Positions 1 through 40,156 of a stretch of DNA of 40,156 nucleotides are shown one piece after another. Positions within the stretch are counted from its first letter, which is position 1, and the number at the start of each line of letters is the position of its first letter. The stretch is from sequence record ON528733. One strand, given 5' to 3'. The position numbers and the translations under genes are program-made. This DNA is from Shigella phage ESh23. The notes under the pieces were generated by a model. That model had not been told where the DNA came from and searched no databases. It saw nothing but the letters and a program-made list of their open reading frames with translations.

Positions 1-518
1 AGGCCAAGGCTGAGGGTGCTGCCATCGACGCTCAGAACAGACAGGCTCAGGAGATGATTAAGCAGATGAACTACTCTGACGCCAACCTCACTATGCAGGA
101 ACGAGACCTTAAGGAGCAACAGGTAGCTGAGCTTACCGAGACAACTCTGAATGGTATTCGCAATCAGGGCATGGTCCGTGCAGCAGTGGCTGAGTCTGGT
201 CTTGAAGGCAACTCCATGAAACGCATTGAGCGCTCAGTGGAAGGCGACACCGTGAAAGAACGTGCTGGCATCACCGAAAGTTACAACCGCGACTATGCGG
301 CTATCTTCGGGAACCGTATTGCCAACATCGAGAACACCAAGTCTGCCATCAAGGGTCAGGCCAAAATCATCAAGACCAGCCCTCTGGCTCACGCACTTAA
401 TGTCACCTCTGCTGGTATGCAGGGCTACATGGCTGGGGAATCTCTGGCTGCGTCTAAGCCGTCTGGCGGTGCTGCTCCAATTAGTGCTGCTAAAGGCACA
501 CCTACAGGTCATAGCTAA
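1..518 (+). CDS. internal virion protein B (T7 gp14-like), C-terminal part; the N-terminal 23 codons lie at 40087..40156 (circular permutation)
   Basis: ORF is open from window position 1 in the frame of ORF 54..518; joined to 40087..40156 it gives about 195 aa (T7 gp14 is 196 aa); synteny directly upstream of gp15. Confidence 0.8.
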   Translation, partial: AKAEGAAIDAQNRQAQEMIKQMNYSDANLTMQERDLKEQQVAELTETTLNGIRNQGMVRAAVAESGLEGNSMKRIERSVEGDTVKERAGITESYNRDYAAIFGNRIANIENTKSAIKGQAKIIKTSPLAHALNVTSAGMQGYMAGESLAASKPSGGAAPISAAKGTPTGHS

Positions 519-529
519 TAGGAGGACCA

Positions 530-2812
530 ATGGCTAGTAATATCGAATCAGCTTTAGCTAACCGGACTATGGGCCGTGGTCGCGCTCCGGGTAAAGCTAT
601 CAGTGTAGACTATCAGGCGGCGAACATTCAGGGGCAGACTGGTGACTCCGGTCTTGCCCGTGCGCTCACTAACTTCGTTGAGTCGGGCACAGGTCTGTAC
701 AAGCAGTTCCAAGAGAAGTCCAAGAACCTTGGTGACGAGCGGTCTAACGAGATTATCCGTAAGCTGACTCCCCAGCAAAGGCGTGAGGCTATCCAGAATG
801 GTACTCTGCTGTATCAGGACGACCCGTATGCAATGGAGGCACTGAAGGTCAAGACTGGTCGAAACGCTGCCTATGCGGTAGACGATGAGATTAACGTCAA
901 GATTCAGAACGGTGAGTTCCGCACCCGTCAGGAAATGGAGGAGTACCGCCACCAGCGACTTCAGGATGCCGCTAAGTCTTATGCTGACGAGGCTGGTATT
1001 AACCCCAATGATGAGCACTTCCAGCGTGGATTTAACGCAGACATCACGGACAGAAACGTAGCCATCTATGGGTCGTTCAATAAGTATTTCTCTAAGCAAT
1101 CCGAGAATACTGCTATGCTGAACACCCGTGTAGAGCTAAACTCGTTCCTGAATGATGGGGACCTGATGCGCTCACCTGAGGCAGGCAAGTCTTTCATGGC
1201 GTATCTTCGCGATGGGCTGACCACTGCTGCCATTCCGTCCGACCAACGGGCGACTGAAGTTATCTCTCAGACGGTACGGGACGCAATCCAGAAGTCTGGT
1301 GGGGCTAACTTCCTTCAGCAGATTCGACAAGAACGTATCACCCTTAACGGAGTGGACGCCACGGTCGAGGAGATTGTCGGACCAGAGGTATTCAACGCCG
1401 CTCTGATTGAGGCCCAAGGAACCGAGTACAAGCTGGTGGCTAAGTATCAGGAAGACCTAGCGTTGGGAGTTCAGTCTGCCCTGCTTCAGGATGACCCGTC
1501 TATTGGTCTGGCTCAAATCCAGAAACTCAAGGCTCAGAACAACCAGCTCCAGCCGGGTGAGGAGATGACACCACAACGTCAGATGCTCATCAATGCTGAG
1601 GCCAGCCTCTTAGAGACCGTGAAGCGCAAGTCCGCTGAGCAGGCCAAGGAGAACGTTAAGCTCATCCAGACGCAGAACAAGCAGTTGGTCATCGACCAAG
1701 TGTATCAGCGACGACTGGCTGGGGACAACGTGTCCACCAACTATGAGGACCTCCCGGTATCCGAGGCCACTGGTGAGTTCAAGCGTTCGGACATGAACAA
1801 CTACGCCATGGGCAAACTCCGGCAGATTGACCAGATGGATATACCTCAGGCTGCTAAGGATGCTCAGAAGGTGGCGCTGCTGCGGGCTGATACCAACAAT
1901 GGCCCGTTCCGTAACGCCTTCCAGACGCTGACTCAGGATGCTGCGGGTGAGTGGCAAGCTGCGGTAATCCGAGGTCAATACGACCCAGACAAGATGCAGC
2001 GCTTCGAGTCCCTGCGTAAGGTCTACACTCAGGACCCTTCCAGCTTCGCGGCCCTCTACCCTGAGCAGGCCCAATTGTTCACGACTTTCGAGCAGATGGA
2101 CAAGATGGGTCTGGACCCTCAGACTATGATTGACGCTGACAAACAGGCTGCAAGTCAGTCCCGTGAGATGCGCATTGAGTCTGACAAGGCGTGGCGGGAG
2201 CTGAAGAACGACTCGAAGAATAAGGACCTCTCGCGTCTCCCTACGAGTCTGGATGCAAGTGCTCGTAAGGTCTGGGACTCATGGTATTACCGCACAGGTA
2301 ACGCCGATGCAGCTACCCAGAACACTCAGAAGTGGCTGAACGAGAACACCGTGACTTTCAATGATGATGGTCAGGATGGTAAGTCCATCGGCATGGTGTC
2401 CAAACATCAACTTATGGTAGGGGATAACCCTGAGTCGTGGCAGGTTGGTCGAGACATTATAGACACAGCTCGCAAGCAACTCATCAAAACTAACCCTTGG
2501 GTCGTGAACTCTCAGCTCTCTGTAGTTGAGCAGAACGGCTCGGTCTTCCTGCAAGACGCCACTGGGACCATTCGTATTCGCTACGATAAGGAACTGGTGG
2601 GTAAACTGTACCGTGAACAACAGAAACAAGCCGAGGATAAAGCCTACGCTGAAGCTGAACGTAAAGCCAACACCCGCGCTCGCATCGTCGAGACTAAAGC
2701 GGCTGGCGATAAGCGTCGGGCCGAACGTGAAGGTAACATCCAGAAACGCGGTGGTCTGTACGGTGATGTCTCGCTGGAGGGTATCGCAAACACCTTAATC
2801 GGTAAGGAGTAA
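530..2812 (+). CDS. internal virion protein C (T7 gp15-like), 760 aa
   Basis: Size and position between gp14 and gp16; SD GGAGGA upstream of ATG; T7 gp15 is 747 aa. Confidence 0.85.
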   Translation: MASNIESALANRTMGRGRAPGKAISVDYQAANIQGQTGDSGLARALTNFVESGTGLYKQFQEKSKNLGDERSNEIIRKLTPQQRREAIQNGTLLYQDDPYAMEALKVKTGRNAAYAVDDEINVKIQNGEFRTRQEMEEYRHQRLQDAAKSYADEAGINPNDEHFQRGFNADITDRNVAIYGSFNKYFSKQSENTAMLNTRVELNSFLNDGDLMRSPEAGKSFMAYLRDGLTTAAIPSDQRATEVISQTVRDAIQKSGGANFLQQIRQERITLNGVDATVEEIVGPEVFNAALIEAQGTEYKLVAKYQEDLALGVQSALLQDDPSIGLAQIQKLKAQNNQLQPGEEMTPQRQMLINAEASLLETVKRKSAEQAKENVKLIQTQNKQLVIDQVYQRRLAGDNVSTNYEDLPVSEATGEFKRSDMNNYAMGKLRQIDQMDIPQAAKDAQKVALLRADTNNGPFRNAFQTLTQDAAGEWQAAVIRGQYDPDKMQRFESLRKVYTQDPSSFAALYPEQAQLFTTFEQMDKMGLDPQTMIDADKQAASQSREMRIESDKAWRELKNDSKNKDLSRLPTSLDASARKVWDSWYYRTGNADAATQNTQKWLNENTVTFNDDGQDGKSIGMVSKHQLMVGDNPESWQVGRDIIDTARKQLIKTNPWVVNSQLSVVEQNGSVFLQDATGTIRIRYDKELVGKLYREQQKQAEDKAYAEAERKANTRARIVETKAAGDKRRAEREGNIQKRGGLYGDVSLEGIANTLIGKE

Positions 2813-2817
2813 TAACA

Positions 2818-5800
2818 ATGGCGACTCGTGGTATTCGCAACAATAACATCGGGAACATTCGTGTTTCCAAAGACCAGTGGGAAGGAGCTACAGGAGACGA
2901 TGGGTCTTTCGTAACGTTCGACACTCCTGACTCTGGCGTCCGCGCTCTGGCGAAGAACCTGATGTCCTACGGTCGCCAAGGCTACGACTCAATCGAGAAG
3001 ATTATCAACCGATGGGCACCACCTAGCGAGAACGACACCCAGTCTTACATCTACTCTGTGGTTGCTGCTACTGGCATCCCGGCGACCCAAAGTATCGACT
3101 TGACGAACCCTGATGTCCTCGCCTCTCTGTCTGAGGCTATCGGCTACCACGAGACTGGTTCCCGGTATGACCCTGAGGTCTACAAGCTCGGAGTCTCTCG
3201 CGCCTTAAGTGGTGCTGGAGGCATCACCACAAAGACCCCACCAGTAAGCGCTAACGTCTTCGACGCTCTCACGGAGGGCTTGAAGTCTAAACCTAAAGTC
3301 GCTCTGGGAGAGAACCTTCCGGGCGTTACTGGTATGAACATCGAAGGTCAGGAACCTGAGGCTCCTAACGAGTCTTTCGGAGAGATGTTCTATAAGTCAA
3401 CTGGCGAGACGCTGGACCAAAGAGCTGACCGCTCTACATGGTTCGGCTTCGGTGGAGCTGCTGAGGCTGAAGTGAAGAACTCTCTGGTTGGCGTGGCTGT
3501 CCGCGCTGGTCAGACTGAGGACTCGCTCGATGTCATTGGCGATGTGTTTAACCCTACCCGCTGGAATAACCACAAGTGGTCCCGCGAGGAGTTAGACCAG
3601 ATTCGTAACGCTGGGGTACTTCCTCAGTATTACGGAGTCATCACTGGTGGTTCGCCTCAGAATCTGACCGAGCTGATTAACTTGGCGCTGGAGAACCAGA
3701 AGTTAGACGCTGAGAAGGCTAAGGCCGGGACTGGCGCTCAACTGGCGGCTGGTGTGATTGGTGCTGGCGTGGACCCACTGACCTATGTTCCTATTGCCGG
3801 ACAGGTAGGTAAAGGCGGTAAGCTGGTTAACAAGATGTTCACCGTGGCTGCTCAGTCTGGTGCGTTGGCTGGCGTGTCTGAGATTGCTCGTACCTCTGTT
3901 GCTGGTGGTGATGCTCACGTTGCCGAGGCAATTATGGGCGGTGCTCTATTCGGTGGTGGCATGACTGCTATCGGGGACGCTCTTGGCAAGGTTCTTGGAA
4001 AGTCGACCAATGAGTTCGCTGGTCCAGCTACACGTCTTGAGGCACGTGAGACTGCTCGCAACGTTGATGGTCAGGACCTGTCGCGTCTACCAATCCGTGA
4101 AGGAGAGGAGACCTTCAGTCACCAAGGCGTTAAGTTTGCTGACGTTCCTAACGAGCCGGGAAGTGTGCGACTGGAAGATGGTTCAATCCTGATTGGCGAG
4201 AACCCACTGAACCCTAAGACACGCCAAGTCTTCGACGAGGTGATTGAGCCTGAACGTGCTGCTGCTGGTGTAAACCTTGGTGGACTTACCGAGATTGGCT
4301 TGAAGCTCTTGAGGTCTGAGAACCCTGAGATTCGCGGACTTGCCGCTGACTTGGTGCGTTCCCCTACAGGTATGCAGTCAGGTGCGAGCGGGAAGATTGG
4401 GACTACAGCGTCAGACGTATTCGAGCGACTTCGTGCAGTGGACCATCGGTTCTACAACGACATCGACGATGCGGTGACTGAGGCCCTGAAGGACCCGTAC
4501 TTCCAGACCAACTTCAACCGTGACACTGGGGCTTTCCGTCAGGACATCTACCAGCGTGTGGCTTTGGCTATCGAGGACGGAAGCGGGAACCTGAAGTCTG
4601 AGCTGACTCCGGGCGAACTGAAGGTCTACGACCTGCTGAAGAACCAGTTCGACGCTAAGCGTGAGATGATGGAGAACCCTGCGATGTTCGGTCGGGCGGA
4701 CGCTAAGACCATCTTCCCCGGCAGCCGCTTCAAGGGGACATACGTTCCTCACGTCTACAGCAACCAGATGAAGGAGCTGTACATCAAGGAGCTTGGAAGC
4801 CCTGAGGCGCTGCAAGAAGCAATCAAGAAGTCGTGGCTCACGAGCTATGCGTCAAGACCTGAGGTCAAAGCTCGGGTGGATGAGGCCCTGATGGAAGCTG
4901 ACCCTAATCTGACTCCAGAAGGACTTGCGGCTGCGGTGGATAAGTACGCCAATGATAAGGCTTACGGTATCTCTCACACCGACCTATTCGAGCGCTCGTC
5001 TGTCATGGAAGAGAACATCAACGGTCTGGTGGGTCTGGAGAACAACAACTTCCTTGAGGCCCGTAACCTGTTCGATAGCGATATGTCTATCATCCTGCCA
5101 AACGGTCAACCGTTCAATGTGAACAGTCTCCGTGAGTGGGACATGGATAAGATTGTCCCGGCGTACAACCGTCGAGTCAATGGGGACATTGCTATCATGG
5201 CTGGGACCGGGAAGACCACGAAGGAGATGAAGGACGCCGTAGAGACCCTGATGAACCGTGCTGGTGATGACGGTAAGCTGAAGGGTGAAGTCTCTACATT
5301 GCGTGACACCCTGAAGATTCTGACTGGTCGTGCTCGACGTGATGGTGCAGACGATGCGGCCTTCTCTACTGTGATGCGCACCATGACAGACCTGTCCTTC
5401 TTCGCCAAGAACGCCTATATGGGGGTACAGAACTTGACGGAGATTGGCGGTATGCTGGCCCGTGGTAACGTCCGTGCGATGCTGCATGGTATTCCTATCT
5501 TCCGTGACCTAGCCTTCCGTAGCAAGAAGATGGGAGCCTCGGAGATTAAGGAGCTTCATAACGTGGTCTTCGGAAAGGAGCTTGACGACTCAATCCGTCC
5601 GTCCAAACAGGATGTCATCGACCGCCTGCGAGCGTACAGCGACCTGAGTAAACCAGTAGCTACCGCTTTAGGTTCTGCCAAGTATTACACTGGGGAACTT
5701 GCGGTCCGCTCTCCGTTTACGAAGGTCCTGAACGGGACGACTAACTACCTGCTGGATGCTGGACGTCAAGGCTTCCTGTCTGACATCGTGGAGCACAGCC

Positions 5801-6714
5801 TGACCGGAAGTAAGCGTAAGTTTGATGACCGCTGGTTGAAGACCGCTGGTATTTCGGACGAGCAGTGGAAGGGCATTAAGTCCCTCATCCGTGAGTCAGT
5901 GACTCGTGGTCCAGACGGGAAGTACACCATCAAGGATAAGAAGGCGTTCAGTCAGGACCCAAGGTCTATGGACCTCTGGCGTATGGGTGATGCCATCGCT
6001 GACGAGACCCTGCTCCGTCCGCACAAGCTGAGCAACATGGATGCCAAGGCGTATGGACCTCTGGCGAAGACTGTCTTGCAGTTTAAGAACTTCGTCATCA
6101 AGTCCATCAACGGTCGAACCATGCGTACCTTCTACAATGCCACCAAGAACAACCGAGCGATGGACGCTGCGCTGTCAACGGTTATGTCTATGGGTCTGGC
6201 TGGAATGTACTACATGGCTCAGGCGCACATCAAGGCTTACGCTATGCAGGACGGTCGTGACCGAGAGTATCTGAAGCAAGCCCTTAACCCGACAATGATT
6301 GGCTATGCTGCTCTGTCCCGTAGCTCCCACTTAGGTGGTCCTCTTGGGGTCGCCAACATTCTGGGCGGAATCGCTGGGTATGAGGACACTAAGATGCTCC
6401 GCTCGTCAATCCTTCCACGCTCACCTACCGAGAAACCTGAACGTGCTATTACCTATGGCGCTGCGAAGAGTGACCCGGTGATGAATGTGGTCGGTAACTT
6501 CCTTGAGCAGGTTCCGGCTTTTGGATACGCCGCTAACGTTGGTGCTTCGGCCTACAACTTGGCTGGATACCTGAAGGCTGATACCAGAGTGAACGAACGA
6601 GACTACATGACCGGGATGTATAACACTTTCCGAGAGCTGGTCCCGAACGACCCTATCACTCAGAAGCTCCTGTTGGGAACCTTTGAGGAACAAGGCATTC
6701 ACATCAAGGACTAA
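2818..6714 (+). CDS. internal virion protein D (T7 gp16-like), 1298 aa, with a divergent N-terminal domain
   Basis: From about residue 190 onward collinear with recalled T7 gp16 (e.g. TGGSPxNL, AGxIGAGVDPL, VRSPTGMQSGASGK, PHVY, ARRxNGDIAIMG motifs); first ~150 aa do not match the T7 transglycosylase domain. Confidence 0.9.
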   Translation: MATRGIRNNNIGNIRVSKDQWEGATGDDGSFVTFDTPDSGVRALAKNLMSYGRQGYDSIEKIINRWAPPSENDTQSYIYSVVAATGIPATQSIDLTNPDVLASLSEAIGYHETGSRYDPEVYKLGVSRALSGAGGITTKTPPVSANVFDALTEGLKSKPKVALGENLPGVTGMNIEGQEPEAPNESFGEMFYKSTGETLDQRADRSTWFGFGGAAEAEVKNSLVGVAVRAGQTEDSLDVIGDVFNPTRWNNHKWSREELDQIRNAGVLPQYYGVITGGSPQNLTELINLALENQKLDAEKAKAGTGAQLAAGVIGAGVDPLTYVPIAGQVGKGGKLVNKMFTVAAQSGALAGVSEIARTSVAGGDAHVAEAIMGGALFGGGMTAIGDALGKVLGKSTNEFAGPATRLEARETARNVDGQDLSRLPIREGEETFSHQGVKFADVPNEPGSVRLEDGSILIGENPLNPKTRQVFDEVIEPERAAAGVNLGGLTEIGLKLLRSENPEIRGLAADLVRSPTGMQSGASGKIGTTASDVFERLRAVDHRFYNDIDDAVTEALKDPYFQTNFNRDTGAFRQDIYQRVALAIEDGSGNLKSELTPGELKVYDLLKNQFDAKREMMENPAMFGRADAKTIFPGSRFKGTYVPHVYSNQMKELYIKELGSPEALQEAIKKSWLTSYASRPEVKARVDEALMEADPNLTPEGLAAAVDKYANDKAYGISHTDLFERSSVMEENINGLVGLENNNFLEARNLFDSDMSIILPNGQPFNVNSLREWDMDKIVPAYNRRVNGDIAIMAGTGKTTKEMKDAVETLMNRAGDDGKLKGEVSTLRDTLKILTGRARRDGADDAAFSTVMRTMTDLSFFAKNAYMGVQNLTEIGGMLARGNVRAMLHGIPIFRDLAFRSKKMGASEIKELHNVVFGKELDDSIRPSKQDVIDRLRAYSDLSKPVATALGSAKYYTGELAVRSPFTKVLNGTTNYLLDAGRQGFLSDIVEHSLTGSKRKFDDRWLKTAGISDEQWKGIKSLIRESVTRGPDGKYTIKDKKAFSQDPRSMDLWRMGDAIADETLLRPHKLSNMDAKAYGPLAKTVLQFKNFVIKSINGRTMRTFYNATKNNRAMDAALSTVMSMGLAGMYYMAQAHIKAYAMQDGRDREYLKQALNPTMIGYAALSRSSHLGGPLGVANILGGIAGYEDTKMLRSSILPRSPTEKPERAITYGAAKSDPVMNVVGNFLEQVPAFGYAANVGASAYNLAGYLKADTRVNERDYMTGMYNTFRELVPNDPITQKLLLGTFEEQGIHIKD

Positions 6715-6731
6715 ACTATCACTATAGGAAA
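6712..6731 (+). promoter_or_regulatory. phage RNAP promoter (phi17 position): TAAACTATCACTATAGGAAACG
   Basis: One of 12 copies of the conserved 17-19 nt motif; sits between gp16 stop and tail fibre start. Confidence 0.7.
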
Positions 6732-6772
6732 CGGGAGTGCTACCATAGGCTCCCATTTAATTCAACACTTAA

Positions 6773-9280
<2,508 letters not shown>

Positions 9281-9326
9281 CCGATAACTTTGGGTCAAGG
9301 ACGACCCGTTTAACAACGGAGGTATT

Positions 9327-9521
9327 ATGATTGAGTTCGACTTCAAGAATGAGGTCCTCAAAGCCTCGCCTATCGTCGGGACCGCTGCGGCTGATGGTGC
9401 CAGTCGGTTCTTCTTTGGGTTAACACTCAACGAGTGGTTCTACGTCGCTGCTATCGCGTATACCGTGGTGCAGATTGGCGTACTGATTTACAAGACGATT
9501 AAGAGCGGAGGTAAGACATGA
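9327..9521 (+). CDS. class II holin (T7 gp17.5-like), 64 aa
   Basis: Strong match to recalled T7 gp17.5 (PIVGT, FFGLxLNEWFYVAAIAYTVVQIG); SD GGAGG upstream. Confidence 0.85.
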   Translation: MIEFDFKNEVLKASPIVGTAAADGASRFFFGLTLNEWFYVAAIAYTVVQIGVLIYKTIKSGGKT

Positions 9522-9781
9522 CACAGATGGACTTAGAGAAGTTCCTGTTAATGCTGGACACTGAACGTGCAAGACTTATGCTGCAAGACCTGCGGGATGA
9601 CTCCAAGCGTTCACCTCAGCTTTACAACGCCATCGAGAAGCTGCTAGCTCGCCACAACTTTGTGCTCAGCAAGGTGTCTGTGGACGAGAAACAGTTAGCT
9701 GACATGGAGGCGCTGAACAGGGAGTACGATAAGGTTCTCTCAGCTACTGAGGATAATGACACCGGGTATGGTGTACAGTAA
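9518..9781 (+). CDS. terminase small subunit (T7 gp18 position), 87 aa
   Basis: Synteny between holin and spanins; size similar to T7 gp18 (89 aa); start overlaps holin stop. Confidence 0.65.
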   Translation: MTQMDLEKFLLMLDTERARLMLQDLRDDSKRSPQLYNAIEKLLARHNFVLSKVSVDEKQLADMEALNREYDKVLSATEDNDTGYGVQ

Positions 9782-9785
9782 GTGT

Positions 9786-9830
9786 TAGACTCAAGGTCAT
9801 TACCACTATGTGTAGTGGCCTTTATGATTA
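9786..9830 (+). promoter_or_regulatory. conserved hairpin element (RNase III site, R18.5 position): AGACTCAAGGTCAT-stem-GGCCTTTATGATTA
   Basis: Element repeated at 19949..19991 and 27027..27067; inner stem CCACTA/TAGTGG; position matches T7 R18.5. Confidence 0.4.
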
Positions 9831-9885
9831 ACACACACTACGGGCGGCGACGCTACGTGGATTCTGAGAAACGAGGAGGGCAACT

Positions 9886-10335
9886 ATGCTCGAACTTTTA
9901 CGTAGATGCGCACCTTGGCTGGTGGCAGGACTCCTGTTCTGCTCAGGTTACTGGGTGGCAGACAATAAGTGGGAGGCGAAGGTAAGCAATGAGTACATCA
10001 CGAAACTTGAGGCACGAGAGAATCAACGGGCTGCTGTCCAAGGTGAAATCGACAAAGTGTCAGCAGAGTGGCAAGACAAGATGTCCGCGCTGGAAGGCTC
10101 TACTGATAGGATTATTGCTGACCTTAACCGCGATAACAAGCGGCTGCGCATCCGAGTCAAACCCACCAGTGGCACAGTCCAGACTGACGGTCGATGCGTC
10201 ATTGATGGTTACGCCGAACTTGACGAACGAGATGCTAAGCGTCTTATCGCCATCGGACTGAAAGGAGACGAATGGATTAAGGCCCTCCAGAAGACCGTGA
10301 GAGCCATGCAGCAAGAGAAGGAGGTGAAACCTTGA
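9886..10335 (+). CDS. i-spanin (Rz-like, T7 gp18.5-like), 149 aa
   Basis: N-terminal TM segment plus coiled-coil; matches recalled T7 gp18.5 ([24 protein letters not shown]). Confidence 0.85.
9989..10261 (+). CDS. o-spanin (Rz1-like, T7 gp18.7-like) embedded in the +1 frame of the i-spanin gene; true start probably internal
   Basis: Embedded ORF with lipoprotein-type signal and lipobox LTAITSGC. Confidence 0.55.
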   Translation: MSTSRNLRHERINGLLSKVKSTKCQQSGKTRCPRWKALLIGLLLTLTAITSGCASESNPPVAQSRLTVDASLMVTPNLTNEMLSVLSPSD

Positions 10336-12095
10336 GTCAAGACTTAGCGGCGCGTCAGGCGCTTATGACTGCACGTATGAAGGCAGACTTCGTGTTCTTC
10401 CTGTTCGTTCTGTGGAAAGCTCTGTCACTTCCGGTCCCGACTCGCTGTCAGATTGACATGGCGAAGAAACTATCGGCTGGGGACAACAGGCGTTTCATCT
10501 TGCAGGCGTTCCGTGGTATCGGGAAGTCCTTCATTACGTGCGCCTTCGTGGTCTGGAAGCTATGGAATAACCCGGACTTGAAGTTCATGATTGTGTCGGC
10601 CTCAAAGGAACGAGCCGATGCTAACTCCATCTTCATCAAGCGTATCATCGACCTGATGCCTCAGCTCCAAGAGTTGAAGCCTAAGCAGGGACAGCGAGAC
10701 GCAGTAATCAGCTTTGACGTAGGGCCTGCCAAGCCTGACCACTCTCCGTCGGTTAAGTCCGTTGGTATCACTGGTCAGTTAACTGGTAGTCGTGCTGACA
10801 TCCTGATTGCCGATGACGTAGAGGTCCCCGGTAACTCAGCTACTCAGGCGGCTCGTGACCGACTGTCAGAGCTGGTGAAGGAGTTCGACGCAATCCTGAA
10901 GCCGGGTGGTACGGTTATCTATCTGGGTACGCCTCAGACCGAGATGACCCTGTATCGACAGCTTGAGGGCCGTGGCTACTCAACTACCATCTGGCCTGCT
11001 CGCTATCCACGCGATGAGAAGGACTGGAAGTCTTATGGCGACCGTCTGGCTCCGATGCTTCAGGCCGAGCTTGAGTCTGACCCTGAGGGCTACTACTGGA
11101 GACCTACCGATGAGGTTCGCTTCGATGATGAGGACCTGAAGGAACGTGAGCTGTCCTACGGTAAGGCTGGCTTCGCTCTACAGTTCATGCTCAACCCGAA
11201 CCTAGGGGATGCCGAGAAGTACCCTCTGAAGCTGCGTGACCTTATCGTAGCGGACTTGGACCCTGAGTCTAGCCCTATGGTCTACCAGTGGCTTCCGAAC
11301 CTTCAGAACAAGCGTGAGGACGTTCCTAACGTTGGACTCATGGGTGACGCCTACCACACGTATCAGACTGTAGGTTCTGCCTTCAGCTCGTACACCCAGA
11401 AGATTCTGGTCATTGACCCTAGTGGTCGTGGTAAGGATGAGACCGGGTATGCGGTGCTGTATCAACTCAACGGCTACATCTTCGTGATGGAAGCTGGTGG
11501 TATGCGTGGTGGTTACGAGGACTCAACGCTGGAAGCTCTGGCGAAGATTGGTCGCAAGTGGAAGATTAACGAGTACGTCATTGAGGGTAACTTCGGTGAT
11601 GGCATGTATCTCGAATTATTCAAGCCTGTAGCGGCCCGTATTCACCCGGCAGCAGTGACTGAGGTCAAGAGTAAGGGCCAGAAGGAACTCCGCATCTGCG
11701 ACGTTCTGGAGCCTATCATGGGGTCTCACCGACTCATCGTGAACTCCTCGACCATTGTGTCTGACTACCAGACTGCCGCTGATAATGATGGAGTCCGCAA
11801 CCCTATCTACTCACTGTTCTATCAGATGACCCGTATAAGCCGTGAACGTGGAGCCTTGGCTCACGATGACCGACTCGATGCTCTGGCTATCGGTGTGCAG
11901 TTCTTCGTAGAGTCTATGGCGAAGGATGCCGTAAAGGGACAGCGTGAAGTAACCGAGGAGTGGCTGGAGGAACAGATGGAGGACCCACGGAAAGGCTTTA
12001 AGTCCATCGAGACTGACTATTGGGACAATGGGGTCCGGGTCCAGTTCAATACAGATGACGACTTGGGCTTAGGGTCCTACGTCCAGTTCCACTAA
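10332..12095 (+). CDS. terminase large subunit (T7 gp19-like), 587 aa if TTG start
   Basis: Near-collinear with recalled T7 gp19 ([23 protein letters not shown], [41 protein letters not shown]); AAGGAGGTGA SD before TTG at 10332 (alternative ATG at 10368). Confidence 0.93.
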
Positions 12096-12190
12096 CCTAA
12101 TGAATACCTACGCATGAAATCTGCATGTATAAGCAGTAAGTAGTGCGTTAGGTATCTCTCGTAACTTAATGATTCTAAAGGGAAATGGAC

Positions 12191-12212
12191 TTAACTATCA
12201 CTATAGGGAAGA
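12191..12212 (+). promoter_or_regulatory. phage RNAP promoter (phiOR position): TTAACTATCACTATAGGGAAGA
   Basis: Conserved promoter motif downstream of the terminase gene. Confidence 0.7.
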
Positions 12213-12384
12213 CCCCCGGTTGCTTATAGTAAAGACTCAATGAATAAGCATATGCACACTTTATGCAAGACCTTAGGAGGCAGACTCCTGAGTTCTTACC
12301 TAAGGTTAGCACCGATGGAGAGGGTGATTGTAATCATCACACCCTCATAACTTAAGTAGACCCTAAGCGACAGGAGGTATGTAG

Positions 12385-12534
12385 CATGGGTAAGACCAAA
12401 GCTGTTCTCAAAGCTCTGGCGACCAATAGAGCTACATACAGGTTTCTTGCTGCTGTTCTACTTGCTGCTGGCGTTACTGCTGGAAGTCAGTGGGTCGGGT
12501 GGGTCGAGACTCTCGTATGTACTCTGGTGTCTGA
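12385..12534 (+). CDS. small protein, T7 gp19.5-like, 49 aa
   Basis: 49 codons with GGAGG SD; contains TYRFL motif as in recalled T7 gp19.5 (49 aa); last gene before the genome end region. Confidence 0.55.
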
Positions 12535-12577
12535 GTGCCATTAACGCAATCATGGTAACAATCAACGAAAGACGGAC

Positions 12578-12618
12578 CTAAGGTCAGTTCATAGCTGACG
12601 CTACTCTACTGACCTTAG
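12578..12618. repeat. inverted repeat (11 bp arms CTAAGGTCAGT / ACTGACCTTAG, 19 bp spacer) downstream of gp19.5
   Basis: Read directly from sequence; arms are exact reverse complements. Confidence 0.6.
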
Positions 12619-12781
12619 CTACTGTAGTCAAGGACTTTAGGTAACACCTTAAGAGAAGCTCACTTAGGGTCATCCTACTTACTGGTCTATCCTAGTGTCG
12701 CCTGACCTACGGTCCTTGACCTACAGTAGCTGGGTCCTACAGTAGGGACGATGAGTTTTGGACCAAAAGTTTGAGACCACA

Positions 12782-12960
12782 TCTCACAGTTCAAGAACCT
12801 CAAGTCTCCCCATAGGCCTCTTTAAGTCTCGACCAAAGGCCCTACCCTAGACCTTCGGTCTAAACCTCAAGTCATTGACGTCTGGTCAGGACCAAAAGTC
12901 TACCTCAAGGGCCTATATCTTGTGGTTGGGACGATTGGTCGGGACTATATGTTGTGTCTC
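12782..12960. repeat. candidate terminal repeat (collapsed single copy) beginning with the T7/T3-type left-end signature TCTCACAGTTCAAGAACC; extent approximate
   Basis: TCTCACAGT matches the first bases of the T7 genome; region is non-coding with short repeats (CCTCAAGTC x3, GACCAAAAGT x2); boundaries cannot be fixed from one copy. Confidence 0.35.
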
Positions 12961-13000
12961 CGAGTCCCTATCTGTATCAGCCTAAGGTCCTCACCTCAAG

Positions 13001-13065
13001 TCTCACTACCTACAGTCAATCCACTGGTAACGGGGCTACCTACAGTCTCACTACCTACAGTCAAT
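13001..13065. repeat. two perfect 20-bp direct repeats TCTCACTACCTACAGTCAAT (13001..13020 and 13046..13065) within a CCTACAGT-rich array
   Basis: Read directly; CCTACAGT-type motif recurs at least six times between 12700 and 13090, analogous to the CCTAAAG repeats of the T7 left end. Confidence 0.8.
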
Positions 13066-13290
13066 AGACACCTTGTTGACCTACAGTTTATCAGAGTCCT
13101 AAGGTCTAGACTCACAGGTTATCACATCCGGTCCGTTTAGCAGTCAGAGACCATAGCTGACTAGGGTTATCGTTGTTGGTGTCTGCCAACTGGACTCTTA
13201 TTATCCATAGTCCTGACCTAAAGTCAATCATCTGTAGTCATCCTTATATAGTCACTGGACTACTGTATAAATTAACATGATAAATAGTTG

Positions 13291-13319
13291 TTGACAGTAG
13301 GTCTAACTTTTGGTTTAAT
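13291..13319 (+). promoter_or_regulatory. host sigma70-type early promoter (T7 A1-like): TTGACA-17 nt-TTTAAT
   Basis: TTGACAGTAGGTCTAACTTTTGGTTTAAT resembles T7 A1 (TTGACTTAAAGTCTAACCTATAGGATACT). Confidence 0.5.
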
Positions 13320-13440
13320 AGCTTCCGTCAACACGACACGGCAACAACCGGATAGTGAAGACGCCGGGTCGGTCCGGTTAAGTAGTCAGCCTGTAAGACA
13401 TACGAACAACAGGCAACCGACAAGAAGGTGAAACAAACGC

Positions 13441-13470
13441 TTGACAAGATGTGCCGACTTAAAGTAGTAT
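13441..13470 (+). promoter_or_regulatory. host sigma70-type early promoter (T7 A3-like): TTGACA-18 nt-TAGTAT
   Basis: AAGGTGAAACAAACGCTTGACAAGATG...TAGTATGTACCACATCAACACGAC parallels the T7 A3 region (AAGGTGAAACAAAACGGTTGACAACATG...TACGATGTACCACATGAAACGAC). Confidence 0.55.
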
Positions 13471-13589
13471 GTACCACATCAACACGACGGTGAGGCCCAA
13501 CACTGAAACGGGATAGCGAGGCGACGACAGCTAAGCGAATGTTCTTTAACAATCTGGATAACTCTTAATGTGCGCCGATAGCGACTAAC

Positions 13590-13665
13590 TACAGGGCCTT
13601 GAGTCTACCGCGAGACGGGCTTGACTTGAGCGACTCAGGGTCCTGACTGATAGTCACTAACAACT
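13590..13665 (+). promoter_or_regulatory. structured leader element upstream of the first early gene (R0.3 position); shares the CCTGACTGAT-AGTCACT 3' motif with the elements at 14465 and 14905
   Basis: Position and partial match to the T7 R0.3 region (CTTTAACAATCTGG...); fold not verified. Confidence 0.3.
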
Positions 13666-13679
13666 GAGAGGATATAACT

Positions 13680-14186
13680 ATGGAACGTAACACTAACGCA
13701 TACTATGACCTGCTGGCTGCAACCGTTGAGCTGTTCAACGAGCGTATTCAGCAAGACGAAATAGCTGAAGGTGATGACTACAGCGATGCGCTGCATGAAG
13801 TCGTAGACGGTCAGGTTCCGCACTATTACAGCGAGATTTTCACGGTGATGGCTGCTGATGGTATTGACCACGAGTTCGAAGACTCTGGGCTGATGCCTGA
13901 TACCAAGGACGTAACGCGTATACTGCAAGCTCGCATCTATGAGGCACTGTATAACGATGTGTACAATAGCTCGGATGTAGTCTGGTTCGAGGCTGAAGAG
14001 AGCGACGAGGAGGACGAATACTGGGTGGTTGACGCTAAGACAGGTGCATTCATTGAGCAAGCTGTATCACTTGAGGTCGCTACTGCATGTGCCAAGGACC
14101 ACTATGCGATAGGTCGCCGCCTGAAAGTCGAAGACATCAACGACAACGTAGTGTTCGACCCTGCGGCTGCTGAGGACTGCGAGTGA
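13680..14186 (+). CDS. ocr: Ocr (T7 gp0.3-like anti-restriction DNA mimic) with ~50 aa C-terminal extension, 168 aa
   Basis: Core VPHYYSEIFTVMAADGIDHEFEDSGLMPDTKDVTRILQARIYE is near-identical to recalled T7 Ocr; acidic; first gene after the early promoters. Confidence 0.9.
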   Translation: MERNTNAYYDLLAATVELFNERIQQDEIAEGDDYSDALHEVVDGQVPHYYSEIFTVMAADGIDHEFEDSGLMPDTKDVTRILQARIYEALYNDVYNSSDVVWFEAEESDEEDEYWVVDAKTGAFIEQAVSLEVATACAKDHYAIGRRLKVEDINDNVVFDPAAAEDCE

Positions 14187-14335
14187 TGGTAACTTATGGT
14201 CTCTGCCAGCACCACATGGAGAACGCCCGGCTATCTCTGGCGACTCTGAAACACGACGCTATTATGCGTCACCTGAAAGCGGTCTACGAGGGCCGCAAGC
14301 GTATACACGACAGCTTACACTCTGAGGGCAAGTGA
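14186..14335 (+). CDS. small early ORF, 49 aa (T7 0.4-0.6 position)
   Basis: ATG overlaps Ocr stop (TGATG); weak SD; below the ORF-track length cutoff. Confidence 0.35.
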   Translation: MVTYGLCQHHMENARLSLATLKHDAIMRHLKAVYEGRKRIHDSLHSEGK

Positions 14336-14337
14336 AC

Positions 14338-14463
14338 ATGTACCAGATAGCTTATAGCAGTGAACAGGCCTTCTACGATGGTCTCGTTGAGCTGATGAAG
14401 CGCGGGGCCTGCTACACGGCTAACCACCATGCGCTAACCATAACGCTGACAGGCGGGTACTGA
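14338..14463 (+). CDS. small early ORF, 41 aa
   Basis: ATG 2 nt after the previous stop; weak SD. Confidence 0.3.
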   Translation: MYQIAYSSEQAFYDGLVELMKRGACYTANHHALTITLTGGY

Positions 14464-14464
14464 G

Positions 14465-14510
14465 TGTTAAACTACAGGTCATCTACATGGTGGCCTGAGT
14501 GATTACCACT
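14465..14510 (+). promoter_or_regulatory. conserved early-region element (ACTACAGGTCATC..CATGGTGGCCTGA.TGATT..CACTT), likely RNase III site
   Basis: Near-identical copy at 14905..14950, each directly upstream of an early gene RBS. Confidence 0.3.
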
Positions 14511-14534
14511 TGACAAATATAGAAGGAAAGAATA

Positions 14535-14882
14535 ATGACTGCTAAAACTCGCAATGTATTCTCGTTAGCATTTAAACTCAACGTTGTTGAATACTACACC
14601 TCTCTACCTGAGGGCGTTATGGATAGGGTGACGGAAACAGCCCAAAAGTTCGGGGTGGGGACGAGCTCGGTGAAGCGCTGGTTTACTCAGTATAGCCGTG
14701 GTGAGCTTGCCATGGAAAACGCTATTGCGGTAAGTCGCAGTCCATCTAAGGTAATAACAGGGGACACATACCACCTTGCTGGTAAGGACTTTAAGTCCAA
14801 AGAAGAGGCGATACGCTATGCAGTCGAGCTGGCTGGGGGTCTTACTGTAACCAAGATGACAACCATCTCGGTGGAGGTGTAG
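14535..14882 (+). CDS. small HTH DNA-binding protein with a transposase (IS3 OrfA-type) helix-turn-helix signature, 115 aa
   Basis: FSLAFKLNVVEYY...AQKFGVGTSSVKRWFTQY fits the FxxEFKxxxV...GVSxxxLxxWxKxY pattern of IS3-family HTH domains; good RBS AAGGAAAG. Confidence 0.75.
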   Translation: MTAKTRNVFSLAFKLNVVEYYTSLPEGVMDRVTETAQKFGVGTSSVKRWFTQYSRGELAMENAIAVSRSPSKVITGDTYHLAGKDFKSKEEAIRYAVELAGGLTVTKMTTISVEV

Positions 14883-14904
14883 GAACAAGCGATGTAGGTG
14901 AGTG

Positions 14905-14950
14905 CCAGACTACAGGTCATCCATGCTGGTGGCCTGACTGATTGTCACTT
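14905..14950 (+). promoter_or_regulatory. second copy of the conserved early-region element, upstream of the kinase gene
   Basis: Matches 14465..14510 copy. Confidence 0.3.
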
Positions 14951-14974
14951 AACCACAAGAAGGAAACACACGTA

Positions 14975-15709
14975 ATGAACGCACACGATAAAGTAATCAT
15001 GAATAACCTGATGTATCAGCTCCACGCTATCATCTGCGAGGAGTGCTATAAGATTGAGGACTCTAGCGCTGGCATAGCTGGTCAACCTCGCTGGGGAGCC
15101 TTTGAGATACTGGCGCGGGAACATGGTTACAAGCTGTTAGGCCTTGGACATTTCGCCGCTGCCTTTGAGCATGAGGACCTGCCGGGATATGCAATCAAGG
15201 TAGGCTTTAAGAAGGATGACTCAGGCGCTGCATATGCGGCCTTCTGCCGAGAGAACGAGGGTCTGGCTGGGCTTCCGGTCATCCATCTGGTCAAGCGCTT
15301 TAGCAGGGCATACATGGTCGCTATGGATAAGTACCGCTCACTGAATGACATTGGCGGTGACTACTGCCGGGATGGTGAGACCTACGAGCAGCGAGTCTTA
15401 AACGTGTCGTGGCGTGTAGTCAACGCGATAATAGACCATTGCGAGCAACCGTCTGAGGCCCTGAGCTGGTGGCTGGACCAAGACGCACGGGCTGAGTTTG
15501 GACACGTCGAGGCCCAGTATATCAAGGACCTTGCGCAGACCGCTAAGAAGATTAACAGTTTCTTCTACGGGCTGGCATCATTCGACACACACCGCGCTAA
15601 TGTGATGGTTGATAACAATGGGCGACTGATAATCACAGACCCAGTGTCTTGGACTCAGGCAGACCATCAAGACGAGCTGCAAGGCAGGCTGAACGCAATA
15701 GCTGAGTGA
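14975..15709 (+). CDS. serine/threonine protein kinase (T7 gp0.7-like kinase domain only), 244 aa
   Basis: Motifs LGxGHFxAA, IKVGFKKDDSGAAYAAFCR, FFYGLASFDTHRANVM, ITDPVS match recalled T7 gp0.7; ATG 14975 with RBS preferred over TTG 14942. Confidence 0.85.
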   Translation: MNAHDKVIMNNLMYQLHAIICEECYKIEDSSAGIAGQPRWGAFEILAREHGYKLLGLGHFAAAFEHEDLPGYAIKVGFKKDDSGAAYAAFCRENEGLAGLPVIHLVKRFSRAYMVAMDKYRSLNDIGGDYCRDGETYEQRVLNVSWRVVNAIIDHCEQPSEALSWWLDQDARAEFGHVEAQYIKDLAQTAKKINSFFYGLASFDTHRANVMVDNNGRLIITDPVSWTQADHQDELQGRLNAIAE

Positions 15710-15716
15710 TAGACGA

Positions 15717-15754
15717 GAGGCCACTACATCTAGTGGTCTCAAAGATTATTTCTC
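15717..15754 (+). terminator. stem-loop (10 bp stem GAGGCCACTA/TAGTGGTCTC, loop CATC) followed by AAAGATTATTTCTC; possible weak terminator or processing site
   Basis: Read directly; U-tract is not contiguous with the stem. Confidence 0.3.
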
Positions 15755-15774
15755 ACAACATATAGAGGTGAACT

Positions 15775-15864
15775 ATGAACATCGGGTACTGGGTGTGCTT
15801 ATCTCCGGTCATCTTTCTGATAGCTTGGGGTCTTCTGGATGCAATCAAGCGAGGGTCTCTGTAA
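15775..15864 (+). CDS. 29-aa hydrophobic peptide (MNIGYWVCLSPVIFLIAWGLLDAIKRGSL)
   Basis: GAGGTG SD 7 nt upstream; stop overlaps next start (TAATG). Confidence 0.35.
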   Translation: MNIGYWVCLSPVIFLIAWGLLDAIKRGSL

Positions 15865-16058
15865 TGGGCTGGATACTTCTGGTCATCGGCTACGGGCTAA
15901 TACTCGCAGTCATCACGAAAGACATCATCAAGGCACGTAAAGTCTACCGCTTCCAGTATGTATCACTGGGGCGCTGGACTGTAAGACAACCGAACGGACG
16001 CTTTCTGCGCAACCTCGCAAACGTCTGGGATATAGCAACCTTAGGGAGTAAACTGTAA
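15864..16058 (+). CDS. small membrane protein, 65 aa (N-terminal TM helix, basic C-terminus)
   Basis: ATG-initiated version of track ORF 15768..16058; translationally coupled on both sides. Confidence 0.5.
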   Translation: MGWILLVIGYGLILAVITKDIIKARKVYRFQYVSLGRWTVRQPNGRFLRNLANVWDIATLGSKL

Positions 16059-16384
16059 TGAATAAGTCATACGGGATTAATCTGGTTCATGCTCTGGACG
16101 CAGACCTTAACCTGCTTTCAGCACTGGCTACAGGATACCGTCACAGGACCTCAAGTCACACCATTCGTCAACAGCAGGAGCGCGACCGGGTGCTGCAAGC
16201 AAGACTCCGGGCCGAGGGCCATAAGTCCGAGCTGATGTGTCTGGCGTATGGTGGACGACCTCGCACGGACGATGGTAAACTTCTGGTCTCAGGCTGGATG
16301 GCGATAGACCAGCGGTCAGGCATCAAGCATACATCCAAAGGCGACTTCAGCCATCTCCACGCTAACACACTGATATGCAAGTAG
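16058..16384 (+). CDS. hypothetical early protein, 108 aa
   Basis: ORF coupled to the upstream ORF (TAATGA); no motif recognised. Confidence 0.55.
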   Translation: MNKSYGINLVHALDADLNLLSALATGYRHRTSSHTIRQQQERDRVLQARLRAEGHKSELMCLAYGGRPRTDDGKLLVSGWMAIDQRSGIKHTSKGDFSHLHANTLICK

Positions 16385-16391
16385 TTTGGAC

Positions 16392-16410
16392 TAAACTATC
16401 ACTAAAGGAC
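16392..16410 (+). promoter_or_regulatory. variant phage-type promoter upstream of the RNAP gene: TAAACTATCACTAAAGGAC
   Basis: Matches the consensus except A for T at -2 (T3-like CACTAAAGG). Confidence 0.45.
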
Positions 16411-16487
16411 TCAAGGTCGAAAGACTCTAAGTCAGGACTGAAGTGAAAGACTTTAGTGATAAGACAACAGTTATAAGGACTTTAAGT

Positions 16488-19169
16488 ATGAGCGTCATCT
16501 CAATTGACAAACACGACTTCTCTGATGTGTCGAATGCAATCGAACCTTTCAACGTACTGGCGGACCACTACGGGCAAGACCTCGCAGTCAAACAGCTCCA
16601 GCTAGAGCATGAGGCATACACTGAAGGTGAGCGACGTTTCATTAAGAACCTTGAGCGTCAGACTGAGCGCGGGGAACTGGCAGACAATCAGGTTGCTAAG
16701 CCACTGATGCAAACGCTGGTCCCAACCATCGCTAAGGCTGTGCGTGAGTGGCATGAAGGCCCGGACGGTAAGTCCTCGACCTCTCGCCCAAGCGTAGCGT
16801 TTACCATGCTGAGCACTGACGAGAAGGCTGTCAAAGACCGCTCTCTGCGCATCTCTCCAGAGTCCGCTGCGGTCATCATACTGAAGGTCATTCTCAGCAA
16901 GCTGGTCAAGCCTGAGGGCATCCCGATAACTCCTATGGCGTCCGCGATAGGTCGCACACTGGAAGATGAAATCCGCTTTGGTCGAATCCGTGAGCAGGAG
17001 CAGGAGCATTTCAAGAAGACCATAGCGGAGAACCTGAAGAAACGCGCTGGCGCAAGCTACAAGAAGGCCTACATGCAGGCAGTCGAGGCGTCTATGCTTG
17101 AGCAGGGACAACTGGCTGACGCGTGGGGGACTTGGAGTCCGACCGAGGCAGTTCATGTAGGCATAAAGATGCTAGAGCTGGTCATCCAGTCATCGCAACT
17201 GGTCGAGCTGAAGCGCTACGGTGCAGGCAATGCTGCGGTAGACGTCGAGATGGTTCACCTGTCTGACTTCTGGGTCAAGAAGATGGCTCAGCGTGGCTTC
17301 TCTCTGGCTGGAATTTCCCCAGTTTACCAGCCCTGCGTCGTGCCACCTAAGCCGTGGACCGGGGTGGTTGGCGGTGGGTACTGGGCTAAGGGTCGCAGGC
17401 CACTCCCTCTGATTCGCTTAGGGTCTAAGGCTGCGGTCCAGCGCTACGAAGACGTGTACATGCCTGAAGTGTATGAGGCAGTGAACATCATTCAGCAGAC
17501 TCCTTGGAAGGTAAACAAGAAGGTGCTGGAAGTGGTGAACATGGTCGAGAAGCTGAATAACACGCCTATCGCTGACATCCCTCAGATGGAGCCGCTGAAG
17601 CCTGAAGACTATGCGGGTGAGACCGAGGAGGAGCTTAAGGCTTGGAAGAAATCTGCGGCTGGCATCTATCGACGCGAGAAGGCCCGACAGTCTCGCCGTT
17701 TATCGCTGAGCTTCATCGTCTCACAGGCTAACAAGTTCTCTCAGTTCAAGGCCATATGGTTCCCGTACAACATGGACTGGCGAGGTCGTGTTTACGCAGT
17801 CCCGATGTTCAACCCTCAGGGCAACGATATGCAGAAGGGCCTGCTGACTCTGGCGGTAGGCAAGCCAATCGGTGCGGACGGCTTCAAATGGCTGAAGGTA
17901 CACGGTGCAAACTGCGCGGGTGTAGATAAAGTCACCTTTGAGGAGCGCATCAAGTGGGTTGAGGACAACCACGACAACATCCTAGCGACTGCTAAGAGTC
18001 CGATGGATAGCATTGACTGGTGGGGCCAGTTAGACTCTCCGTTCTGCTTCCTCGCGTTCTGCTTTGAGTATGCCGGGGTTATGCACCACGGGCTGAGCTA
18101 CTCCTGCTCTCTGCCTATCGCGTTCGATGGGTCCTGCTCTGGGATTCAGCACTTCAGCGCTATGCTCCGTGACCACGTTGGTGGACATGCGGTAAACCTG
18201 ACGCCTTCCGGTAAGGTCCAAGACATCTACCGCATTGTGTCCGACCGGGTGGAAGAACAGCTCAAGGAGCTGCTGGTCAACGGCAGTGACAACGAGGTGA
18301 AGACCTTCGAGGACAAGAAGACAGGCGAGATTACTGAACGTCTGGTCCTTGGGACCCGTGAGCTGGCCCGACAGTGGCTGACCTACGGGATGTCACGCTC
18401 GGTCACTAAACGCTCGGTAATGACTCTGGCCTATGGGTCGAAGGAATACGGGTTCGCGGACCAAGTGTTTGAGGATACCGTGATGCCAGCGATTGATAGT
18501 GGCAAGGGAGCAATGTTCACGGACCCAAGCCAAGCGTCTCGCTTCATGGCTAAGATGATATGGGACGCTGTGAGTGTGACCGTAGTGGCTGCGGTGGATG
18601 CAATGAAGTGGCTTCAGGGTGCGGCTAAACTGCTGGCTGCCGAGGTCAAGGACAAGAAGACCAAAGAGGTCCTTAAGCCTTGCCTTCCGGTTCACTGGGT
18701 AACACCTGATGGCTTCCCGGTATGGCAGGAATACCGCAAGAAAGACACAACGCGCCTGAATCTACTGTTCCTTGGGTCGTTCAACCTGCAACCGACAGTC
18801 AATAAGGGGTCGAAGAAAGAGCTGGACAAGCACAAGCAGGAGTCCGGTATCAGCCCTAACTTTGTACACTCACAGGATGGCAGTCACCTGAGGAAGACTG
18901 TGGTCCACACCCACCGCAAGTATGGCGTGATGTCCTTCGCGGTGATTCACGACAGCTTTGGGACCATACCAGCAGACGCTGAGTTCCTGTTCAAGGGAGT
19001 CCGTGAGACGATGGTCGAGACCTACCGCGACAACGATGTGCTGCAAGACTTCTACGAGCAGTTCGCGGACCAGCTTCACGAGAGCCAGCGCGACAAGTTG
19101 CCTGAGCTGCCTAAGCGCGGTAAACTGAACATCGAAGACATTCTGTTATCTGACTTTGCATTCGCCTGA
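16488..19169 (+). CDS. single-subunit DNA-directed RNA polymerase (T7 gp1-like), 893 aa
   Basis: Collinear with recalled T7 RNAP from N-terminus (DFSDxxxAxxPFNxLADHYG) to C-terminus (LHESQxDKxPxLPxxGxLNxxDILxSDFAFA); ATG 16488 preferred over GTG 16443. Confidence 0.97.
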   Translation: MSVISIDKHDFSDVSNAIEPFNVLADHYGQDLAVKQLQLEHEAYTEGERRFIKNLERQTERGELADNQVAKPLMQTLVPTIAKAVREWHEGPDGKSSTSRPSVAFTMLSTDEKAVKDRSLRISPESAAVIILKVILSKLVKPEGIPITPMASAIGRTLEDEIRFGRIREQEQEHFKKTIAENLKKRAGASYKKAYMQAVEASMLEQGQLADAWGTWSPTEAVHVGIKMLELVIQSSQLVELKRYGAGNAAVDVEMVHLSDFWVKKMAQRGFSLAGISPVYQPCVVPPKPWTGVVGGGYWAKGRRPLPLIRLGSKAAVQRYEDVYMPEVYEAVNIIQQTPWKVNKKVLEVVNMVEKLNNTPIADIPQMEPLKPEDYAGETEEELKAWKKSAAGIYRREKARQSRRLSLSFIVSQANKFSQFKAIWFPYNMDWRGRVYAVPMFNPQGNDMQKGLLTLAVGKPIGADGFKWLKVHGANCAGVDKVTFEERIKWVEDNHDNILATAKSPMDSIDWWGQLDSPFCFLAFCFEYAGVMHHGLSYSCSLPIAFDGSCSGIQHFSAMLRDHVGGHAVNLTPSGKVQDIYRIVSDRVEEQLKELLVNGSDNEVKTFEDKKTGEITERLVLGTRELARQWLTYGMSRSVTKRSVMTLAYGSKEYGFADQVFEDTVMPAIDSGKGAMFTDPSQASRFMAKMIWDAVSVTVVAAVDAMKWLQGAAKLLAAEVKDKKTKEVLKPCLPVHWVTPDGFPVWQEYRKKDTTRLNLLFLGSFNLQPTVNKGSKKELDKHKQESGISPNFVHSQDGSHLRKTVVHTHRKYGVMSFAVIHDSFGTIPADAEFLFKGVRETMVETYRDNDVLQDFYEQFADQLHESQRDKLPELPKRGKLNIEDILLSDFAFA

Positions 19170-19181
19170 GGAGGCATCTAC

Positions 19182-19382
19182 ATGAAATTCGCACACAAGC
19201 AAACTGGCGTTAAAGGCGGAACTCAAATCGTGACCGTGACCGAACATAATGGCAAGGGTCTGGTAAAGACCACGGTCATTCCAACCGAGATGTCAAAGCA
19301 GCTTAACGTCCCATTCAAATGGCTGGTGCAGCAGGTTGAGAAGTCACACGAACAGGCCTTGACCGAGGCTGTGACGAAATGA
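19182..19382 (+). CDS. hypothetical protein, 66 aa (inserted after the RNAP gene relative to T7)
   Basis: Strong SD GAGGAGG 7 nt upstream of ATG. Confidence 0.6.
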   Translation: MKFAHKQTGVKGGTQIVTVTEHNGKGLVKTTVIPTEMSKQLNVPFKWLVQQVEKSHEQALTEAVTK

Positions 19383-19456
19383 CGGACCTTCAGTGGCTGG
19401 CCTTATGGCTGGCCTTCTTAGCAGTGTACACTTTAATCCAACGCAGAAGAGGTTAA
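19379..19456 (+). CDS. 25-aa hydrophobic peptide (MTDLQWLALWLAFLAVYTLIQRRRG)
   Basis: ATG overlaps upstream stop (ATGA); single TM-like segment; no clear SD. Confidence 0.3.
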   Translation: MTDLQWLALWLAFLAVYTLIQRRRG

Positions 19457-19460
19457 CCAT

Positions 19461-19931
19461 ATGTTTGGTAAGTCAAAACTTAAAGCGCAAATCAAAGAGT
19501 TGAGCATGAAGGCGGCATACTTGGAGCGAGCCGTAGAGGTCCGTGACAAGGACAACGAGAGGCTGAAGGATAAACTTGCTGAGTCCGAGCGCAGACGCTT
19601 AACGCCGCCAGAGCCTGTGACTGTGAAGCGTATGGTAGGCCTGAAGTTCAGGGCGCTGTTCAATGGCCTCTATCAGCCGACTGAGTTCAAGACCGGGCCT
19701 GGGCCATGTGGCAAGACAGTGACTCACTTCACCACGAGTCGTACCGAGCGGGAGCTGACTATCCACCAGCACCACACGGATGGCTCTCAGAAGGACTTTG
19801 AGTATCGACTTAGCGACATCGACGGTCGAATCCAGTACGACTATGAGCAAGTTAAAGTATACGGAGAAGAGGCCGAACGCGAGCGAGCGCTTCAGGCATT
19901 CGTTCGGGTAAGACCTCGCGTCGTCATCTAA
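19461..19931 (+). CDS. hypothetical protein with N-terminal coiled-coil, 156 aa
   Basis: SD AGAGG upstream; ends at the phi1.1-position promoter. Confidence 0.6.
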   Translation: MFGKSKLKAQIKELSMKAAYLERAVEVRDKDNERLKDKLAESERRRLTPPEPVTVKRMVGLKFRALFNGLYQPTEFKTGPGPCGKTVTHFTTSRTERELTIHQHHTDGSQKDFEYRLSDIDGRIQYDYEQVKVYGEEAERERALQAFVRVRPRVVI

Positions 19932-19948
19932 ACTATCACTATAGGATT
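19929..19948 (+). promoter_or_regulatory. phage RNAP promoter (phi1.1 position): TAAACTATCACTATAGGATT
   Basis: Conserved promoter motif. Confidence 0.7.
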
Positions 19949-19991
19949 AGACTCAAGGTCATGACTCAAAGTCGTGGCCTTTATGATTAAC
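19949..19991 (+). promoter_or_regulatory. conserved hairpin element (RNase III site, R1.1 position)
   Basis: AGACTCAAGGTCATGACTCAAAGTCGTGGCCTTTATGATTAAC; same family as 9786 and 27027. Confidence 0.4.
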
Positions 19992-20020
19992 CCTAACTCA
20001 ATACAATCAGGAGCTACACC

Positions 20021-20200
20021 ATGTATCAGAATACCATCAACTTCGAGCGCATCCGTGAACGTCAGCAGACTGAAGGCTACATTCCGAAGGGCCGCAAGCT
20101 GAACAAGACTAAACGTGGAGGAGGCGTGAAGGGTGCTTTCCGCAACGCTGAAGGTAAAGACTCGCTGGTTAACCAAGAGAAGTATTTCGTAGGAGCATAA
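20021..20200 (+). CDS. T7 gp1.1-like small basic protein, 59 aa
   Basis: GRKLNKTKR matches recalled T7 gp1.1; SD CAGGAG. Confidence 0.6.
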   Translation: MYQNTINFERIRERQQTEGYIPKGRKLNKTKRGGGVKGAFRNAEGKDSLVNQEKYFVGA

Positions 20201-20204
20201 CGCT

Positions 20205-20468
20205 ATGGGCCGACTTTATAGTGGCAACCTCAACGCTTTCAGAGCAGCGTGTAACAGGCTCTATCAGTTAGACTTCGCTGTTATATCTCAGGAGTTTCAA
20301 GACCTTGCGTCTCGCCAAGAGTGCATGAAACTCAGTGTCGAGGACCGGGCGGGTAACATATTCGCTCGTGAGTCCTTCGCACACTATGATGAAGACGTAA
20401 TGTACAACACTGCAACCGCCTTCCTTAACGGTCTCGCTGACCAACTCGACACATGGAGCAAAATATAA
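20205..20468 (+). CDS. inhibitor of host dGTPase (T7 gp1.2-like), 87 aa
   Basis: MGRLYSGNLNAFRAA...HYDEDV closely matches recalled T7 gp1.2 (MGRLYSGNLAAFKAA...). Confidence 0.85.
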   Translation: MGRLYSGNLNAFRAACNRLYQLDFAVISQEFQDLASRQECMKLSVEDRAGNIFARESFAHYDEDVMYNTATAFLNGLADQLDTWSKI

Positions 20469-21523
20469 TGACTACGACTATCAAAACTAACCCGCATCGC
20501 GCTGTAGATTACTCTGAGTCCGGCGTTAAGAAAGCACTGGAAGCTGCCGGGTCACTGGAAGCTGAAGTGAAGTATGACGGTGTGCGCCTGAACCTCCCGG
20601 TATTCCCAACTGGCGAGACCCAATGGCTGAGCCGCGAGTCTAAACCTCTTCCGGCCCTGAGCTGGATGAATACATCCGGTGAGGACATCGGGGCGACCAA
20701 GGCAAGCGACTGGCGGTGGTTCCTGAAGCAGGCTGGCTACGAAGGAACTGGCCTGATGATTGACGGCGAGGTCATGGTCAAAGGCGTGGACTTCAATACA
20801 TCTTCGGGCCTAATTCGCACGAAGAACCTCAAGCCTAACAACTATGAGTATTCGATGGACGCCCTTGAAAGCGAGTGGACCAAGGACATGAAGGGTCGCC
20901 AGTTCCGGTTAATCCCTGAGATGGTGACTGTGGTAGTTTACGGTATCATTGACATTAACGTCATCACTGACCCGAAAGCCGAAGGTCCTATCCATAGCGT
21001 CACTCGCCTGAAGGCCGAAGCTATCGTCCCTCTCCTCCAGAAATACTTCCCGGAAATCGACTGGGTTCTGTCTGAGTCACACACGGTCTATGACCTTGAG
21101 TCGCTCAACTCCCTGTACGAAGAGAAGCGTCTGGAAGGACACGAGGGTCTGGTAGTCAAGGACCCGCTGGGTAAGTACAAGCGTGGCAAGAAGTCAGGCA
21201 TGTGGAAGATGAAGCCTGAGGAGACCGTAGACGGGACCGTGTGTGGCCTCGTGTGGGGGACTCCGGGTAAGGCCAACGAAGGTAAGGTCATCGGCTTCGA
21301 GGTCCTGCTGGAGGATGGCATGGTGGTCAATGCCTGCGGTCTGACTGAAACACAGAAGGACGAGTTCACCACAGCGGTAAAAGAGTACCCAGAAGGTGAG
21401 GAGTTCTTCAACGGCTGGCAGTGTGAAGTCCTCTTCATGGAGCGGTTCCCAGATGGCTCCCTTCGTCATCCCAGCTTCAAGTGCTGGCGTGGAACTGAAG
21501 ACAATCCAACCGTTAAGAGTTAA
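20468..21523 (+). CDS. ATP-dependent DNA ligase (T7 gp1.3-like), 351 aa
   Basis: IKTNP, EVKYDGVR (adenylation lysine motif), MIDGEVMVKGVDFNTSSGLIRTK, EGHEGLVVKDP, KRGKKSGMWKMKPE, DGSLRHPSF; ATG overlaps gp1.2 stop. Confidence 0.95.
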   Translation: MTTTIKTNPHRAVDYSESGVKKALEAAGSLEAEVKYDGVRLNLPVFPTGETQWLSRESKPLPALSWMNTSGEDIGATKASDWRWFLKQAGYEGTGLMIDGEVMVKGVDFNTSSGLIRTKNLKPNNYEYSMDALESEWTKDMKGRQFRLIPEMVTVVVYGIIDINVITDPKAEGPIHSVTRLKAEAIVPLLQKYFPEIDWVLSESHTVYDLESLNSLYEEKRLEGHEGLVVKDPLGKYKRGKKSGMWKMKPEETVDGTVCGLVWGTPGKANEGKVIGFEVLLEDGMVVNACGLTETQKDEFTTAVKEYPEGEEFFNGWQCEVLFMERFPDGSLRHPSFKCWRGTEDNPTVKS

Positions 21524-21533
21524 CTAAACGTCA

Positions 21534-21565
21534 ACCCAGTGGTCTTCGTACTGCTGGGTCTTTTC
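21534..21565 (+). terminator. intrinsic terminator-like hairpin + CTTTTC (early terminator TE position, after ligase)
   Basis: 10-bp stem (ACCCAGTGGT/ACTGCTGGGT with 2 G-U pairs) followed by T-run. Confidence 0.5.
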
Positions 21566-21586
21566 GCATTCTGGAGGACCATACTC

Positions 21587-21679
21587 ATGCTTATGCTCTA
21601 TATTACATTAGTTTTCTTGTTGTCATGCCTGCTGGTCTACGGCCTTACGTGGCTGGTAGGGGAGTGCCTAGACGACTAA
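21587..21679 (+). CDS. 30-aa hydrophobic peptide (MLMLYITLVFLLSCLLVYGLTWLVGECLDD), T7 gene 1.4/1.5 position
   Basis: SD GGAGGA 8 nt upstream. Confidence 0.35.
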   Translation: MLMLYITLVFLLSCLLVYGLTWLVGECLDD

Positions 21680-21697
21680 GCTATCACTATAGGACAA
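21677..21697 (+). promoter_or_regulatory. phage RNAP promoter: TAAGCTATCACTATAGGACAA
   Basis: Conserved promoter motif (G at the position where others have A). Confidence 0.65.
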
Positions 21698-21725
21698 CAA
21701 TAACTTCGACCTAAGGAGGCCGACC

Positions 21726-21986
21726 ATGTTTAAGAACTTAATGTTCAACCGTTATTCCAATACCTTCCATCTGTCCCACAACCCGTTCGCTTGCATTAAG
21801 CGCAACGAGAAGCTGGGCTACTTCGGGAAGGCCGTTAAGCTGTCACCTACAGTCTTCGCTTTGATTACTCCGGGCAAAGCTGAAGAGGCTCGACAGAAGC
21901 GTGAGACCCACGTACCAGTGGTCTACACCAAGTGGCCTCGCGTTCGTCTGTTCGTTGAGTTTGTGAAGGAGGTGGTCAATGACTAA
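21726..21986 (+). CDS. hypothetical class II protein, 86 aa (T7 gene 1.6 position)
   Basis: SD AAGGAGG upstream; synteny. Confidence 0.6.
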   Translation: MFKNLMFNRYSNTFHLSHNPFACIKRNEKLGYFGKAVKLSPTVFALITPGKAEEARQKRETHVPVVYTKWPRVRLFVEFVKEVVND

Positions 21987-22287
21987 AAATGAACAGCCTA
22001 TCTACACGGGAGGTTCTGCTGACTACTATCAGGTCCACATAAAGAGCACCACTACCCCCGGTCGACCTGAGTACATCGCTGAGTGCAACGACATCATCGA
22101 AGCTCTGGGTATGAACTTTGCGGAAGGCAATGCGTTCAAGGCAATATGGCGTCGAGCCGCCCAGCGGACCTTGGGTCTGCGTAAAGCTGGCGCTAAAGAT
22201 GATGGTCTTTACGATGCAGAGAAAGTCGAGTTCTTCGGTGCTCGTATGGTAGCTCAGAGTAAGGCTGGTAATCATGACTCCGAGTGA
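21979..22287 (+). CDS. hypothetical protein, 102 aa; possibly related to the gp1.7 nucleotide-kinase family (GGSADYYQ motif)
   Basis: Start overlaps upstream stop; GGSxxYYQ motif recalled from DUF3310-type phage proteins; assignment uncertain. Confidence 0.55.
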   Translation: MTKNEQPIYTGGSADYYQVHIKSTTTPGRPEYIAECNDIIEALGMNFAEGNAFKAIWRRAAQRTLGLRKAGAKDDGLYDAEKVEFFGARMVAQSKAGNHDSE

Positions 22288-22369
22288 ATGGTGCGAGATG
22301 ATGTTCGAGAGGACAGGTAACACTGACTACCTCGAAATGTATAACATCTGGAAAGGGAGAGGGCTATGA
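22274..22369 (+). CDS. small ORF, 31 aa (T7 gene 1.8 position)
   Basis: Fills the gap between flanking genes; overlapping start/stop with neighbours. Confidence 0.3.
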
Positions 22370-22530
22370 GTCAGGACGAGAAGAAGTACATCGTGGAGCT
22401 TGAGGGTCGCGTTCAGTCCTTTGAGGTCCCGGTATACGCCAAGTCTCTGGACGAGGCGACCCTAAAGTCTCAGGAGTACGAAGATGCTGGTTTCGTGGTA
22501 GGCCGCATCCGACCTGAGCTGCACGACTAA
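22366..22530 (+). CDS. inhibitor of host RNA polymerase (T7 gp2-like), 54 aa
   Basis: [14 protein letters not shown] matches recalled T7 gp2 (SFEVPIYAETLDEA). Confidence 0.75.
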
Positions 22531-22547
22531 ACTATCACTTTAGGAAC
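22528..22547 (+). promoter_or_regulatory. variant phage promoter (phi2.5 position): TAAACTATCACTTTAGGAAC
   Basis: Consensus with T at -2. Confidence 0.55.
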
Positions 22548-22577
22548 ACCTTAACTTTAACTAGGAGATTTACACCG

Positions 22578-23276
22578 ATGGCTAAAGAGCAACTGAAGAC
22601 TTTCACCACTCCGGTAGCTGGTATCGTTGAGCCTTACGCATGGCTTAACAAAGCAGACACCAAGTACAACGAGCGCGGTGAACATAAAGTCAACCTGACA
22701 TTCGACCTGAGCGACCAGAAGGTCCGCAAGATGATTGATGTCTTGCAGAAGATTCACGACGATGCGTATGCGAAAGCACTCGCAGACCACGAGAAGAACC
22801 CACCTCAGGTTCAGCGTGGCAAGAAGCCTATCGAACCACGTGAAGGCGACATGCCGTGGATTGAGAACGGTGACGGCACTGTTACCCTGAAGTTCAAATG
22901 CTTTGCGTCTTACTTGAAAGACGGCAAGTCCGAGCCTATCGTATTACGGTTCTACGACACCGATGCTAAACTCATCCGTGACGTCCCGAATATTGGCTCA
23001 GGGTCTAAGCTGAAGGTCAAGTTCAAAGTCCTGCCGTTCAAATGGAACGCTGCGACTGGTGCTGGCGTGAAGCTGCAACTGGAGTCCTGCCTGCTGGTAG
23101 AACTGAAAGAGTGGTCCGGCGATGGCACTGGTGGCGATGGTGGCTGGGGTGACGATGAAGACATCGGCTCCGGTGGCTACAAAGCGTCTACTGACGGTGA
23201 CTTCGGGTCTGACGACTTCGGTGAAGATGCCGAGGGTGGTGATGACTCTGAGTCCGGTGGCGATTACGACTTCTAA
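22578..23276 (+). CDS. single-stranded DNA-binding protein (T7 gp2.5-like), 232 aa
   Basis: RGKKP, EGDMPW, NGDGT, KFKC, GSKLKVK, VKLQLES; acidic C-terminal tail ending DF as in T7 gp2.5. Confidence 0.95.
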   Translation: MAKEQLKTFTTPVAGIVEPYAWLNKADTKYNERGEHKVNLTFDLSDQKVRKMIDVLQKIHDDAYAKALADHEKNPPQVQRGKKPIEPREGDMPWIENGDGTVTLKFKCFASYLKDGKSEPIVLRFYDTDAKLIRDVPNIGSGSKLKVKFKVLPFKWNAATGAGVKLQLESCLLVELKEWSGDGTGGDGGWGDDEDIGSGGYKASTDGDFGSDDFGEDAEGGDDSESGGDYDF

Positions 23277-23278
23277 TC

Positions 23279-23731
23279 GTGGCTGCATGGACACCAAAAC
23301 GGGGGCACTCTGTGGGTGCCTACCGCTCTGGACTTGAGGCCAAGAACCAGCAGTGGCTGGAGCAGAATGGCGTCAAAGCGGAGTACGAAAGCCATTATAT
23401 CAACTATGTGATTCCGGCTTCCGACCACAAGTACACACCAGACTTCATACTTCCGAACGGAATCATCGTCGAGACAAAAGGTATCTTCGACAGTGAGGAC
23501 CGTAAGAAGCATATGCTGGTGCGCGAGCAACACCCTGAGCTGGACATCCGGTTCGTGTTCTCGTCCTCCCGCTCCAAGCTGTACAAAGGGTCCCCGACCA
23601 CGTATGGCGCATGGTGCGAAAAGAACGGCTTTAAGTTTGCCGACAAGTTTATCCCGGTTGAGTGGCTGAAAGAGGCGACTGTACGTCTGCCCTCAGGTAT
23701 ACTCATCCCGAAGAAAGGAGCTAAGAAATGA
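23279..23731 (+). CDS. endonuclease I, Holliday junction resolvase (T7 gp3-like), 150 aa, GTG start
   Basis: GAYRSGLE, YVIPAS, YTPDFxLPNGIxVETKG, DRKKHxLxREQHPELDIRxVFSSSRxKLYKGSPT. Confidence 0.95.
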   Translation: MAAWTPKRGHSVGAYRSGLEAKNQQWLEQNGVKAEYESHYINYVIPASDHKYTPDFILPNGIIVETKGIFDSEDRKKHMLVREQHPELDIRFVFSSSRSKLYKGSPTTYGAWCEKNGFKFADKFIPVEWLKEATVRLPSGILIPKKGAKK

Positions 23732-23952
23732 CTAAAGAAGTGCAGGTAGTCCGCGAGCGACTGACCATTGATAAAATCCCGGTGGGCTACGCGTTCATCG
23801 TTCATGGTCGACCGGACGAAGTGTACGTGAAGATTAGCAACTCGCATGTCTTCAACCATAAGCGCCTCCAGATGCACACGACTGTTAGCGAGCGCTTCAA
23901 GTCTCACCTGAATCTCGTAATCGTCGAGCTGGTGGTGTACAATGGTAAGTAA
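23728..23952 (+). CDS. hypothetical protein, 74 aa, inserted between endonuclease I and lysozyme genes
   Basis: Strong SD AAAGGAG; overlapping start and stop with neighbours. Confidence 0.6.
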   Translation: MTKEVQVVRERLTIDKIPVGYAFIVHGRPDEVYVKISNSHVFNHKRLQMHTTVSERFKSHLNLVIVELVVYNGK

Positions 23953-24400
23953 GGTTCAGTTCAAACCGCGTACAGTAACTGACGCAATCTTCGTCCACTG
24001 TAGTGCGACCCAACCGTCTCAGGACATCGGGGTAGACACCATCCGAATGTGGCACAAGCAGCAGGGCTGGCTGGACGTAGGCTATCACTTCGTCATCAAG
24101 CGTGATGGCACTGTGGAGTCTGGACGTCCGGTCGATGTAGTAGGGTCACACGTTAAGGACTGGAACTCCCGGTCCGTAGGCGTCTGCCTTGTAGGTGGAA
24201 TTGACGCCAAGGGTAAGTTTGAAGCTAACTTCACACCTGCCCAGATGAGCGCTCTACGAAACAAGCTGGCCGAACTGAAGGCATTGTACCCTCAGGCAGA
24301 CATCAAGGCTCACCACGATGTAGCACCAAAGGCTTGCCCAAGTTTTGACTTGCAGCGCTGGCTTAATACTAACGAACTGGTCACTTCCGACCGAGGCTAA
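23942..24400 (+). CDS. lysozyme / N-acetylmuramoyl-L-alanine amidase (T7 gp3.5-like), 152 aa
   Basis: DAIFVHCSAT, WLDVGYHF, KRDGTVE, GVCLVGGID, KACPSFDL, NELVTSDRG match recalled T7 gp3.5. Confidence 0.95.
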   Translation: MVSKVQFKPRTVTDAIFVHCSATQPSQDIGVDTIRMWHKQQGWLDVGYHFVIKRDGTVESGRPVDVVGSHVKDWNSRSVGVCLVGGIDAKGKFEANFTPAQMSALRNKLAELKALYPQADIKAHHDVAPKACPSFDLQRWLNTNELVTSDRG

Positions 24401-24414
24401 CAAGGAGCATTAAC

Positions 24415-24627
24415 ATGATTAAGTTTATTGAATTTCTGGGTCGTCTGGTTGTGCGTGGCTATGCTCGTGCTGCGAGTGTGGAACGAAAAGTCGCATCTGC
24501 TGCGGCTAAAGGTGCGGAAGCGGCTGCTGCGGAAGCGGATAGCCTGCGCATCAAGTCTCTGGACGCTGGCCTACGTGCCAAAGGTCTTGACAAGAAAGCC
24601 GAGCAACTGAAAGGCTTCTTCAGCTAA
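24415..24627 (+). CDS. hypothetical protein, 70 aa, Ala/Lys-rich helical
   Basis: SD AAGGAG 8 nt upstream. Confidence 0.55.
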   Translation: MIKFIEFLGRLVVRGYARAASVERKVASAAAKGAEAAAAEADSLRIKSLDAGLRAKGLDKKAEQLKGFFS

Positions 24628-24643
24628 ACTATCACCTTAGGGA
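24625..24643 (+). promoter_or_regulatory. variant phage promoter (phi4 position): TAAACTATCACCTTAGGGA
   Basis: Consensus with CT at -3/-2. Confidence 0.5.
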
Positions 24644-24692
24644 TGAGACCATGAGTCTTGTCCCTTTGTTCGCATTATTGACTAAGGAGTGA

Positions 24693-26477
<1,785 letters not shown>

Positions 26478-26478
<1 letters not shown>

Positions 26479-27011
26479 TGAGAAACTTAATCAACGGTAA
26501 GACCCTGACCGAGGTGCAGCTTGAACTTGGCCCGAAGGAGGGACTTGAGGTCTTCACCTCCCGCTGCACTGGTCGGACTTTGGGTCGGGCACTACTGTTC
26601 ATATCTACAGCTATGGCCCAAGGGTCCATCGACATCGGGCCGCTACGCTCTAACTTGGGAGACCAAGAGATTGATAGCGTGAAGTATCAAATCACACAGC
26701 GTCTAGACCAGATGGGCCTCGTTGGGTTCAAGCTGGAAGGAGACGTTCTGTCCTATTATCCATTTGAGGAGTACCAAGATGTTAAAGAGGTTGTGCGAGA
26801 AGTTACAGTCCAAGTATCACCTTTCGCTGGCGAAGTGGTATCACCACGAAGCTACAGTGTTGAGCAACATCCTGAAGGACCAGCGGTTCCAGTCGGTAGC
26901 ATGGAACAAAGCTACCCAGAAGTGCGCGTATCATCTGGCGAGAGTCCTTTAGTAGAACCGATGGAGGTCATAGAGCCGTTGGTCCCAGACATGACTCCGC
27001 CTAAGGCTTAA
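26478..27011 (+). CDS. hypothetical protein, 177 aa (T7 gene 4.3-4.7 position), GTG start
   Basis: GGAGGA SD 7 nt upstream of GTG; ends at the promoter before the DNA polymerase gene. Confidence 0.6.
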
Positions 27012-27027
27012 CTATCACTGTAGGATA
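27008..27027 (+). promoter_or_regulatory. phage RNAP promoter (phi4.7 position): TTAACTATCACTGTAGGATA
   Basis: Consensus with G at -2. Confidence 0.6.
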
Positions 27028-27067
27028 GACTCAAGGCCATTCACTTCGAGTGGTCTTTATGATTAGA
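27027..27067 (+). promoter_or_regulatory. conserved hairpin element (RNase III site, R4.7 position)
   Basis: AGACTCAAGGCCATTCACTTCGAGTGGTCTTTATGATTAGAC; third copy of the family. Confidence 0.4.
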
Positions 27068-27081
27068 CTATAGGAGACATT

Positions 27082-29253
27082 ATGATTGACTTACAGAATA
27101 TCTGGGGTTCGGACATAGAGACCAACGGTCTTCTTGATACCGTCTCTCAGTTCCACTGTGGGGTCCTGATTAACGCCGAGTCGAATGAGACCCTGAAGTA
27201 CGGGGTAGCTCCGATGGTAGGTATCGTCGGTGGCTTCAAAGAGTATGTGCAGAAGGTCGAAGAGATTGCAGCCACACCGCATGGACTTCTGGTCTTCCAC
27301 AACGGGATTAACTATGACGTCCCGGCTATTGACATTCTGAAGCGTAAGTATTTTGGTAAACGTTTCAACTTCCCTAAACACAAGATGATTGACACGCTGG
27401 TCATGGGCCGCCTGATGTACCCGAACATTAAGTTCTCGGACATGGGCGCTGTGAAAGCTGGTCGTCTTCCGCCTAAGATGATGGGACGACAGTCTCTTGA
27501 AGCATGGGGCTACCGTCTCGGTGAGATGAAGGGTGAGTACAAGACCGATTACATTGCCAAGTGCAAGGCAGAAGGTATCGAATATAAGGCTGGTGACGAG
27601 TGGTTATTCCCAAGCCAAGAGATGCTGGACTATAACGTCCAAGACGTTGTGGTCACTCTGGCCCTGTTCAAGAAGTTCCTTACCGACAAGTACTACTTCG
27701 GGTCTCCTGAGGCCGGACTTGAGGCTGTGTACGCACTGCGTCTCGAACATGATGCTGCGTGGACATGCGCTAAGATGGAACGTAACGGCTACCCGATGAA
27801 CTCGGAGATAGTCGAGGGCTTGTATCGCGAGCTATCAGTCAAACGTGCGGAGCTTTTGGATAAGCTGCGGTCGACGTTCGGTAGTTGGTATTCACCTAAG
27901 GGTGGCAAAGAGTTCTTCAAGCACCCACGAACCGGGGCAGACATGCCGAAATACCCGCGAGTCATCTATCCGAAGGTGGGGGCAATCTTCAAGAAGCCGA
28001 AGAACAAAGCTCAGCGCTTAGGTCTGGAGCCTTGCGAACGAGACTCACGAGATACGATGGAAGGCGCACCGTTCACACCAATTACCTTCGTTGAGTTCAA
28101 TCCGGGCAGTGGCGACCACTTAGCTAAGGTTCTGATGGACCGGGGCTGGGAGCCTACTGAGTTCACGGATACAGGGAAGCCTAAGTGTGATGATGAAACT
28201 CTGGAGCACGTTAAGCTGGCAGACCCAGAAGCTCAGGCCTGCGTAGAGCTGGTCCGTGAGTATCTGGTGGTCCAGAAGCGCATTGGTCAGGCGGCTGAAG
28301 GTAAGAACGCATGGCTTCGACTTGTAGGTCCTGACGGAAGGATGCACGGGTCGATTAACCCCTGTGGTGCTGTAACCGGACGTGCGACTCACAGTTCACC
28401 GAACATGGCTCAGGTCCCGGCTAACGGTGCTCCTTGGGGTGAAATCTGCCGAAGTGCTTTCGGTGCTCAGTGGAACAAGAACAATGGCAAGGACGAACCG
28501 TGGATTCAGGTTGGCGTTGATGCCTCAGGCCTTGAACTCCGCTGTCTGGGGAACCGTGCGTCCCCGTTCGATGGTGGAGAATATGCGAAGACTGTGGTAG
28601 AGGGTGACATCCACTGGGCTAATGCGGTCAACGCCGGGTTAGCGCCTAACGTCCAACGCGACAAGTCTAACCACGACCACGATGCTTTCCGTAACAACGC
28701 CAAGACGTTCATCTATGCGTTCCTGTATGGTGCAGGGGCCGCGAAGATTGGACTGATAGTAGGAGGCGGCAAGAAGGAAGGCTCAGCCCTGATGAAGAAA
28801 TTCATTGAGGGTACACCAGCTATCAAGGACCTGCGAGAGGCTGTTCAGAACACGCTCATCTCTGAGTCCAAGTGGGTAGACGGTGAGAACATCGTGAAGT
28901 GGAAACGCCGCTGGCTTAAAGGTCTGGACGGTAGACGTATCCACATCCGGTCTCCACACTCAGCACTTAACGCCTTACTTCAGGGCGATGGTGCGGTAGT
29001 ATGTAAGCACTGGATTGTCGAGACTGAACGTATGCTAGAAGAGGCCGGGTATGTCCACGGCTGGGAGGGAGACTTTGCGTACATGGCTTGGGTCCACGAC
29101 GAATTGCAGATTGCGTGTCGTACTCAGGAGATTGCCGAAGAAGTCGTCAAGATTGCTCAACTTGCTATGCGTAAGGTGGGTGAGTTCTATAACTTTAAAT
29201 GTGTCCTTGATACCGAAGGTAAGATTGGACCAACGTGGAAGGAGTGTCACTAA
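27082..29253 (+). CDS. DNA polymerase (T7 gp5-like, family A) with 3'-5' exonuclease and thioredoxin-binding region, 723 aa
   Basis: DIETNGLL, FHNGxNYDVPA (exo motifs); TFGSWYSPKGG...KYPRV (TBD region); RDNAKTFIYAFLYGAG (motif B), YMAWVHDELQ (motif C). Confidence 0.97.
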   Translation: MIDLQNIWGSDIETNGLLDTVSQFHCGVLINAESNETLKYGVAPMVGIVGGFKEYVQKVEEIAATPHGLLVFHNGINYDVPAIDILKRKYFGKRFNFPKHKMIDTLVMGRLMYPNIKFSDMGAVKAGRLPPKMMGRQSLEAWGYRLGEMKGEYKTDYIAKCKAEGIEYKAGDEWLFPSQEMLDYNVQDVVVTLALFKKFLTDKYYFGSPEAGLEAVYALRLEHDAAWTCAKMERNGYPMNSEIVEGLYRELSVKRAELLDKLRSTFGSWYSPKGGKEFFKHPRTGADMPKYPRVIYPKVGAIFKKPKNKAQRLGLEPCERDSRDTMEGAPFTPITFVEFNPGSGDHLAKVLMDRGWEPTEFTDTGKPKCDDETLEHVKLADPEAQACVELVREYLVVQKRIGQAAEGKNAWLRLVGPDGRMHGSINPCGAVTGRATHSSPNMAQVPANGAPWGEICRSAFGAQWNKNNGKDEPWIQVGVDASGLELRCLGNRASPFDGGEYAKTVVEGDIHWANAVNAGLAPNVQRDKSNHDHDAFRNNAKTFIYAFLYGAGAAKIGLIVGGGKKEGSALMKKFIEGTPAIKDLREAVQNTLISESKWVDGENIVKWKRRWLKGLDGRRIHIRSPHSALNALLQGDGAVVCKHWIVETERMLEEAGYVHGWEGDFAYMAWVHDELQIACRTQEIAEEVVKIAQLAMRKVGEFYNFKCVLDTEGKIGPTWKECH

Positions 29254-29537
29254 TGGCTATTACTAAACGTATTCGTGTGAGTTTTGACCTGAGGATGGTT
29301 GTTAGCTCAAAGGAAGAAGAGACCATGTGTTGTCAGCTCGCTGAGATGACTAAAGCCTACGCCGAGGGTGAGAAGCTGGATGGACTTCAGTTGGCTCTGG
29401 TCAAAACAGCAATCGAGTCAGGTCCTGAGTCTGCCCTTGAAATTGCCATCAAGAAGACCATCAAGGAGGAGCTGGTAGACGCCTTTGGTGATGACCAGTT
29501 CGGAGTATCCAACCTGCGATTCGAGGTCAAGCAATGA
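29253..29537 (+). CDS. hypothetical protein, 94 aa, possibly T7 gp5.5-like
   Basis: ATG overlaps gp5 stop; AAGGAG SD; N-terminus MAITKRIRVSFD resembles my recollection of gp5.5; uncertain. Confidence 0.55.
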   Translation: MAITKRIRVSFDLRMVVSSKEEETMCCQLAEMTKAYAEGEKLDGLQLALVKTAIESGPESALEIAIKKTIKEELVDAFGDDQFGVSNLRFEVKQ

Positions 29538-29743
29538 GTGAATACTTACGGGTCCTAGCGGCCCTTAAGTCCTGCCCGAAGACCTTCCAGTCAAACTACG
29601 TGCGCAACAATGCGGCACTGGTGGCTGAGGCTGCGAGTCGTGGACATCTAAGCTGCCTGTCTATGGACGGGCGTAACAACGGTGCGTGGGAGATTACCGC
29701 TGCTGGCACCAAGTTCCTGAACCAACACGGAGGCTGTCTATGA
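29534..29743 (+). CDS. T7 gp5.7-like protein (inhibitor of sigma-S RNAP in T7), 69 aa
   Basis: MSEYLRVLAALKSCPKTFQSNYVRNNAALVAEAASRGHLSCL...GAWEITAAGTKFL nearly collinear with recalled T7 gp5.7. Confidence 0.85.
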   Translation: MSEYLRVLAALKSCPKTFQSNYVRNNAALVAEAASRGHLSCLSMDGRNNGAWEITAAGTKFLNQHGGCL

Positions 29744-30189
29744 AGATACCTGAAAGTCTGAAAGAGCTGGTCCTTGAAATGGGTGAGTGCGAGAAGGAGC
29801 ACCGCAAGTACGCGGAGTTCTACGCATCTTGGTCGTACACCCTGTCAGAGAAGGACGTTGAGAACTACGCCGAGTCTCCTTCTGAGGCTTATGAATGGCG
29901 TCCGTTCATCGGCCTGACCATCGTAGCCAGCGGTATGTGGAATGACAGCTATGGCTCAGAGGTAAATGATTGGGGAGTGTATCGCCCGGTTGAGAAGGAG
30001 ACCGAAATTTCTTCAAGCTTCTGGAGCCTAATGTCCCACCTCAACTCAGAGGACAACGACATGGCCCATGAGTTCGCCCACAAATGGCTGAAGCCTGAGG
30101 TGACTCTAGAGCGTATTGAGGAGCCGAAAGTTTCCTTGATGCCAGCTACAGTTGCTATGGCTACAGGAGGTCTGGACGATGGGTTCTGA
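29740..30189 (+). CDS. acidic hypothetical protein, 149 aa, at the position of T7 gene 5.9
   Basis: ATG overlaps gp5.7 stop; Glu/Asp-rich; not similar to recalled gp5.9. Confidence 0.6.
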   Translation: MKIPESLKELVLEMGECEKEHRKYAEFYASWSYTLSEKDVENYAESPSEAYEWRPFIGLTIVASGMWNDSYGSEVNDWGVYRPVEKETEISSSFWSLMSHLNSEDNDMAHEFAHKWLKPEVTLERIEEPKVSLMPATVAMATGGLDDGF

Positions 30190-31048
30190 GAAGAAGATTG
30201 CTCTGGTGCTTGATGGCGACTATCTGGTCTTCTCCTCTATGGCTGCGGCTGAAGATGAGACTGACTGGGGCGACGACATCTGGACCATTATCTGCGACCA
30301 CGAGAAAGCCCGTCGTATCCTTGAGAACACCATCGCTGAAATCGTCAAGAAGCGCAAGGCGTGGAAAGACGCTAAGATTGTGATGTGCTTCACCGATGAT
30401 GCTAACTGGCGTAAGGACGTTCTGCCTACCTATAAGGCCAACCGTAAAGGTTCTCGCAAGCCTGTTGGTTACAAGAAGTTCGTAGCTGAAGTGATGGCTG
30501 ACCCACGGTTCAACAGCTTCCTGAAGCCAACGCTTGAGGGCGATGACTGTATGGGAATCATTGGTACACGACCTCAGATTGTCGGATGTGACCATGCTGT
30601 GCTGGTGTCCTGTGATAAGGACTTCAAGACTATCCCGAACTGTGAGTTCTTCTGGTTAACCACTGGTGAAATCCTGAGCCACACGACTGCCGAGGCAGAT
30701 TACTGGCACATGGAGCAGACCATCAAGGGTGACATGACGGATGGCTACGGCGGTATTCCGGGGTACGGTGAGGACACTACCCGTGCTTTCCTTGACGAGC
30801 CGTACTACTTCGTACAAGAGACCCGCGAGCTGAAGACTGGCAAGAACAAAGGTCAGCTCAAGGTCGAGTGGAAGAAGTATCCGAAGCGCGAAGACCAGAC
30901 GCTGTGGGACTGCATGGTGACTCTGGCTGCTAAAGCCGGGATGACCGAACAGGAACTACTGGTCCAAGCTCAGGTAGCTCGCATCTGTCGCGCATCTGAC
31001 TACGACCCTAAGTCCAAGGAGGTCATTCTGTGGACACCCTCCATGTAG
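30179..31048 (+). CDS. 5'-3' exonuclease (T7 gp6-like), 289 aa
   Basis: VLDGDYLVF, CDHEKARRILE, YKANRK, KPVGY, CDKDFKTIPNC, TIKGDMTDGYGGIPG, LWDC; GGAGG SD before ATG 30179. Confidence 0.95.
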   Translation: MGSEKKIALVLDGDYLVFSSMAAAEDETDWGDDIWTIICDHEKARRILENTIAEIVKKRKAWKDAKIVMCFTDDANWRKDVLPTYKANRKGSRKPVGYKKFVAEVMADPRFNSFLKPTLEGDDCMGIIGTRPQIVGCDHAVLVSCDKDFKTIPNCEFFWLTTGEILSHTTAEADYWHMEQTIKGDMTDGYGGIPGYGEDTTRAFLDEPYYFVQETRELKTGKNKGQLKVEWKKYPKREDQTLWDCMVTLAAKAGMTEQELLVQAQVARICRASDYDPKSKEVILWTPSM

Positions 31049-31054
31049 TGTATT

Positions 31055-31078
31055 GGGCCGGACTTCTGGCCCTTTACT
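31055..31078 (+). terminator. hairpin GGGCCGG-ACTT-CTGGCCC followed by TTTACTT; possible weak terminator after exonuclease gene
   Basis: Read directly; U-tract imperfect. Confidence 0.3.
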
Positions 31079-31172
31079 TACTGTACACGTTCAGCGGGAC
31101 AAACCGTCCTAAGAATTGAGTTTAACCGATAGTCATAACCTATCGCCCTACAGATACCCATAGGTGAAACAC

Positions 31173-31192
31173 TAAACTATCACTATAGGGAC
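31173..31192 (+). promoter_or_regulatory. phage RNAP promoter (phi6.5 position): TAAACTATCACTATAGGGAC
   Basis: Conserved promoter motif. Confidence 0.7.
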
Positions 31193-31255
31193 TTTAGGAC
31201 CTAAGTTATGACTATAAGATAAACTTAAGTTAATACTTTAAGAGGAGACTTTAAG

Positions 31256-31528
31256 ATGGGCCTGAAAGCCATTGATGATATTGTTAATCAGCAACTCGAC
31301 GAGAGACTTAAGGTCCCTGCATTCTCCGAGTCCGCTATCCAATTCCTTCACGTTCTGTTTAACGAGCGGTACGTATCCCGTTGTGGGACCATCCGTGACC
31401 TGAAGGCTGCTGGGTATAGTGATGCCTATATTGCTGGGTTCATCGCTGGTCTGGGCTATGCCTCGGAGTCTGTGGACTCTGCTCTGGCTAAGCGTCAGAA
31501 CCTGAAGGACAACATCCAGTTCGACTAA
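31256..31528 (+). CDS. hypothetical protein, 90 aa (T7 gene 6.5 position)
   Basis: SD AGAGGAG; synteny. Confidence 0.6.
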   Translation: MGLKAIDDIVNQQLDERLKVPAFSESAIQFLHVLFNERYVSRCGTIRDLKAAGYSDAYIAGFIAGLGYASESVDSALAKRQNLKDNIQFD

Positions 31529-31538
31529 AGGAGGGACT

Positions 31539-31763
31539 ATGTGTTTCAGTCCGAAGATTAGCACTCCGAAGCCTTCTACCGCTGCACCTGAGCCTGCTCC
31601 TCTGAGTGAGGAAGTAGCCAGTGTCGACATCGGGGCAGAGGCTGACGCAGACACCAAGGAGACCAAAGGTATTTCAGACCTGAAAGTCAAGAAGGAGTCT
31701 GCACCTAAAGATAAGTCGTCCGTTAGCCGCGCTATGCGAGCTTCCGGCGTAAACATGGGGTAA
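31539..31763 (+). CDS. small virion protein (T7 gp6.7-like), 74 aa
   Basis: N-terminus MCFSPKISTPK...EPAPL matches recalled T7 gp6.7 (MCFSPKIKTPK...EPAPL); SD AAGGAGGG. Confidence 0.75.
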   Translation: MCFSPKISTPKPSTAAPEPAPLSEEVASVDIGAEADADTKETKGISDLKVKKESAPKDKSSVSRAMRASGVNMG

Positions 31764-31766
31764 GAC

Positions 31767-32171
31767 ATGCTTCCATATCTCAACTCACGCGATGGTCGCC
31801 TCATGGCTGCGTATCGCCTCTGGGAAGACGGACAGTCTAACTTCAAGTCGTTTGAGGACTTCAAGGCTCATACTTACCGTATGGCTGATGAGTTCGATGG
31901 CGAAGAGTATACAATCTACGATGTCTCAGGTTCACCAGTAGCGTACGTGTACATGCTGGCTACCGCATCTTGGCACCGACCGACTCCCGGTCTTGACCTT
32001 TCCATCCTCGCTATTCGTAGTGACTCGCAGTCCTCCCGCAAGGTTCTTGAGACTGTCAGACACATCATAGACGAAGAATGTAAGCGATGGGGTCTGGGCT
32101 GGTATTCCCGTATCAAGCATGTTTCTGGGTCGGTAGACATCGTTACAACCAAGGAGATTAACCGTGGGTAA
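31767..32171 (+). CDS. T7 gp7-like virion/host-range protein, 134 aa
   Basis: Synteny and size (T7 gp7 133 aa). Confidence 0.6.
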   Translation: MLPYLNSRDGRLMAAYRLWEDGQSNFKSFEDFKAHTYRMADEFDGEEYTIYDVSGSPVAYVYMLATASWHRPTPGLDLSILAIRSDSQSSRKVLETVRHIIDEECKRWGLGWYSRIKHVSGSVDIVTTKEINRG

Positions 32172-32415
32172 ATCCATTAGTAAAGCCTTTAAGAAAGTTG
32201 TCGGTGGCGCTCTGAATACCGTTGGTCTGGGACCCTCTGCTCCTCAGCCTAAAGCTCAGGACGCTCAGGTAGCTGCTGCTCCGGTAGAAGTTCCTCAGGA
32301 CCAAGTGACTGACGTTGAGACTGATGTGACCGAGACCGATAAGAAGAAGGTCAAGTCAACTGGTAAGCGCGGACTTCAGGTCTCTCGCACATCAGGTGGC
32401 GGTATCTCAATTTAA
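32164..32415 (+). CDS. tail/adsorption protein (T7 gp7.3-like), 83 aa, GTG start
   Basis: VEVPQ and C-terminal SxxRxSGGGIxI match recalled T7 gp7.3. Confidence 0.75.
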   Translation: MGKSISKAFKKVVGGALNTVGLGPSAPQPKAQDAQVAAAPVEVPQDQVTDVETDVTETDKKKVKSTGKRGLQVSRTSGGGISI

Positions 32416-32429
32416 GCAGGAGGTGACAA

Positions 32430-33998
32430 ATGGCTGAACGTGAAGGCTTCGCTGCTGAAGGAGCCAAAGCGGTCTATGACCGACTGAAGAACGGACGACA
32501 GCCGTATGAGACCCGTGCTCAGAACTGCGCTGCTGTCACCATACCGTCGCTGTTTCCGAAAGAGTCTGACAACTCCTCAACCGAGTATACGACTCCGTGG
32601 CAGGCGGTGGGCGCTCGCTGTCTGAACAACCTCGCTGCTAAGCTGATGCTGGCCCTGTTCCCGCAAGCCCCGTGGATGAGACTTACCGTCTCTGAATATG
32701 AGGCAAAGGCCTTGAGTCAAGACTCCGAGGCTGCTGCCCGTGTTGACGAGGGGCTGGCTATGGTCGAGCGTGTCCTGATGGCCTACATGGAGACTAACAG
32801 TTTCCGTGTACCGCTGTTCGAGGCACTTAAGCAACTTATCGTCGCAGGCAACTGTCTACTGTACGTTCCTGAACCTGAGCAAGGGACCTATAGTCCTATG
32901 CGCATGTATCGTCTGGTCTCCTATGTGGTCCAGCGTGATGCGTTCGGTAACGTGCTCCAGATTGTCACCCTCGACAAGGTGGCGTATAGCGCACTGCCGG
33001 AAGACGTTAAGTCTCAGCTAAACGCTGATGACTACGAGCCGGACACCGAGCTGGAAGTCTACACGCACATCTATCGTCAGGACGATGAGTACCTGCGATA
33101 TGAGGAAGTGGAGGGCATAGAGGTGAAAGGGACCGATGGTTCCTACCCGCTGAATGCCTGTCCTTACATCCCAGTACGAATGGTTCGACTGGATGGTGAA
33201 GACTATGGTCGTTCTTACTGCGAGGAATATCTGGGAGACCTGAACTCGCTGGAGACGATTACAGAAGCTATCACCAAAATGGCTAAGGTAGCCTCCAAAG
33301 TGGTGGGCCTCGTTAACCCGAACGGTATCACGCAACCTCGACGTCTGAACAAGGCGTCTACAGGTGAGTTCGTGGCGGGTCGAGTAGAGGACATCAACTT
33401 CCTGCAACTGACGAAGGGTCAGGACTTTACGATTGCTAAGTCGGTGGCTGACGCTATCGAGCAACGTTTAGGCTGGGCCTTCCTTCTTAATAGTGCTGTT
33501 CAGCGTAATGCTGAGCGAGTAACTGCTGAAGAGATTCGTTATGTTGCTGGCGAACTGGAGGCGACCTTAGGTGGCGTGTACTCTGTGCAGTCTCAGGAGA
33601 TGCAGTTACCTCTGGTCCGTGTGCTGTTGAACCAGCTTCAGTCCGCTGGCATGATTCCTGACCTTCCGAAAGAAGCGGTAGAGCCTACGGTCTCCACTGG
33701 TCTGGAAGCGTTGGGGCGCGGTCAGGACTTGGAGAAGCTGACTCAGGCTGTGAACATGATGACTGGACTTCAGCCTCTGGCTCAGGACCCGGACATTAAC
33801 TTGCCTACCCTTAAGCTGCGACTTCTCAACGCTCTGGGTATCGACACATCCGGTCTACTCCTGACGCAGGACGAGAAGATTCAGCGCATGGCTGAGCAGT
33901 CGTCTCAAAATGCAGTAGTCCAAGGTGCGGGTGCTGCTGGTGCTAACATGGGCGCTGCTGTTGGTCAAGGGGCTGGTGAGGATATGGCTCAGGCTTAA
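32430..33998 (+). CDS. head-to-tail connector / portal protein (T7 gp8-like), 522 aa
   Basis: Long collinear matches to recalled T7 gp8 (PYETRAQNCA, IPSLFPK, TPWQAVGAR, YRLxSYVVQRDAFGNVLQ, RMVRLDGExYGRSY, AEEIRYVAxELE, VEPTxSTGLEAxGRGQDL). Confidence 0.97.
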   Translation: MAEREGFAAEGAKAVYDRLKNGRQPYETRAQNCAAVTIPSLFPKESDNSSTEYTTPWQAVGARCLNNLAAKLMLALFPQAPWMRLTVSEYEAKALSQDSEAAARVDEGLAMVERVLMAYMETNSFRVPLFEALKQLIVAGNCLLYVPEPEQGTYSPMRMYRLVSYVVQRDAFGNVLQIVTLDKVAYSALPEDVKSQLNADDYEPDTELEVYTHIYRQDDEYLRYEEVEGIEVKGTDGSYPLNACPYIPVRMVRLDGEDYGRSYCEEYLGDLNSLETITEAITKMAKVASKVVGLVNPNGITQPRRLNKASTGEFVAGRVEDINFLQLTKGQDFTIAKSVADAIEQRLGWAFLLNSAVQRNAERVTAEEIRYVAGELEATLGGVYSVQSQEMQLPLVRVLLNQLQSAGMIPDLPKEAVEPTVSTGLEALGRGQDLEKLTQAVNMMTGLQPLAQDPDINLPTLKLRLLNALGIDTSGLLLTQDEKIQRMAEQSSQNAVVQGAGAAGANMGAAVGQGAGEDMAQA

Positions 33999-34015
33999 CT
34001 ATCACTATAGGAACA
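33995..34015 (+). promoter_or_regulatory. phage RNAP promoter (phi9 position): TTAACTATCACTATAGGAACA
   Basis: Conserved promoter motif. Confidence 0.7.
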
Positions 34016-34102
34016 ACGGGACACACATTCACCGCGAGTGTGCCACTGGGAGCTACCATACTCTGTCCCGTAACCTATTAACTACCAAAGGAGAACGACT
34101 CA

Positions 34103-34984
34103 ATGTCCCAATCAGTTTATGCCGAGTTCGGAGTTAGTCCTAATGCAATCACTGGTTCCGTTGAGGACCTGAACGAACACCAGCGGTCTATGCTCGAACA
34201 GGACGTAGCAGTTCGCGATGGCGATGATGCTATTACCTTCAAGCAACTGGAAGCCGAGAACGAAGAGGCTACCGAAGAAGACGATAACGTCGAAGAGACT
34301 GAAGGTGATGATACCGAAGGTAACGACGATGAGTATGATACCGAAGGTGAGGACCAAGAGTTTGTCGAACTGGGTGAAACTCCTAAAGAGCTGACCGAAA
34401 GTGTCACCGCCCTGAACGAGAACGAAGCTGCATTCGACGACATGGTGTCTGCTGCTGTAGAGGCTGGCAAGGTCACTGCTGACGACATCACCGCTATTAA
34501 GGCCGAATACGCCTCTAAAGGTGAGCTATCCGAGGCATCCTATGCTAAGCTGGCTGAAGCTGGTTACACAAAGCGTTTCGTCGATTCATTCGTCCGTGGT
34601 CAGGAAGCTCTGGCTGAGCAGTATGCTGCTGGTGTGGTTCGCTACGCTGGTGGGGCTGAGCAGTTTAACCGAATCCTGTCACATCTTGAGGCTAACGATA
34701 AGTCCACCAAGGAAGCCCTTGAGTCTGCAATCATCCGTAAGGACCTTGCGACCGCTAAGGCTATCCTGAATCTGGCTGGTCGTAACCTCGGTAAGACCCG
34801 TGGCGTTGCACCTCAGCGAACCCTGACTACTCAAGGTAAGCCAGCGGTATCCGCACCGAAGGTCAAGACCGAAGGTTTCAGCTCCAAGGCCGATATGGTC
34901 AAGGCGATGAGTGACCCACGCTACCTGCGTGACGCGAAGTACACAATGGAGGTACGCGCTAAGGTTGCAGCGTCTAGTCTGTAA
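34103..34984 (+). CDS. capsid assembly (scaffolding) protein (T7 gp9-like), 293 aa
   Basis: Acidic; VRDGDDAI, SYAKLAExGYTK, FVRGQEALAEQY, KAMSDPRY match recalled T7 gp9. Confidence 0.95.
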   Translation: MSQSVYAEFGVSPNAITGSVEDLNEHQRSMLEQDVAVRDGDDAITFKQLEAENEEATEEDDNVEETEGDDTEGNDDEYDTEGEDQEFVELGETPKELTESVTALNENEAAFDDMVSAAVEAGKVTADDITAIKAEYASKGELSEASYAKLAEAGYTKRFVDSFVRGQEALAEQYAAGVVRYAGGAEQFNRILSHLEANDKSTKEALESAIIRKDLATAKAILNLAGRNLGKTRGVAPQRTLTTQGKPAVSAPKVKTEGFSSKADMVKAMSDPRYLRDAKYTMEVRAKVAASSL

Positions 34985-34990
34985 GAGGAC

Positions 34991-35013
34991 TAAACTATCA
35001 CTATAGGGAGACC
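34991..35013 (+). promoter_or_regulatory. phage RNAP promoter (phi10 position): TAAACTATCACTATAGGGAGACC, followed by a 5' leader hairpin (GAGACC...GGTCTC, 35008..35034)
   Basis: Best match to the T7 class III initiation region CACTATAGGGAGACCAC. Confidence 0.85.
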
Positions 35014-35114
35014 ACGAGTATGACTCAAGGTCTCCTGTAACTTCAGTCCATACGGATTGGGCATAGCGAAGTAACTAAACTTTATTTCTTTCATTCGAAT
35101 AGGAGAATTATCAT

Positions 35115-36164
35115 ATGGCAAACGTTCCGGGTCAGAAAATTGGTGCAGACCAAGGTAAGGGCAAATCTAGTGCAGACCAGCTCGCACTGTTCCTTAAGGT
35201 CTTCGCTGGTGAAGTCCTGACAGCTTTCACTCGCCGCTCTGTTACCGCTGATAAGCATATTGTCCGCACCATTCAGAATGGTAAGTCCGCACAGTTCCCG
35301 GTAATGGGTCGCACCTCCGGTGTGTATCTTGCTCCCGGTGAGCGCCTGAGCGATAAGCGCAAGGGTATTAAACACACTGAGAAGGTTATCACCATTGATG
35401 GTCTGCTGACAGCTGACGTGATGATTTTCGACATCGAAGACGCCATGAACCACTATGACGTGGCTGGCGAGTATTCCAACCAGCTCGGTGAGGCTCTGGC
35501 TATCGCTGCTGATGGCGCGGTACTGGCTGAGATGGCGATTCTGTGTAACCTCCCGGCTGCATCCGACGAGAACATCGCTGGTCTGGGCAAGGCGTCCGTT
35601 CTGGAAGTTGGTACTAAAGCAGACCTGAACACTCCAGCCAAGCTGGGTGAAGCAATCATCGGTCAACTGACCATCGCACGTGCTAAGCTGACTGCCAACT
35701 ACGTGCCTGCTGGCGACCGCTACTTCTATACTACGCCTGACAACTACTCCGCGATTCTGGCGGCTCTGATGCCTAACGCTGCTAACTACGCTGCGCTGAT
35801 TGACCCTGAGACGGGTAACATCCGTAACGTAATGGGCTTCGTTGTGGTTGAAGTGCCTCACCTGACTCAGGGTGGTGCTGGCGAAACCCGTGGCGACGAT
35901 GGTATCTCCATTGCTTCCGGTCAGAAACACGCATTCCCGGCTACCTCCAGCTCTACCGTTAAGGTTGCTCTGGACAACGTTGTGGGTCTGTTCTCTCACC
36001 GTTCTGCTGTCGGTACTGTTAAGCTGCGCGACTTGGCGCTGGAACGTGACCGCGACGTCGATGCTCAGGGCGACCTGATTGTCGGTAAGTACGCTATGGG
36101 TCACGGCGGTCTGCGTCCAGAAGCGGCAGGCGCACTGGTTTTCAAGGCAGCGTCAGCGGGTTAA
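35115..36164 (+). CDS. major capsid protein 10A (T7 gp10A-like), 349 aa
   Basis: LALFLKVFxGEVLTAF, KSAQFPVxGRT, KVITIDGLLTADV, DIEDAMNHYDV, ALMPNAANYAALIDPE, HRSAVGTVKLRDLALER, KYAMGHGGLRPEAAGA. Confidence 0.97.
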   Translation: MANVPGQKIGADQGKGKSSADQLALFLKVFAGEVLTAFTRRSVTADKHIVRTIQNGKSAQFPVMGRTSGVYLAPGERLSDKRKGIKHTEKVITIDGLLTADVMIFDIEDAMNHYDVAGEYSNQLGEALAIAADGAVLAEMAILCNLPAASDENIAGLGKASVLEVGTKADLNTPAKLGEAIIGQLTIARAKLTANYVPAGDRYFYTTPDNYSAILAALMPNAANYAALIDPETGNIRNVMGFVVVEVPHLTQGGAGETRGDDGISIASGQKHAFPATSSSTVKVALDNVVGLFSHRSAVGTVKLRDLALERDRDVDAQGDLIVGKYAMGHGGLRPEAAGALVFKAASAG

Positions 36165-36427
36165 TGACCTTTAAGGCCCTCTCTACAGAGGGTCCTACCT
36201 TAGAGACATACAGTTCTACGGTGGGAACCAGCTTGAAGGTTGACTTCCCTGAGCTTTCAGACGTGACCGATTGGTCGCTGCTTGAGGTGACTACGCCTGA
36301 TGGTGTTAGCTACTCCCGTAGAACCAACAGTCTCTACTTCAAGGCCACCTCTGGCGTGGAAGGTCTGGTGATTGTTGGGTATGACGGTACGCCTGTGCGT
36401 TCCTTCAACGTATCTTTCACAAACTAA
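35115..36427 (+). CDS. minor capsid protein 10B produced by programmed -1 ribosomal frameshift at GGTTTTC (36137..36143), adding a ~94-aa C-terminal extension
   Basis: T7-type slippery heptamer GGTTTTC 7 codons before the 10A stop; the -1 frame is open from there through track ORF 36164..36427 and ends directly before the Tphi-like terminator. Confidence 0.6.
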
Positions 36428-36433
36428 TTGAAA

Positions 36434-36469
36434 CCCCTTGGGTGCCTTCGGGTGCTTGAGGGGTTTTTT
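36434..36469 (+). terminator. Tphi-like intrinsic terminator (long GC-rich hairpin with UUCG loop + TTTTTT)
   Basis: CCCCTTGGGTGCCTTCGGGTGCTTGAGGGGTTTTTT closely parallels T7 Tphi (AACCCCTTGGGGCCTCTAAACGGGTCTTGAGGGGTTTTTTG). Confidence 0.85.
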
Positions 36470-36484
36470 GCTTAAGGAGGGCCT

Positions 36485-37051
36485 ATGGCTCAATACATTC
36501 CGCTTAACGCTAATGACGACTTGGATGCTGTTAACGATATGCTGGCTGCTATCGGTGAACCAGCAGTCCTACAGCTTGACGAAGGTAACGCAGACGTATC
36601 AAACGCACAGCGCATCCTGCATCGAGTCAATCGTCAGGTCCAAGCTAAAGGCTGGAACTTTAACATCAACGAGTCTGCCATACTCACACCGGATGTCCAA
36701 GACCAAAGGATTCGATTCCTCCCGTCTTACCTCCGGGTCATGACTGCTGGAGCTACCAGCTACTACAGTAACATGGGTGGCTATCTCTACGACCTCAGCA
36801 CTCAGTCGACAACCTTCACTGGGCCGATTACAGTCGAGCTGGTTGAGATGAAGCCGTTCTCAGAGATGCCTGTGGTCTTCCGTGACTACATCGTGACCAA
36901 GGCCAGCCGAGAGTTCAACGCTAAGTTCTTCGGAAGCCCAGAGTCTGAGGCCTATCTGCGGGAGCAGGAAGCAGAGCTGTACCAGCAGGTGATGGAGTAC
37001 GAGATGGACACCGGGCGCTACAACATGATGTCTGACATCGGTCGAGACTAA
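36485..37051 (+). CDS. tail tubular protein A (T7 gp11-like), 188 aa
   Basis: AVNDxLAxIGEP, NAxRILxxxNRQxQxxGWxFNI, FRxYIVTKASRxFN, MEYEMD match recalled T7 gp11. Confidence 0.95.
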   Translation: MAQYIPLNANDDLDAVNDMLAAIGEPAVLQLDEGNADVSNAQRILHRVNRQVQAKGWNFNINESAILTPDVQDQRIRFLPSYLRVMTAGATSYYSNMGGYLYDLSTQSTTFTGPITVELVEMKPFSEMPVVFRDYIVTKASREFNAKFFGSPESEAYLREQEAELYQQVMEYEMDTGRYNMMSDIGRD

Positions 37052-37062
37052 TAGGAGGTGAT

Positions 37063-39432
37063 ATGCCACTTTACACGCAATCAATCAAGAACCTGAAGGG
37101 TGGCATTAGCCAACAGCCGGACATCCTGAGGTTCTCTGACCAAGGTGAACAGCAGATTAACGGCTGGTCATCCGAGAGTGATGGGCTTCAGAAGCGACCA
37201 CCGACCGTCTGGAAGAAAAGACTTTCAGCCGTGAACTGGGTCATCCCGAACAACGCTAAGTTCCACCTGATTAACAGGGACGAGAACGAGCAGTATTACA
37301 TCGTCTTCACAGGAAAGGAAATCATGGTCTTTGACCTTGAGGGGAACCAGTACGCTGTTTCAGGTGTAACGGACTACGTTAACACTTCCAAGCCGCGTGA
37401 CGACATCCGGGTCATTACAGTAGCTGACTACACGTTCGTGGTGAATCGCCGCACTGTGGTAGCTCAGGGTTCCACTAAAGCTAACCCTACGTACAACATG
37501 AAGAACCGCGCACTGATTAACCTTCGTGGTGGTCAGTACGGTAGATTGCTGAAAGTAGGGATTAATGGTGGGACAAAGGTTGGGCACCAGCTTCCTCCGG
37601 GAGATAACGCCAAAGATGACCCACCTAAAGTCGACGCTCAGGCTATCGGCAAGGCGTTAGTGGACCTGCTTGTCGTGGCCTATCCGAACTACACGTTCAC
37701 CCTTGGGTCTGGCTACATCGAGATTAAAGCCCCAGCAGGGACCAACATCAACTCGGTGGAGACTGAGGATGGTTATGCCAACCAGCTAATCAATGCTGTA
37801 CTTGATACTGTGCAGACTATCAGTAAGCTACCTCTGGCGGCACCTGAAGGCTACATCATCCGTATTCAAGGTGAGACCAACAGCTCAGCCGATGAGTATT
37901 TCGTGAAGTATGACTCAGCGAAGAAGACTTGGCGCGAGACTGTGGAGCCGGGTACTGTAACGGGATTCGACGCCTCAACCATGCCACACGCTTTGGTCAG
38001 ACAGGCAGATGGGAACTTTACGTTCCAGACCCTAGACTGGACTGAGCGTGGAGCTGGTAACGACGAGACCAACCCGATGCCGAGCTTCGTGAATTCAACG
38101 ATTAACGATGTGTTCTTCTATCGTAACCGATTAGGGTTCCTCTCCGGTGAGAACGTCATTATGTCCCGGTCCGCTGGATACTTTGCGTTCTTCCCTAAGA
38201 GCGTGGCGACCCTCAGTGATGATGACCCGATTGATGTGGCTGTGAGTCACCCTCGAATCTCCATCCTGAAGTATGCTGTACCGTTCGCAGAACAGCTACT
38301 GCTGTGGTCTGATGAGGTGCAGTTCGTGATGACCAGCTCCGGGGTACTGACCGCCAAGTCCATCCAACTAGATGTTGGCTCTGAGTTCGCTGTTAGTGAT
38401 AATGCGCGACCGTTCGCCATTGGACGTTCAGTCTTCTTCGCTGCCCCTCGCGGCTCGTTCACCAGTATTAACCGTTACTTTGCGGTGGCTGACGTTACGG
38501 ACGTGAAGGACGCAGACGATACGACCGGGCATGTGCTGTCCTACATTCCTAATGGAGTATTCGACATCCAAGGGTCCTCTACTGAGAACTTCATCACCGT
38601 GTCTACTGAGGGCGCTCCGAACAAGCTGTTCATCTACAAGTTCCTCTTCAAGGATGGCGTACAGCTTCAAGCCTCGTGGTCACACTGGGAGCTGGAGCAG
38701 GGCGAGCAGATTATGGCCTCAGCCTGTATCGGGTCCGCTATGTACATCGTGCGTAAGCATGGCTATGGCGTGGACTTGGAGAAGCTGGAGTTCATCAAGG
38801 AGACTGTGGACATCGCTGGCGAACCATGCCGCCTGCATCTTGACGGCAAAACCACTATGGTCATCCCGACTAACGCATTCAACCCTAACACATACACCTC
38901 GTCCTTCGACGTTGGCGCTGCCTATGGTGGAGTTTTCCCACCAGCAGGGAAGTACGTCATGGTAGACTCCAGTGGGCGATTCGTCCAACTGCCAGATACC
39001 GTATGGTCCAGCACTCGGTGGGTGACTGTGAAGGGGGACTGGTCAGGCAAGACAGTGTTCCTTGGTCGCGTCTATAAGTTCACCTACGCCTTCTCTCGGT
39101 TCCTCATTAAGTATGAAGACCAGAACGGGACGGTGACGGAAGACTCCGGTCGACTTCAGCTTCGCCGCGCTTGGGTGAACTATCAGCGAACTGGTGCTCT
39201 GGTGATGCGGGTCGTCAACCAGCACCGTGAGTTCCTGAACACGCTGAACGGCTACAAGCTGGGCCTACAGGACATCGGTCGGGTAAACATTGGTGACGGT
39301 CAGTTCAGGTTCCCAATGAACGGAGATGCTCTACACACTCGGTTAATCCTTGAGTCAGATTATCCGACCCCAGTGTCTATCGTTGGTTGCGGCTGGGAGG
39401 CTTCATATGCCCGTAAAGCCAAAGCTATCTAA
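37063..39432 (+). CDS. tail tubular protein B (T7 gp12-like), 789 aa
   Basis: QSIKNLKGGISQQPDILR, NGWSSE, GLQKRPP, HLINRDExEQYY, VTVADYTFVVNR, MPHALVR, SINDVFFxRNRLGFLSGEN, RLQLRRAWVNY, IxGCGWE. Confidence 0.96.
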   Translation: MPLYTQSIKNLKGGISQQPDILRFSDQGEQQINGWSSESDGLQKRPPTVWKKRLSAVNWVIPNNAKFHLINRDENEQYYIVFTGKEIMVFDLEGNQYAVSGVTDYVNTSKPRDDIRVITVADYTFVVNRRTVVAQGSTKANPTYNMKNRALINLRGGQYGRLLKVGINGGTKVGHQLPPGDNAKDDPPKVDAQAIGKALVDLLVVAYPNYTFTLGSGYIEIKAPAGTNINSVETEDGYANQLINAVLDTVQTISKLPLAAPEGYIIRIQGETNSSADEYFVKYDSAKKTWRETVEPGTVTGFDASTMPHALVRQADGNFTFQTLDWTERGAGNDETNPMPSFVNSTINDVFFYRNRLGFLSGENVIMSRSAGYFAFFPKSVATLSDDDPIDVAVSHPRISILKYAVPFAEQLLLWSDEVQFVMTSSGVLTAKSIQLDVGSEFAVSDNARPFAIGRSVFFAAPRGSFTSINRYFAVADVTDVKDADDTTGHVLSYIPNGVFDIQGSSTENFITVSTEGAPNKLFIYKFLFKDGVQLQASWSHWELEQGEQIMASACIGSAMYIVRKHGYGVDLEKLEFIKETVDIAGEPCRLHLDGKTTMVIPTNAFNPNTYTSSFDVGAAYGGVFPPAGKYVMVDSSGRFVQLPDTVWSSTRWVTVKGDWSGKTVFLGRVYKFTYAFSRFLIKYEDQNGTVTEDSGRLQLRRAWVNYQRTGALVMRVVNQHREFLNTLNGYKLGLQDIGRVNIGDGQFRFPMNGDALHTRLILESDYPTPVSIVGCGWEASYARKAKAI

Positions 39433-39458
39433 CTAATTGAATGGCCTATAGTTTCAAC

Positions 39459-39479
39459 TTAACTATCACTATAGGGACT
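39459..39479 (+). promoter_or_regulatory. phage RNAP promoter (phi13 position): TTAACTATCACTATAGGGACT, bracketed by a 9-bp inverted repeat (39443..39451 / 39478..39486)
   Basis: Conserved promoter motif; GGCCTATAG and CTATAGGCC read directly. Confidence 0.7.
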
Positions 39480-39507
39480 ATAGGCCCTTTAAGTTATAGG
39501 AGACTTT

Positions 39508-39966
39508 ATGTATATTCGTAAGGCTACTGAACCAGATGTTCACTACCTATTGGGACATCTCTCACAGGATGACGTTAATGAGTGCATGGCAAACTTCGGG
39601 TCGACCAAAGGTCTGACCGACAGAATGCTCAGCCACCTCACTCCGTCATCTGTGGTTTTGACGAATGGCGTAGGCGAAGTGTTTGCCTATGGAGGGAACC
39701 AAGGAGATAACGTGTGGTTCCTGACTTCAAGTCTTGTCGAAAGGTTACGTCCTAAAGACAAGCGTGAGTTCATTCAGCGCATCTCTGAGTACAGGGACTT
39801 AATGTTAGACCAATACGGGACCATCTGGAACTACGTGTGGTCAGGCAACAAGTCTCACATTAGATTCTTGCGGTTGCTGGGAGCTAAGTTTCACCCTGAG
39901 GTGACTATTAGTCCGGTAACAGGTGAGCGTTTTCAACTATTCACAATCTCTAAGGAGGACGTATGA
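39508..39966 (+). CDS. internal virion/assembly protein (T7 gp13 position), 152 aa
   Basis: Synteny between tail tube B and gp14; SD AGGAG; sequence identity to T7 gp13 not confirmed from memory. Confidence 0.6.
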   Translation: MYIRKATEPDVHYLLGHLSQDDVNECMANFGSTKGLTDRMLSHLTPSSVVLTNGVGEVFAYGGNQGDNVWFLTSSLVERLRPKDKREFIQRISEYRDLMLDQYGTIWNYVWSGNKSHIRFLRLLGAKFHPEVTISPVTGERFQLFTISKEDV

Positions 39967-40094
39967 GCCTTAAAGGTTTAATAGCCACCAAGCTCCTATG
40001 CCCTAAGTGCGGACTACATCCAACATTAGCTGGCTACTCCGGGTCTTCGTATTGGTGGTGCTACAAGTGCAACCGGGAGGTGAAAGATGTGTGA
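39963..40094 (+). CDS. zinc-ribbon mini-protein, 43 aa (CPKC-x16-CYKC)
   Basis: ATG overlaps gp13 stop and stop overlaps gp14 ATG; two CxxC pairs spaced as a zinc ribbon. Confidence 0.45.
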   Translation: MSLKGLIATKLLCPKCGLHPTLAGYSGSSYWWCYKCNREVKDV

Positions 40095-40156
40095 ACCAGT
40101 AAGTATCGGCATGGGTATACTGGCTGTAGCCGGGGCCACTATGTCCGCATCTCAAC
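40087..40156 (+). CDS. internal virion protein B (T7 gp14-like), N-terminal 23 codons; continues at window position 1
   Basis: MCEPVSIGMGILAVAGATMSASQ resembles the T7 gp14 N-terminus (MCWAAAIPIAISGAQAISG...); reading frame is continuous across the window junction. Confidence 0.8.
   Translation, partial: MCEPVSIGMGILAVAGATMSASQ

What the first reader, a model, noticed from the sequence alone, without database searches (positions are those of the whole stretch)
12545..13270. Concatemer junction / terminal repeat region with left-end signature and repeat arrays
A 1.1-kb non-coding stretch follows gp19.5. It contains the motif TCTCACAGTTCAAGAACC (12782), matching the first bases of the T7 and T3 genomes, which marks the probable physical left end and the start of a collapsed terminal repeat. 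It also has arrays of short repeats (CCTCAAGTC x3, CCTACAGT x6 or more) and two perfect 20-bp direct repeats (13001 and 13046). These are the likely packaging and end-processing signals.
Basis: partly seen in the sequence, partly recalled or inferred. Interest (0 to 1): 0.4.

Follow-up and report, generated by a model that had tools for sequence, protein, structure and literature searches.

The report
T7-type concatemer junction, collapsed terminal repeat
This stretch is the ordinary genome-end region of a K1F-like (T7-family) phage: one collapsed copy of its 188-bp terminal repeat, flanked by the short-repeat arrays typical of this family. The same element is already mapped in close relatives.

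Summary

- **What the window is.** It is a complete, circularly permuted Kayfunavirus (K1F-like, Studiervirinae) genome.
- **Left end.** TCTCACAGTTCAAGAACC occurs once, at 12782. It is base 1 of the K1F, Ro45lw, SH4 and Pisces records.
- **The repeat.** By alignment to relatives with mapped ends, the direct terminal repeat (TR) is 12782-12969, 188 bp, present here as one collapsed copy. The relatives are IME-SF2/SFPH2 (read-start pile-ups, 190 bp), SH4/SH5 (run-off sequencing, 190 bp) and Pisces (PhageTerm, 190 bp).
- **Right edge.** The repeat abuts ATCTGTA (12970). This is the K1F-group version of ATCTGTT, the T7 class II RNA-polymerase pause signal at the concatemer junction.
- **Short repeats.** CCTNNRGT occurs 15 times on the + strand in 726 bp, against a median of 1 for windows of that size. 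The copies lie on both sides of the repeat, as in T7. The 20-bp repeats are exact over 22 bp.
- **Promoter.** A phage promoter at 12187-12210 (phiOR position) reads into the junction.

Whether the short-repeat arrays are themselves packaging signals is untested. Small extras are a repeat-internal palindrome (12847-12861) that covaries across genera, and the genus-specific ATCTGTA. This is known biology and of low interest.

The parts
12187..12210 (+). Phage RNA-polymerase promoter between genes 19 and 19.5 (same relative position as T7 phiOR). The predicted start near 12206 reads through gene 19.5 into the junction.
   Evidence: It scores 36.0 against a weight matrix built from the window's 12 promoters (range 29.5-37.4, all on the + strand; this site is itself one of the 12, so the score is partly circular). 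Its core ATCACTATAGGGA is an exact match. T7 phiOR likewise lies between genes 19 and 19.5.
12386..12544 (+). Gene 19.5, the last gene before the junction.
   Evidence: 52-aa ORF. phrog_2193, E=1.6e-23. Annotated as gp19.5 in PE3-1.
12574..12756 (.). Left-flank repeat block, at the same position as the short repeats left of the right-hand repeat in T7. It holds CCTNNRGT copies at 12577, 12706, 12720 and 12736 (+), two more on the - strand near 12583 and 12641, and nested inverted repeats.
   Evidence: Folded as single-stranded DNA, 12560-12800 gives z = -4.1 against shuffles. Identity across 11 K1F-group junctions is 0.87-1.00.
12757..12781 (+). Conserved flank immediately left of the left-end cut site (TTTTGGACCAAAAGTTTGAGACCACA). 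It includes the palindrome TTTTGG-A-CCAAAA.
   Evidence: Nearly invariant in 11 junction sequences.
12782..12969 (+). Direct terminal repeat, 188 bp, present once in the window. A virion genome would carry it at both ends, which predicts a virion DNA of 40,344 bp.
   Evidence: Alignment to annotated or mapped repeats: Ro45lw 190 bp (checked at both record ends), SH4 190/191, Pisces 190 (PhageTerm), IME-SF2/SFPH2 190 (read-start pile-ups), T7 160, T3 231. All begin TCTCA(C/T)AG and end GTCNCT directly before ATCTGT.
12847..12861 (.). Palindrome inside the repeat, TAGACC-TTC-GGTCTA (repeat positions 66-80). It sits at the same distance from the left end as T7 GTCAACC-TTC-GGTTGAC.
   Evidence: The stem is kept with changes on both sides across T7-, T3-, KP32- and K1F-like repeats. 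Two pairs show 2-3 pair types. The covariation score is 0.282 against 0.117 in shuffles, with 0/500 shuffles as high.
12970..12976 (+). ATCTGTA, abutting the right edge of the repeat. It is the K1F-group counterpart of ATCTGTT, the T7 class II pause/termination signal at the concatemer junction.
   Evidence: CTATCTGTAT is unique in the window. The motif sits at the repeat edge in 11/11 GenBank junctions. In IMG/VR hits, ATCTGTA was the first ATCTGT beyond base 120 in 6 K1F-like sequences, against ATCTGTT in 35 T7-, T3- and KP32-like sequences. PE3-1 annotates CTATCTGT as 'concatemeric junction'. The T7 signal is described.
12981..13225 (+). Right-flank repeat array, at the same position as the short repeats right of the left-hand repeat in T7. 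Eight CCTNNRGT copies lie at 12981, 12994, 13009, 13039, 13054, 13080, 13098 and 13217. It includes the exact 22-bp duplication at 12999-13020 and 13044-13065.
   Evidence: Copy number varies among relatives: PE3-1, RDN8.1 and IME278 have extra units.
13200..13227 (-). Leftward sigma-70-like promoter (TTGACT-16-GATAAT) pointing at the repeat. T7 and T3 have a leftward promoter A0 in the corresponding region.
   Evidence: Consensus scan, 10 of 12 matches. A0 is annotated in T7 and T3. This is a consensus match only.
13291..13319 (+). Putative first early host-RNA-polymerase promoter (A1-like): TTGACA-17-TTTAAT.
   Evidence: Read directly from the sequence. Conserved 0.92-0.95 among relatives. 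The scan tool did not call it because it requires A at position 2 of the -10 hexamer.
13441..13470 (+). Second early promoter (A2-like): TTGACA-18-TAGTAT.
   Evidence: 10 of 12 matches.

Best explanation
**What it is.** This is the concatemer junction of a K1F-like (Kayfunavirus) T7-family phage, seen in an assembly that was circularised through its terminal repeat.

**Ends.** In virion DNA the genome would start at 12782 (TCTCACAG...) and end at 12969 (...GAGTCCCT). The 188-bp segment 12782-12969 would be present at both ends.

**How it works, on the T7 model.**
1. Replication gives head-to-tail concatemers in which neighbouring genomes share one copy of the repeat.
2. The phage RNA polymerase starts at the promoter at 12187-12210 and transcribes gene 19.5 and the junction. 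It is expected to pause a few bases after ATCTGTA (12970-12976).
3. The terminase (gp18/gp19; gp19 = 10332-12095) with a prohead recognises sites in or next to the repeat and cuts at its two edges.
4. The repeat is duplicated by DNA synthesis, so that each packaged genome keeps a copy at both ends.

**Shown here.**
- The identity and boundaries of the repeat, by homology to relatives with mapped ends.
- The single-copy, circularly permuted state of the window.
- The enrichment, strand bias and T7-like layout of the CCTNNRGT arrays.
- The promoter and the pause-type motif.

**Inferred, not shown here.**
- Pausing at ATCTGTA.
- Terminase recognition.
- Any role of the short-repeat arrays or of the palindrome inside the repeat.
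For: **Taxonomy and gene order.**
- 223 phage records match the junction, and those whose records I opened are classed as Kayfunavirus.
- The order is terminase, promoter, gene 19.5, non-coding stretch, Ocr-like gene 0.3.

**Left end.**
- The motif is unique in the window.
- It equals base 1 of five K1F-group records.

**Right end.**
- Every annotated or verified repeat ends GTCNCT|ATCTGT: T7 at 160, T3 at 231, Ro45lw at 190, SH4 at 191, Pisces at 190.
- SH4/SH5 ends were mapped by run-off sequencing of virion DNA, giving 190 bp (PMC4925675).
- IME-SF2 ends were mapped by read-start pile-ups at 4426 and 4615, giving 190 bp (PMC3896407). On the SFPH2 record, which has the same length, these fall exactly on the homologous boundaries.

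**Single collapsed copy.** The window ends are contiguous in SH5 and Dev2.

**Repeat arrays.**
- The layout matches T7, with arrays to the left of, inside and to the right of the repeat, and a copy at repeat position 17 in both.

**Conservation.** The junction is conserved across 11 relatives.

**Promoters.** 12 phage promoters were found, all on the + strand, one at 12187 and none between the repeat and gene 0.3.

**Literature.**
- The T7 class II signal at the concatemer junction.
- Terminase recognition and cutting at PacB and PacC, and collapse of terminal repeats in assemblies.
Against: - No reads or virion DNA exist for this phage, so the ends rest on homology (junction 85-95% identical to mapped relatives). 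The boundary could be off by 1-3 bases: the Ro103C3lw record annotates 4..193, and SH4 is given as 190 in the paper but 191 in the record.
- That IME-SF2 and SFPH2 are the same assembly is inferred from equal length, the same host species and the exact fit of the coordinates. Neither source states it.
- The motif here is ATCTGTA, not ATCTGTT. For T7 RNA polymerase any base change in the 7-mer is reported to abolish class II termination. Pausing by this phage's own polymerase is therefore an assumption.
- A second ATCTGTA lies at 13230.
- No phiOL-type phage promoter is present, so the T7 layout is not copied in full.
Confidence: 0.93

Rival explanations
1. The terminal repeat is as described, but the flanking CCTNNRGT arrays and the 22-bp duplication are not packaging or end-processing signals. 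On this reading they are unstable by-products of slippage or recombination next to the ends. Alternatively they serve another step, such as genome entry, replication or recombination at the ends, or binding of a host or phage protein.
For: - Copy number and exact sequence of the right-hand array vary freely among close relatives. PE3-1 has many CAACAACCATAGGTCT units, and RDN8.1 and IME278 carry extra units.
- By contrast, the two cut-site neighbourhoods are nearly invariant.
- The one paper I found that names the T7 packaging signal calls it PacB plus PacC and does not mention the arrays.
Against: - Arrays of the same motif class, in the same orientation and on both sides of the repeat, are kept in T7 and in the K1F group, which argues for selection.
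- The left-hand block is 0.87-1.00 conserved.
Confidence: 0.4
2. The physical ends lie elsewhere, or the phage packages by headful with permuted ends. The TCTCACAG motif would then be only a conserved internal sequence.
For: - The window itself shows no discontinuity at 12782.
- Many relatives are deposited as permuted or 'circular' records.
Against: - Four independent end determinations in the genus agree on this site: run-off sequencing, read-start pile-ups, PhageTerm, and a record with both repeat copies.
- The terminase is the T7 type (phrog_38, E=8e-132).
- Permuted records are a known assembly artefact for this family.
Confidence: 0.02
3. Part of the stretch codes for small proteins, as some relatives annotate (for example 'hypothetical protein' over the repeat in SFPH2, GW1 and ST17).
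For: - ORFs of 36-72 aa exist at 12875-12985, 12922-13140 and 12954-13067.
- Several GenBank records annotate such ORFs.
Against: - There is no PHROG match for the 72-aa and 37-aa ORFs.
- They run through repeat arrays whose copy number changes by indels among relatives.
- Indels in the C-run near 12808 and in the arrays would shift the frames.
- The homologous T7 and T3 regions carry no annotated genes.
Confidence: 0.03

Closest known systems
Direct terminal repeats and junctions of the K1F group (Kayfunavirus): K1F, SH4/SH5, IME-SF2/SFPH2, Ro45lw, Pisces, PE3-1
   Same: - The first 29 bases are identical.
- The boundary sequences are the same: ...ACCACA|TCTCACAG and GTCNCT|ATCTGTA.
- The repeat length is about the same: 188 bp here, 190 bp in SH4, SH5, IME-SF2, Ro45lw and Pisces, 183 bp in SH3, and 179 bp reported for K1F.
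- The flanking arrays, the phiOR-position promoter and the early promoters are the same.
   Different: - The repeat is 2 bp shorter, through one-base differences in C runs.
- The variable block in the middle of the repeat (12880-12915) carries an allele shared only with EP1, and partly with Ro103C3lw.
- The exact number of array units differs.
- Gene 0.3 downstream is Ocr-like rather than the SAM hydrolase of the closest junction relatives.
Phage T7 concatemer junction (160-bp terminal repeat, CCTAAAG short repeats on both sides, class II pause site, phiOR)
   Same: - The position is the same, between gene 19.5 and the early promoters.
- The left end reads TCTCACAGT.
- The repeat ends GTCCCT|ATCTGT.
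- A CCTNNRG copy sits at repeat position 17.
- The palindrome NNNACC-TTC-GGTNNN sits at repeat position 66.
- Arrays in one orientation lie on both flanks.
- The gap from gene 19.5 to the repeat is 237 bp here and 239 bp in T7.
- A phage promoter lies about 0.7 kb upstream of the pause motif.
   Different: - The repeat is 188 bp here and 160 bp in T7.
- The array unit is CCT(A/C)(A/C)(A/G)GT, mostly CCTACAGT or CCTCAAGT, rather than CCTAAAG.
- The motif is ATCTGTA, not ATCTGTT.
- There is no phiOL-type phage promoter to the right of the repeat.
- The leftward host-type promoter sits about 230 bp from the repeat here, against 64 bp in T7.
Phage T3 terminal repeat (231 bp) and its packaging sites
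   Same: - The first 18 bases match 17/18.
- The right boundary reads GTCCCT|ATCTGTT.
- The palindrome TTAACC-TTC-GGTTAA is present.
   Different: - The repeat is longer.
- The left end reads TCTCATAG.
- The T3 leftward promoter A0 lies inside the repeat.

Membership tests
T7-family (Studiervirinae) concatemer junction with short direct terminal repeat | It lies between the last late gene (19.5, downstream of terminase gene 19) and the early host-polymerase promoters and gene 0.3. | tested here: met
   gp19 10332-12095 (phrog_38, E=8e-132), gp19.5 12386-12544 (phrog_2193), Ocr-like gene 0.3 at 13680-14186 (phrog_2568), sigma-70-like promoters at 13291 and 13441.
T7-family (Studiervirinae) concatemer junction with short direct terminal repeat | The left genome end begins TCTCA(C/T)AGT. 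| tested here: met
   One copy at 12782. It aligns to base 1 of the T7, T3, K1F, Ro45lw, SH4 and Pisces records.
T7-family (Studiervirinae) concatemer junction with short direct terminal repeat | The repeat ends GTCNCT, directly followed by the class II pause-type motif ATCTGTT. | tested here: inconclusive
   GAGTCCCT|ATCTGTA at 12969|12970. The position and 6 of 7 bases are met. The seventh base is A, as in all K1F-group relatives examined, against T in T7-, T3- and KP32-like phages. Whether the A variant pauses the cognate polymerase is untested.
T7-family (Studiervirinae) concatemer junction with short direct terminal repeat | Arrays of a short CCTNNRG-type repeat, in one orientation, lie on both sides of the repeat. 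| tested here: met
   15 + strand copies against 3 on the - strand in 726 bp, with a genome median of 1 per window. The layout parallels T7.
T7-family (Studiervirinae) concatemer junction with short direct terminal repeat | A phage RNA-polymerase promoter upstream (phiOR position) is oriented into the junction. | tested here: met
   12187-12210, weight-matrix score 36.0, + strand, 764 nt upstream of ATCTGTA. The site was one of the 12 used to build the matrix.
T7-family (Studiervirinae) concatemer junction with short direct terminal repeat | The repeat is physically present at both ends of virion DNA (two-fold read coverage, read-start pile-ups at the two boundaries). | not testable with these tools
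   No reads or virion DNA for this phage. This has been shown for relatives: IME-SF2, SH4/SH5 and Pisces by PhageTerm.
T7-family (Studiervirinae) concatemer junction with short direct terminal repeat | The sequence is needed for terminase-dependent packaging (PacB/PacC function). | not testable with these tools
   The literature gives only a statement for T7. I could not retrieve the positions of PacB and PacC from the papers held.

The most novel reading that the evidence does not exclude
The most novel reading that the evidence leaves open has two parts.

1. The K1F group uses a changed junction signal, ATCTGTA instead of the 'strictly conserved' ATCTGTT. That would imply one of two things. 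Either K1F-type RNA polymerases have a different class II pause specificity, or the conserved ATCTGT at the repeat edge is really read by the terminase rather than by the polymerase.
2. The covarying palindrome inside the repeat (12847-12861), at a fixed 66 bp from the left end in four genera, may be a functional hairpin or a symmetric protein site needed for end formation.

Neither point is established in the papers I could read.
Probability: 0.25. Interest if true: 0.3.

Novelty: already known. Interest (0 to 1): 0.12.

Why it matters
The main value is practical. The analysis fixes the true genome ends: start 12782, end 12969, a 188-bp repeat, and a predicted virion DNA of 40,344 bp. The record can therefore be re-oriented and annotated correctly. 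It also shows that the ORFs called over this stretch in some relatives are probably spurious.

Scientifically it adds little. It is one more example of a well-described T7-family architecture. Two small comparative points could guide experiments on how T7-family ends are recognised: the genus-specific ATCTGTA, and the covarying palindrome inside the repeat.

Tried and rejected
- **Rfam.** A scan of 12100-13720 at E<=1 gave no match, so no known RNA family explains the conservation.
- **phiOL-type promoter.** A weight-matrix scan between the repeat and gene 0.3 gave a best score of 6.2, against at least 29.5 for real promoters. None is present.
- **Coding ORFs in the repeat region.** The PHROG search gave no match for 12922-13140 or 12954-13067.
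- **Intrinsic terminators.** One weak site (12734-12749) was found, no more than the 0.9 expected by chance. I did not pursue it.
- **IME278 and P7124.** I hoped these records started at the true ends. They start just upstream of the first annotated gene instead and were used only as junction sequences.
- **PacB/PacC and the hairpin intermediate.** Literature searches for the exact T7/T3 positions and for the 'hairpin' processing intermediate found only one secondary description. The primary papers (Chung & Hinkle 1990; Fujisawa & Morita 1997) are not in the library. I therefore did not assign PacB or PacC to coordinates.
- **Hairpin CCCC-ATA-GG near 12808.** T7 has CCCCC-ATA-GGGGG here, but the stem is not kept in the K1F group or in T3. 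Rejected as a conserved structure.

Full report
**1. What the window is**

The 1.6 kb around the finding matches 223 phage records, and those whose records I opened are classed as Kayfunavirus (K1F-like Studiervirinae). The best matches are SFPH2, EP1, SFP21A/B and vB_EholP_HHH, at 91-95% identity.

The local gene order is:
- large terminase gp19, 10332-12095 (phrog_38, E=8e-132);
- a phage promoter;
- gp19.5, 12386-12544 (phrog_2193);
- 1135 bp without a credible gene;
- an Ocr-like gene 0.3, 13680-14186 (phrog_2568).

Joining the last 300 and the first 300 bases of the window gives a single uninterrupted match inside the internal-virion-protein genes of SH5 (97.5%) and Dev2. The window is therefore a whole genome, circularly permuted. 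Anything that is terminal in the virion is internal here.

**2. Checking the observation**

- TCTCACAGTTCAAGAACC starts at 12782. It is unique even with three mismatches allowed, and none is expected by chance.
- CCTCAAGTC occurs at 12798, 12865 and 12994. CCTACAGT occurs at 12720, 12736, 13009, 13039, 13054 and 13080. These are 3 of 4 and 6 of 7 of all + strand copies in the 40-kb window.
- The general motif CCTNNRGT occurs 15 times on the + strand and 3 times on the - strand in 12545-13270. Equal-sized windows elsewhere have a median of 1 and a 95th percentile of 3, and the maximum is at this place.
- The direct repeats are exact for 22 bp (12999 and 13044) and extend to 28 bp at 93%.
- The match to the first 18 bases of T7 is 14/18 and of T3 17/18.

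All items are confirmed.

**3. The terminal repeat and its boundaries**

The records of K1F, Ro45lw, SH4, Pisces and Ro103C3lw begin with the same 29 bases that start at 12782.

Annotated repeats are 190 bp (Ro45lw, Pisces by PhageTerm, Ro103C3lw as 4..193) and 191 bp (SH4). I checked that the last 190 bases of Ro45lw equal its first 190, and that the T7 repeat is 160 bp.

In T7 (160), T3 (231), Ro45lw, SH4 and Pisces the repeat ends GTC(C/T)CT and is directly followed by ATCTGT. The window reads GAGTCCCT|ATCTGTATCAG at 12969|12970.

Two published experiments back these ends:
- SH4/SH5 ends were found by run-off sequencing of virion DNA, giving 190 bp (PMC4925675).
- IME-SF2, a 40,387-bp Shigella phage, had unique termini by read-start pile-ups at positions 4426 and 4615, giving 190 bp (PMC3896407).

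The SFPH2 record is also 40,387 bp. On it those two positions fall exactly at ACCACA|TCTCACAG and GTCGCT|ATCTGTA. These are the homologues of window 12781|12782 and 12969|12970. That IME-SF2 and SFPH2 are the same assembly is my inference from the equal length and the exact fit.

The repeat here is therefore 12782-12969, 188 bp, and the virion DNA is predicted to be 40,344 bp. That assemblers delete one copy of the repeat and linearise such genomes in the middle is a described artefact for this family (PMC10438801).

**4. Anatomy of the junction**

Twelve phage-polymerase promoters (consensus ACTWAACTATCACTATAGGRA) are all on the + strand. One lies at 12187-12210, between genes 19 and 19.5 as phiOR does in T7, and 764 nt upstream of ATCTGTA. 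No such promoter lies between the repeat and gene 0.3, so there is no phiOL equivalent.

ATCTGTT is the core of the class II pause/termination signal of T7 RNA polymerase. The only natural example is at the T7 concatemer junction, and the polymerase stops 6-8 nt downstream. The window and 11 of 11 K1F-group junctions have ATCTGTA there. In T7-group sequences pulled from IMG/VR by a pattern scan, the first ATCTGT beyond base 120 read ATCTGTA in 6 K1F-like sequences and ATCTGTT in 35 T7-, T3- and KP32-like sequences.

The motif layout parallels T7. Positions are relative to base 1 of the repeat.

| | Left of the repeat | Inside the repeat | Right of the repeat |
|---|---|---|---|
| Window | -204 to -45 | 17 to 122 | 200 to 436 |
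| T7 | -171 to -43 | 17 to 137 | 175 to 332 |

An alignment of 11 K1F-group junctions shows:
- near-invariant blocks at 12600-12660, 12760-12815 (spanning the left cut site) and 12840-12880;
- a conserved right edge;
- one variable block in the middle of the repeat (12880-12915);
- copy-number changes in the right-hand array.

To the right lie a leftward sigma-70-like promoter (13227 to 13200; compare A0 of T7 and T3) and two rightward early promoters (13291, 13441).

**5. How it most likely works**

By homology with T7, the sequence of events would be:
1. Concatemers share one repeat between neighbouring genomes.
2. Transcription from the 12187 promoter crosses the junction and pauses after 12970-12976.
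3. The terminase recognises its sites and cuts at 12781|12782 and 12969|12970.
4. The repeat is duplicated, so that both ends keep a copy.

Steps 1, 3 and 4 are as described. The link between polymerase pausing and concatemer processing is from my own knowledge of the T7 literature (Lyakhov et al. 1997; Zhang & Studier 2004), which I could not read here.

The boundaries and the layout are shown here. Pausing, terminase recognition and any role for the arrays are inferred. I give about 0.4 to the view that the arrays are not themselves packaging signals, because their copy number drifts among close relatives.

**6. Side observations**

A palindrome inside the repeat, TAGACC-TTC-GGTCTA (12847-12861), sits 66 bp from the left end, exactly where T7 has GTCAACC-TTC-GGTTGAC. 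Across T7-, T3-, KP32- and K1F-like repeats the two outer variable pairs change on both sides: A-T, T-A and C-G at one pair, and A-T and G-C at the other. 83.5% of cells are paired. The covariation score is 0.282 against 0.117 in shuffles (0/500 as high), and it collapses when the partners are slid by one to three columns.

Two caveats apply. The three inner pairs were fixed by the search pattern for most sequences, and the sequences fall into a few related groups. A symmetric protein site and a hairpin would give the same pattern.

The block left of the repeat (12574-12756) is rich in inverted repeats, with a DNA fold z of -4.1. The T7 equivalent gives -2.1.

**7. Verdict**

The element is the same one already mapped and annotated in relatives, so it is known biology.

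Interest is low. The only mildly new points are the genus-specific ATCTGTA and the covarying palindrome.

Noticed in passing
window 12847-12861: The palindrome TAGACC-TTC-GGTCTA inside the terminal repeat sits at the same distance (66 bp) from the left end as in T7. The stem is kept by changes on both sides across four Studiervirinae genera. SFPH2 and Ro103C3lw carry the loop as GAA instead of TTC.
   Followed up: yes
window 12970-12976, and loci L022-L088: The motif at the right edge of the repeat is ATCTGTA in every K1F-like phage examined, but ATCTGTT in T7-, T3- and KP32-like phages. The T7 signal is described as intolerant of any base change.
   Followed up: partly
window 13230-13236: A second ATCTGTA lies 260 bp downstream of the first, inside the conserved CATCTGTAG. 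It is present in 9 of 11 relatives. Only 2 + strand copies exist in the whole window, and both are in this junction.
   Followed up: partly
window 12574-12756: There is a dense set of nested inverted repeats left of the terminal repeat, for example 11/11 bp at 12578-12588 with 12608-12618, and 12617-12627 with 12721-12731. Folded as single-stranded DNA, 12560-12800 gives z = -4.1. The T7 equivalent gives -2.1.
   Followed up: partly
window 13288-13431: A 47-aa ORF matches phrog_30192 (unknown function, E=4.7e-25). However, its TTG start is the first base triplet of the -35 hexamer TTGACA of the putative A1 promoter, and the DNA is 0.92-1.00 conserved. It is likely an annotation artefact built on a conserved early leader, but this was not resolved.
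   Followed up: no
window 13680-14186: Gene 0.3 here is Ocr-like and 168 aa long, with an extra C-terminal part relative to the 161-position profile match. The phages closest in the junction (SFPH2, EP1, GW1, IME278) carry a SAM hydrolase as their first gene. The early region is therefore mosaic, and junction conservation drops to about 0.5 from 13600 onward.
   Followed up: no
window 12880-12915: This is the only poorly conserved block inside the terminal repeat (identity 0.47-0.68). Among the 11 aligned junctions the window shares its allele only with EP1; the Ro103C3lw repeat, aligned separately, carries a partly similar one. This suggests recombinational exchange within the repeat.
   Followed up: no
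window 13200-13227 (- strand): A leftward sigma-70-like promoter, TTGACT-16-GATAAT, points toward the terminal repeat. It is reminiscent of promoter A0 of T7 and T3. It is a consensus match only.
   Followed up: no
locus L006 (Ro45lw 38486-39028): Ro45lw carries an HNH endonuclease gene between genes 19 and 19.5. It is absent from the window, where only the promoter region lies between them.
   Followed up: no

Follow-up and report, generated by a model that had tools for sequence, protein, structure and literature searches.

The predicted N-terminal domain of the 115-aa phage protein described here shares a three-helix, homeodomain-like HTH with IS3 OrfA (HTH_Tnp_1, PF01527, COG2963), IS66 TnpA, IS630, IS481, and Tc3. 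Compared with IS3 OrfA, however, the gene lacks a DDE partner ORF, a site of programmed frameshifting and inverted repeats at its ends, its product carries a predicted beta-beta-alpha orphan domain after the HTH instead of a coiled coil, and the family has been found only in lytic T7-like phages and never in the bacterial chromosomes and plasmids searched. A further likeness exists to Brinker (PF09607; PDB 2glo) and to the N-terminal domain of CENP-B (PDB 1hlv), which are eukaryotic transcription and centromere proteins. This likeness is one of fold class and not of membership, the 115-aa protein falling 0.3 bits under the Pfam cut-off for the Brinker domain.

The 115-aa protein resembles the Aca (anti-CRISPR-associated) repressors in its small size, in its HTH, and in being encoded alongside counter-defence genes in an operon that is switched on as infection begins. 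It differs in having no sequence relationship to any known Aca family and no operator that could be found, and its gene is dispensable in near-identical phages with the same early promoter region. The T7 proteins gp5.7, gp0.7, and gp2 represent small proteins of the T7 group that act on the switch from host to phage transcription, and gp5.7, a winged-HTH repressor of host-RNAP promoters (PMC5569994), offers a precedent for a small DNA-binding protein at this stage. It has no homology to the 115-aa protein, however, and is a class II product consisting of a winged HTH alone. For the C-terminal domain the only likeness is to DUF2188 (PF09954), a family of unknown function, with which it has the short helix motif F-x-[ST]-K-x-E-A-I-x-x-A in common over about 20 residues and at a marginal score only (E at least 0.028, about 13 bits against 22).

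Set beside these systems, the 115-aa protein is best described as a domesticated HTH of predicted transposase type, combined with an orphan domain and encoded among the early genes of a lytic phage. Its coding status, domain architecture, HTH fold class, cassette structure and distribution, and its lack of IS features, were established in the present analysis.

Coding status and distribution of the early gene

The window, i.e., the whole stretch of 40,156 nucleotides of Shigella phage ESh23 (ON528733) that was analyzed, is a circularly permuted T7-type phage genome whose nearest GenBank records belong to Kayfunavirus (e.g., Shigella phage SFPH2 and Cronobacter phage GW1). A preliminary description, made without database searches, had placed the gene in the early anti-host region of a T7-like phage, and the identification of Ocr and a kinase as neighbors, both at the window locus and in relatives, agrees with this. 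Its position between Ocr and the kinase had also been given correctly, but two small ORFs separate the gene from Ocr (Table 1). The N-terminus of the 50-aa ORF is also found on P0028, a protein with a precomputed match to Phage_T7_GP04 (PF26807).

Table 1. Features of the 115-aa gene and of the surrounding early region (coordinates are those of the window, except in the last two rows).
Feature	Coordinates	Strand	Basis or remark
Ocr	13680-14186		Pfam ocr, 7.6e-33
50-aa ORF (phrog_5058)	14183-14335		between Ocr and 115-aa gene
43-aa ORF	14332-14463		between Ocr and 115-aa gene
Upstream RNase III-type hairpin, putative (GAGTG...stem-loop...CCTGAGTGATTACCACTT)	14461-14514	+	fold, direct repeat, covariation
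Shine-Dalgarno GAAGGA	14522-14527	+	7 nt 5' of ATG; direct sequence reading
CDS of 115-aa two-domain protein	14535-14882	+	ATG start, stop codon included; ORF list
N-terminal domain, residues 1-55 (basic, three-helix, homeodomain-like HTH of predicted transposase type)	14535-14699	+
Linker motif G56-x-L58-x3-N62-A63-x6-P70 (GELAMENAIAVSRSP)	14700-14744	+	invariance among members
C-terminal orphan domain, residues 71-115	14745-14879	+	AF2 model 2, pN/pS, conservation
Downstream hairpin copy, right cassette boundary, 5' of kinase RBS	14899-14953	+	repeat; SAKp10309 comparison
244-aa kinase	14975-15709		phrog_15752, 2e-113
Two small ORFs			between kinase and RNA polymerase
RNA polymerase	16443-19169
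Four related hairpins of early operon, putative RNase III type	13600-13679, 14461-14514, 14899-14953, 15703-15760
C-domain fusion, IMEP24 (L007)	1275-1835		with genome sequence
C-domain fusion, Dev2 (L016)	759-1076		with genome sequence

The 115-aa protein contains the motif FSLAFKLNVVEYY...AQKFGVGTSSVKRWFTQY on which the HTH assignment of the preliminary description had been based, and its gene does have a ribosome binding site of its own (GAAGGA), as stated there. Using tblastn, homologs of the gene were identified in 25 phage records, with a near-full-length match in 18, and protein identity was 92–99% in 15 Kayfunavirus-type records and 39–55% in other Autographiviridae. The family comprises about 36 clusters (90% identity) among 5.8 billion proteins. 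When eight near-full-length alleles were compared, pS was 0.10 and pN 0.03 for codons 1–55 (pN/pS 0.30), and 0.25 and 0.03, respectively, for codons 56–115 (pN/pS 0.12). Given that synonymous differences greatly outnumber non-synonymous ones and that the ORF occurs in 25 phage records, it is more than a chance ORF. It is a genuine gene with both halves under purifying selection.

The search for homologs in the early regions of other T7-like phages was successful, with all contexts examined being early Autographiviridae and every member with a readable context sitting in the early region. Carriers were found in Kayfunavirus, Przondovirus, Foetvirus, and Phimunavirus and in metagenomic T3/T7-like contigs, with Ocr or SAM lyase (SAMase), gp0.4, the kinase or RNA polymerase as neighbor of the family gene, which is sometimes the first gene, before the anti-restriction gene. 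They make up only about 7–10% of the 258 phage records matching the early region, and near-identical 115-aa proteins were found by tblastn in phages of Escherichia, Shigella, Cronobacter, and Citrobacter. This is a conserved yet rare early gene of T7-like phages, and one that has already been deposited many times as "hypothetical protein." No match for the window protein was obtained in the PADLOC library of defence systems, and a full-text literature search found no paper characterizing the family. JSS1_004 (PMC12345140) was rejected as a member, being in fact a gp0.7 kinase, and the accessory-gene screen of Silas et al. (10.1101/2023.04.06.535777) was considered and set aside.

A number of other features of the region were recorded. 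The early kinase of the window, at only 244 aa, appears to have a kinase domain but to lack the shut-off domain that T7 gp0.7 and JSS1_004 are described as having at their C-terminus; the kinases beside divergent family members have 343–408 aa. Ocr has 168 aa, with the Pfam ocr model spanning residues 7–98 only and leaving a C-terminal extension of about 70 aa outside it. Just 5' of the RNA polymerase gene (16388–16410) lies a variant of the phage promoter, AACTATCACTAAAGGA against the consensus AACTATCACTATAGGGA, about 14 copies of consensus type being found in other parts of the genome. An exact 14-nt repeat, TAAGGACTTTAAGT, is found within the 115-aa gene (14783–14796) and at the start of the RNA polymerase gene (16474–16487), with an 86% copy at 12629–12642; it is possibly due to chance. 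The non-coding left end, 5' of the early promoters (12990–13230), contains four direct repeats of ACCTACAGTCAATC and a 28-nt pair, a cluster that recalls the left-end repeats of T7. Two records showing about 91% identity to the enterobacterial early region, OR786095.1 ("Staphylococcus phage MBBL139") and PQ520054.1 ("Enterococcus phage IME_EF3"), have host labels that look wrong, unless the samples were contaminated.

Domain architecture of the protein

An HTH of transposase type (IS3 OrfA/Brinker/CENP-B-like) had been proposed for the N-terminus, with a HMMER search as the means of checking it. The proposal was borne out at the level of the family and of the fold, by homologs and by structure prediction, but not for the window protein alone, which stayed below every Pfam gathering score. 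It scored 23.1 bits against BrkDBD (PF09607; gathering score 23.4) and 15.6 bits against HTH_Tnp_1 (PF01527; E 0.019; gathering score 24.1 bits), and its E-values for HTH_Tnp_ISL3, HTH_23, HTH_28, and HTH_Tnp_1 ranged from 0.005 to 0.02, all under the curated cut-off. HTH_Tnp_1 was nevertheless matched by 22 of the 26 close homologs at E < 0.1 (best 3.6e-6), and its gathering score was passed by VLCpiA3d (24.3), Phoria (28.3), JJY1 (32.6), P0039 (40.4), and P0042 (25.0). Divergent members of the family exceeded the cut-off for HTH_Tnp_1 or HTH_23, and the NCBIfam matches of the family were confined to the HTH segments of IS3, IS66-TnpA, IS630, and IS481 models. Taken together, these matches indicate that the HTH signal is not a product of chance.

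In two AlphaFold2 models the N-terminal domain, which has a pI of 9.9, is predicted to form helices at residues 11–23, 31–39, and 43–54 (pLDDT about 76–91). Structure comparison showed that the modeled domain resembles the DNA-binding domains of Brinker, CENP-B, and IS transposases, with Foldseek giving a probability of 0.98 for Brinker and also returning homeodomains and TnpE. Five residues that are typical of DNA-binding members in the arm and the recognition helix (R6, K14, R48, W49, and Q52) are kept. From these profile matches and models, we assign the domain to the transposase-type HTH at family and fold level. Automatic labels given to proteins of the family include "Transposase" in UniProt (SFPH2 and Phoria), "SiR5 protein" in nr and, in one record, "F-box domain-containing protein."

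The suggestion that the protein is a standalone DNA-binding domain was not upheld, as half of it is a second, C-terminal domain, which is conserved far better and for which no relatives could be detected. The linker positions G56, L58, N62, A63, and P70 are invariant even in members just 31–45% identical overall, and W49, Y79, F86, and A96 are likewise invariant in all members. The C-terminal half is predicted to contain a short helix (60–66), a beta hairpin (79–86), a helix (89–99) and an amphipathic C-terminal stretch, with a pLDDT of 71–80 for the C-terminal domain in AF2 model 2, which is of moderate confidence and assigns no secondary structure to the last 16 residues. Residues 56–115 are 76–86% identical across four types of N-terminal domain which are themselves only 28–50% identical to each other, and in the most distant members the C-terminal domain is 40–60% identical compared with 17–37% for the N-terminal domain. 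On these comparisons it is the C-terminal domain, and not the HTH, that is the signature of the family.

An exhaustive phmmer search of 1.84 billion representatives with the C-terminal 60 residues returned only about ten small phage proteins as credible matches; matches to large repeat proteins (BNR, Por-secretion, and similar, in several short stretches) were dismissed as spurious when scanned against Pfam. In a profile search of 5.8 billion proteins the domain was confined to the same phage family. In Pfam and the PDB nothing was found for it beyond the marginal DUF2188 match, and LysM, NDUS4, and DUF2188 were all rejected as being far under threshold. Sequence searches of the PDB, whether with the protein or with profiles of the family and of the C-domain, gave only chance or weak HTH matches, those to repebodies reflecting a short LRR-like motif added up over repeats.

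Natural in-frame deletions have produced fusions which keep the C-terminal domain without the HTH (IMEP24, Dev2, P0028, P0006, and P0029), the domain being joined to Ocr, to a SAM-lyase remnant, or to gp0.4 or the 43-aa ORF, or being left alone. The IMEP24 and Dev2 fusions differ from the nearest full-length genes by just 1–2 synonymous changes, which marks them as recent deletions, and they are therefore uninformative as to whether the domain can work alone. Their use as proof of a self-sufficient C-terminal domain was set aside for this reason.

Insertion-sequence features, flanking hairpins and the cassette

The claim that no DDE catalytic ORF accompanies the gene was confirmed: the neighbors are Ocr, the two small ORFs, the kinase and RNA polymerase, every ORF of at least 150 aa in the window could be assigned, leaving no room for a DDE transposase, and the genome of Klebsiella phage SAKp10309, which is fully annotated and of standard T7 type, is colinear with the window. 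The gene contains no A6G/A7 slippery site as a signal for programmed frameshifting. Inverted repeats bracketing it were also absent, as had been reported, with two direct copies of a hairpin forming the flanks instead. Following the HTH there is no visible heptad pattern of leucines as expected for a coiled coil or leucine zipper, the model showing a beta hairpin and a helix. Neither blastn against 5,426 complete E. coli genomes nor tblastn against 72,556 plasmids detected the gene, and a search of 185,579 species genomes gave only one marginal match of 29 residues, in an unrelated 87-aa ORF. The 115-aa protein is neither a transposase nor part of an insertion sequence, and the full IS with a nearby transposase ORF of which it might have been a remnant was not found.

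A conserved processing element had been noted upstream of the gene. It corresponds to a conserved RNA hairpin, repeated downstream of the gene (Table 1), and its cleavage by RNase III is suggested by the biology of T7, the early mRNA of which is processed at RNase III sites between genes. The two flanking copies are direct repeats of about 55 nt each, 85–87% identical and 438–439 nt apart; the upstream one has a folding energy of -21 kcal/mol (z = -2.7), and the other copy a z of -0.5. In all, the hairpin occurs four times between the early genes, with the more diverged copies lying before Ocr and after the kinase. Comparison across nine copies showed U-G wobble pairs in the upper stem and three pairs with compensatory changes, which indicates that the hairpins are RNA structures. 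They have no T-run and so are not intrinsic terminators. By analogy with T7, the flanking hairpins would be RNase III processing sites. No Rfam family was matched between 12300 and 16600. The GenBank record of ASO2B calls the equivalent hairpins rho-independent terminators despite the lack of a T-run.

Phage SAKp10309 is a non-carrier that is about 90% identical to the window over the whole early region, with one hairpin and no 115-aa gene. In a whole-genome comparison of the two, the only indel between 9286 and 20210 was 14533–14898, and the gene is thus a presence/absence cassette of 366 nt, made up of the gene and one hairpin copy. As the boundaries of the indel coincide with the duplicated hairpins, ordinary homologous recombination explains its gain or loss. 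The other segments of the window without a counterpart in SAKp10309 (7117–9285, 20211–20465, 21987–22279, 26400–27025, 29250–29516, and 29744–30187) correspond to the tail-fibre region and to a number of small slots for accessory genes, which are further variable cassettes of this genome.

Candidate roles of the protein

We read the 115-aa protein as an accessory protein that binds DNA early in infection and serves host takeover or counter-defence, and would put the probability of this at roughly 0.55. The takeover or counter-defence role is one that we infer from the placement of the gene among counter-defence genes, which is an association only. No evidence emerged for a decoy, which the preliminary description had proposed as an alternative to a regulator acting on host or defence-system DNA. 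As an accessory class I (early) product, the protein would be translated within minutes of infection from a transcript that host RNA polymerase makes, and the flanking hairpins would probably free its gene as a separate message. The N-terminal domain would most likely bind double-stranded DNA through helix 3 and the N-terminal arm, with an HTH of the kind that transposases use on their own ends (IS3 OrfA, IS66 TnpA, and Tc3, with Brinker and CENP-B as derived forms). The C-terminal domain may most likely serve for self-association or for contacting a partner that is conserved either among Enterobacterales or among these phages, although for this domain the model allows only a guess. Gain and loss of the gene with one hairpin copy would proceed by recombination between the repeated hairpins.

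The target of the HTH would be host DNA, or DNA features common to these phages, and not a private operator in the phage's own early region. Given that the cassette is present or absent without any change in the early promoters and that near-identical proteins occur in the phages of four host genera, a host target or a common feature is the more likely. A genome-wide search for repeated 12-mers as candidate binding sites found only the phage promoters, the left-end repeats and a few short sequences recurrent within genes, none of which qualifies as such a site, and inverted repeats around the gene were only RNA hairpins or pairs at chance level. There are two points against the DNA-binding reading: the fast evolution of the HTH half fits badly with a single conserved host site, and HTH folds may also serve for protein contacts.

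One alternative is that of an Aca-like autorepressor, which would bind an operator in its own early promoter region and lower transcription of the early anti-defence operon (Ocr and kinase). Such a role would suit a small HTH protein that lies in the same early unit as counter-defence genes (Ocr or SAMase, and kinase) at all examined loci, and the pairing of a variable HTH with a constant second domain recalls how phage repressors swap specificity. The closest non-carrier, however, keeps the early promoter region (about 90% identity, with no other indel), so that no operator was inherited together with the gene, and neither a DNA palindrome nor a carrier-specific repeat was seen in the inverted-repeat and 12-mer searches. 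The inverted repeats that do lie beside the gene have U-G pairs and covariation, and would act as RNA. T7-type phages, moreover, already stop early transcription by means of gp2 and gp0.7. On balance we regard autorepression as unlikely.

Many of the early proteins of T7 are protein inhibitors, and the 115-aa protein could likewise be an adaptor or inhibitor that does not act on DNA but binds RNA or a host protein (e.g., RNA polymerase or a defence sensor), with the C-terminal domain as effector and the HTH-like domain as a second contact surface. It is the C-terminal domain that is the conserved half while the HTH evolves fast, and the natural fusions retain the former without the latter. These fusions are silent on function, however, being recent deletions, and the N-terminal domain has remained basic and has kept the five residues typical of DNA binders listed above, which makes an adaptor that leaves DNA aside doubtful.

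The three other alternatives were largely contradicted by the tests conducted here. An antitoxin-like neutralizer, in which a C-terminal domain of the DUF2188 or HicB type would sequester a host toxin or abortive-infection effector and the HTH would be the usual DNA-binding partner of an antitoxin, is very unlikely. Phage antitoxin mimics do exist, such as Dmd of T4, and several members of the family gave marginal DUF2188 matches (E 0.028–0.09) on the helix F-x-[ST]-K-[DE]-E-A-I. The likeness to HicB is presumed by us, however; the DUF2188 score is 13 bits against a gathering score of 22, no HicB or antitoxin family was detected, and the PDB profile search was empty.

Highly improbable is a selfish mobile cassette, in which a small site-specific nuclease or homing factor, targeted by the HTH and with a beta-beta-alpha module for catalysis, would propagate its own gene from one T7-like genome to another. 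The patchy distribution, with sharp boundaries of presence and absence, and the predicted beta hairpin and helix, which have the shape of a His-Me finger, are what could be expected of it, and T7-like phages often carry homing endonucleases. The candidate catalytic residues H80 and D77 vary, however, with no His, Asp, or Glu being invariant and the invariant columns looking structural, and the nuclease reading of the module was rejected on this basis. In addition, no nuclease family was matched in Pfam, PHROGs, NCBIfam, or the PDB, and the duplicated hairpins at the edges of the indel make homologous recombination sufficient.

A decaying IS remnant, i.e., an orphan OrfA useless to the phage, has the IS3 OrfA/COG2963 type of HTH and the UniProt labels on its side, but can hardly be credited in view of the purifying selection on both halves, the architecture kept across distant Autographiviridae at 31–45% identity, the absence of a DDE ORF, a frameshift site, inverted repeats and copies in the E. 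coli genomes and plasmids searched, and a C-terminal domain which, in the AF2 model, is not the coiled coil of IS3 OrfA.

To return to our main reading, proteins that disarm the host (Ocr, SAM lyase, gp0.7 kinase, and gp0.4) abound in the early regions of T7-like phages, and uncharacterized accessory genes found there are a promising source of new functions in counter-defence or takeover. The 115-aa family is also tractable, as the protein is small and natural carriers and non-carriers differ by a clean indel of 366 nt. For the safety screening of phages for therapy, the automatic UniProt label of "Transposase" is misleading, since these phages carry no transposable element. While nothing in the evidence would surprise a specialist, the protein represents a tidy, testable candidate of moderate interest, with the unusual pattern of an orphan domain that has hardly changed attached to a putative DNA-binding half that changes fast. 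A defined host target for the constant domain would mean a new mechanism; a role as a minor regulator would make the result ordinary. We suggest, very tentatively, that the C-terminal 60 residues might act as an effector of a new kind, exclusive to phages, against a conserved host factor or defence system, which would be disabled as infection begins, and that an interchangeable HTH, diversifying in an arms race, would deliver it to DNA. Were this effector reading true, T7-like phages would have in the 115-aa proteins a new family of factors that serve counter-defence or host takeover while tethered to DNA.

What the first reader, a model, noticed from the sequence alone, without database searches (positions are those of the whole stretch)
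14975..15709. Early kinase lacks the C-terminal host-shutoff domain
The kinase motifs of T7 gp0.7 are present, but the protein ends at 244 aa (T7 gp0.7 is 359 aa). The C-terminal transcription-shutoff module appears to be absent, and the region downstream is instead occupied by three small coupled ORFs.
Basis: partly seen in the sequence, partly recalled or inferred. Interest (0 to 1): 0.35.

Follow-up and report, generated by a model that had tools for sequence, protein, structure and literature searches.

The report
Kinase-only T7-type early phage kinase
This T7-like phage carries a complete, apparently active early protein kinase that naturally stops where T7's kinase domain ends and has no DNA-binding host-shutoff domain; this is the normal form of the gene in a whole group of related phages, not a broken or split gene.

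Summary
ORF 14975..15709 encodes a 244-aa homologue of the T7 gp0.7 kinase (35% identity to T7 residues 55-219, E 3e-35). All catalytic landmarks are invariant. The protein ends at the aligned PK/SO domain boundary of T7 (residue 242), with tandem stops TGA-TAG. No trace of the shutoff (SO) domain exists in any frame of the 40-kb window. tblastn's best hit was E 0.65 and a 41-sequence SO HMM's best was E 2.8, while the same HMM hit T7 at 3e-37. It is not a frameshift, split or recent truncation. The stop and the C-terminal peptide are conserved in relatives down to 54% identity (Kayfunavirus, Caroctavirus CR8, metagenomic 40-kb phages). The family has its own 260-position PHROG. Codon-position variation shows purifying selection. 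The downstream ORFs are not a replacement for SO. ORF64 and ORF108 also occur in kinase-less K1F and ST15. ORF64-like genes lie upstream of long kinases in other genera. ORF108 has no profile similarity to SO. The 29-aa ORF is doubtful. Homologues of gp2 and gp5.7, T7's other host-RNAP inhibitors, are present. Verdict: real but ordinary, a member of a known kinase-only lineage. RefSeq's label 'inhibitor of host transcription' on these proteins is probably over-annotation.

The parts
14975..15709 (+). Kinase-only T7K (gp0.7) homologue, 244 aa. It is equivalent to the PK domain of T7 gp0.7 (residues 1-242).
   Evidence: PHROG 15752 E 2e-113, full length. 35% identity to T7 gp0.7 residues 55-219. 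Precomputed Pfam PF27024 Phage_T7_kinase on homologues. Invariant catalytic residues. AF2 pLDDT 88.7 and pTM 0.86, kinase-like fold. Variable sites by codon position 58/38/167.
15707..15712 (+). Tandem in-frame stop codons TGA TAG that end the kinase at the aligned PK/SO boundary.
   Evidence: Read directly from the sequence. The stop position and the C-terminal peptide ...LQGRLNAIAE are conserved in 11 relatives. The end aligns with T7 residues about 232-242.
15717..15740 (+). Stable 10-bp hairpin just after the kinase stop, with no U-run. Possibly an mRNA processing or stabilising element (inferred).
   Evidence: strand folding gives MFE -19.8 kcal/mol, z -3.63, and 0 of 200 shuffles fold as well. 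The scan found no terminator-like site here.
15775..15864 (+). 29-aa hydrophobic ORF, the first of the 'three coupled ORFs'. Its status as a gene is doubtful. It sits in a variable slot.
   Evidence: GAGGTG precedes the ATG, and its stop overlaps the next ATG. Variable sites by codon position are 21/22/29 of 29, which shows no coding signal. Relatives carry unrelated small ORFs here: 34, 53 or 104 aa.
15864..16058 (+). ORF64: a conserved small basic protein with one N-terminal hydrophobic helix (PHROG 2385). It is called '0.6' in K1F and EcoDS1 and '0.71' in CR8. Function unknown.
   Evidence: PHROG 2385 E 6.9e-27. 300 phage records hold a homologue. 73-84% identity where the kinase is only 54-56% identical. 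Variable sites 23/12/48. pI 11.0. A transmembrane helix is annotated in CR8.
16058..16384 (+). ORF108: a conserved basic protein (PHROG 7066; '0.38' in CR8). Function unknown. It is not related to the SO domain.
   Evidence: PHROG 7066 E 5.7e-42. 142 homologue clusters, none with a Pfam domain. Conserved 84-aa core. hhalign against SO gives probability below 1%. Present in kinase-less K1F and ST15. The AF2 model is poor, pLDDT 53.
16394..16409 (+). Phage-RNAP promoter between ORF108 and gene 1. It is the first phage promoter downstream of the early region, which places the kinase and the small ORFs in the host-RNAP-transcribed class I region.
   Evidence: AACTATCACTAAAGGA has 11 matches, all on the + strand, against 0.24 expected. 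None lies between 12208 and 16394. CR8 has an annotated promoter at the same place.
16490..19169 (+). Gene 1, the phage RNA polymerase. It is not adjacent to the kinase here; the gap is 780 nt.
   Evidence: 62% identity to T7 gp1 over residues 1-883. ORF listed.
22363..22515 (+). gp2 homologue (host RNA polymerase inhibitor). Context: a host-shutoff function that does not depend on SO.
   Evidence: tblastn with T7 gp2: 48% identity, E 3.7e-12.
29534..29740 (+). gp5.7 homologue (second host RNAP inhibitor). Context.
   Evidence: tblastn with T7 gp5.7: 77% identity, E 2.5e-36.

Best explanation
Gene 14975..15709 is an intact, complete, kinase-only member of the T7 gp0.7 (T7K) kinase family. It is the standard form of the gene in a monophyletic lineage of Studiervirinae: part of Kayfunavirus, Caroctavirus CR8 and related metagenomic phages. 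It lies in the early region, upstream of the first phage promoter, so it should be transcribed by host RNA polymerase (inferred from position). It most likely acts as a promiscuous Ser/Thr/Tyr kinase of host and phage proteins and switches itself off through the conserved Ser225, the equivalent of T7 Ser216 (inferred from conserved residues). Because it has no basic DNA-binding SO domain, it should behave like the engineered T7 delta-SO (1-242) enzyme. That means no kinase-independent transcription shutoff or toxicity, no DNA tethering, and hence less phosphorylation overall and less bias towards nucleic-acid-binding proteins (inferred from published T7 and JSS1 work). Host RNAP shutoff in this phage would rest on its gp2 and gp5.7 homologues. 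The ORFs downstream are independent backbone genes, not a detached or replacement SO module.
For: Shown here:
- Family membership and full-length match to PHROG 15752, and 35% identity to T7 gp0.7.
- All homologues of at least 54% identity are 229-244 aa, while more distant ones are mostly 365-392 aa and carry SO.
- The stop and the C-terminal peptide are conserved in 11 relatives, with a third-position excess of variation of 58/38/167.
- The same kinase -> ORF64 -> ~99-aa ORF108 homologue -> RNAP order is found in 40-kb contigs whose kinases are 54-56% identical and in CR8.
- No SO signal appears in any frame of the window or of 15 related loci, with a T7 positive control at 3e-37.
- The protein ends at the aligned T7 PK/SO boundary. 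The published boundary is 242/243 (PMC13645617).
- G58, K75, D204, H206, N209, the D222-P-V motif and S225 are invariant.
- The AF2 model is confident and self-contained (pLDDT 88.7). It matches protein-kinase-like folds in the PDB and phage kinases in BFVD, including the 236-aa IME278 kinase at TM 0.92.
- The protein is acidic like the T7 PK domain: pI 5.35 against 4.63, compared with 11.3 for SO.
- gp2 and gp5.7 homologues are present.
- The short clade is monophyletic in 199 of 200 bootstraps.

From the literature: T7 delta-SO keeps about 31% of the phosphopeptides and loses the bias towards nucleic-acid-binding proteins, and SO binds DNA (PMC13645617). Both domains of JSS1_004 are needed against Dnd (PMC12345140).
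Against: Kinase activity, promiscuity and self-inactivation are inferred from conserved residues only. Nothing was measured for this lineage. The short clade has insertions relative to T7 (about residues 120-135 and 160-180) and lacks T7's N-terminal ~20-30 residues, so substrate range could differ. The last helix (233-243) is modelled with low confidence, pLDDT about 60. A functional, non-homologous substitute for SO elsewhere in the genome cannot be excluded by sequence methods.
Confidence: 0.9

Rival explanations
1. The gene is a frameshifted, split or mis-assembled full-length gp0.7, and the SO part is encoded in another frame or in ORF 16058..16384.
For: Only the length difference (244 against 359 aa) and the presence of ORFs where T7 has none.
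Against: There is no SO similarity in any of the six frames by tblastn (best E 0.65 in the window; E 1.9 and 33 within 15700-16400) or by HMM (best E 2.8), while the T7 control scores 3e-37. ORF108 against SO gives hhalign probability below 1%, and HMM searches in both directions give nothing. The stops are tandem. The same stop is found in independent genomes and assemblies down to 54% identity.
Confidence: 0.01
2. The kinase is a recent truncation (nonsense mutation or deletion) of a T7-type PK+SO gene and is on its way to pseudogenisation.
For: The kinase is dispensable in this group. K1F has none. Salmonella phage ST15 retains only the last ~38 codons, fused next to a truncated SAMase gene.
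Against: The 244-aa frame is under purifying selection, with variable sites 58/38/167. Catalytic residues are invariant. The architecture is shared by a deep monophyletic clade with 54-99% identity. The protein is only 35% identical to T7 gp0.7. The gene sits upstream of ORF64, whereas long kinases sit downstream of the ORF64-like gene. An ancient loss of SO at the base of the clade is not excluded: in bootstraps the clade fell outside the SO-bearing taxa 81 times and nested among them 47 times out of 200.
Confidence: 0.05
3. The SO function (DNA binding, host transcription shutoff, targeting of the kinase) is supplied in trans by a separate small basic early protein, such as ORF108 (pI 9.8), ORF64 (pI 11.0) or the HTH protein at 14535..14882.
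For: ORF108 is basic and helical and occupies, relative to ORF64 and gene 1, the position that the PK+SO kinase holds in Pektosvirus, Berlinvirus and Przondovirus. The HTH ORF lies immediately upstream of the kinase, with a weak Pfam BrkDBD/HTH match at E 7e-5.
Against: There is no detectable homology to SO. ORF64 and ORF108 are present in kinase-less K1F and ST15, so they are not coupled to the kinase. ORF64 also co-occurs with SO-bearing kinases. The HTH ORF is not linked to the kinase in relatives: LET1, CHRF_10037, EFA-1 and CR8 have 41-45-aa ORFs there instead. The ORF108 model is too poor to compare folds.
Confidence: 0.06
4. The protein is a catalytically dead pseudokinase kept for another role.
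For: None specific. Activity was not measured.
Against: Every landmark tested is invariant: the Gly loop (G58 = T7 G76, whose G76F change kills T7K), K75, D204/H206/N209 and the DPV motif.
Confidence: 0.03

Closest known systems
T7 gp0.7 (T7K), PK domain residues 1-242, i.e. the engineered T7 delta-SO kinase (PMC13645617). From memory and unchecked here: the classical JS78 amber fragment.
   Same: Same kinase family: 35% identity with all catalytic landmarks conserved, including the DPV motif and the autoinhibitory Ser. It is an early gene upstream of gene 1, and the protein ends at the aligned domain boundary.
   Different: It is a natural form, not an engineered one. It lacks T7's first ~20-30 residues and has two insertions in the C-lobe. 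It is separated from gene 1 by ORF64 and ORF108 instead of abutting it.
PHROG 15752 proteins and annotated kinases of Shigella phage SFPH2, Cronobacter phages Dev2 and GW1, Escherichia phages IMM-002 and Pisces, and Citrobacter phage CR8 gp0.7
   Same: The same protein: 84-99% identity within Kayfunavirus and 55% to CR8. All are 242-244 aa, with the same downstream ORF64 and ORF108 and then gene 1.
   Different: Essentially nothing. The number of small ORFs between the kinase and gene 1 varies (gap of 686-1197 nt; some have an endonuclease VII gene inserted).
JSS1_004 (Salmonella phage JSS1) and other PK+SO kinases (PHROG 2828)
   Same: Homologous kinase domain (PHROG 2828, E 5.8e-53 over profile positions 46-225 of 366).
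   Different: Those proteins carry the basic C-terminal SO domain, which is required together with the kinase for anti-Dnd activity (PMC12345140). The window protein has none.
Other kinase-only T7K-like proteins from phages and metagenomes
   Same: Kinase domain with at most 30 residues after it. This applies to 64 of the 150 best 50%-identity representatives. Short proteins in BFVD include Xylella phage Cota (199 aa), Ralstonia phage RSB1 (224 aa) and Erwinia phage L1 (231 aa).
   Different: They are much more distant (15-30% identity in structural alignments). Some short metagenomic entries may be fragments cut at contig ends.

Membership tests
T7K-like phage protein kinase (Pfam PF27024 Phage_T7_kinase; PHROG 15752 / 2828) | Significant, full-length match to the family profile | tested here: met
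   PHROG 15752 E 2e-113 over 18-260 of 260, and PHROG 2828 E 5.8e-53. Homologues carry precomputed PF27024. The local Pfam copy lacks this model, so it gave no hit.
T7K-like phage protein kinase | Gly-rich loop with the Gly equivalent to T7 G76 (G76F is catalytically dead) | tested here: met
   L55-G56-L-G58-H59-F60, with G56, G58 and F60 invariant in 31 sequences.
T7K-like phage protein kinase | Invariant Lys in the (V/A)IKVGFKK motif and a catalytic loop FD-x-H-x-x-N | tested here: met
   K75, D204, H206 and N209 are invariant. Their assignment as the ATP-binding Lys and the catalytic loop is by analogy with protein kinases (inference).
T7K-like phage protein kinase | DPV motif (T7 residues 213-215) followed by the autoinhibitory Ser (T7 S216) | tested here: met
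   T221-D222-P223-V224-S225 is invariant. The motif is defined in PMC13645617.
T7K-like phage protein kinase | Protein-kinase-like bilobal fold | tested here: met
   AF2 pLDDT 88.7 and pTM 0.86. Foldseek hits to APH and Ser/Thr kinases, E 1e-5 to 1e-4 with probability 1.0 but low TM of 0.3-0.4. BFVD phage kinases match at TM 0.74-0.92.
T7K-like phage protein kinase | Class I (early) gene, upstream of gene 1 and of the first phage promoter | tested here: met
   The genome is colinear with T7. There is no phage promoter between 12208 and 16394.
T7K-like phage protein kinase | Ser/Thr/Tyr phosphotransfer activity and promiscuity | not testable with these tools
   This needs biochemistry or phosphoproteomics.
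Full-length T7 gp0.7 architecture (PK + SO; host-transcription shutoff protein) | Basic C-terminal SO domain (T7 residues 243-359) | tested here: not met
   The protein ends at the boundary. No SO is found in any frame of the window. The 16-residue tail is acidic, pI 4.5.
Full-length T7 gp0.7 architecture (PK + SO) | The gene directly abuts gene 1 and lies downstream of the ORF64-like gene | tested here: not met
   There are 780 nt and 2-3 ORFs between the kinase and gene 1, and the kinase lies upstream of ORF64. T7, PPWS4, PYPS50 and Kp1 have the kinase abutting gene 1.
Full-length T7 gp0.7 architecture (PK + SO) | Kinase-independent inhibition of host transcription | not testable with these tools
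   Predicted absent because the responsible domain is absent. The RefSeq product name that claims it was transferred by homology.
Split or frameshifted gp0.7 | SO-homologous sequence in another frame or in a neighbouring ORF | tested here: not met

The most novel reading that the evidence does not exclude
The kinase-only gene may be the ancestral state in Studiervirinae, with the DNA-binding SO domain fused on later in the T7/T3/Berlin/Przondovirus lineage. Alternatively, this lineage may have lost SO and now gets DNA targeting or host shutoff from a non-homologous small basic early protein. The candidate is ORF108, which sits exactly where the PK+SO gene sits in other genera, between ORF64 and gene 1. 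Either way, these phages would be natural delta-SO experiments for separating the kinase's anti-defence role from SO's DNA-binding and shutoff role.
Probability: 0.1. Interest if true: 0.5.

Novelty: new member of a known kind. Interest (0 to 1): 0.2.

Why it matters
Work from 2025-2026 shows that the SO domain is not a passive appendage. It binds DNA and steers the hyper-promiscuous T7 kinase towards nucleic-acid-binding proteins. It also influences the timing of the kinase's self-inactivation, and in JSS1 it is required together with the kinase to defeat Dnd. A natural, conserved, SO-less kinase in otherwise T7-like phages is therefore a ready-made comparison for asking what the kinase does alone. 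It also helps explain why some phages keep it while close relatives such as K1F and ST15 have dropped the kinase entirely. There is a practical point too. RefSeq and PHROG product names call these proteins 'inhibitor of host transcription', and this is probably unjustified because the responsible domain is missing. In itself the finding is an ordinary difference in domain architecture, and it is already present in dozens of annotated genomes.

Tried and rejected
- Frameshifted or split gene: searched with tblastn (T7 full length and residues 230-359), a 41-sequence SO HMM on six-frame translations of the window and of 15 related loci, and hhalign. All were negative, with a working positive control.
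- ORF108 as a detached SO: rejected on the profile comparisons and because ORF108 occurs in kinase-less phages.
- ORF108 structure: AF2 gave pLDDT 53, too poor for a fold search. A PDB profile search found nothing meaningful. There were no Pfam or NCBIfam hits.
- ORF29 as a remnant of the 53-55-aa membrane ORF that K1F, LET1 and L017 carry in that slot: no significant similarity.
- Direction of evolution (gain or loss of SO): the full-data NJ tree puts the short clade outside the SO-bearing group. Bootstraps do not resolve it: 81 outside, 47 nested and 72 unclassified of 200. SO-taxon monophyly got 3 of 200. No claim is made.
- Ser/Thr/Tyr depletion of early proteins as a signature of a promiscuous kinase: computed only for 12 early-region ORFs, with no middle or late genes for comparison, so it was not interpreted.
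- Solved structure of T7K: none in the PDB by sequence.
- Supplementary Table 8 of the Nature paper (list of homologues with and without SO) is not held. I could not check whether this clade is explicitly listed there.
- Literature searches for an explicit statement that Kayfunavirus kinases lack SO found none.

Full report
**What the window is.** The 40,156-bp window is a complete, circularly permuted T7-like genome (Autographiviridae, Studiervirinae) and is colinear with T7. tblastn with 52 T7 proteins finds, in T7 order, gp0.3 (Ocr), gp0.7, gp1, gp1.2, gp1.3, gp2, gp2.5, gp3, gp3.5, gp4, gp5, gp5.7, gp6 and gp8-gp19. The window starts inside gene 14. Over 14900-16450 the closest record is Shigella phage SFPH2, genus Kayfunavirus, at 97% DNA identity. 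157 phage records match at megablast level.

**Checking the observation.** ORF 14975..15709 (+) is 244 aa, with an AAGGA ribosome-binding site upstream. T7 gp0.7 is 359 aa.
- BLASTP aligns window residues 37-228 to T7 residues 55-219 at 35% identity, E 3e-35.
- The protein matches PHROG 15752 over positions 18-260 of a 260-position profile (E 2e-113). It matches only positions 46-225 of the 366-position T7-type PHROG 2828.
- In alignments of short and long homologues these residues are invariant: G56/G58/H59/F60, K75 in IKVGFKK, F203-D204-x-H206-x-x-N209 and T221-D222-P223-V224-S225.
- G58 corresponds to T7 G76, and G76F is the published catalytically dead mutant. D222-P-V is the published DPV motif (T7 213-215). 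S225 corresponds to the autoinhibitory T7 Ser216 (PMC13645617).
- The C-terminal helix ...ELQGRLNAIAE aligns with T7 ~232-242 (ELIKEVEEVA). The protein therefore stops at the PK(1-242)/SO(243-359) boundary used experimentally.
- The stop is a tandem TGA TAG at 15707-15712.

**Is the SO domain anywhere else?** It is not.
- tblastn of T7 residues 230-359 against the whole window gives a best E of 0.65, on the minus strand at about 35.5 kb. Within 15700-16400 there are only noise hits at E 1.9 and 33.
- I built an HMM from 41 SO domains: T7 plus 40 long homologues recovered. Against a six-frame translation of the window its best hit is E 2.8.
- The same HMM scores T7 at 3e-37 and finds nothing in 15 related loci.
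hhalign probability is 0.1-0.5%, and HMM-sequence searches in both directions give only noise.

The frameshift/split hypothesis is refuted.

**Is it a private truncation?** It is not.
- All 43 homologue clusters with at least 54% identity are 217-244 aa, apart from obvious fragments. The more distant homologues (at most 47% identity) are mostly 365-392 aa and carry SO.
- In 11 related genomes with 84-99% amino-acid identity the ORF runs 243-244 codons to a stop after ...L(N)AIAE. Variable sites by codon position are 58/38/167 of 244 each, which is the signature of purifying selection.
- Two 40-kb metagenomic T7-like contigs have kinases only 56% and 54% identical (235 and 229 aa). They show the same order: Ocr ... 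kinase -> small ORF -> 64-aa ORF -> 99-aa ORF -> RNA polymerase.
- Citrobacter phage CR8, a different genus (Caroctavirus), has a 242-aa '0.7' followed by 0.705, 0.71 (= ORF64), '0.38' (= ORF108 homologue, 43% identity) and gene 1.
- The short clade is monophyletic in 199 of 200 NJ bootstraps.

**How common is the architecture?**
- In the phage collection, 847 records encode a T7K-like kinase, and 46 of them match the window protein at 60% identity or more. The kinase-only Kayfunavirus type is thus a minority among isolates. This fits the published remark that Autographiviridae 'mostly retained' PK+SO.
- Across 1.84 billion representative proteins the kinase domain has 350 relatives at E of 1e-3 or better. 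Of the best 150, 64 have at most 30 residues after the kinase domain, 41 have a long tail with an SO hit, and 26 have a long tail without one. Some short ones may be contig-end fragments.
- BFVD holds other short phage kinases, including Xylella Cota (199 aa), Ralstonia RSB1 (224 aa), Erwinia L1 (231 aa) and IME278 (236 aa).

**Structure.** AF2 with a 31-sequence alignment gives pLDDT 88.7 and pTM 0.86, a self-contained two-lobed domain. Only the last helix (233-243) is uncertain. Foldseek finds aminoglycoside phosphotransferases and Ser/Thr kinases in the PDB (E about 1e-5, probability 1.0, TM only 0.3-0.4). It also finds phage T7-like kinases in BFVD at TM 0.74-0.92. No T7K structure is in the PDB by sequence.

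**The downstream ORFs.** The three ORFs exist with TAATG overlaps: 15775..15864, 15864..16058 and 16058..16384.
- *ORF64.* It belongs to PHROG 2385 (E 7e-27). It has one hydrophobic N-terminal helix and a pI of 11. It is very conserved, 73-84% identical even where the kinase is only 54-56% identical, and is present in 300 phage records.
- *ORF108.* It belongs to PHROG 7066 and has 142 homologue clusters, an invariant-rich 84-aa core, a pI of 9.8 and no Pfam domain. It is also real. Its structure prediction failed (pLDDT 53).
- *The 29-aa ORF.* It shows no codon-position signal. It lies in a slot where relatives carry unrelated small ORFs.
- *Independence from the kinase.* ORF64 and ORF108 do not depend on the kinase. 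K1F has no kinase at all but has ORF64 (its '0.6') and an unannotated ORF108-like sequence directly upstream of gene 1. Salmonella phage ST15 keeps both ORFs but retains only the last ~38 codons of the kinase.
- *Gene order in other genera.* In Pektosvirus PPWS4, Berlinvirus PYPS50 and Przondovirus Kp1, an ORF64-like gene (37-45% identity) lies upstream of a 337-382-aa PK+SO kinase that abuts gene 1.

So the short kinase occupies a different slot from the long kinases, upstream rather than downstream of ORF64. ORF108 occupies the slot of the long kinase but is not homologous to it. The small ORFs are backbone genes, not a replacement for SO.

**Regulatory context.** A phage promoter, AACTATCACTA(A/T)AGG(A/G), occurs 11 times, all on the + strand, against 0.24 expected. 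One copy is at 16394-16409, between ORF108 and gene 1, and none lies between 12208 and 16394. The kinase and the small ORFs are therefore class I genes, presumably transcribed by host RNAP. A stable hairpin without a U-run follows the kinase stop at 15717-15740 (z -3.6).

**How it most likely works.**
- *Shown:* an intact, selected, structurally complete kinase domain with all catalytic landmarks and the autoinhibitory Ser, and no SO domain in the genome.
- *Inferred from published T7 and JSS1 work:* the protein should phosphorylate host and phage proteins promiscuously early in infection and then switch itself off. It should lack DNA tethering, so phosphorylation should be lower and less focused on nucleic-acid-binding proteins; T7 delta-SO keeps about 31% of the phosphopeptides. 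It should also lack the toxic, kinase-independent transcription shutoff.
- *Host RNAP inhibition:* this would depend on the gp2 (22363-22515, 48% identity) and gp5.7 (29534-29740, 77% identity) homologues.
- *Annotation:* the RefSeq/PHROG product name 'inhibitor of host transcription' on these SO-less proteins is probably an over-transfer from T7.

**Gain or loss?** A midpoint-rooted NJ tree of 155 kinase domains puts the short clade just outside the group that contains all SO-bearing kinases, and the deeper branches are SO-less. That would favour 'never had SO'. Bootstrap support is weak: 81 replicates outside and 47 nested of 200, with 72 unclassified by my script, and strict SO-taxon monophyly in 3 of 200. 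I leave the question open.

**Novelty and verdict.** The window protein is 99% identical to annotated kinases (Cronobacter phage Dev2 gp0.5, and SFPH2). The kinase-only family has its own PHROG. I found no paper that states explicitly that Kayfunavirus or Caroctavirus kinases lack SO, and the relevant supplementary table is not available. The finding is correct and mildly useful as a natural delta-SO kinase and as an annotation caveat. It is an ordinary difference in domain architecture within a known family.

Noticed in passing
window 13680-14186: The Ocr (DNA-mimic anti-restriction) homologue is 168 aa, against 117 aa in T7. Pfam ocr covers residues 7-98, and an extra ~70-aa C-terminal part has no match. 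The closest relative at the kinase locus, SFPH2, has a SAM hydrolase gene at this position instead (so do Pisces and EFA-1). Anti-restriction genes are therefore swapped within otherwise near-identical early regions.
   Followed up: partly
window 14535-14882: A 115-aa basic ORF lies immediately upstream of the kinase. It has weak helix-turn-helix matches (Pfam BrkDBD E 7e-5, just under the cutoff, and transposase-type HTH). It is present in SFPH2 and is replaced by 41-45-aa ORFs in LET1, CHRF_10037, EFA-1 and CR8, so it is not linked to the kinase.
   Followed up: partly
L022 (Salmonella phage ST15, OQ860983.1) 1652-1923: A natural early-region deletion. A truncated SAM hydrolase ORF (165 nt) overlaps a 126-nt ORF that is the last ~38 codons of the kinase (87% identity to window residues 206-243). 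ORF64, ORF108 and gene 1 are intact. This shows that the kinase is dispensable and is being lost in this genus.
   Followed up: partly
L010 (phage K1F, NC_007456) 2202-2465: K1F has no kinase gene. It has an unannotated sequence 67% identical to ORF108 residues 21-108 between its gene '0.6' (= ORF64) and gene 1. By eye there seems to be an in-frame TAG near its start, so it may be a shorter version, a pseudogene or a missed gene.
   Followed up: no
NC_048025 (SFPH2), NC_048161 (GW1), NC_048071 (IMM-002); PHROG 15752: The product name 'protein kinase; inhibitor of host transcription; positively regulates RNaseIII; negatively on RNaseE' is attached to 244-aa proteins. These lack the domain that inhibits host transcription in T7, so this is a likely over-annotation by homology transfer.
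   Followed up: yes
window 6714, 12193, 16394, 19931, 21679, 22530, 27010, 31175, 33997, 34993, 39461 (+ strand): Eleven copies of a phage-RNAP promoter core, AACTATCACT(A/T/G)(A/T)AGG(A/G), against 0.24 expected by chance. The copy before gene 1 (16394) is the only one that reads CTAAAGGA, which resembles T3.
   Followed up: partly
hits H6, H12, H30 (Staphylococcus phage MBBL139, Enterococcus phages IME_EF3 and EFA-1): Records labelled as phages of Gram-positive hosts are 85-92% identical to this enterobacterial Kayfunavirus region. EFA-1 is already flagged UNVERIFIED_ORG. These are probably host mislabelling or contamination.
   Followed up: no
L014 (Salmonella phage CHRF_10037) 2567-2989; also IMM-002: An endonuclease VII gene is inserted between ORF64 and the ORF108 homologue in some relatives. 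The distance from kinase to gene 1 ranges from 686 to 1197 nt across relatives, so this interval is a hot spot for small-gene insertion.
   Followed up: partly
window 15717-15740: A perfect 10-bp hairpin with a 4-nt loop sits 8 nt after the kinase stop codons (z -3.6) and has no U-tract. It may be an RNase III or mRNA-stabilising element like those between T7 early genes. Its conservation in relatives was not examined.
   Followed up: no

Follow-up and report, generated by a model that had tools for sequence, protein, structure and literature searches.

The three short open reading frames (ORFs A, B and C) that lie between the kinase gene and the RNA polymerase gene (gene 1) of Shigella phage ESh23 (ON528733) are almost certainly real and already known early genes, and two of them, B and C, belong to catalogued families that are present in hundreds of K1F-like phages. 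The window, i.e. the whole stretch of 40,156 nucleotides that was analysed, comes from a Kayfunavirus (K1F-like Studiervirinae): it is 92-96% identical in nucleotide sequence to Kayfunavirus genomes, and the gene order is identical. As the best explanation overall we propose a modular early block that encodes two membrane proteins (A and B) and one soluble protein (C) acting as host-takeover effectors, a reading to which we give an even chance of being right. The mechanism that such a takeover might follow is more tentative and, as set out below, rather doubtful.

The features of the locus are listed in Table 1. The preliminary description of this region had noted three chained small ORFs with overlapping stop and start codons, and this is borne out by the sequence and the ORF list, as A and B are joined through cTGTAATGg and B and C through cTGTAATGAat, both of them TAATG overlaps. 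The sizes given at that time stand for A and C (29 and 108 aa), whereas the 65 aa given for ORF B counted the stop codon, the correct length being 64 aa. The Shine-Dalgarno sequence of ORF C is a GGGAG located ~10 nt 5' of its start codon. In relatives that lack A, ORF B is driven directly by the same leader.

Table 1. Features of the cassette and its flanking signals, with positions in the window
Feature	Residues	Position	Strand	Details
Conserved leader stem-loop		15703-15755	+	inner 10-bp stem 15717-15740; followed by CAAAGATTA, then by the Shine-Dalgarno sequence of the first cassette gene
Shine-Dalgarno sequence of ORF A		15765-15770	+	GAGGTG
ORF A	29 aa	15775-15864	+	ATG 15775, TAA 15862-15864
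Shine-Dalgarno sequence of ORF B		15851-15855	+	GAGGG
ORF B	64 aa	15864-16058	+	ATG 15864, TAA 16056-16058
ORF B, predicted transmembrane (TM) anchor	aa 2-19	15867-15920	+	
ORF B, predicted cytoplasmic domain	aa 20-64	15921-16055	+	very basic, near-invariant
ORF C	108 aa	16058-16384	+	ATG 16058, TAG 16382-16384
ORF C, exchangeable N-module	aa 1-26	16058-16135	+	motif NLVHALD
ORF C, conserved core	aa ~27-108	16136-16381	+	
Phage RNA polymerase promoter		16394-16409	+	AACTATCACTAAAGGA; between ORF C and gene 1

Judged by comparison with related phages, ORFs A, B and C are all real protein-coding genes under purifying selection, because selection acts in frame, the ORF lengths are kept and the Shine-Dalgarno sites and junctions are conserved. 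The pN/pS ratios were pooled over 16-26 distinct relatives, and the annotated frame was compared to the two other frames. In the annotated frame they were 0.26 for ORF A (versus 1.4 off-frame), 0.21 for the C-terminal 45 codons of ORF B, and 0.26 and 0.25 for the core and the N-module of ORF C, respectively. The off-frames gave values of 1.1-3.3 throughout, with the exception of the TM segment of ORF B, for which 0.55 was obtained in frame and 0.58 in frame +1. The variable sites of ORF A are distributed 13/8/28 over the three codon positions, and in region A the other frames contain stop codons in 8 to 17 of the 17 sequences. These stops and the frame-specific ratios indicate that the 96-aa GTG-initiated version of ORF B (15768-16058) is not the coding frame. 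Of the ~94 phage records in which ORF A was found, many do not annotate the gene and some annotate alternative frames instead, so that it is often missed or misframed by annotators. Such annotations, together with the shortness of ORF A, would fit the view that the ORFs, or at least the 29-codon one, are untranslated chance open frames in a leader. However, wherever it is present, ORF A invariably has 29 codons, across 55-100% identity, and its Shine-Dalgarno site is conserved; with its low in-frame pN/pS and the stops in the alternative frames, these comparative data effectively refute that view, the probability of which is negligible. All three ORFs are conserved in related phages, and the earlier opinion that they are genuine, co-oriented and translationally coupled early genes is supported.

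ORF B matched phrog_2385 (E = 1.3e-26; residues 1-63 versus positions 7-69 of the 70-position profile) and is, according to this match, the 'gp0.6' of K1F, EcoDS1 and Dev2; it shares 77% identity with K1F gene 0.6 over aa 4-64 and was found by tblastn in ~300 phage records. ORF C matched phrog_7066 (E = 5.7e-42 over aa 25-108), which identifies it as EcoDS1 'gp0.38' and CR44b '0.42'. It is present in 212 phage records, and invariant core residues are common to 142 homologues. Both PHROG 2385 and PHROG 7066 are catalogued as 'unknown function', and no significant PHROG was found for ORF A (best E = 0.16). The remark that none of the proteins has a recognisable motif holds for Pfam, NCBIfam and PADLOC, in which A, B and C had no match, but not for PHROG, in which B and C match these families. 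Searches of PDB sequences were empty for the cassette proteins. In the literature searched, we found no function assigned to K1F/EcoDS1 gp0.6 or gp0.38, no experiment on a protein of any of the three families and no Kayfunavirus transcriptome or proteome covering their genes, the K1B4 transcriptome being that of an unrelated phage.

In the Kayfunavirus phages K1F, EcoDS1, CR44b and Dev2, these families recur before gene 1 with order and position unchanged; amino-acid identity is 73-97% in the case of B and 66-94% in that of C. The leader hairpin, the TAATG junction and the phage promoter downstream are shared as well. The window phage differs from these relatives by the optional 29-aa A and the upstream HTH+kinase block, and by not carrying an endonuclease VII insert; nothing essential sets its cassette apart from the known Kayfunavirus early genes. 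As had been stated, T7 has no genes between 0.7 and 1. A special insertion of the cassette between the kinase and RNA polymerase genes, however, is contradicted by the kinase-less phages K1F, EcoDS1 and Peacock, which have the same genes at the same site behind the same leader hairpin. The variable, extra element is the upstream HTH+kinase block, which is bounded by a second, diverged copy of the hairpin (14462-14511). In Pectobacterium phage PP81 and Klebsiella phage P2234, the B homologue is located before the kinase gene, in the T7 0.5/0.6 slot, and in PP81 it lies directly 5' of a T7 gp0.4 homologue.

The leader stem-loop has a fold energy of -23.1 kcal/mol (z = -2.0) and, in 27 of the 28 loci, lies immediately before whichever cassette gene comes first, no matter what gene is located on its 5' side. 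RNAalifold predicted 17 pairs with internal loops, including two compensatory changes and several GC/GU switches, and no Rfam family matched the region or the stem-loop. RNase III sites in T7-like early mRNAs are conserved, irregular intercistronic hairpins of about two helical turns. The leader stem-loop, which recurs at module boundaries and shows limited covariation, may, on account of its position and of the T7 paradigm, be a site of this type or else mark the boundary of a module. Further upstream lie ocr (13680-14186; PF08684) and a sigma-70-like site (13441-13470), and three host promoters are annotated upstream of 0.3 in EcoDS1. At the other end, gene 1 starts at position 16488, and the cassette ends, on its downstream side, at the phage promoter that precedes gene 1; the promoter motif has 11 matches in the window versus 0.24 expected, and a 'phi' promoter is annotated at the homologous position in EcoDS1. 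No terminator-like site was found on the + strand within the cassette. The position of the cassette after the left-end host promoters, its co-orientation and the presence of a phage promoter after ORF C only fit the class I (early) genes of T7-like phages. On this reading of position and of the T7 paradigm, from which both the early class and the RNase III processing are deduced, A, B and C are very probably transcribed rightward by the host RNA polymerase from promoters upstream of ocr.

A and B had been described as membrane proteins and C as soluble, in agreement with charge and hydropathy: the Kyte-Doolittle maxima over 15 residues reach 2.40 in A and 2.71 in B, which indicates one TM segment in each, whereas C, with a maximum of 1.19, is soluble and basic. 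On the positive-inside rule alone, an N-out/C-in orientation is likely for A, and this topology in the inner membrane is quite probable for A and B taken together. The product of ORF A, MNIGYWVCLSPVIFLIAWGLLDAIKRGSL, is a single-TM microprotein with a basic IKRGSL tail. Residues G4, C8, L9, P11, V12, G19 and D22 are constant in all relatives examined and, in our own reading of the alignment, would map roughly to one helix face. In bacteria, membrane microproteins of ~30 aa, among them SidA, PmrR, KdpF and AcrZ, act as regulators of larger membrane proteins. These resemble ORF A in their size, single TM helix, short basic tail (cytoplasmic in the topology predicted for A) and conserved stripe along one helix face, and differ in that A is phage-encoded; no homology between them is known. 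As relatives of A, both T7 gp0.5 (PHROG 16572) and the 55-aa two-TM protein of K1F (PHROG 7319) were rejected, with hhalign probabilities of 0.3-0.5%.

In ORF B, a protein with a pI of 11.0, the anchor drifts, whereas the tail is nearly invariant in phages of at least 10 enterobacterial host genera. The basic C-terminal domain that follows the N-terminal TM helix contains the motif [FW]T[VT]RxPxGRFxxN, and in an alignment that took in Pectobacterium and Klebsiella phage members of 38-47% identity the invariant columns are Y10, D20, K23, K26, T39, R41, P43, G45, R46, F47, N50 and A58. A profile of ORF B had 198 matches in a set of 5.8 billion; among the best 120 of these, each match on a near-full-length contig (~40 kb) comes from what looks like the genome of a T7-like phage, and many of the remaining matches lie on short contigs from metagenomes. 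The ORF C profile had 15 matches only among 1.84 billion representative proteins, and these are small phage-like proteins or repeat artefacts throughout. The AF2 models built with family alignments for B (pLDDT 68.9, with the TM helix as the sole confident part) and C (pLDDT 55.7) are too poor for use, and a Foldseek search of the C model against BFVD gave only members of its own family, namely EcoDS1 Gp0.38 and one more.

The N-terminus of ORF C occurs in five forms, with total lengths of 83, 86, 100, 108 and 130 aa. Its N-module motif NLVHALD recurs in PP81, on the gene located right after the B homologue, and the remainder of that downstream gene is the T7 gp0.4 homologue. The kinase of the window phage has 244 aa versus 359 aa in T7, from which arose the idea that ORF C is a free-standing form of the C-terminal host-shutoff domain of gp0.7 (~120 aa). 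This candidate was rejected, as hhalign gave 0.3% and hmmsearch 2.6 bits, ORF C lacks the invariant end motif AI..L.ID..L...L.G, and three colinear short motifs picked out by eye are not conserved in the gp0.7 of PP81 and P2234.

The stop/start coupling had been taken as a sign of co-expressed partners, and here the comparison with relatives leads elsewhere. The junction GGGAGyAAACTGTAATG between B and the next start codon is near-invariant whatever the downstream gene, be it any of four forms of C or the endonuclease VII gene that lies between B and C in 5 of 27 loci. A is optional (~94 records versus ~300 for B), and a 55-aa two-TM gene can substitute for it or precede it. Nearly all Kayfunavirus phages have B and the core of C; outside this genus, phages of Klebsiella, Pectobacterium and Erwinia have B but no C. 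A, u2, the subtypes of B and the forms of C are found in every combination. The parts therefore assort independently, and coupling does not show partnership, nor is it evidence for a possible physical complex of B with C or of A with B.

Among known systems, the T7 genes 0.4, 0.5 and 0.6A are also close in kind, as they too are very small, non-essential class I genes between ocr and gene 1, and the stop codon of the hydrophobic peptide (gp0.5, 47 aa) also overlaps the next start codon, through ATGA in T7. In other genera the B homologue fills their slot, beside the gp0.4 homologue. However, B versus 0.6A and A versus 0.5 gave hhalign probabilities below 1%, their PHROGs are distinct, and the cassette is 3' of the kinase gene here, whereas the T7 block is 5' of it. 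A 50-aa gene of the window phage (14183-14335) was considered as a T7 gp0.4 homologue, which was not established (pairwise E = 0.2). T7 gp0.4 inhibits FtsZ (PMC9372555) and T7 Gp0.6 targets MreB (PMC6965359). Small early membrane proteins or peptides of other phages inhibit envelope synthesis, namely the membrane protein PhiNM1 Gp11, which binds MurG and DivIC (PMC11237401), and Emp of a T4-like Mosigvirus, which binds MreB/C/D (bioRxiv 10.64898/2026.09.14.751387). Gp11 and Emp are early, small and non-structural, and envelope binding is the mode that we propose for A and B, but they come from unrelated phages and have no sequence similarity to A or B, so that they resemble these only in kind.

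In the mechanism proposed here, the transcript would probably be separated from the upstream cistrons at the conserved hairpin, and A, B and C would be translated as a coupled chain. A and B would insert N-out/C-in into the inner membrane, where the basic domain of B (45 aa) would face the cytoplasm and bind a target conserved across Enterobacterales, and A would pack helix-to-helix with a larger membrane protein, like the ~30-aa bacterial microproteins. C would act separately, in the cytoplasm. The three proteins would be non-essential host-takeover effectors directed against the envelope or cell-cycle machinery, and the cassette would be a positional and functional analogue, not a homologue, of the T7 0.4/0.5/0.6 cluster. 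The target of the basic, membrane-tethered B domain could equally be nucleic acid or anionic lipid.

Other readings of the cassette can be weighed against the same data. Small early membrane proteins are known to act in superinfection exclusion, the models being Imm and Sp of T4, and A and/or B might likewise stop a second T7-like genome from entering through the inner membrane, e.g. via the ejectosome channel. Their small size, early position and membrane anchor would suit this role, and a phage-encoded target would explain as well as a host target why B is near-universal in the genus with an invariant target-facing domain. On the other hand, with 1-3 residues before the TM helix neither protein has a periplasmic segment, the constraint on B falls on its predicted cytoplasmic domain, and PHROG and Pfam-type searches revealed no similarity to known exclusion proteins, so that we consider exclusion unlikely. 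Counter-defence, in which at least one of the three proteins would inhibit an anti-phage system such as a membrane-associated abortive infection system, is unlikely as well. It is suggested by the location of the cassette in the anti-restriction/host-takeover early region, with ocr, which blocks restriction, as a neighbour, and by the mosaic neighbourhood, in which A, u2, the N-modules of C and the kinase are present or absent from phage to phage, as is usual for accessory loci of counter-defence. Defence systems are patchy, though, whereas B and the C core are not and are strongly conserved over many host genera; no PADLOC or anti-defence family was matched either, the PADLOC library being a weak test of this role as it holds defence and not anti-defence proteins.

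The possibility raised in the preliminary description, that B, with or without A, docks C at the membrane as one machine of obligate partners, draws on the conserved TAATG coupling, on the purifying selection on the N-module and on the NLVHALD module of the PP81 gene next to the B homologue, which is how a shared docking peptide would look. We regard it as decidedly unlikely, given the loci in which the same junction joins B to endonuclease VII, the free combination of forms, the occurrence of B without C, the 83-86 aa C forms that lack the module alongside an unchanged B, and the divergent C relative P0252, which has the module and follows a soluble 176-aa protein instead of B. In a further reading, to which we give little credence, B would be a generic inner-membrane dock, the ~20-residue ..ANL[VI]HALD.H.N.. 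module, found on Kayfunavirus C, the divergent C relative and the PP81 gp0.4 homologue, would be a portable tag bringing the adjacent effector to the membrane, and A would modulate the dock in the bilayer. Finally, true homology of ORF B to T7 gp0.6, which would make it an MreB inhibitor, is very improbable in spite of the name 'gene 0.6' used in K1F, EcoDS1 and Dev2, the note 'homologues to T7 gp0.6' in the PP81 gp02 record, a short common string (WTVRQPNGR versus ATVCTPDGF) and the slot before 0.7 filled by ORF B relatives of other genera. The profile-profile probability is 0.6% over 9 aligned columns, and T7 gp0.6A falls into a separate family (phrog_8393) and has no TM segment. The modular block of takeover effectors remains our preferred reading.

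The membrane microprotein encoded by gene A is well supported, yet many GenBank annotations leave it out or have an ORF in the wrong frame in its place, and annotation pipelines could be corrected for it. The locus shows that T7-like early regions contain hairpin-bounded modules that are swapped at conserved junctions, with the precise gain and loss of a microgene and the insertion of a homing endonuclease at a stop/start overlap as examples. If the docking reading were true, it would reveal a previously unrecognised 'anchor + exchangeable effector' design for phage host takeover. B is among the most conserved small early Kayfunavirus proteins and has relatives in T7-like phages of Klebsiella, Pectobacterium, Erwinia and Yersinia, and several phages with B relatives have been used or proposed for therapy. 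That its 45-residue domain, presumably cytoplasmic and held by a membrane anchor, is invariant implies a target conserved among enterobacteria, which would be worth finding.

Three overlapping small ORFs, A, B and C (the cassette), lie between the kinase gene and gene 1, as the preliminary description had read from the sequence and as the ORF listing confirmed. The lengths described for A and C were correct, but the 65 aa given for B counts the stop codon. The overlaps TAATG (A/B) and TAATGA (B/C), in which the stop TAA and the next ATG have one base in common, were also as stated, and hydropathy analysis agreed with a hydrophobic A, a B with a single transmembrane (TM) segment and a soluble C. 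Ribosome-binding support, one of the checks named, was found as Shine-Dalgarno sites before the three starts (GAGGTG, GAGGG and GGGAG, respectively).

Features of the cassette region in ESh23 (window coordinates) and in related loci (L-numbers)
Feature	Location	Description
ORF A	15775-15864	rightward; 29 aa; pI 7.95; one TM segment (hydropathy)
ORF B	15864-16058	rightward; 64 aa; pI 11.04; one TM segment (hydropathy)
ORF C	16058-16384	rightward; 108 aa; pI 9.75; hydrophilic, basic
N-terminal module of C	16058-16135	NLVHALD...
Protein kinase gene	14975-15709	244 aa; upstream of cassette; phrog_15752, E = 2e-113
T7-type RNA polymerase gene (gene 1)	ATG at 16488	downstream of cassette
Helix-turn-helix (HTH) ORF	14535-14882	115 aa; early; just 5' of kinase
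23-aa ORF	16375-16446	overlaps end of C and phage promoter
Leader hairpin	15703-15755	irregular, ~17 pairs, some compensatory change; precedes cassette
Second hairpin	14462-14511	diverged copy; ahead of HTH+kinase block
Phage-RNAP promoter	16394-16409	between C and gene 1; 1 of 11 copies in window
Pisces CPT_Pisces_004	L001 1596-1859	N-extended 87-aa B, takes in gene A's region; annotation problem
EcoDS1 AS9_0003	L048 1493-1636	wrong-frame 47-aa ORF covering A; annotation problem
Klebsiella phage P2234 B homologue	L029 ~1322-1524	left unannotated in public record
Endonuclease VII genes	L003 1772-2194; L006 2195-2617; L010 2195-2617	140-144 aa; diverged alleles
Endonuclease VII genes, further loci	L021 2186-2608; L026 2195-2629	
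A::B fusion	L027 1956-2099	47 aa
P0252	L062 987-1343	divergent C relative
PP81 gp03	L028 1487-1804	carries NLVHALD module

The cassette is conserved, with its order kept: 801 bases around it are 92-96% identical, in identical gene order, to many genomes of Kayfunavirus (K1F-like, Studiervirinae) with Salmonella, Shigella, Klebsiella, Enterobacter and Escherichia as isolation hosts. The cassette proteins were mapped onto 22 IMG/VR loci and several GenBank loci. Where present, A always has exactly 29 codons, with identity falling as low as 55%, and B and the core of C were found in all loci examined, B being shortened by a deletion in L027 and C disrupted in K1F. The pN/pS ratios (Nei-Gojobori counts, all distinct pairs pooled) were 0.26 for A, 0.21 and 0.55 for the cytoplasmic domain and TM segment of B, and 0.26 and 0.25 for the core and N-terminal module of C, compared with 1.1-3.3 in the two off-frames, except for frame +1 of the B TM segment (0.58). 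Over A, stops interrupt the off-frames in 8-17 of the 17 sequences, and variable sites at codon positions 1, 2 and 3 number 13, 8 and 28. The low in-frame ratios, the off-frame stops and the fixed length of A show that A, B and C are genuine genes.

Two other gene models were rejected as misannotations: a GTG-extended 'long B' (87 aa in the Pisces record) and the 47-aa ORF over A in EcoDS1. The 23-aa ATG ORF (MQVVWTKLSLKDSRSKDSKSGLK), identical in several close relatives and missing from K1F-type sequences, is most likely a by-product of promoter conservation. Two records with Gram-positive host labels, OR786095.1 ('Staphylococcus phage MBBL139', match H9) and PQ520054.1 ('Enterococcus phage IME_EF3', H16/H101), carry Kayfunavirus early sequence at 92-100% identity and are probably mislabelled or contaminated entries.

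The earlier statement that none of the ORFs has a recognisable motif holds for Pfam, NCBIfam and PADLOC, where, as in PDB sequence searches, no match was obtained. It does not hold for PHROGs, as B falls in PHROG 2385 (E = 1.3e-26; named gene 0.6 in K1F, EcoDS1 and Dev2) and C in PHROG 7066 (E = 5.7e-42; EcoDS1 gp0.38, CR44b 0.42), both labelled 'unknown function'. A belongs to no family, but tblastn locates it in 94 phage records, many of which leave it unannotated; B matches 300 records and C 212, and the C profile retrieved only 15 matches from 1.84 billion representative proteins. Homologues of B occur in Klebsiella, Pectobacterium and Erwinia T7-like phages (37-47% identity) and in a Yersinia phage (45%). 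The cassette is thus composed of gene families already sequenced and catalogued many times; a literature search found no experimental data on them. The proposed structure and remote homology searches led to no characterised protein: the AF2 models were poor (pLDDT 55.7 for C; 68.9 for B, confident in the TM helix only), and Foldseek against BFVD with the C model gave nothing beyond C's own family. By hhalign, B was rejected as a relative of T7 gp0.6A despite the shared name (0.6%), as was C as the C-terminal shutoff domain missing from this phage's short kinase (0.3%), with which three short motifs had seemed colinear by eye. Profile comparison also showed A to be unrelated to T7 gp0.5 and to the 55-aa protein of K1F.

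The idea that obligate partners form a special insertion between kinase and RNAP was only partly supported, the finding itself being real. The kinase-less K1F, EcoDS1 and Peacock hold the cassette at the same place, which argues that the variable insertion is the HTH+kinase block and not the cassette; in Pectobacterium phage PP81 and in P2234, the B homologue precedes the kinase, in the T7 0.5/0.6 slot. The ESh23 kinase corresponds to the T7 gp0.7 kinase domain alone, without the ~120-aa C-terminal domain of the T7, PP81 and P2234 kinases, and a kinase is missing altogether from many Kayfunaviruses (K1F, EcoDS1, Peacock). The 115-aa ORF, which weakly matches transposase-type HTH and the Brinker DNA-binding domain (E = 7e-5, narrowly short of the Pfam cutoff), seems to move together with the kinase gene as one inserted block.

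Among the mapped Kayfunavirus loci, the cassette parts assort freely. Where A is absent, B takes A's own leader and Shine-Dalgarno site, and gain or loss of A is therefore precise; in some loci A is preceded or replaced by a gene of 55 aa with two TM segments (PHROG 7319) or by one of 45 aa. An endonuclease VII-family gene (PF02945) sits exactly at the overlap of the B stop and the next start in 5/27 loci, a homing-endonuclease-like polymorphism. Five N-terminal forms of C, of 83, 86, 100, 108 and 130 aa, share an invariant core, and the endonuclease insert is usually paired with the shortest. In-frame deletions have fused B to A (L027, ~20 C-terminal B residues kept) and to a gp0.35-like protein (P0225, 66 aa, ~28 kept); the latter junction lies at a shared VYEGR(K/W) string. 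The overlaps had been taken to suggest co-expressed partners, but the junction GGGAGyAAACTGTAATG at the 3' end of B is near-invariant irrespective of the next gene, which indicates that coupling comes with the 3' end of B and with the compactness of T7-like genomes and is no evidence of a B-C partnership.

A conserved leader (GAGTGATAGACGAGAGG, stem-loop, CCTCAAAGATTA, Shine-Dalgarno site) stands directly 5' of the first cassette gene in 27/28 loci, whether the preceding gene is the kinase, gp0.35 or a 41-aa gene. Its hairpin and the second copy are related and bound the HTH+kinase block; directly 3' of each come (G)ATTA(C/T).AC.. and a Shine-Dalgarno site. No Rfam model matched in the region searched. 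Because RNase III sites separate the early mRNAs of T7, both candidate hairpins may be RNase III-type processing sites and module or recombination boundaries. The promoter, also annotated before gene 1 in EcoDS1, has the sequence ...CACTAAAGGA; of the 10 other copies in the window, 8 have ...CACTATAGG(A/G), one CACTTTAGGA and one CACTGTAGGA. In K1F and EcoDS1 the site carries TATAGGA. The ESh23 promoter may be weakened or differently regulated for the polymerase gene.

The anchor of B changes faster than its 45-residue basic tail (pN/pS 0.55 vs 0.21), which is almost invariant in phages of at least 10 host genera; its [FW]T[VT]RxPxGRFxxN core is retained even in distant genera. The positive-inside rule predicts a cytoplasmic tail and virtually nothing periplasmic, which makes B look like a protein tethered in the membrane and facing the cytosol to bind a highly conserved target. 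A is reminiscent of bacterial microproteins of ~30 aa, regulators of larger membrane proteins, and its invariant residues (G4, C8, P11/V12, G19, D22) fall on roughly one helix face; C is predicted to be a separate basic soluble protein. The N-terminal module of C, which is under purifying selection, recurs on P0252 and on PP81 gp03, whose gene is directly 3' of a B homologue and whose remainder is homologous to the FtsZ inhibitor T7 gp0.4 (E = 2e-10). The consensus common to C-family proteins and PP81 gp03 is RIS(S)ANL[VI]HALD.H.N, and the P0252 and PP81 modules match at 12/19 residues (pairwise E = 5e-5). A short mobile module thus occurs on two early proteins that are unrelated. That it is a portable docking peptide for B is improbable; it could also be a recombination linker. 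The gene 5' of P0252 encodes a soluble 176-aa protein and not B, which argues against obligatory docking.

As to function, superinfection exclusion and counter-defence are both live rivals, each unlikely. We tentatively favour non-essential host-takeover effectors, because of the position next to the anti-restriction gene ocr and gp0.4-like genes and because of precedents: T7 gp0.4 targets FtsZ (PMC9372555), T7 Gp0.6 targets MreB (PMC6965359), PhiNM1 Gp11, a small early membrane protein, binds MurG and DivIC (PMC11237401), and Emp binds MreBCD (bioRxiv 10.64898/2026.09.14.751387). The products of A, B and C would then act at the inner membrane, on the machinery of the host envelope or cell cycle.

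What the first reader, a model, noticed from the sequence alone, without database searches (positions are those of the whole stretch)
16392..16410. Phage-type promoter placed upstream of the phage's own RNAP gene
A copy of the phage promoter consensus with one change (CACTAAAGG) lies 78 nt upstream of the RNAP start codon. In T7, gene 1 is transcribed only by host RNAP. If active, this would give positive autoregulation of the polymerase.
Basis: partly seen in the sequence, partly recalled or inferred. Interest (0 to 1): 0.45.

Follow-up and report, generated by a model that had tools for sequence, protein, structure and literature searches.

The report
Phage promoter ahead of polymerase gene
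The phage's own promoter sequence really does sit just upstream of its RNA polymerase gene and is almost certainly functional, but this layout is conserved in all K1F-like phages, is already annotated in public records, and occurs in several other T7 relatives, so it is ordinary.

Summary
The window is a circularly permuted genome of a K1F-like phage (genus Kayfunavirus). Positions 16390-16412 (+) are one of 12 copies of the phage promoter ACTWAACTATCACTATA|GGRA, all on the + strand. The predicted start is G16407, 81 nt before the polymerase ATG at 16488. The only departure from consensus is T to A at -2.

The site is not chance. It scores 28.9 bits against a matrix built from the other 11 copies, and the best non-promoter position scores 4 bits. 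All 28 Kayfunavirus sequences examined carry it at the same place. In a sub-clade whose polymerase specificity loop became T3-like, this site changed from AACTATCACT to AACCCTCACT together with that phage's other promoters.

Most likely mechanism, inferred and not shown: host polymerase makes the first gene 1 mRNA. The phage polymerase then also transcribes gene 1 and the two following ORFs from this promoter, giving a positive loop.

It is not new. EcoDS1 (same genus), gh-1 and phi15 records annotate such a promoter. For LUZ100 a mapped phage promoter directly upstream of the polymerase gene was proposed to amplify its own transcription. T7 and T3 instead have phiOL far upstream, so "host polymerase only" is oversimplified.

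The parts
16390..16412 (+). Phage RNA polymerase promoter, positions -17 to +6 (ACTAAACTATCACTAAA|GGACTC). Predicted start is G16407. The single deviation from consensus is A at -2 (16405).
   Evidence: Same place in 28/28 Kayfunavirus sequences, and the most conserved block of the intergenic region.
16407..16487 (+). 81-nt leader of the predicted phage-polymerase transcript, with Shine-Dalgarno AAGGA at 16475-16479. GC is 39% over +1..+80. It holds the densest A[AG]GAC array in the window.
   Evidence: No supported conserved fold and no Rfam family.
16488..19169 (+). Gene 1, single-subunit RNA polymerase (893 aa), with a K1F-type specificity loop (RLNL.FLGSFNLQ).
19182..19382 (+). Small ORF (66 aa) downstream of gene 1, in the same predicted phage-polymerase transcription unit. 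No phage promoter lies between 16407 and 19944.
   Evidence: Homologous ORFs are annotated in relatives.
19461..19931 (+). Homologue of T3 gene 1.05. It is the last gene before the next phage promoter.
   Evidence: Pfam Phage_T3_1_05, E=1.5e-26.
19927..19949 (+). Next phage promoter (start 19944), equivalent to phi1.1. It is followed by a repeat shared with sequences next to or near other promoters (RNase III-like by my recollection).
16058..16384 (+). Last early ORF (108 aa) before the promoter. Its stop codon ends 5 nt before promoter position -17.
   Evidence: Its DNA matches the stretch of EcoDS1 that carries gp0.38.
12189..12211 (+). Right-end phage promoter (start 12206, phiOR equivalent). 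It lies before the terminal repeat. In a concatemer it is the only other phage promoter upstream of gene 1.
12782..12968 (.). Approximate terminal repeat, present as a single collapsed copy. The physical left end of the genome maps to about 12782. A TATCTGTA motif like the annotated EcoDS1 concatemer junction sits at about 12969.
   Evidence: blastn of the K1F and EcoDS1 left ends.
13289..13650 (+). Region homologous to the three annotated host-polymerase early promoters of EcoDS1. It must provide the first gene 1 transcripts. No phiOL-like phage promoter occurs here.
23942..24400 (+). Homologue of T7 gp3.5 lysozyme (70% identity). It is the inferred brake on the loop.
   Evidence: tblastn. 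The role is inferred from T7 biology.
22363..22515 (+). Homologue of T7 gp2, the host RNA polymerase inhibitor. It is the inferred reason that late gene 1 transcription would need a phage promoter.
   Evidence: tblastn. The role is inferred from T7 biology.

Best explanation
The site is a working promoter for the phage's own single-subunit RNA polymerase: the first phage promoter on the entering genome of a K1F-like phage. Inferred sequence of events: host RNA polymerase starts at the early promoters near 13.3-13.65 kb and reads through to gene 1, since nothing terminator-like intervenes. The first polymerase molecules then bind ACTAAACTATCACTAAA and start at G16407. The resulting RNA carries the gene 1 ribosome-binding site, gene 1, the 66-aa ORF and the gene 1.05 homologue. 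Gene 1 is thus both an early (host-transcribed) and a middle (self-transcribed) gene. This is a positive loop that keeps polymerase mRNA coming after the gp2 and gp0.7 homologues shut off host polymerase. The loop is probably bounded by the gp3.5 lysozyme homologue and by competition from the stronger late promoters. This promoter resembles T7 class II promoters rather than class III (it starts GGAC, not GGGAGA, and carries the -2 change). Shown: the sequence, its family membership, its conservation and its co-variation with polymerase specificity. Inferred: initiation, translation of that transcript, and the size of the effect.
For: The family is sharply defined: 12 sites at 32-41 bits against 4 bits for the next best position (28.9 bits for this site when it is left out of the matrix), all on the + strand. 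The site is present 75-81 nt upstream of gene 1 in K1F itself, in 23 of 24 IMG/VR relatives (the exception is a 50%-identity outlier), and in all 28 Kayfunavirus sequences aligned. Positions -17..+6 show 0.94 column identity, against 0.77 just upstream and 0.72 in the mid-leader. Co-variation: L021, L022, L026/L041 and Cronobacter phage CtuP_B1 carry AACCCTCACT both here and at their other promoters. Their polymerases have T3-like D and R where the window has N and N, at T7 positions 748 and 756. Grafting experiments link 756N to ACTAT and 748D to ACCCT (PMC11880802 Table 2). K1F polymerase with its cognate promoter is used as an orthogonal expression pair (PMC12218169). A at -2 is the consensus base in T3-type promoters. 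There is no terminator-like site on the + strand between 12.8 and 20.5 kb and no other phage promoter between 16407 and 19944. Homologues of gp0.7, gp2 and gp3.5 are present. Precedents: a mapped LUZ100 phage promoter (phi1) directly upstream of the polymerase gene, with a stated self-amplification model, and curated promoter annotations in EcoDS1, gh-1 and phi15.
Against: I found no transcript 5'-end data for any Kayfunavirus; a search for transcriptome papers found none. The -2 T to A change is unique among the 12 promoters of this genome and may weaken the site. The leader shows no supported structure and no evidence either way on translation efficiency. Conservation shows that the promoter is used, not that raising polymerase dosage is the selected function. 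T7, T3 and K11-type phages manage without a gene-1-proximal promoter.
Confidence: 0.7

Rival explanations
1. The promoter is functional, but what is selected is its role as the first middle-class promoter. It gives phage-polymerase transcription of the ORFs after gene 1 (19182-19382 and the 1.05 homologue). It would also hand transcription, and perhaps transcription-driven genome entry, over from the host polymerase early. Extra polymerase would then be a by-product.
For: No phage promoter lies between the gene 1 stop (19169) and 19944. T3, by contrast, has phi1.05 immediately after gene 1 and ahead of gene 1.05. This site is the first phage promoter on the entering genome because there is no phiOL.
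Against: Any transcript from 16407 must pass through 2.7 kb of gene 1 carrying its ribosome-binding site, so polymerase mRNA is made regardless. A promoter placed after gene 1, as in T3, would serve the downstream genes more cheaply.
Confidence: 0.17
2. The site mainly acts as a replication origin or priming site, or as a stand-in for the missing left-end promoter phiOL (T7 promoters double as origins), rather than for gene expression.
For: Kayfunavirus lacks any phiOL-like site, whereas 56 of 61 other Studiervirinae loci have one. The 60-nt stretch 16446-16505 is the sixth most AT-rich in the window.
Against: The leader is only about 61-68% AT and is not exceptional. The most AT-rich stretch following a promoter is after 31188 (27% GC). 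The site lies 3.6 kb from the left end, not between the terminal repeat and the host promoters. phi15 has both a left-end site and a gene-1-proximal site.
Confidence: 0.08
3. In this sub-clade the -2 T to A change has largely silenced the site, so here it is a decaying copy of the K1F promoter.
For: -2A is unique among the 12 promoters of this genome. Position -2 lies in the region that melts at initiation (established T7 knowledge).
Against: The -2A variant is stably shared by 8 of the 28 sequences, with every other promoter base intact. Decay would scatter changes across the site. A at -2 is the natural consensus of T3-type promoters recognised by closely related polymerases.
Confidence: 0.04
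4. A chance match or a non-functional relic.
For: None beyond the lack of direct transcript data.
Against: 0.01 matches are expected by chance. There is a 25-bit gap to background. The site is present in 28/28 relatives and changes together with the polymerase specificity loop.
Confidence: 0.01

Closest known systems
Annotated 'phi' promoter of Escherichia phage EcoDS1 (NC_011042, 2244-2266) and the homologous site in K1F (NC_007456, start 2491)
   Same: Same genus, same position (75 nt before gene 1, directly after the last early ORF), same 23-bp sequence class and same downstream genes.
   Different: This window has A instead of T at -2 and a 6-nt longer variant leader (81 vs 75 nt). That form is shared by a sub-clade including SFPH2-like phages and Pectobacterium phage LET1.
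phi1 of Pseudomonas phage gh-1 (NC_004665, 939-961), the phage promoter at 3871-3893 of phi15 (FR823298), and a predicted site about 30 nt upstream of gene 1 in Pectobacterium phage Jarilo
   Same: A consensus phage promoter lies within about 30-120 nt upstream of the polymerase gene in other Studiervirinae genera.
   Different: Different promoter specificities and early-gene sets. The gh-1 record overlays the site with a putative host terminator and host promoter. phi15 also keeps a left-end promoter.
LUZ100 promoter phi1 (PMC10134795) and the phiA318 promoter upstream of the kinase and polymerase genes (PMC4099482)
   Same: A phage-specific promoter directly upstream of the phage polymerase gene, explicitly interpreted as self-amplification or autoregulation. 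The LUZ100 promoter elements were identified by ONT-cappable-seq.
   Different: In LUZ100 the loop is proposed to be gated by a MarR-like repressor and an upstream terminator, as part of a lysogeny switch. Nothing of that kind is present here, where early transcription appears to read straight through.
T7/T3 promoter phiOL, and the T7 0.7-gene 1 junction (E. coli C promoter plus RNase III site R1)
   Same: phiOL is also a phage promoter upstream of gene 1, so T7-type phages also allow some self-transcription in principle.
   Different: phiOL lies 2.5-3.4 kb upstream, between the terminal repeat and the host promoters. The T7/T3 intergenic space before gene 1 holds a minor host promoter and an RNase III site, not a phage promoter. 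Kayfunavirus has no phiOL.
Engineered T7 'autogene' (gene 1 under a T7 promoter; Dubendorff and Studier 1991, from my own knowledge; later uses in PMC6395690 and PMC1500874, seen)
   Same: Same circuit logic: a polymerase gene driven by its cognate promoter and needing a seed of polymerase from another source.
   Different: The autogene is an artificial construct that is hard to maintain because of runaway expression. Here the loop runs only during a lytic infection that kills the cell anyway, and lysozyme probably limits it.

Membership tests
T7-group phage promoter (K1F/Kayfunavirus specificity class) | About 23 bp (-17..+6) matching the genome's own repeated promoter consensus, far above background | tested here: met
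   28.9 bits when left out of the matrix, 34.9 bits in the full model; the best non-member scores 4 bits. One mismatch, at -2.
T7-group phage promoter (K1F/Kayfunavirus specificity class) | Same strand as the genes, located between genes or at a gene's 3' end | tested here: met
   All 12 sites are on the + strand. This one lies in the 103-nt gap between stop 16384 and ATG 16488.
T7-group phage promoter (K1F/Kayfunavirus specificity class) | Specificity bases (-12..-8) fit the cognate polymerase's specificity loop | tested here: met
   The site has ACTAT and the polymerase has the 756N-type loop. Relatives with 748D/756R have ACCCT at this same site. The experimental link is in PMC11880802 Table 2.
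T7-group phage promoter (K1F/Kayfunavirus specificity class) | GG at +1/+2 following the -4..-1 melting element | tested here: met
   TAAA|GG here, against TATA|GG in the consensus. TAAA is the form found in T3 promoters.
T7-group phage promoter (K1F/Kayfunavirus specificity class) | Initiation by the cognate polymerase at the predicted +1 | not testable with these tools
   Needs in vitro transcription or 5'-end mapping. No Kayfunavirus transcriptome was found.
Positive autoregulatory loop (natural 'autogene') | A promoter read by the gene's own product, upstream of that gene, with no terminator in between | tested here: met
   No terminator-like site on the + strand between 16407 and 19944. 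This is a consensus scan only.
Positive autoregulatory loop (natural 'autogene') | An independent source of the first polymerase molecules | tested here: met
   A region at about 13.29-13.65 kb is homologous to the annotated EcoDS1 host promoters, and one strong sigma-70-like match lies at 13441. No terminator-like site separates it from gene 1.
Positive autoregulatory loop (natural 'autogene') | The self-made transcript raises polymerase output | not testable with these tools
   The ribosome-binding site lies within the transcript. The effect size is unknown.
phiOL-type left-end promoter (T7/T3) | Lies between the left terminal repeat and the host early promoters | tested here: not met
   The site is about 3.6 kb from the mapped left end (about 12782), downstream of all early genes.
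T7-type primary replication origin | Phage promoter(s) followed by a strongly AT-rich stretch (about 80% AT in T7, from my own knowledge) | tested here: inconclusive
   The leader is 61-68% AT, only the sixth most AT-rich 60-mer in the window. A stronger candidate follows promoter 31188.

The most novel reading that the evidence does not exclude
K1F-like phages may have given up the left-end promoter phiOL and made the polymerase gene a natural, self-amplifying 'autogene'. The -2A variant fixed in this sub-clade would then be a tuned-down version that sets the gain of the loop. Together with the clade that switched promoter specificity (ACTAT to ACCCT, with N748D and N756R), this would be a natural series for studying how a polymerase, its promoters and its own feedback promoter co-evolve.
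Probability: 0.15. Interest if true: 0.4.

Novelty: already known. Interest (0 to 1): 0.2.

Why it matters
If it is active, gene 1 in K1F-like phages is not a purely early gene. Polymerase supply would continue after host polymerase shut-off, which changes how the timing of these widely used therapeutic and synthetic-biology phages should be modelled. It also matters for anyone cloning K1F-type polymerase genes with their native upstream sequence, because the construct would feed back on itself. As a discovery it adds little. The element is already annotated in the genus, and the idea is published for related phages.

Tried and rejected
1. Conserved leader RNA structure or RNase III site between +1 and the ATG. 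The single-sequence fold is no better than shuffles (z = -0.97). The alignment fold gives only a weak 10-pair stem between the 5' end and the Shine-Dalgarno region, with no compensatory changes. Rfam finds nothing in the whole window. I dropped it as unsupported.

2. Replication-origin reading. AT-richness after the promoter is unremarkable.

3. A T7-type class II pause signal (ATCTGTT) near the site. There is none, and only 3 copies occur in the window against about 5 expected.

4. A weaker phiOL-like site between the terminal repeat and gene 0.3. Nothing above 4 bits.

5. A tandem repeat in the leader. TRF finds only a weak 13-nt repeat of 2.2 copies in the window and none in K1F.

6. Literature. 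The K1F genome paper (Scholl and Merril 2005, PMC1317022) and Chen and Schneider 2005 (PMC1275584) are not held. I therefore could not check whether the K1F paper discusses this promoter. A search for 'K1F-like' promoters gave nothing, and no Kayfunavirus transcriptome was found.

7. An apparent exception, L069, with a promoter 617 nt upstream of gene 1. It turned out to be phiOL in a T3-like phage that lacks genes 0.3-0.7.

8. SP6. No SP6 promoter lies upstream of its polymerase gene at up to 3 mismatches.

Full report
WHAT THE WINDOW IS. The 40,156-nt window is a circularly permuted genome of a T7-group phage of the genus Kayfunavirus (K1F-like, subfamily Studiervirinae). The region 15700-17200 is 96.8% identical to Salmonella phage ST57 and 95.5% identical to Shigella phage SFPH2. 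It matches 212 phage records, mostly Escherichia, Salmonella and Enterobacter phages. The polymerase gene runs from 16488 to 19169 (893 aa; Pfam RNA_pol E=9e-106). It is 62% identical to T7 gp1 (tblastn) and 93.5% identical to the K1F polymerase in a global alignment. blastn of the K1F and EcoDS1 left ends places the physical left end of the genome at about 12782. A single collapsed terminal repeat spans about 12782-12968. It ends at a TATCTGTA motif like the annotated EcoDS1 concatemer junction. The region homologous to the three annotated EcoDS1 host promoters lies at about 13.29-13.65 kb. Gene 0.3 (ocr) starts at 13680, and a gp0.7 kinase homologue occupies 14942-15709.

Positions 16392-16410 read TAAACTATCACTAAAGGAC. 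The phage carries 12 copies of ACTWAACTATCACTATA|GGRA, all on the + strand, between genes or at gene 3' ends. A weight matrix built from the 12 copies separates them cleanly from everything else: 32-41 bits for members against 4 bits for the next best position on either strand. The gene 1 site scores 28.9 bits when left out of the matrix, ranking 10th of 12. Its only departure from the core consensus is T to A at -2. By analogy with T7 the start is G16407, 81 nt before ATG 16488. The Shine-Dalgarno AAGGA sits at 16475-16479.

IT IS UNDER SELECTION AS A TARGET OF THE PHAGE'S OWN POLYMERASE. K1F itself has a perfect copy at the homologous place, 75 nt before gene 1. Of 24 IMG/VR relatives, 23 have it; the exception is a 50%-identity outlier from another lineage. 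In an alignment of 28 Kayfunavirus sequences, every one has the site. The block -17..+6 is the most conserved part of the intergenic region: 0.94 mean column identity, against 0.77 for the 5 nt upstream and 0.72 for the middle of the leader, which carries indels.

The strongest evidence is co-variation. In L021, L022, L026/L041 and Cronobacter phage CtuP_B1, the site reads ATTAAACCCTCACT(A/G)TAGG, and the other promoters of those genomes read the same way. Their polymerases carry RLDLMFLGTFRLQ where the window, K1F and EcoDS1 carry RLNL(L/M)FLGSFNLQ. These are the T3-like residues D and R at T7 positions 748 and 756. Loop-grafting experiments summarised in PMC11880802 (Table 2) link 756N with ACTAT and 748D with ACCCT. 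A fossil or chance site would not have followed the polymerase through a specificity switch.

The -2A form is shared by 8 of the 28 sequences, with all other promoter bases intact. These are the window, L003, L005, L006, L007, L008, L023 and Pectobacterium phage LET1. A at -2 is also the consensus base in T3-type promoters. I therefore expect a working, perhaps somewhat weaker, promoter. That is an inference.

HOW IT MOST LIKELY WORKS. The terminator-like scan finds nothing on the + strand between 12.8 and 20.5 kb. Host polymerase starting at the early promoters should therefore reach gene 1 and supply the first polymerase, as it must. No phage promoter lies between 12206 (the right-end, phiOR-like site before the terminal repeat) and 16407, and none lies between 16407 and 19944. 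The 16407 promoter is thus the first phage promoter on the entering DNA. It is also the only one that can give phage-polymerase transcripts of gene 1, the 66-aa ORF at 19182-19382 and the gene 1.05 homologue at 19461-19931 (Pfam Phage_T3_1_05). Any RNA started there carries the gene 1 ribosome-binding site. Self-transcription of gene 1, a positive loop, is therefore the straightforward consequence.

Homologues of T7 gp2 (host polymerase inhibitor, 22363-22515) and gp3.5 (lysozyme, 70% identical, 23942-24400) are present. From established T7 biology I infer two things. The loop would keep polymerase mRNA coming after host shut-off. It would later be damped by lysozyme, which in T7 preferentially reduces use of weaker class II-type promoters, and by competition from the late GGGAGA-type promoters. 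None of this is shown for Kayfunavirus. I found no 5'-end or transcriptome data.

RIVALS. (1) The promoter may be selected mainly for the downstream ORFs or for an early hand-over to the faster phage polymerase. T3 places phi1.05 after gene 1 for that purpose. Even so, polymerase mRNA would still be produced. (2) It may act as an origin or as a substitute for phiOL. The leader is only moderately AT-rich (39% GC over +1..+80), and the most AT-rich stretch after a promoter follows 31188. This reading is neither supported nor excluded. (3) The -2A change may have silenced the site. That is unlikely given the clean conservation of the rest. (4) Chance is excluded.

COMPARISON WITH WHAT IS KNOWN. 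The T7 and T3 records show phiOL at the far left, before promoters A1-A3. The gap before gene 1 holds only the minor E. coli C promoter and, as annotated in the T3 record, the RNase III site R1.

A de novo promoter scan of 61 non-Kayfunavirus Studiervirinae loci found none with a phage promoter within 600 nt upstream of gene 1. These loci were T7-, T3-, Berlin-like and K11-like. Of them, 56 had a site 0.6-3.4 kb upstream. In the other five I found no upstream site, and only 0.7-2.4 kb of upstream sequence was available. The nearest case (-617) was phiOL in a T3-like phage that has lost genes 0.3-0.7. 'Only host polymerase' is too strong, however, because phiOL lies upstream of gene 1. Kayfunavirus has the converse layout: no phiOL, but a gene-1-proximal promoter.

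That layout is not new. The curated EcoDS1 record annotates 'promoter phi' at 2244-2266, directly before gene 1 at 2336. The gh-1 record annotates 'phi1; putative gh-1 RNAP promoter' at 939-961, before the polymerase gene at 1058, and its sequence matches the other strong gh-1 promoters. The phi15 record annotates one at 3871-3893, before the polymerase gene at 4009. My scan also finds one about 30 nt before the polymerase gene of Pectobacterium phage Jarilo.

For LUZ100, promoter elements were identified by ONT-cappable-seq. Its phage-specific promoter phi1 lies directly upstream of the polymerase gene, and the authors propose that the polymerase 'amplifies its own transcription' (PMC10134795). 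For phiA318 a predicted promoter upstream of the kinase and polymerase genes was read as autoregulation (PMC4099482). A recent Kayfunavirus genome note lists the consensus CTWAACTATCACTATAGG with a copy at the 3' end of the gene preceding the polymerase gene (PMC13298934). SP6 and Vibrio phage ICP3 have no such site. The engineered T7 autogene is the artificial counterpart (from my own knowledge; later uses appeared).

VERDICT. The feature is a conserved and already annotated property of the genus, found in several sister genera. What remains open is experimental: whether the site fires, how strongly, and whether it matters for polymerase dosage. The by-products with some value are the clean promoter/specificity-loop co-variation within Kayfunavirus and the complementary distribution of phiOL and the gene-1-proximal promoter. 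Interest is low (0.2). Novelty: already known.

Noticed in passing
L021 2908-2931, L022 2902-2925, L026 2909-2932, L041, L112 (Cronobacter phage vB_CtuP_B1); compare window 16390-16412: A Kayfunavirus sub-clade has switched promoter specificity from AACTATCACT to T3-like AACCCTCACT at all its promoters. Its polymerase specificity loop changed N to D and N to R at T7 positions 748 and 756, and its AT-rich recognition loop also differs. Overall polymerase identity to the window remains 87-92%.
   Followed up: yes
window 12782-13680: Kayfunavirus has no phiOL-type phage promoter between the terminal repeat and the host early promoters, whereas 56 of 61 T7-, T3- and K11-like loci do. phiOL and the gene-1-proximal promoter look roughly complementary across genera, although phi15 has both.
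   Followed up: partly
window 16405-16482: The gene 1 leader holds the densest array of A[AG]GAC in the whole window: six copies in 81 nt at roughly 14-nt spacing, and the only place with five or more. K1F-type leaders keep a similar array despite indels. TRF sees only a weak 13-nt repeat. Its function is unknown; it could be Shine-Dalgarno-like or protein-binding motifs.
   Followed up: partly
window 9785-9839, 19947-19998, 27025-27043; and 14461-14514, 14899-14953: Two families of conserved repeats. One is TTAGACTCAAGGTCAT...GTGGCCTTTATGATTAAC, two of whose three copies directly follow phage promoters. The other is CTACAGGTCATC...TGGTGGCCTGA in the early region, and it resembles the T7/T3 R1 sequence read. 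Both look like RNase III processing sites. No such element lies directly before gene 1, unlike the annotated T3 R1 site and the matching T7 sequence.
   Followed up: no
window 31193-31252: The second most AT-rich 60-mer of the window (27% GC) directly follows the promoter at 31188 (phi6.5 equivalent). It contains a degenerate promoter-like repeat at 31217 (4 bits). It is a candidate replication origin.
   Followed up: no
window 12993-13065: Short direct repeats (ACCTACAGTC-type units, two 28-nt copies 45 nt apart) lie just inside the left end after the terminal repeat. In relatives this motif is the most frequent 10-mer of the region.
   Followed up: no
window 16443-16487: The longest ORF for the polymerase starts at GTG 16443, which lies inside the leader. 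Homology and the ribosome-binding site support ATG 16488, so an automatic caller using the longest ORF would mis-annotate the start.
   Followed up: yes
GenBank records OR786095 (Staphylococcus phage MBBL139) and PQ520054 (Enterococcus phage IME_EF3): Records labelled as phages of Gram-positive hosts match this enterobacterial Kayfunavirus region at about 93% identity. The host labels are probably wrong or the samples mixed. Several RefSeq records also call the T7-type polymerase 'N4-like RNA polymerase'.
   Followed up: no
L069 8300-10010: A T3-like phage (36-kb contig) appears to lack the whole 0.3-0.7 early gene block. phiOR, the terminal repeat, phiOL, three host promoters and an RNase III-like site are followed directly by gene 1.
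   Followed up: partly

What the first reader, a model, noticed from the sequence alone, without database searches (positions are those of the whole stretch)
19182..19931. Accessory insertion of three ORFs between the RNAP gene and the phi1.1 promoter
In T7 the phi1.1 promoters follow gene 1 almost immediately. Here ~750 bp encode a 66-aa protein with a strong SD, a 25-aa hydrophobic peptide and a 156-aa protein with an N-terminal coiled-coil and a His-rich central region (HQHHTDG), all upstream of the phi1.1-type promoter and RNase III element. This position is a known hotspot for host-takeover or anti-defence genes.
Basis: partly seen in the sequence, partly recalled or inferred. Interest (0 to 1): 0.6.

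Follow-up and report, generated by a model that had tools for sequence, protein, structure and literature searches.

The report
Known early genes of K1F-like phage
The three small genes after the RNA polymerase gene are real, but they are ordinary uncharacterised early genes of K1F-like (Kayfunavirus) phages, one of them the phage T3 'gene 1.05' family; the only mildly new point is that the almost never annotated 25-codon membrane peptide gene is the best-conserved part of the block.

Summary
ORF66 (19182-19382), ORF25 (19379-19456) and ORF156 (19461-19931) lie between the RNA polymerase gene and a phage promoter plus an RNase III-type hairpin. T7 has no homologue of any of them.

This is not an insertion peculiar to this genome. 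The window is a complete Kayfunavirus genome, 98% identical over this 951-nt stretch to Shigella phage SFPH2.
- **ORF156** belongs to Pfam PF25755 (T3 gene 1.05), which holds the same position in T3, phiYeO3-12 and many other Studiervirinae. T7 is the one that lacks it.
- **ORF66** is PHROG 8082, the gene that K1F mislabels "gp1.1". It is conserved across the genus.
- **ORF25** was intact in 32 of 32 loci found through ORF66. Its ATG overlaps the ORF66 stop, and pN/pS is 0.28.

ORF156 alone is truly accessory: it was full-length in 14, precisely absent in 15 (as also in K1F) and truncated in 3 of those 32 loci.

The structure models are confident but match no solved fold, so function stays unknown. 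My best inference is non-essential early host-interaction proteins that act at or near the inner membrane. The anti-defence idea is untested.

The parts
16390..16412 (+). Phage-RNAP promoter variant (ACTAAACTATCACTAAAGGACT) just upstream of gene 1. With host early transcription it would start the mRNA that carries gene 1 and the three ORFs.
   Evidence: Pattern search and aligned promoter copies. The hairpin-prone leader 16404-16487 folds at -19 kcal/mol, z = -1.9.
16488..19169 (+). Gene 1, the T7-type single-subunit RNA polymerase (893 aa from ATG 16488; the mechanical ORF list starts it at GTG 16443). Context only.
   Evidence: Relatives are annotated as RNA polymerase.
19170..19174 (+). Shine-Dalgarno GGAGG of ORF66, 7 nt before the ATG.
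   Evidence: Read directly from the sequence.
19182..19382 (+). ORF66: a small basic soluble protein with a three-strand sheet followed by two helices. It belongs to PHROG 8082, is conserved across the genus, and is annotated 'gp1.1' in K1F and EcoDS1 although it is not the T7 gene 1.1 family.
19379..19456 (+). ORF25: a 25-aa single-pass membrane peptide (MTDLQWLALWLAFLAVYTLIQRRRG). Its ATG overlaps the ORF66 stop (ATGA). Its last codons contain the SD of ORF156.
   Evidence: Intact in 32 of 32 loci found through ORF66, whether or not ORF156 is present. pN/pS is 0.28 (0.19 in genomes without ORF156) against 0.7 or more in the shifted frames. It is kept in K1F, LET1, ST35 and Kc166A. No RNA-structure signal, z = -1.2. 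Hydrophobicity.
19461..19931 (+). ORF156: a gp1.05-family protein. N-terminal coiled-coil helix (aa 2-47, nt 19464-19601), six-strand beta domain (aa 53-133, nt 19617-19859; Pfam PF25755), C-terminal helix (aa 135-149).
   Evidence: Pfam E = 1.5e-26. PHROG 8103 E = 5e-61. AlphaFold2 pLDDT 86. 100% identical to the SFPH2 protein. pN/pS is 0.28 for the domain and 0.61 for the helix. Present, absent or truncated in different relatives.
19764..19784 (+). HQHHTDG, the window's version of the family signature Q-x-[H/C]-x-D-G.
   Evidence: In a 66-sequence family alignment Q103 is invariant, position 105 is H in 45, C in 14 and T in 6, and D107 is kept in 61 of 66. C83, G79, G81 and F113 are invariant.
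19927..19949 (+). Phage promoter of the phi1.1 type, overlapping the ORF156 stop codon.
   Evidence: The same arrangement is annotated in EcoDS1, T3 and phiSG-JL2.
19942..19995 (+). RNase III-type hairpin resembling R1.1. Cleavage there would form the 3' end of the gene 1 / ORF66 / ORF25 / ORF156 message.
   Evidence: Fold at -20.6 kcal/mol, z = -3.15. Sequence similarity to the annotated T3 R1.1 site.
20021..20200 (+). The true T7 gene 1.1 homologue (59 aa); gene 1.2 follows at 20205-20468. Context only.
   Evidence: PF08200 E = 5.6e-11 and PF10922 E = 4e-29.

Best explanation
The block is part of the standard early gene set of a K1F-like phage (genus Kayfunavirus), not a private insertion.

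**Transcription.** Gene 1, ORF66, ORF25 and ORF156 form one transcription unit. It runs from the phage promoter at 16390-16412 (and from host early transcription) to the promoter and RNase III hairpin at 19927-19995, with no promoter or terminator inside. That sequence layout is shown; processing into a single mRNA is inferred.

**ORF66 and ORF25.** These are a genus-conserved pair that appears to be translationally coupled through an ATGA overlap. ORF66 is a small soluble beta3-alpha2 protein. ORF25 is a 25-residue inner-membrane peptide with its RRRG tail in the cytoplasm. Conservation, coding signal and overlap are shown; translation and membrane topology are inferred.

**ORF156.** This is a member of the T3 gene 1.05 family. 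It has a coiled-coil stalk and a roughly 80-residue all-beta head with an invariant Cys/Gln loop cluster. It is a dispensable cassette, lost or truncated in about half of the genus. In about 40% of family clusters the same head sits on an N-terminal transmembrane helix plus coiled coil.

**Likely mode of action (inferred).** gp1.05 is most likely a non-enzymatic, oligomeric binder of a host component at or near the cytoplasmic face of the inner membrane. It would be made early to adjust the host, through takeover, exclusion or counter-defence. ORF66 and ORF25 would be a second, independent membrane-associated early function.
For: - Identity and near-identical relatives.
- Same genomic slot in T3, phiSG-JL2, EcoDS1, Dev2, Carena, L1 and Kc166A.
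- T7 lacks all three ORFs.
- ORF25 is intact in 32 of 32 loci, overlaps the ORF66 stop and shows in-frame purifying selection only, also where ORF156 is missing.
- ORF156 is full-length in 14, absent in 15 and truncated in 3 of 32 loci.
- Architectures among 108 family clusters are 52 domain-only, 42 TM plus coiled coil plus domain, and 14 coiled coil plus domain.
- Structure models.
- No sigma-70 promoter or + strand terminator-like site within or flanking the block, phage promoters only at its two ends, and the hairpin.
- No relative in 185,579 bacterial and archaeal species genomes, within the limits of the search patterns.
Against: - An invariant Cys with Q, H/C and D nearby could mean a metal site or catalysis rather than plain binding. 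I had no model coordinates to test whether these residues are close in space.
- Membrane association of ORF156 itself is not shown. It has no TM segment, and coiled-coil-plus-domain forms in Elunavirus and Ningirsuvirus have no nearby membrane peptide.
- ORF25 translation has not been demonstrated.
Confidence: 0.55

Rival explanations
1. ORF25 and ORF156 are the two halves of a split membrane-anchored gp1.05. ORF25 supplies in trans the transmembrane anchor that other genera have fused to the coiled coil and domain.
For: 42 of 108 family clusters, including phiSG-JL2 gp1.05 and Carena, are TM helix plus coiled coil plus domain in one chain. ORF25 ends 4 nt before the ORF156 ATG and contains its SD. 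An Erwinia phage record shows a homologue split into a TM/coiled-coil ORF and a domain ORF.
Against: ORF25 is kept intact and under purifying selection (pN/pS 0.19) in 15 of 32 genomes that have no ORF156, including K1F and ST35. Its start is coupled to ORF66, not to ORF156. Coiled-coil-plus-domain forms in Elunavirus and Ningirsuvirus have no upstream membrane peptide. The frame offset between the two ORFs varies between 82 and 83 nt, so programmed frameshifting is unlikely.
Confidence: 0.15
2. The block, or at least ORF156, is an anti-defence module that neutralises a host immune system.
For: It is expressed early. ORF156 shows patchy presence and absence. Its N-terminal helix evolves fast and exists as several alleles (pN/pS 0.61). 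The surrounding interval is mosaic, including the gene 1.2 position, whose product is reported to govern sensitivity to PifA.
Against: There is no similarity to any characterised anti-defence protein or fold. The tools include no anti-defence library. ORF156 presence does not correlate with the gene 1.2 allele. The same pattern fits any dispensable host-range or exclusion gene.
Confidence: 0.25
3. ORF25 is not a gene. The stretch is conserved as nucleic acid, for example as the SD and spacer for ORF156, a recombination anchor, or an RNA element.
For: Its 3' end (AGAAGAGG) is the SD of ORF156 and is nearly invariant. Almost no database record annotates it. One antisense frame also gives a low pN/pS of 0.44.
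Against: The sequence, including the AGAAGAGG/RRRG end, is retained where there is no downstream ORF156. The 25-codon length, the start codon and the stop codon are kept in every locus examined. In-frame pN/pS is 0.19-0.33 against 0.7 or more in the other sense frames. In Kc166A half the residues differ but the hydrophobic core and the RQRRRG tail are kept. There is no stable-structure signal and no Rfam match.
Confidence: 0.15
4. The three ORFs are a recent horizontal acquisition specific to this phage lineage.
For: They are absent from T7.
Against: They are present in hundreds of related genomes. GC content is 0.52, equal to the genome average. There are no flanking repeats or mobile-element genes.
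Confidence: 0.02

Closest known systems
Phage T3 gene 1.05 protein family (Pfam PF25755; PHROG 8103/6379), e.g. T3, phiYeO3-12, phiSG-JL2 and EcoDS1 gp1.05
   Same: The beta domain matches the HMM at 92.6 bits. The signature G-x-G-P-C-G-K ... Q-x-H-x-D-G ... G-R-I is present. The gene sits in the same slot, between gene 1 and the phi1.1 promoter plus R1.1. Function is unknown in all members.
   Different: T3 gp1.05 is only 90 aa (domain alone) and has its own phi1.05 promoter, with the primary replication origin overlapping its 5' end. Here there is no upstream phage promoter. The protein carries a coiled coil and a C-terminal helix. Unlike phiSG-JL2 and Berlinvirus forms, it has no fused transmembrane helix.
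Kayfunavirus 'gp1.1' of K1F / EcoDS1 (PHROG 8082)
   Same: ORF66 is 80-100% identical to most of these proteins, holds the same position directly after gene 1, and has the same coupling to the 25-codon ORF.
   Different: Nothing material. The name is misleading: ORF66 does not match the T7 gene 1.1 family (PF08200), which is the 59-aa ORF at 20021.
T7 early (class I/II) non-essential host-interaction genes (0.3 Ocr, 0.4, 0.7, 1.2, etc.)
   Same: Small, early, dispensable genes carried on RNase III-processed polycistronic mRNAs, and variable among relatives.
   Different: No sequence or fold relationship. T7 has nothing between gene 1 and phi1.1A. No target or activity is known for the present proteins.
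Small transmembrane micro-proteins of phages
   Same: ORF25 is a single hydrophobic helix with a basic cytoplasmic tail, overlapping the neighbouring gene, and usually missed by annotation.
   Different: No homology to any described family. The 'DUF2842' label in the phage IMM-002 record is not supported; the only Pfam hit is DUF5325 at E = 0.086, below its cut-off.

Membership tests
Pfam PF25755 Phage_T3_1_05 (gp1.05) | Match to the family HMM above the curated gathering score | tested here: met
   92.6 bits against a cut-off of 27, residues 58-128 covering profile positions 2-73 of 73. All 66 aligned relatives also match.
Pfam PF25755 Phage_T3_1_05 (gp1.05) | Conserved signature residues (G79, G81, C83, Q103, [H/C]105, D107, K111, F113, Y115, G122, R123) | tested here: met
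   All are present in ORF156. Family frequencies are given.
Pfam PF25755 Phage_T3_1_05 (gp1.05) | Position between gene 1 and the phi1.1 promoter / R1.1 in Studiervirinae | tested here: met
T3-type gene 1.05 locus | Own phage promoter (phi1.05) and replication origin upstream of the gene | tested here: not met
   The only phage promoter copies near the block are at 16399 and 19936; there is none between gene 1 and ORF156. Compare the T3 annotation.
PHROG 8082 (Kayfunavirus 'gp1.1') | Full-length HMM match | tested here: met
   E = 9.5e-42, residues 1-66 of 66.
T7 gene 1.1 family (Pfam PF08200) | HMM match for ORF66, which K1F and EcoDS1 label gp1.1 | tested here: not met
   ORF66 has no Pfam match. 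The ORF at 20021-20200 matches PF08200 at E = 5.6e-11.
P-loop NTPase (Walker A GxxxxGK[ST]) | Conserved Walker A lysine and Ser/Thr within an alpha/beta NTPase fold | tested here: not met
   GPGPCGKT fits the pattern literally. However, K85 is replaced in 10 of 66 relatives (L in 6), T86 is V, E or another residue in about half, and the domain is roughly 80 residues of all-beta structure.
Hint / intein domain | Significant sequence or fold match, and the catalytic blocks (N-terminal Cys/Ser, TxxH, C-terminal HN) | tested here: not met
   Only weak signals. PDB profile search gave E = 0.26 to DnaE inteins with the narrow alignment, and the hit was lost with the broad one. Foldseek gave PI-SceI at E = 0.15 with TM 0.13. 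No family member hit a Hint family in Pfam.
   No anti-defence library is available. PADLOC (defence systems) and NCBIfam gave nothing. The question needs experiments.
DUF2842 (label given to the 25-aa ORF in phage IMM-002) | Pfam HMM match | tested here: not met
   The only Pfam hit for ORF25 is DUF5325 at E = 0.086, 13.1 bits against a cut-off of 25. The IMM-002 annotation is shown.

The most novel reading that the evidence does not exclude
ORF25 is a translated 25-residue inner-membrane micro-protein, translationally coupled to ORF66. It is the most strongly conserved element of the gene 1 to 1.1 interval throughout Kayfunavirus and is almost never annotated. Together with ORF66 it would form a membrane-targeted early module, for example blocking a membrane-bound host defence or exclusion factor. 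gp1.05 would be an exchangeable third component that carries its own membrane anchor in other genera.
Probability: 0.2. Interest if true: 0.45.

Novelty: already known. Interest (0 to 1): 0.28.

Why it matters
As it stands this is routine. The genes are already deposited, as hypothetical proteins, in hundreds of T7-like phage genomes, and one of them has its own Pfam family.

The work does clarify four small points for people who annotate or engineer K1F-like therapeutic phages.
1. The "gp1.1" label in K1F and EcoDS1 is a misnomer.
2. gp1.05 is dispensable in nature, with clean deletions in about half of the genus, so it is a candidate safe site for payload insertion.
3. A conserved 25-codon membrane-peptide gene is being missed by annotation.
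4. The gp1.05 family exists in membrane-anchored and soluble forms, which points to action near the inner membrane.

If the block turned out to counter a defence system, it would add one more early T7-group effector.

Tried and rejected
- **Profile searches of PDB sequences.** Searches with three alignments gave only chance-level hits, E >= 0.26.
- **Hint/intein-like lead.** Weak, inconsistent signals were not confirmed by the broader profile or by Pfam. I dropped it as anything more than a lead.
- **Walker A reading of GPGPCGKT.** Rejected on family variation and fold.
- **Split-gene hypothesis for ORF25 plus ORF156.** Weakened by genomes that keep ORF25 without ORF156.
- **Programmed frameshift fusing ORF25 to ORF156.** Rejected because the spacing varies between 82 and 83 nt.
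- **Correlation of ORF156 presence with the gene 1.2 allele.** None found.
- **RNA element in place of ORF25.** No Rfam hit and no stability signal.
- **Apparent extension of the T3 tblastn match past the gene 1.05 stop.** This is an artefact of nucleotide similarity in the promoter and R1.1 region.
- **Literature.** Searches found only genome-annotation tables and no functional study.
- **Bacterial genomes.** The first scan failed for lack of a conserved stretch. The second found no relative.
- **Other libraries.** PADLOC and NCBIfam gave no matches.

Full report
**What the window is.** The region 19100-20050 is 98% identical to Shigella phage SFPH2. It matches 218 phage records, nearly all Kayfunavirus (K1F-like, Autographiviridae, Studiervirinae). 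The window is a whole, circularly permuted genome of that genus. Gene 1 (RNA polymerase) runs from 16488 to 19169. It is followed by the three ORFs of the finding, then by homologues of T7 gene 1.1 (20021-20200; PF08200), gene 1.2 (20205-20468; PF10922) and the ligase gene.

**Checking the observation.**
- GGAGG lies 7 nt before the ORF66 ATG.
- The 25-codon hydrophobic ORF has an ATG that overlaps the ORF66 stop.
- The 156-codon ORF has a helical N-terminus and the motif HQHHTDG.
- The promoter copy TCACTATAGG at 19936 is one of 11 + strand copies sharing the consensus ACTAAACTATCACTATAGG (12 pattern hits on both strands, against 2.2 expected by chance).
- A hairpin at 19942-19995 (-20.6 kcal/mol, z = -3.15) resembles in sequence the annotated T3 RNase III site R1.1.

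In T7, phi1.1A follows gene 1 by 26 nt. Neither tblastn nor family HMMs find any of the three proteins in the six-frame translation of T7. "His-rich" is an overstatement, because ORF156 has only four histidines.

**Are they genes?** I compared each ORF across related loci (18 unique modules for ORF66 and ORF156). pN/pS is 0.31 for ORF66 and 0.43 for ORF156. Within ORF156 it is 0.28 for the beta domain and 0.61 for the N-terminal helix.

ORF25 was the doubtful one, so I tested it most. I collected 32 loci through ORF66 alone, so the sample is unbiased with respect to ORF25.
- ORF25 is intact in 32 of 32, always 25 codons, always starting in an ATGA or GTGA overlap with the ORF66 stop.
- In-frame pN/pS is 0.28, against 1.1 and 1.3 in the two shifted sense frames.
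- In the more distant phages it is still present: Kc166A (about half the residues differ, but the hydrophobic core and RQRRRG tail are kept), LET1 and ST35 (ORF66 alleles only 53% and 47% identical).
- The region shows no RNA-structure signal and no Rfam match.
- Among the relatives' records whose annotation I inspected, only IMM-002 annotates it, with an unsupported "DUF2842" label.

**What ORF156 is.** It matches Pfam PF25755, "Enterobacteria phage T3 gene 1.05 protein", at 92.6 bits against a cut-off of 27. Homologues occupy the same slot after gene 1 in several genera:
- T3, phiYeO3-12, phiSG-JL2 and Kvp1;
- Berlinvirus (Carena);
- Elunavirus (L1, Stepyanka, SK1);
- Pektosvirus and Ningirsuvirus;
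- many Klebsiella phages.

Depending on the query, 288 to 566 phage records carry a relative. Across the subfamily, then, T7 is the genome that lacks the gene.

An exhaustive search found 116 clusters at 50% identity. Of 108 classifiable clusters, 52 are the domain alone, 42 have an N-terminal transmembrane helix plus coiled coil plus domain, and 14, including this one, have a coiled coil plus domain without a membrane segment. The family invariants are G79, G81, C83, Q103 and F113. Position 105 is His in 45, Cys in 14 and Thr in 6 of 66 sequences. No relative was detected in representative genomes of 185,579 bacterial and archaeal species, within the limits of the search patterns.

**ORF156 is the truly accessory part.** In the 32 ORF66-anchored loci it is full-length in 14 and truncated in 3. 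In 15 it is cleanly absent, with the phage promoter starting 9-10 nt after the ORF25 stop. K1F, the type phage of the genus, has the deletion form. Presence and absence are mixed across both ORF66 length variants (66 and 71 aa) and across gene 1.2 alleles, which indicates repeated loss or recombination.

The N-terminal helix exists as at least six very different alleles on a conserved domain. EcoDS1 and one other locus carry an extra 76-aa ORF (PHROG 28104) between gene 1 and ORF66. ORF66 and ORF25, however, are fixed parts of it.

**Structures.** AlphaFold2 models ORF156 confidently (pLDDT 86): helix 2-47, six long antiparallel strands over 53-133, and helix 135-149. The helix has a heptad pattern with Leu, Ile and Val at the a/d positions.
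- Foldseek gave nothing better than E = 0.14.
- Sequence profiles against PDB gave only chance-level hits.
- A faint intein (Hint)-like similarity appeared in three weak results but was not reproduced by the broader profile or by Pfam. I record it only as a lead.

**How it probably works.**

Shown:
- There is no sigma-70-type promoter and no + strand terminator-like site within or flanking the block in 16000-22500.
- The phage promoters sit only at 16399 and 19936.
- The composition equals the genome average.

Inferred:
- Gene 1, ORF66, ORF25 and ORF156 are made from one early message that ends at the R1.1-like site.
- ORF25 is translated by coupling to ORF66 and inserts in the inner membrane with its RRRG tail inside.
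- ORF156 is an oligomeric coiled-coil protein whose beta head binds a host component. Because 42 of 108 relatives tether the same head to the membrane, the target is likely membrane-proximal.

The idea that ORF25 is the detached anchor of ORF156 is attractive but weakened. ORF25 is maintained (pN/pS 0.19) in genomes without ORF156. In addition, soluble forms in other genera have no such peptide nearby. An anti-defence role is compatible with the early timing, the patchy distribution and the fast-evolving helix, but nothing tests it here.

**Comparison and novelty.** ORF156 is a member of the known but uncharacterised gp1.05 family. ORF66 is a member of PHROG 8082; K1F and EcoDS1 call it "gp1.1", although the real gene 1.1 homologue is the next gene. 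The ORF156 protein is 100% and the ORF66 protein 98.5% identical to the SFPH2 proteins already in public databases. Literature searches found only annotation tables.

The finding is therefore already known as a set of hypothetical genes. The modest additions are the conserved, nearly unannotated ORF25, the natural dispensability of gp1.05, and the relation between the family's architectures.

**Verdict.** Interest is low, at about 0.28.

Noticed in passing
window 16390-16412: A phage-type promoter variant (ACTAAACTATCACTAAAGG) sits directly upstream of the phage RNA polymerase gene, followed by a hairpin-prone leader. The polymerase gene could therefore be transcribed by its own product. [quoted passage not shown]
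   Followed up: partly
window 20205-20468 versus L002 2104-2391 (SFPH2): The window carries a T7-like gene 1.2 (dGTPase inhibitor, 52% identical to T7). Its 98%-identical relative SFPH2 has a different 95-aa protein at that position, about 29% identical. Two distinct alleles were recognised at this position across the genus, and about half of the loci matched neither. A paper reports that gp1.2 alleles govern sensitivity to PifA.
   Followed up: partly
window 21539-21679: Another small, strongly hydrophobic ORF (46 aa, MVFVLLGLFAFWRTILMLMLYITLVFLLSCLLVYGLTWLVGECLDD) lies just after the ligase gene. It has no PHROG match.
   Followed up: no
L001 1260-1490 (EcoDS1); also L012/L060: Some relatives have an additional 76-aa ORF (PHROG 28104, unknown function) inserted between gene 1 and the ORF66 homologue.
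   Followed up: partly
L062/L028 (Citrobacter phage SH3), L072, L077: The gp1.05 reading frame is truncated to 70, 16 and 42 codons although the DNA is present. These are either pseudogenes or sequencing errors.
   Followed up: no
L047 (phage IMM-002) 516-712; records of yong1, TM1, IME278: Several public annotations look spurious. IMM-002 labels short ORFs on the opposite strand, overlapping ORF66/ORF25, as 'metal resistance protein' and 'hypothetical protein'. It labels ORF25 as 'DUF2842'. ORF156 homologues are called 'microtubule-binding protein', probably because of the coiled coil.
   Followed up: partly
L021 995-1575 (Erwinia phage pEp_SNUABM_10); L022 (Pectobacterium phage Q19): gp1.05 homologues appear split into a TM/coiled-coil ORF and a separate, or unannotated, domain ORF. 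An intact 193-aa version exists in a related cluster (P0297).
   Followed up: partly
P0269 (1910 aa), P0305, P0309: Long repeat proteins hit the G-P-C-G part of the domain in 3 to 7 stretches each (repeat ATPGxCGG.ITETWTATDxCG). This is probably motif-level similarity to an unrelated repeat family.
   Followed up: no
window 16443 versus 16488: The mechanical ORF list starts gene 1 at GTG 16443 (908 aa). The likely start is ATG 16488 (893 aa, MSVISIDKHDF...), which matches the 893-aa polymerases of relatives.
   Followed up: partly

What the first reader, a model, noticed from the sequence alone, without database searches (positions are those of the whole stretch)
21587..21679. Recurrent tiny hydrophobic peptides (25-30 aa) scattered through early and class II regions
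Three unrelated single-TM mini-ORFs with RBS or translational coupling occur at 15775 (29 aa), 19379 (25 aa) and 21587 (30 aa; MLMLYITLVFLLSCLLVYGLTWLVGECLDD, good SD). Tiny membrane peptides in phages can act as host membrane-protein inhibitors. Their number here is notable, although each call alone is weak.
Basis: seen in the sequence. Interest (0 to 1): 0.35.

Follow-up and report, generated by a model that had tools for sequence, protein, structure and literature searches.

The report
Tiny membrane-peptide genes in T7-like phage
The 30-codon hydrophobic reading frame is a real, selected accessory gene of a T7-like (Kayfunavirus) phage; it sits in the slot where phage T7 keeps its long-known but uncharacterised tiny hydrophobic genes 1.4 and 1.5, so it is genuine but fairly ordinary.

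Summary
The window is a circularly permuted Kayfunavirus genome, 96% identical to Shigella phage SFPH2. All three mini-ORFs exist exactly as described. All are intact in relatives and under purifying selection (in-frame pS/pN 0.43/0.15, 0.63/0.17, 0.36/0.09; shifted frames show pS≈pN).

The focal ORF (21587-21679, 30 aa) lies between the early terminator TE and the phi1.6-type phage promoter. This is the slot of T7 genes 1.4 and 1.5. GGAGG lies 9 nt upstream, and length changes among relatives are in frame.

AlphaFold predicts one helix (residues 2-29, pLDDT 95). The peptide has 25 uncharged residues, then a conserved G-E/A-C-L-D-D end.

It is an accessory gene. About 10 of 239 related GenBank phages carry it, and most Kayfunaviruses have TE abutting the promoter. 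By contrast, 51/51 other Studiervirinae loci carry at least one tiny hydrophobic ORF in this slot.

No PHROG, Pfam or NCBIfam family matches it. Only one cluster was found among 1.84 billion representative proteins. Homology to T7 gp1.4 or gp1.5 is not demonstrable.

The most likely role is a single-pass inner-membrane micro-protein that modulates host physiology. That role is inferred, not shown.

Verdict: real genes, a new member of a known kind, low-to-moderate interest.

The parts
19927..19949 (+). Phage-RNAP promoter upstream of the 1.1/1.2/ligase block. It is the nearest upstream phage promoter, so its transcripts would reach the mini-ORF once past TE.
   Evidence: CACTATAGG at 19937 within the phage consensus ACTAAACTATCACTATAGG. 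That phage RNAP reads through TE is established T7 biology, inferred here.
20453..21523 (+). DNA ligase (gene 1.3), the upstream neighbour.
   Evidence: Pfam DNA_ligase_A_M/C on homologues.
21534..21565 (+). Early terminator TE: a 10-bp stem-loop at 21534-21559 followed by UCUUUU.
   Evidence: Fold of the 77-nt stretch 21524-21600, -20.8 kcal/mol in total, which contains the 10-bp hairpin. The same hairpin is annotated 'terminator TE' in phage EcoDS1. It is the same position as T7 TE.
21573..21577 (+). Shine-Dalgarno GGAGG, 9 nt before the ATG.
   Evidence: TCTGGAGG is kept in 10 of the 11 relative loci that carry the ORF; L094 has TCCGGAGG, which still contains GGAGG.
21587..21679 (+). Focal mini-gene: 30 aa, a single hydrophobic helix with a conserved G-E/A-C-L-D-D C-terminus.
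   Evidence: There are 8 distinct nucleotide versions, all intact, with pS 0.43 vs pN 0.15. Helix spans residues 2-29, pLDDT 94.8. Gene callers predict it independently in metagenome contigs.
21675..21697 (+). Class II phage promoter (phi1.6 equivalent). Its conserved ACTAA supplies the mini-gene's stop codon.
   Evidence: The homologous site is annotated 'phi1.6' in EcoDS1.
21726..21986 (+). Gene 1.6 homologue, the downstream neighbour.
15775..15864 (+). Mini-gene 1: 29 aa, a hydrophobic helix then a basic KRGSL tail. It is TAATG-coupled to gp0.6.
   Evidence: There are 14 distinct nucleotide versions; 13 are intact at the same length, and L014 lacks the stop and reads on. pS 0.63 vs pN 0.165. 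It is present in 94 phage records.
15864..16058 (+). The 'gp0.6' of Kayfunaviruses: 64 aa with an N-terminal hydrophobic helix.
   Evidence: phrog_2385, E = 1e-26. EcoDS1/K1F annotation. KD 2.39.
19379..19456 (+). Mini-gene 2: 25 aa, hydrophobic helix then RRRG. It is ATGA-coupled to the upstream ORF.
   Evidence: There are 21 distinct nucleotide versions, all intact, with pS 0.36 vs pN 0.089. It is present in 21/21 Kayfunavirus loci that cover the site.

Best explanation
The ORF at 21587-21679 is a genuine, translated accessory gene of a Kayfunavirus sub-lineage.

Expression. It lies just past the host-RNAP terminator TE and just before the phi1.6-type promoter. It would therefore be expressed from phage-RNAP transcripts that start at the promoter at about 19937 and run through ligase and TE, and from any host-RNAP read-through of TE. 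That places it with the DNA-metabolism (class II) genes.

Product. The product is a 30-residue single alpha-helix with 25 uncharged residues. The helix would insert post-translationally into the inner membrane. Its short acidic, Cys-containing end (G-E/A-C-L-D-D) would sit at the membrane surface, plausibly on the periplasmic side.

Role. It is the positional counterpart of T7 genes 1.4/1.5. Like them, it most probably acts as a dispensable modulator of host physiology, by helix-helix contact with a host inner-membrane protein or by self-association that perturbs the membrane. It is unlikely to be a structural or replication component.

Shown: the ORF exists, has a Shine-Dalgarno sequence, is conserved and selected at the protein level, has a helical hydrophobic character, is accessory, and occupies that slot.

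Inferred: translation in vivo, membrane insertion, topology and target.

The ORFs at 15775 and 19379 are likewise real small hydrophobic genes, with the opposite charge layout (basic C-tails, so N-out/C-in by the positive-inside rule).
For: Coding signature. There are 8 distinct nucleotide versions and all are intact. In-frame pS is 0.43 against pN 0.15, whereas shifted frames give 0.20/0.24. Variable columns by codon position are 9/9/22. Length variation is in frame, through an (ATGCTT)n repeat. GGAGG is retained in all carriers.

Independent gene calls. Gene callers predict the 30-32 aa product in metagenome contigs.

Context. The TE hairpin and phi1.6 promoter are identified by fold, by the promoter consensus and by the EcoDS1 annotation. 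T7 has the layout TE - 1.4 - phi1.5 - 1.5 - phi1.6 - 1.6, with hydrophobic 51-aa and 29-aa products.

Slot occupancy. 51/51 non-Kayfunavirus Studiervirinae loci carry at least one hydrophobic mini-ORF in the ligase-1.6 slot.

Structure. Helix 2-29, pLDDT 94.8; GRAVY 1.66, 25-residue uncharged run, net charge -3. The ORF RNA has no structure beyond chance (z = -0.47) and there is no Rfam hit.

Literature on the T7 counterparts. gp1.4 is dispensable (PMC12153263). Gene 1.5 knock-outs arise repeatedly in ligase-deleted T3/T7 lines (PMC2696425). T7 gp1.5 inhibits E. coli growth in minimal medium, and stringent-like RNAP alleles relieve this (PMC13483052).
Against: There is no direct evidence of translation, membrane location or any phenotype.

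The gene is absent from most Kayfunaviruses (about 10 of 239 GenBank relatives; 1 of 21 IMG/VR Kayfunavirus loci has it, and 1 more has a different tiny hydrophobic ORF). Any role is therefore dispensable or host-specific.

Homology to T7 gp1.4/gp1.5 is not demonstrable (hhalign probabilities 1% and 18%; no PHROG or Pfam hit). Transferring their phenotypes rests on position and architecture only.

Conservation does not show a significant helical stripe (permutation p = 0.11), so there is no positive sign of a specific interaction face.

The last codon and the stop overlap the promoter consensus, which explains part of the C-terminal conservation.

Only 8 distinct sequences were available, and they are related, so the selection statistics are indicative rather than strong.
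Confidence: 0.6

Rival explanations
1. Chance ORF. The ~90 nt are merely spacer between TE and the promoter, and the hydrophobic reading frame is a by-product of T-rich sequence.
For: Most Kayfunaviruses do without it and have TE abutting the promoter. The ORF is very short. It is not annotated in SFPH2, CtuP_B1 or EclP_26.
Against: In-frame pS is about 3x pN, while both other frames give pS≈pN. The third-position excess has p = 7e-5. The start, Shine-Dalgarno sequence and stop are kept in 8 distinct versions that diverge down to 62% nucleotide identity. Indels are multiples of 3. Shuffles give 0.04 such ORFs per strand.
Confidence: 0.04
2. Translation matters but the peptide does not. The ORF would be a leader-type cistron whose translation keeps the mRNA 3' of TE covered by ribosomes or tunes local RNA stability or processing.
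For: It sits immediately after a strong hairpin and ends inside a promoter. It is dispensable. Its N-terminus varies in length through an (ML)n repeat.
Against: Amino-acid sequence is constrained (pN 0.15 vs pS 0.43). There are 14 invariant residues, including the G-x-C-L-D-D end. Gene 1.6 has its own promoter and Shine-Dalgarno sequence 47 nt downstream, so there is no coupling. There is no RNA structure beyond chance.
Confidence: 0.07
3. It is a membrane-damaging toxin of the type I-toxin or holin-like kind. Its job would be to depolarise the inner membrane, for host shut-off, lysis timing or exclusion of superinfecting phage, rather than to bind a specific host protein.
For: It has the same size and single-helix layout as TisB/Hok-class peptides (my knowledge). 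AlphaFold gives a single helix. Many T7 small proteins are growth-inhibitory when expressed alone (PMC13483052).
Against: It has no basic residues at all, whereas the known type I toxins I recall have basic termini. The dedicated holin is elsewhere (9327-9521). Membrane damage during DNA replication would be costly. Nothing was tested.
Confidence: 0.15
4. It is a lipoprotein signal peptide. The LLSC at residues 11-14 would be a lipobox, giving a 17-residue lipopeptide after cleavage.
For: L-L-S-C fits the lipobox pattern. T7 gp1.5 also has I-V-G-C with Cys at residue 14.
Against: Cys14 is Trp in 5 of the 8 distinct family versions. There is no basic n-region. The would-be mature part is itself hydrophobic.
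Confidence: 0.01

Closest known systems
Phage T7 gene 1.4 (51 aa; Pfam DUF5464 / phrog_17655)
   Same: The position is the same: the first ORF after terminator TE and before a class II phage promoter upstream of gene 1.6. Both are hydrophobic and of unknown function, and gp1.4 is non-essential (PMC12153263). They share a short V-G-A/E-C-x-L motif.
   Different: gp1.4 is 51 aa with a basic N-terminus (MFKKVGK) and two hydrophobic segments. There is no HMM match and hhalign probability is 1.2%.
Phage T7/T3 gene 1.5 (29 aa; phrog_12128) and its analogues in other Studiervirinae
   Same: They occupy the same ligase-1.6 slot. They are about 25-30 aa, with an N-terminal hydrophobic helix followed by acidic residues, often with Cys near the end. 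They are dispensable, and sequence diverges strongly between genera (PMC2696425).
   Different: Gene 1.5 follows its own promoter (phi1.5), whereas this ORF precedes the promoter. Its acidic tail is longer (DDDMPDGHA). There is no PHROG hit and hhalign probability is 18%.
27-28-aa ORF after ligase in the non-Kayfunavirus loci L044, L049, L061, L065, L068 and L070 (MTPLEITLTCILVFIFGMVVGFCGACD)
   Same: It has the same length and the same place upstream of the promoter. It has a hydrophobic helix ending in G-A-C-D. It gives the best profile match: 56% probability over 17 columns.
   Different: It overlaps the ligase stop codon and has no TE in front of it. The similarity is not statistically secure.
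Bacterial small inner-membrane regulators (AcrZ, MgrB, MgtS, KdpF class) and type I toxins (TisB, Hok)
   Same: Size of about 25-50 aa and a single transmembrane helix (from my knowledge of these families, not tested here).
   Different: There is no sequence relation (NCBIfam and Pfam give nothing). There are no basic flanking residues. No target is known.

Membership tests
T7 gp1.4 family (Pfam PF17552 / DUF5464; phrog_17655) | Sequence match to the family profile | tested here: not met
   T7 gp1.4 hits DUF5464 at 2e-36 and phrog_17655 at 1e-34. The window peptide hits nothing. hhalign probability is 1.2%.
T7 gp1.4 family (Pfam PF17552 / DUF5464; phrog_17655) | Position: first ORF after TE, before the class II promoter preceding gene 1.6 | tested here: met
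T7 gp1.4 family (Pfam PF17552 / DUF5464; phrog_17655) | About 51 aa, basic N-terminus, two hydrophobic segments | tested here: not met
   30 aa, no basic residue, one uninterrupted helix.
T7/T3 gp1.5 family (phrog_12128) | Sequence match to the family profile | tested here: not met
   T7 gp1.5 hits phrog_12128 at 1e-22. The window peptide has no hit. hhalign probability is 18%.
T7/T3 gp1.5 family (phrog_12128) | Under 30 aa; hydrophobic N-terminal helix followed by an acidic tail; located between ligase and gene 1.6 | tested here: met
   30 aa, a 25-residue hydrophobic run, then E26/D29/D30; the slot is confirmed. The acidic tail is much shorter than in gp1.5.
T7/T3 gp1.5 family (phrog_12128) | Transcribed from its own promoter immediately upstream (phi1.5) | tested here: not met
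   No promoter lies between TE and the ATG. The only promoter starts at the ORF's last codon.
Bacterial lipoprotein signal peptide | Conserved lipobox Cys and a basic n-region | tested here: not met
   Cys14 is Trp in 5 of the 8 distinct versions, and there is no Lys or Arg.
Single-pass small membrane protein (generic class) | One hydrophobic alpha-helix long enough to span the bilayer | tested here: met
   25 uncharged residues, KD(17) 2.69, AlphaFold helix 2-29 at pLDDT 94.8.
Single-pass small membrane protein (generic class) | Actual translation and membrane insertion | not testable with these tools
   Needs ribosome profiling, tagging and fractionation.
Real protein-coding gene | Frame conserved, with purifying selection on amino acids in relatives | tested here: met
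   pS 0.43 vs pN 0.15 in frame and about 0.20/0.24 out of frame; 9/9/22 variable columns; Fisher p = 7e-5.

The most novel reading that the evidence does not exclude
The ligase-1.6 slot of all Studiervirinae may hold one functional class of micro-protein: a single membrane helix plus a short acidic, often Cys-bearing, end. Its sequence would turn over so fast that homology is invisible, while its function is conserved. That function could be tied to DNA metabolism or ligase dependence (parallel gene 1.5 knock-outs in ligase-deleted T3/T7, PMC2696425) or to stringent-response physiology (T7 gp1.5, PMC13483052). The 30-aa peptide here would be the Kayfunavirus version, retained in only a few lineages, perhaps because it matters on particular hosts (Shigella, Enterobacter, Salmonella Typhi, Cronobacter).
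Probability: 0.2. Interest if true: 0.5.

Novelty: new member of a known kind. Interest (0 to 1): 0.27.

Why it matters
Practically, three or more real genes are missing from most annotations of this phage group. The focal one is unannotated in SFPH2, CtuP_B1 and EclP_26. The 25-aa gene is unannotated even in the curated EcoDS1 record. These phages are used as therapy candidates and engineering chassis, so unlisted membrane-active peptides are worth knowing about.

Biologically, these peptides add to the set of tiny hydrophobic phage proteins with no known function, such as T7 1.4, 1.5 and 19.5. The presence/absence polymorphism among near-identical genomes offers natural isogenic comparisons for finding what they do. 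None of this changes current understanding of T7-like phages.

Tried and rejected
- **Lipoprotein idea.** LLSC at residues 11-14, and IVGC in T7 gp1.5, suggested a lipobox. Rejected, because Cys14 is Trp in 5 of the 8 distinct versions.
- **The longer 46-aa GTG-start ORF (21539).** IME278 annotates it. Rejected, because the GTG lies inside the TE stem with no Shine-Dalgarno sequence. The same GTG frame also gives meaningless ORFs in phages that lack the gene.
- **Homology to T7 gp1.4, gp1.5 and the 27-28-aa ORF found after ligase in several non-Kayfunavirus loci.** hhalign gave probabilities of 1%, 18% and 56%, so this is inconclusive.
- **A conserved helix face as a sign of an interaction surface.** Not significant for the focal peptide (p = 0.11) or the 25-aa peptide (p = 0.20), and marginal for the 29-aa peptide (p = 0.03).
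- **Family libraries.** PHROGs, Pfam and NCBIfam gave nothing for the three peptides.
- **Large protein databases.** A full HMM scan of 1.84 billion representatives found only its own cluster.
- **RNA-element alternatives.** No Rfam hit in the window, and the ORF region folds no better than shuffles.
- **tblastn with the 25-aa peptide.** It returned nothing. I suspect the low-complexity filter or the short query. Conservation was instead shown on the fetched loci.
- **Literature.** I found no ribosome-profiling or proteomic evidence for these ORFs, and no paper on Kayfunavirus small membrane proteins.

Full report
**What the window is.** Megablast of 20000-24000 finds 239 phage records, almost all Studiervirinae of the genus Kayfunavirus. 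The best is Shigella phage SFPH2 at 96%. The gene order is that of T7 but circularly permuted: gp15/16/17 at the start, RNA polymerase at 16443-19169, ligase at 20453-21523, gene 1.6 at 21726-21986, and so on. All genes are on the + strand. Phage promoters share the consensus ACTAAACTATCACTATAGG.

**The observation.** The three ORFs are exactly as described.

- The focal ORF, 21587-21679, encodes MLMLYITLVFLLSCLLVYGLTWLVGECLDD, with GGAGG 9 nt upstream.
- The 29-aa ORF (15775-15864) has a GAGGTGA Shine-Dalgarno sequence. Its stop overlaps the start of the next gene (TAATG).
- The 25-aa ORF (19379-19456) overlaps the preceding stop (ATGA).

A composition test shows such ORFs are rare by chance. 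Only two of 74 small + strand ATG-ORFs pass a hydropathy cut-off of 2.0. Shuffles give 0.04.

**Are they genes?** I fetched 80 RNA-polymerase-centred loci from IMG/VR, annotated GenBank relatives and metagenome contigs.

- Focal ORF: 8 distinct nucleotide versions, diverging down to 62% nucleotide identity. All are intact and all keep GGAGG upstream. Length differences are in frame and arise from an (ATGCTT)n repeat giving (ML)2-3.
- Nei-Gojobori proportions are pS 0.43 and pN 0.15 in frame, against 0.20/0.24 and 0.20/0.24 in the two shifted frames. Variable columns by codon position are 9/9/22 (Fisher p = 7e-5).
- The 29-aa ORF has 14 versions, pS 0.63 and pN 0.165, with variable columns 12/8/28. 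Thirteen versions are intact at the same length, and L014 lacks the stop and reads on. The 25-aa ORF has 21 versions, all intact, pS 0.36 and pN 0.089, with variable columns 12/7/19.

All three are therefore protein-coding genes as far as comparative sequence can show.

**Anatomy of the focal locus.** Directly after the ligase stop lies a 10-bp hairpin followed by UCUUUU. The 77-nt stretch around it folds at -20.8 kcal/mol. The identical element is annotated 'terminator TE' in phage EcoDS1, and the promoter that follows is annotated 'phi1.6' there. The mini-gene sits between them.

Its last codon and TAA stop are part of the promoter's conserved GACTAA. No promoter lies between TE and the ATG. 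The message must therefore come from upstream. The sources would be phage-RNAP transcripts from the promoter at about 19937, which in T7 biology ignore TE, and any host-RNAP read-through of TE. This step is inferred.

Gene 1.6 has its own promoter and Shine-Dalgarno sequence, so there is no translational coupling downstream. The ORF RNA has no structure beyond chance (z = -0.47), and Rfam finds nothing in the window.

**Comparison with T7.** T7 has TE - gene 1.4 - phi1.5 - gene 1.5 - phi1.6 - gene 1.6.

- Gene 1.4 is 51 aa: MFKKVGKFLAALAAILTLAYILAVYPQVALVVVGACYLAAVCACVWSIVNW.
- Gene 1.5 is 29 aa: MMYLMPLLIVIVGCLALHCSDDDMPDGHA.

The focal ORF is thus the positional equivalent of gene 1.4 and resembles gene 1.5 in size and layout.

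Across the other Studiervirinae in my sample, 51 of 51 loci with both flanks carry at least one tiny hydrophobic ORF in this slot. Typically it is a helix followed by acidic residues, for example MSINLILIIVFILAAIVWSMNDEPPKGA, MWLILFAIVATLGLMVADDNIWPDC and MTPLEITLTCILVFIFGMVVGFCGACD.

Sequence homology to the window's peptide is not demonstrable. hhalign gives 56% with the last of these, 18% with the 1.5 group and 1% with T7 gp1.4. PHROG, Pfam and NCBIfam give no hits, although T7 gp1.4 and gp1.5 hit their own families strongly.

**Distribution.** Within Kayfunavirus the gene is rare.

- tblastn finds it in 10 of the 239 or so related records: SFPH2 (two records), IME278, vB_EclP_26, CHRF_30001, CHRF_30030, BHUENT8, ENT2, a contig labelled IME_EF3 and vB_CtuP_B1.
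- Among 21 IMG/VR Kayfunavirus loci, only SFPH2 has it, and one other has a different 28-aa hydrophobic ORF.
- Three clusters exist in the 5.8-billion-protein collection, and one representative among 1.84 billion.

Most relatives have TE followed directly by the promoter. They keep 'TCTGGGCCACCA...GACCCTAAGC', which matches the flanks of the ORF ('TCTGGAGGACCA...GACGACTAAGC'). This looks like one ~87-nt deletion followed by decay of the Shine-Dalgarno sequence; the direction of change is an inference.

Other relatives carry an HNH endonuclease or an unrelated 59-aa ORF in the slot. In vB_EclP_26, the TE + mini-gene module follows a different gene, not ligase. The slot is therefore a site of cassette turnover, and the gene is accessory. 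It also evolves faster than its neighbours: 62-66% nucleotide identity against 85-92% in the most distant carriers.

**The product.** AlphaFold2, run with a three-sequence alignment, gives one helix, residues 2-29, mean pLDDT 94.8. The peptide has GRAVY 1.66, a 25-residue uncharged run, no basic residue and net charge -3. Fourteen positions are invariant, including the C-terminal L-V-G-x-C-L-D-D. D30 and the stop are partly constrained by the promoter.

A 30-residue chain finishes translation before it leaves the ribosome tunnel, so insertion would be post-translational (general knowledge). With no basic residues and an acidic C-end, a C-out orientation is plausible but unproven.

The lipoprotein reading of LLSC is rejected, because Cys14 is Trp in 5 of the 8 distinct versions. 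A test for a conserved helix face was not significant (p = 0.11).

The other two peptides have basic C-tails (KRGSL, RRRG). By the positive-inside rule they would be N-out/C-in.

**Likely function.** Nothing computational identifies a target. The literature on the positional counterparts says the following.

- T7 gene 1.4 can be deleted (PMC12153263).
- Gene 1.5 is under 30 aa, of unknown function and poorly conserved between T3 and T7. Knock-outs of it arose in parallel in ligase-deleted T3 and T7 lines (PMC2696425).
- T7 gp1.5 inhibits E. coli growth in minimal medium, in a way relieved by stringent-like RNAP alleles, with no direct partner found (PMC13483052).

I therefore commit to this reading: a dispensable, class II-expressed, single-pass inner-membrane micro-protein that modulates host physiology through contacts in the membrane. 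I put about 0.9 on 'real gene', about 0.7 on 'membrane helix', and much less on any particular target.

The rivals are a chance ORF, a translation-only leader, a depolarising toxin and a lipoprotein signal. They are weighed in the rival list. The first and last are essentially excluded by the data.

**Verdict.** The 'notable number' and 'host membrane-protein inhibitor' parts are not established. T7-like phages routinely carry such genes, and this window has more of them (gp0.6 at 15864, gp19.5 at 12386, and a 29-aa ORF at 31030). It is a new, narrowly distributed member of a known but uncharacterised kind.

Noticed in passing
window 31030-31119 (+): A fourth tiny hydrophobic ORF: 29 aa, GTG start, MDTLHVVYWAGLLALYLLYTFSGTNRPKN. 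It overlaps the last 19 nt of the gene 6 exonuclease. It is conserved at 65-96% amino-acid identity in 25 phage records and almost never annotated separately.
   Followed up: partly
window 12386-12544 (+): A 52-aa ORF with a hydrophobic segment and a Cys/acidic end (…TLVCTLVSECH). It is a gp19.5-family protein (NCBIfam NF040465, 9e-19). This is another small hydrophobic T7-group protein of unknown function.
   Followed up: partly
window 15864-16058 (+) and relatives L010, L016, L017, L020 upstream of their gp0.6: The slot just before gp0.6 is also a cassette site. Relatives carry the 29-aa gene, or an unrelated 53-55-aa two-helix ORF (MKFTIIALYVTIILSWLTAVLTDGNALRLGWLAVDIIFSPVGVVRGILMWIGLAG), or a 34-aa hydrophobic ORF. 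L004, L019 and L024 carry nothing; there the mini-gene's Shine-Dalgarno sequence and ATG are fused precisely to gp0.6.
   Followed up: partly
window 15717-15740 (+): A perfect 10-bp hairpin (GAGGCCACUA-CAUC-UAGUGGUCUC) lies between the kinase-like gene and the 29-aa gene, with no U-tract. It is conserved in relatives. It may be an RNase III processing site by analogy with T7, but this was not tested.
   Followed up: no
window 21587-21598 and loci L085, L087, L091: The N-terminus of the focal peptide varies through a hexanucleotide repeat (ATGCTT)2-3, giving ML-ML(-ML). The upstream ATG is retained in L094, where the second ATG is lost. In CtuP_B1 the upstream repeat unit is missing and translation would start at the downstream ATG.
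   Followed up: partly
window 21544-21549 (TE loop): The window and SFPH2 have CTTCGT where the other relatives aligned have a C-UUCG-G or C-UUCGC-G loop. This breaks the loop-closing pair of the TE hairpin. It might weaken termination and raise read-through into the mini-gene.
   Followed up: no
loci L004, L012, L018, L030, L047 (ligase-1.6 intergenic region): The same slot holds an HNH homing-endonuclease-like ORF in several relatives (…IDHINRDPSDNRIENLR…). L008 and L017 hold a 59-aa basic ORF there instead. The slot is therefore an insertion hot spot.
   Followed up: no
locus L089 (EcoDS1) 5486-5563 and 1563-1649: Even the hand-curated EcoDS1 record does not annotate the 25-aa gene. For the 29-aa gene's region it annotates a different-frame ORF (1493-1636).
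   Followed up: partly
locus L085 (vB_EclP_26): The TE + mini-gene module is preceded by a small 'Gp2.8'-labelled gene rather than by ligase. The window's ligase 3' end has no match there, which indicates mosaic rearrangement around the module.
   Followed up: no
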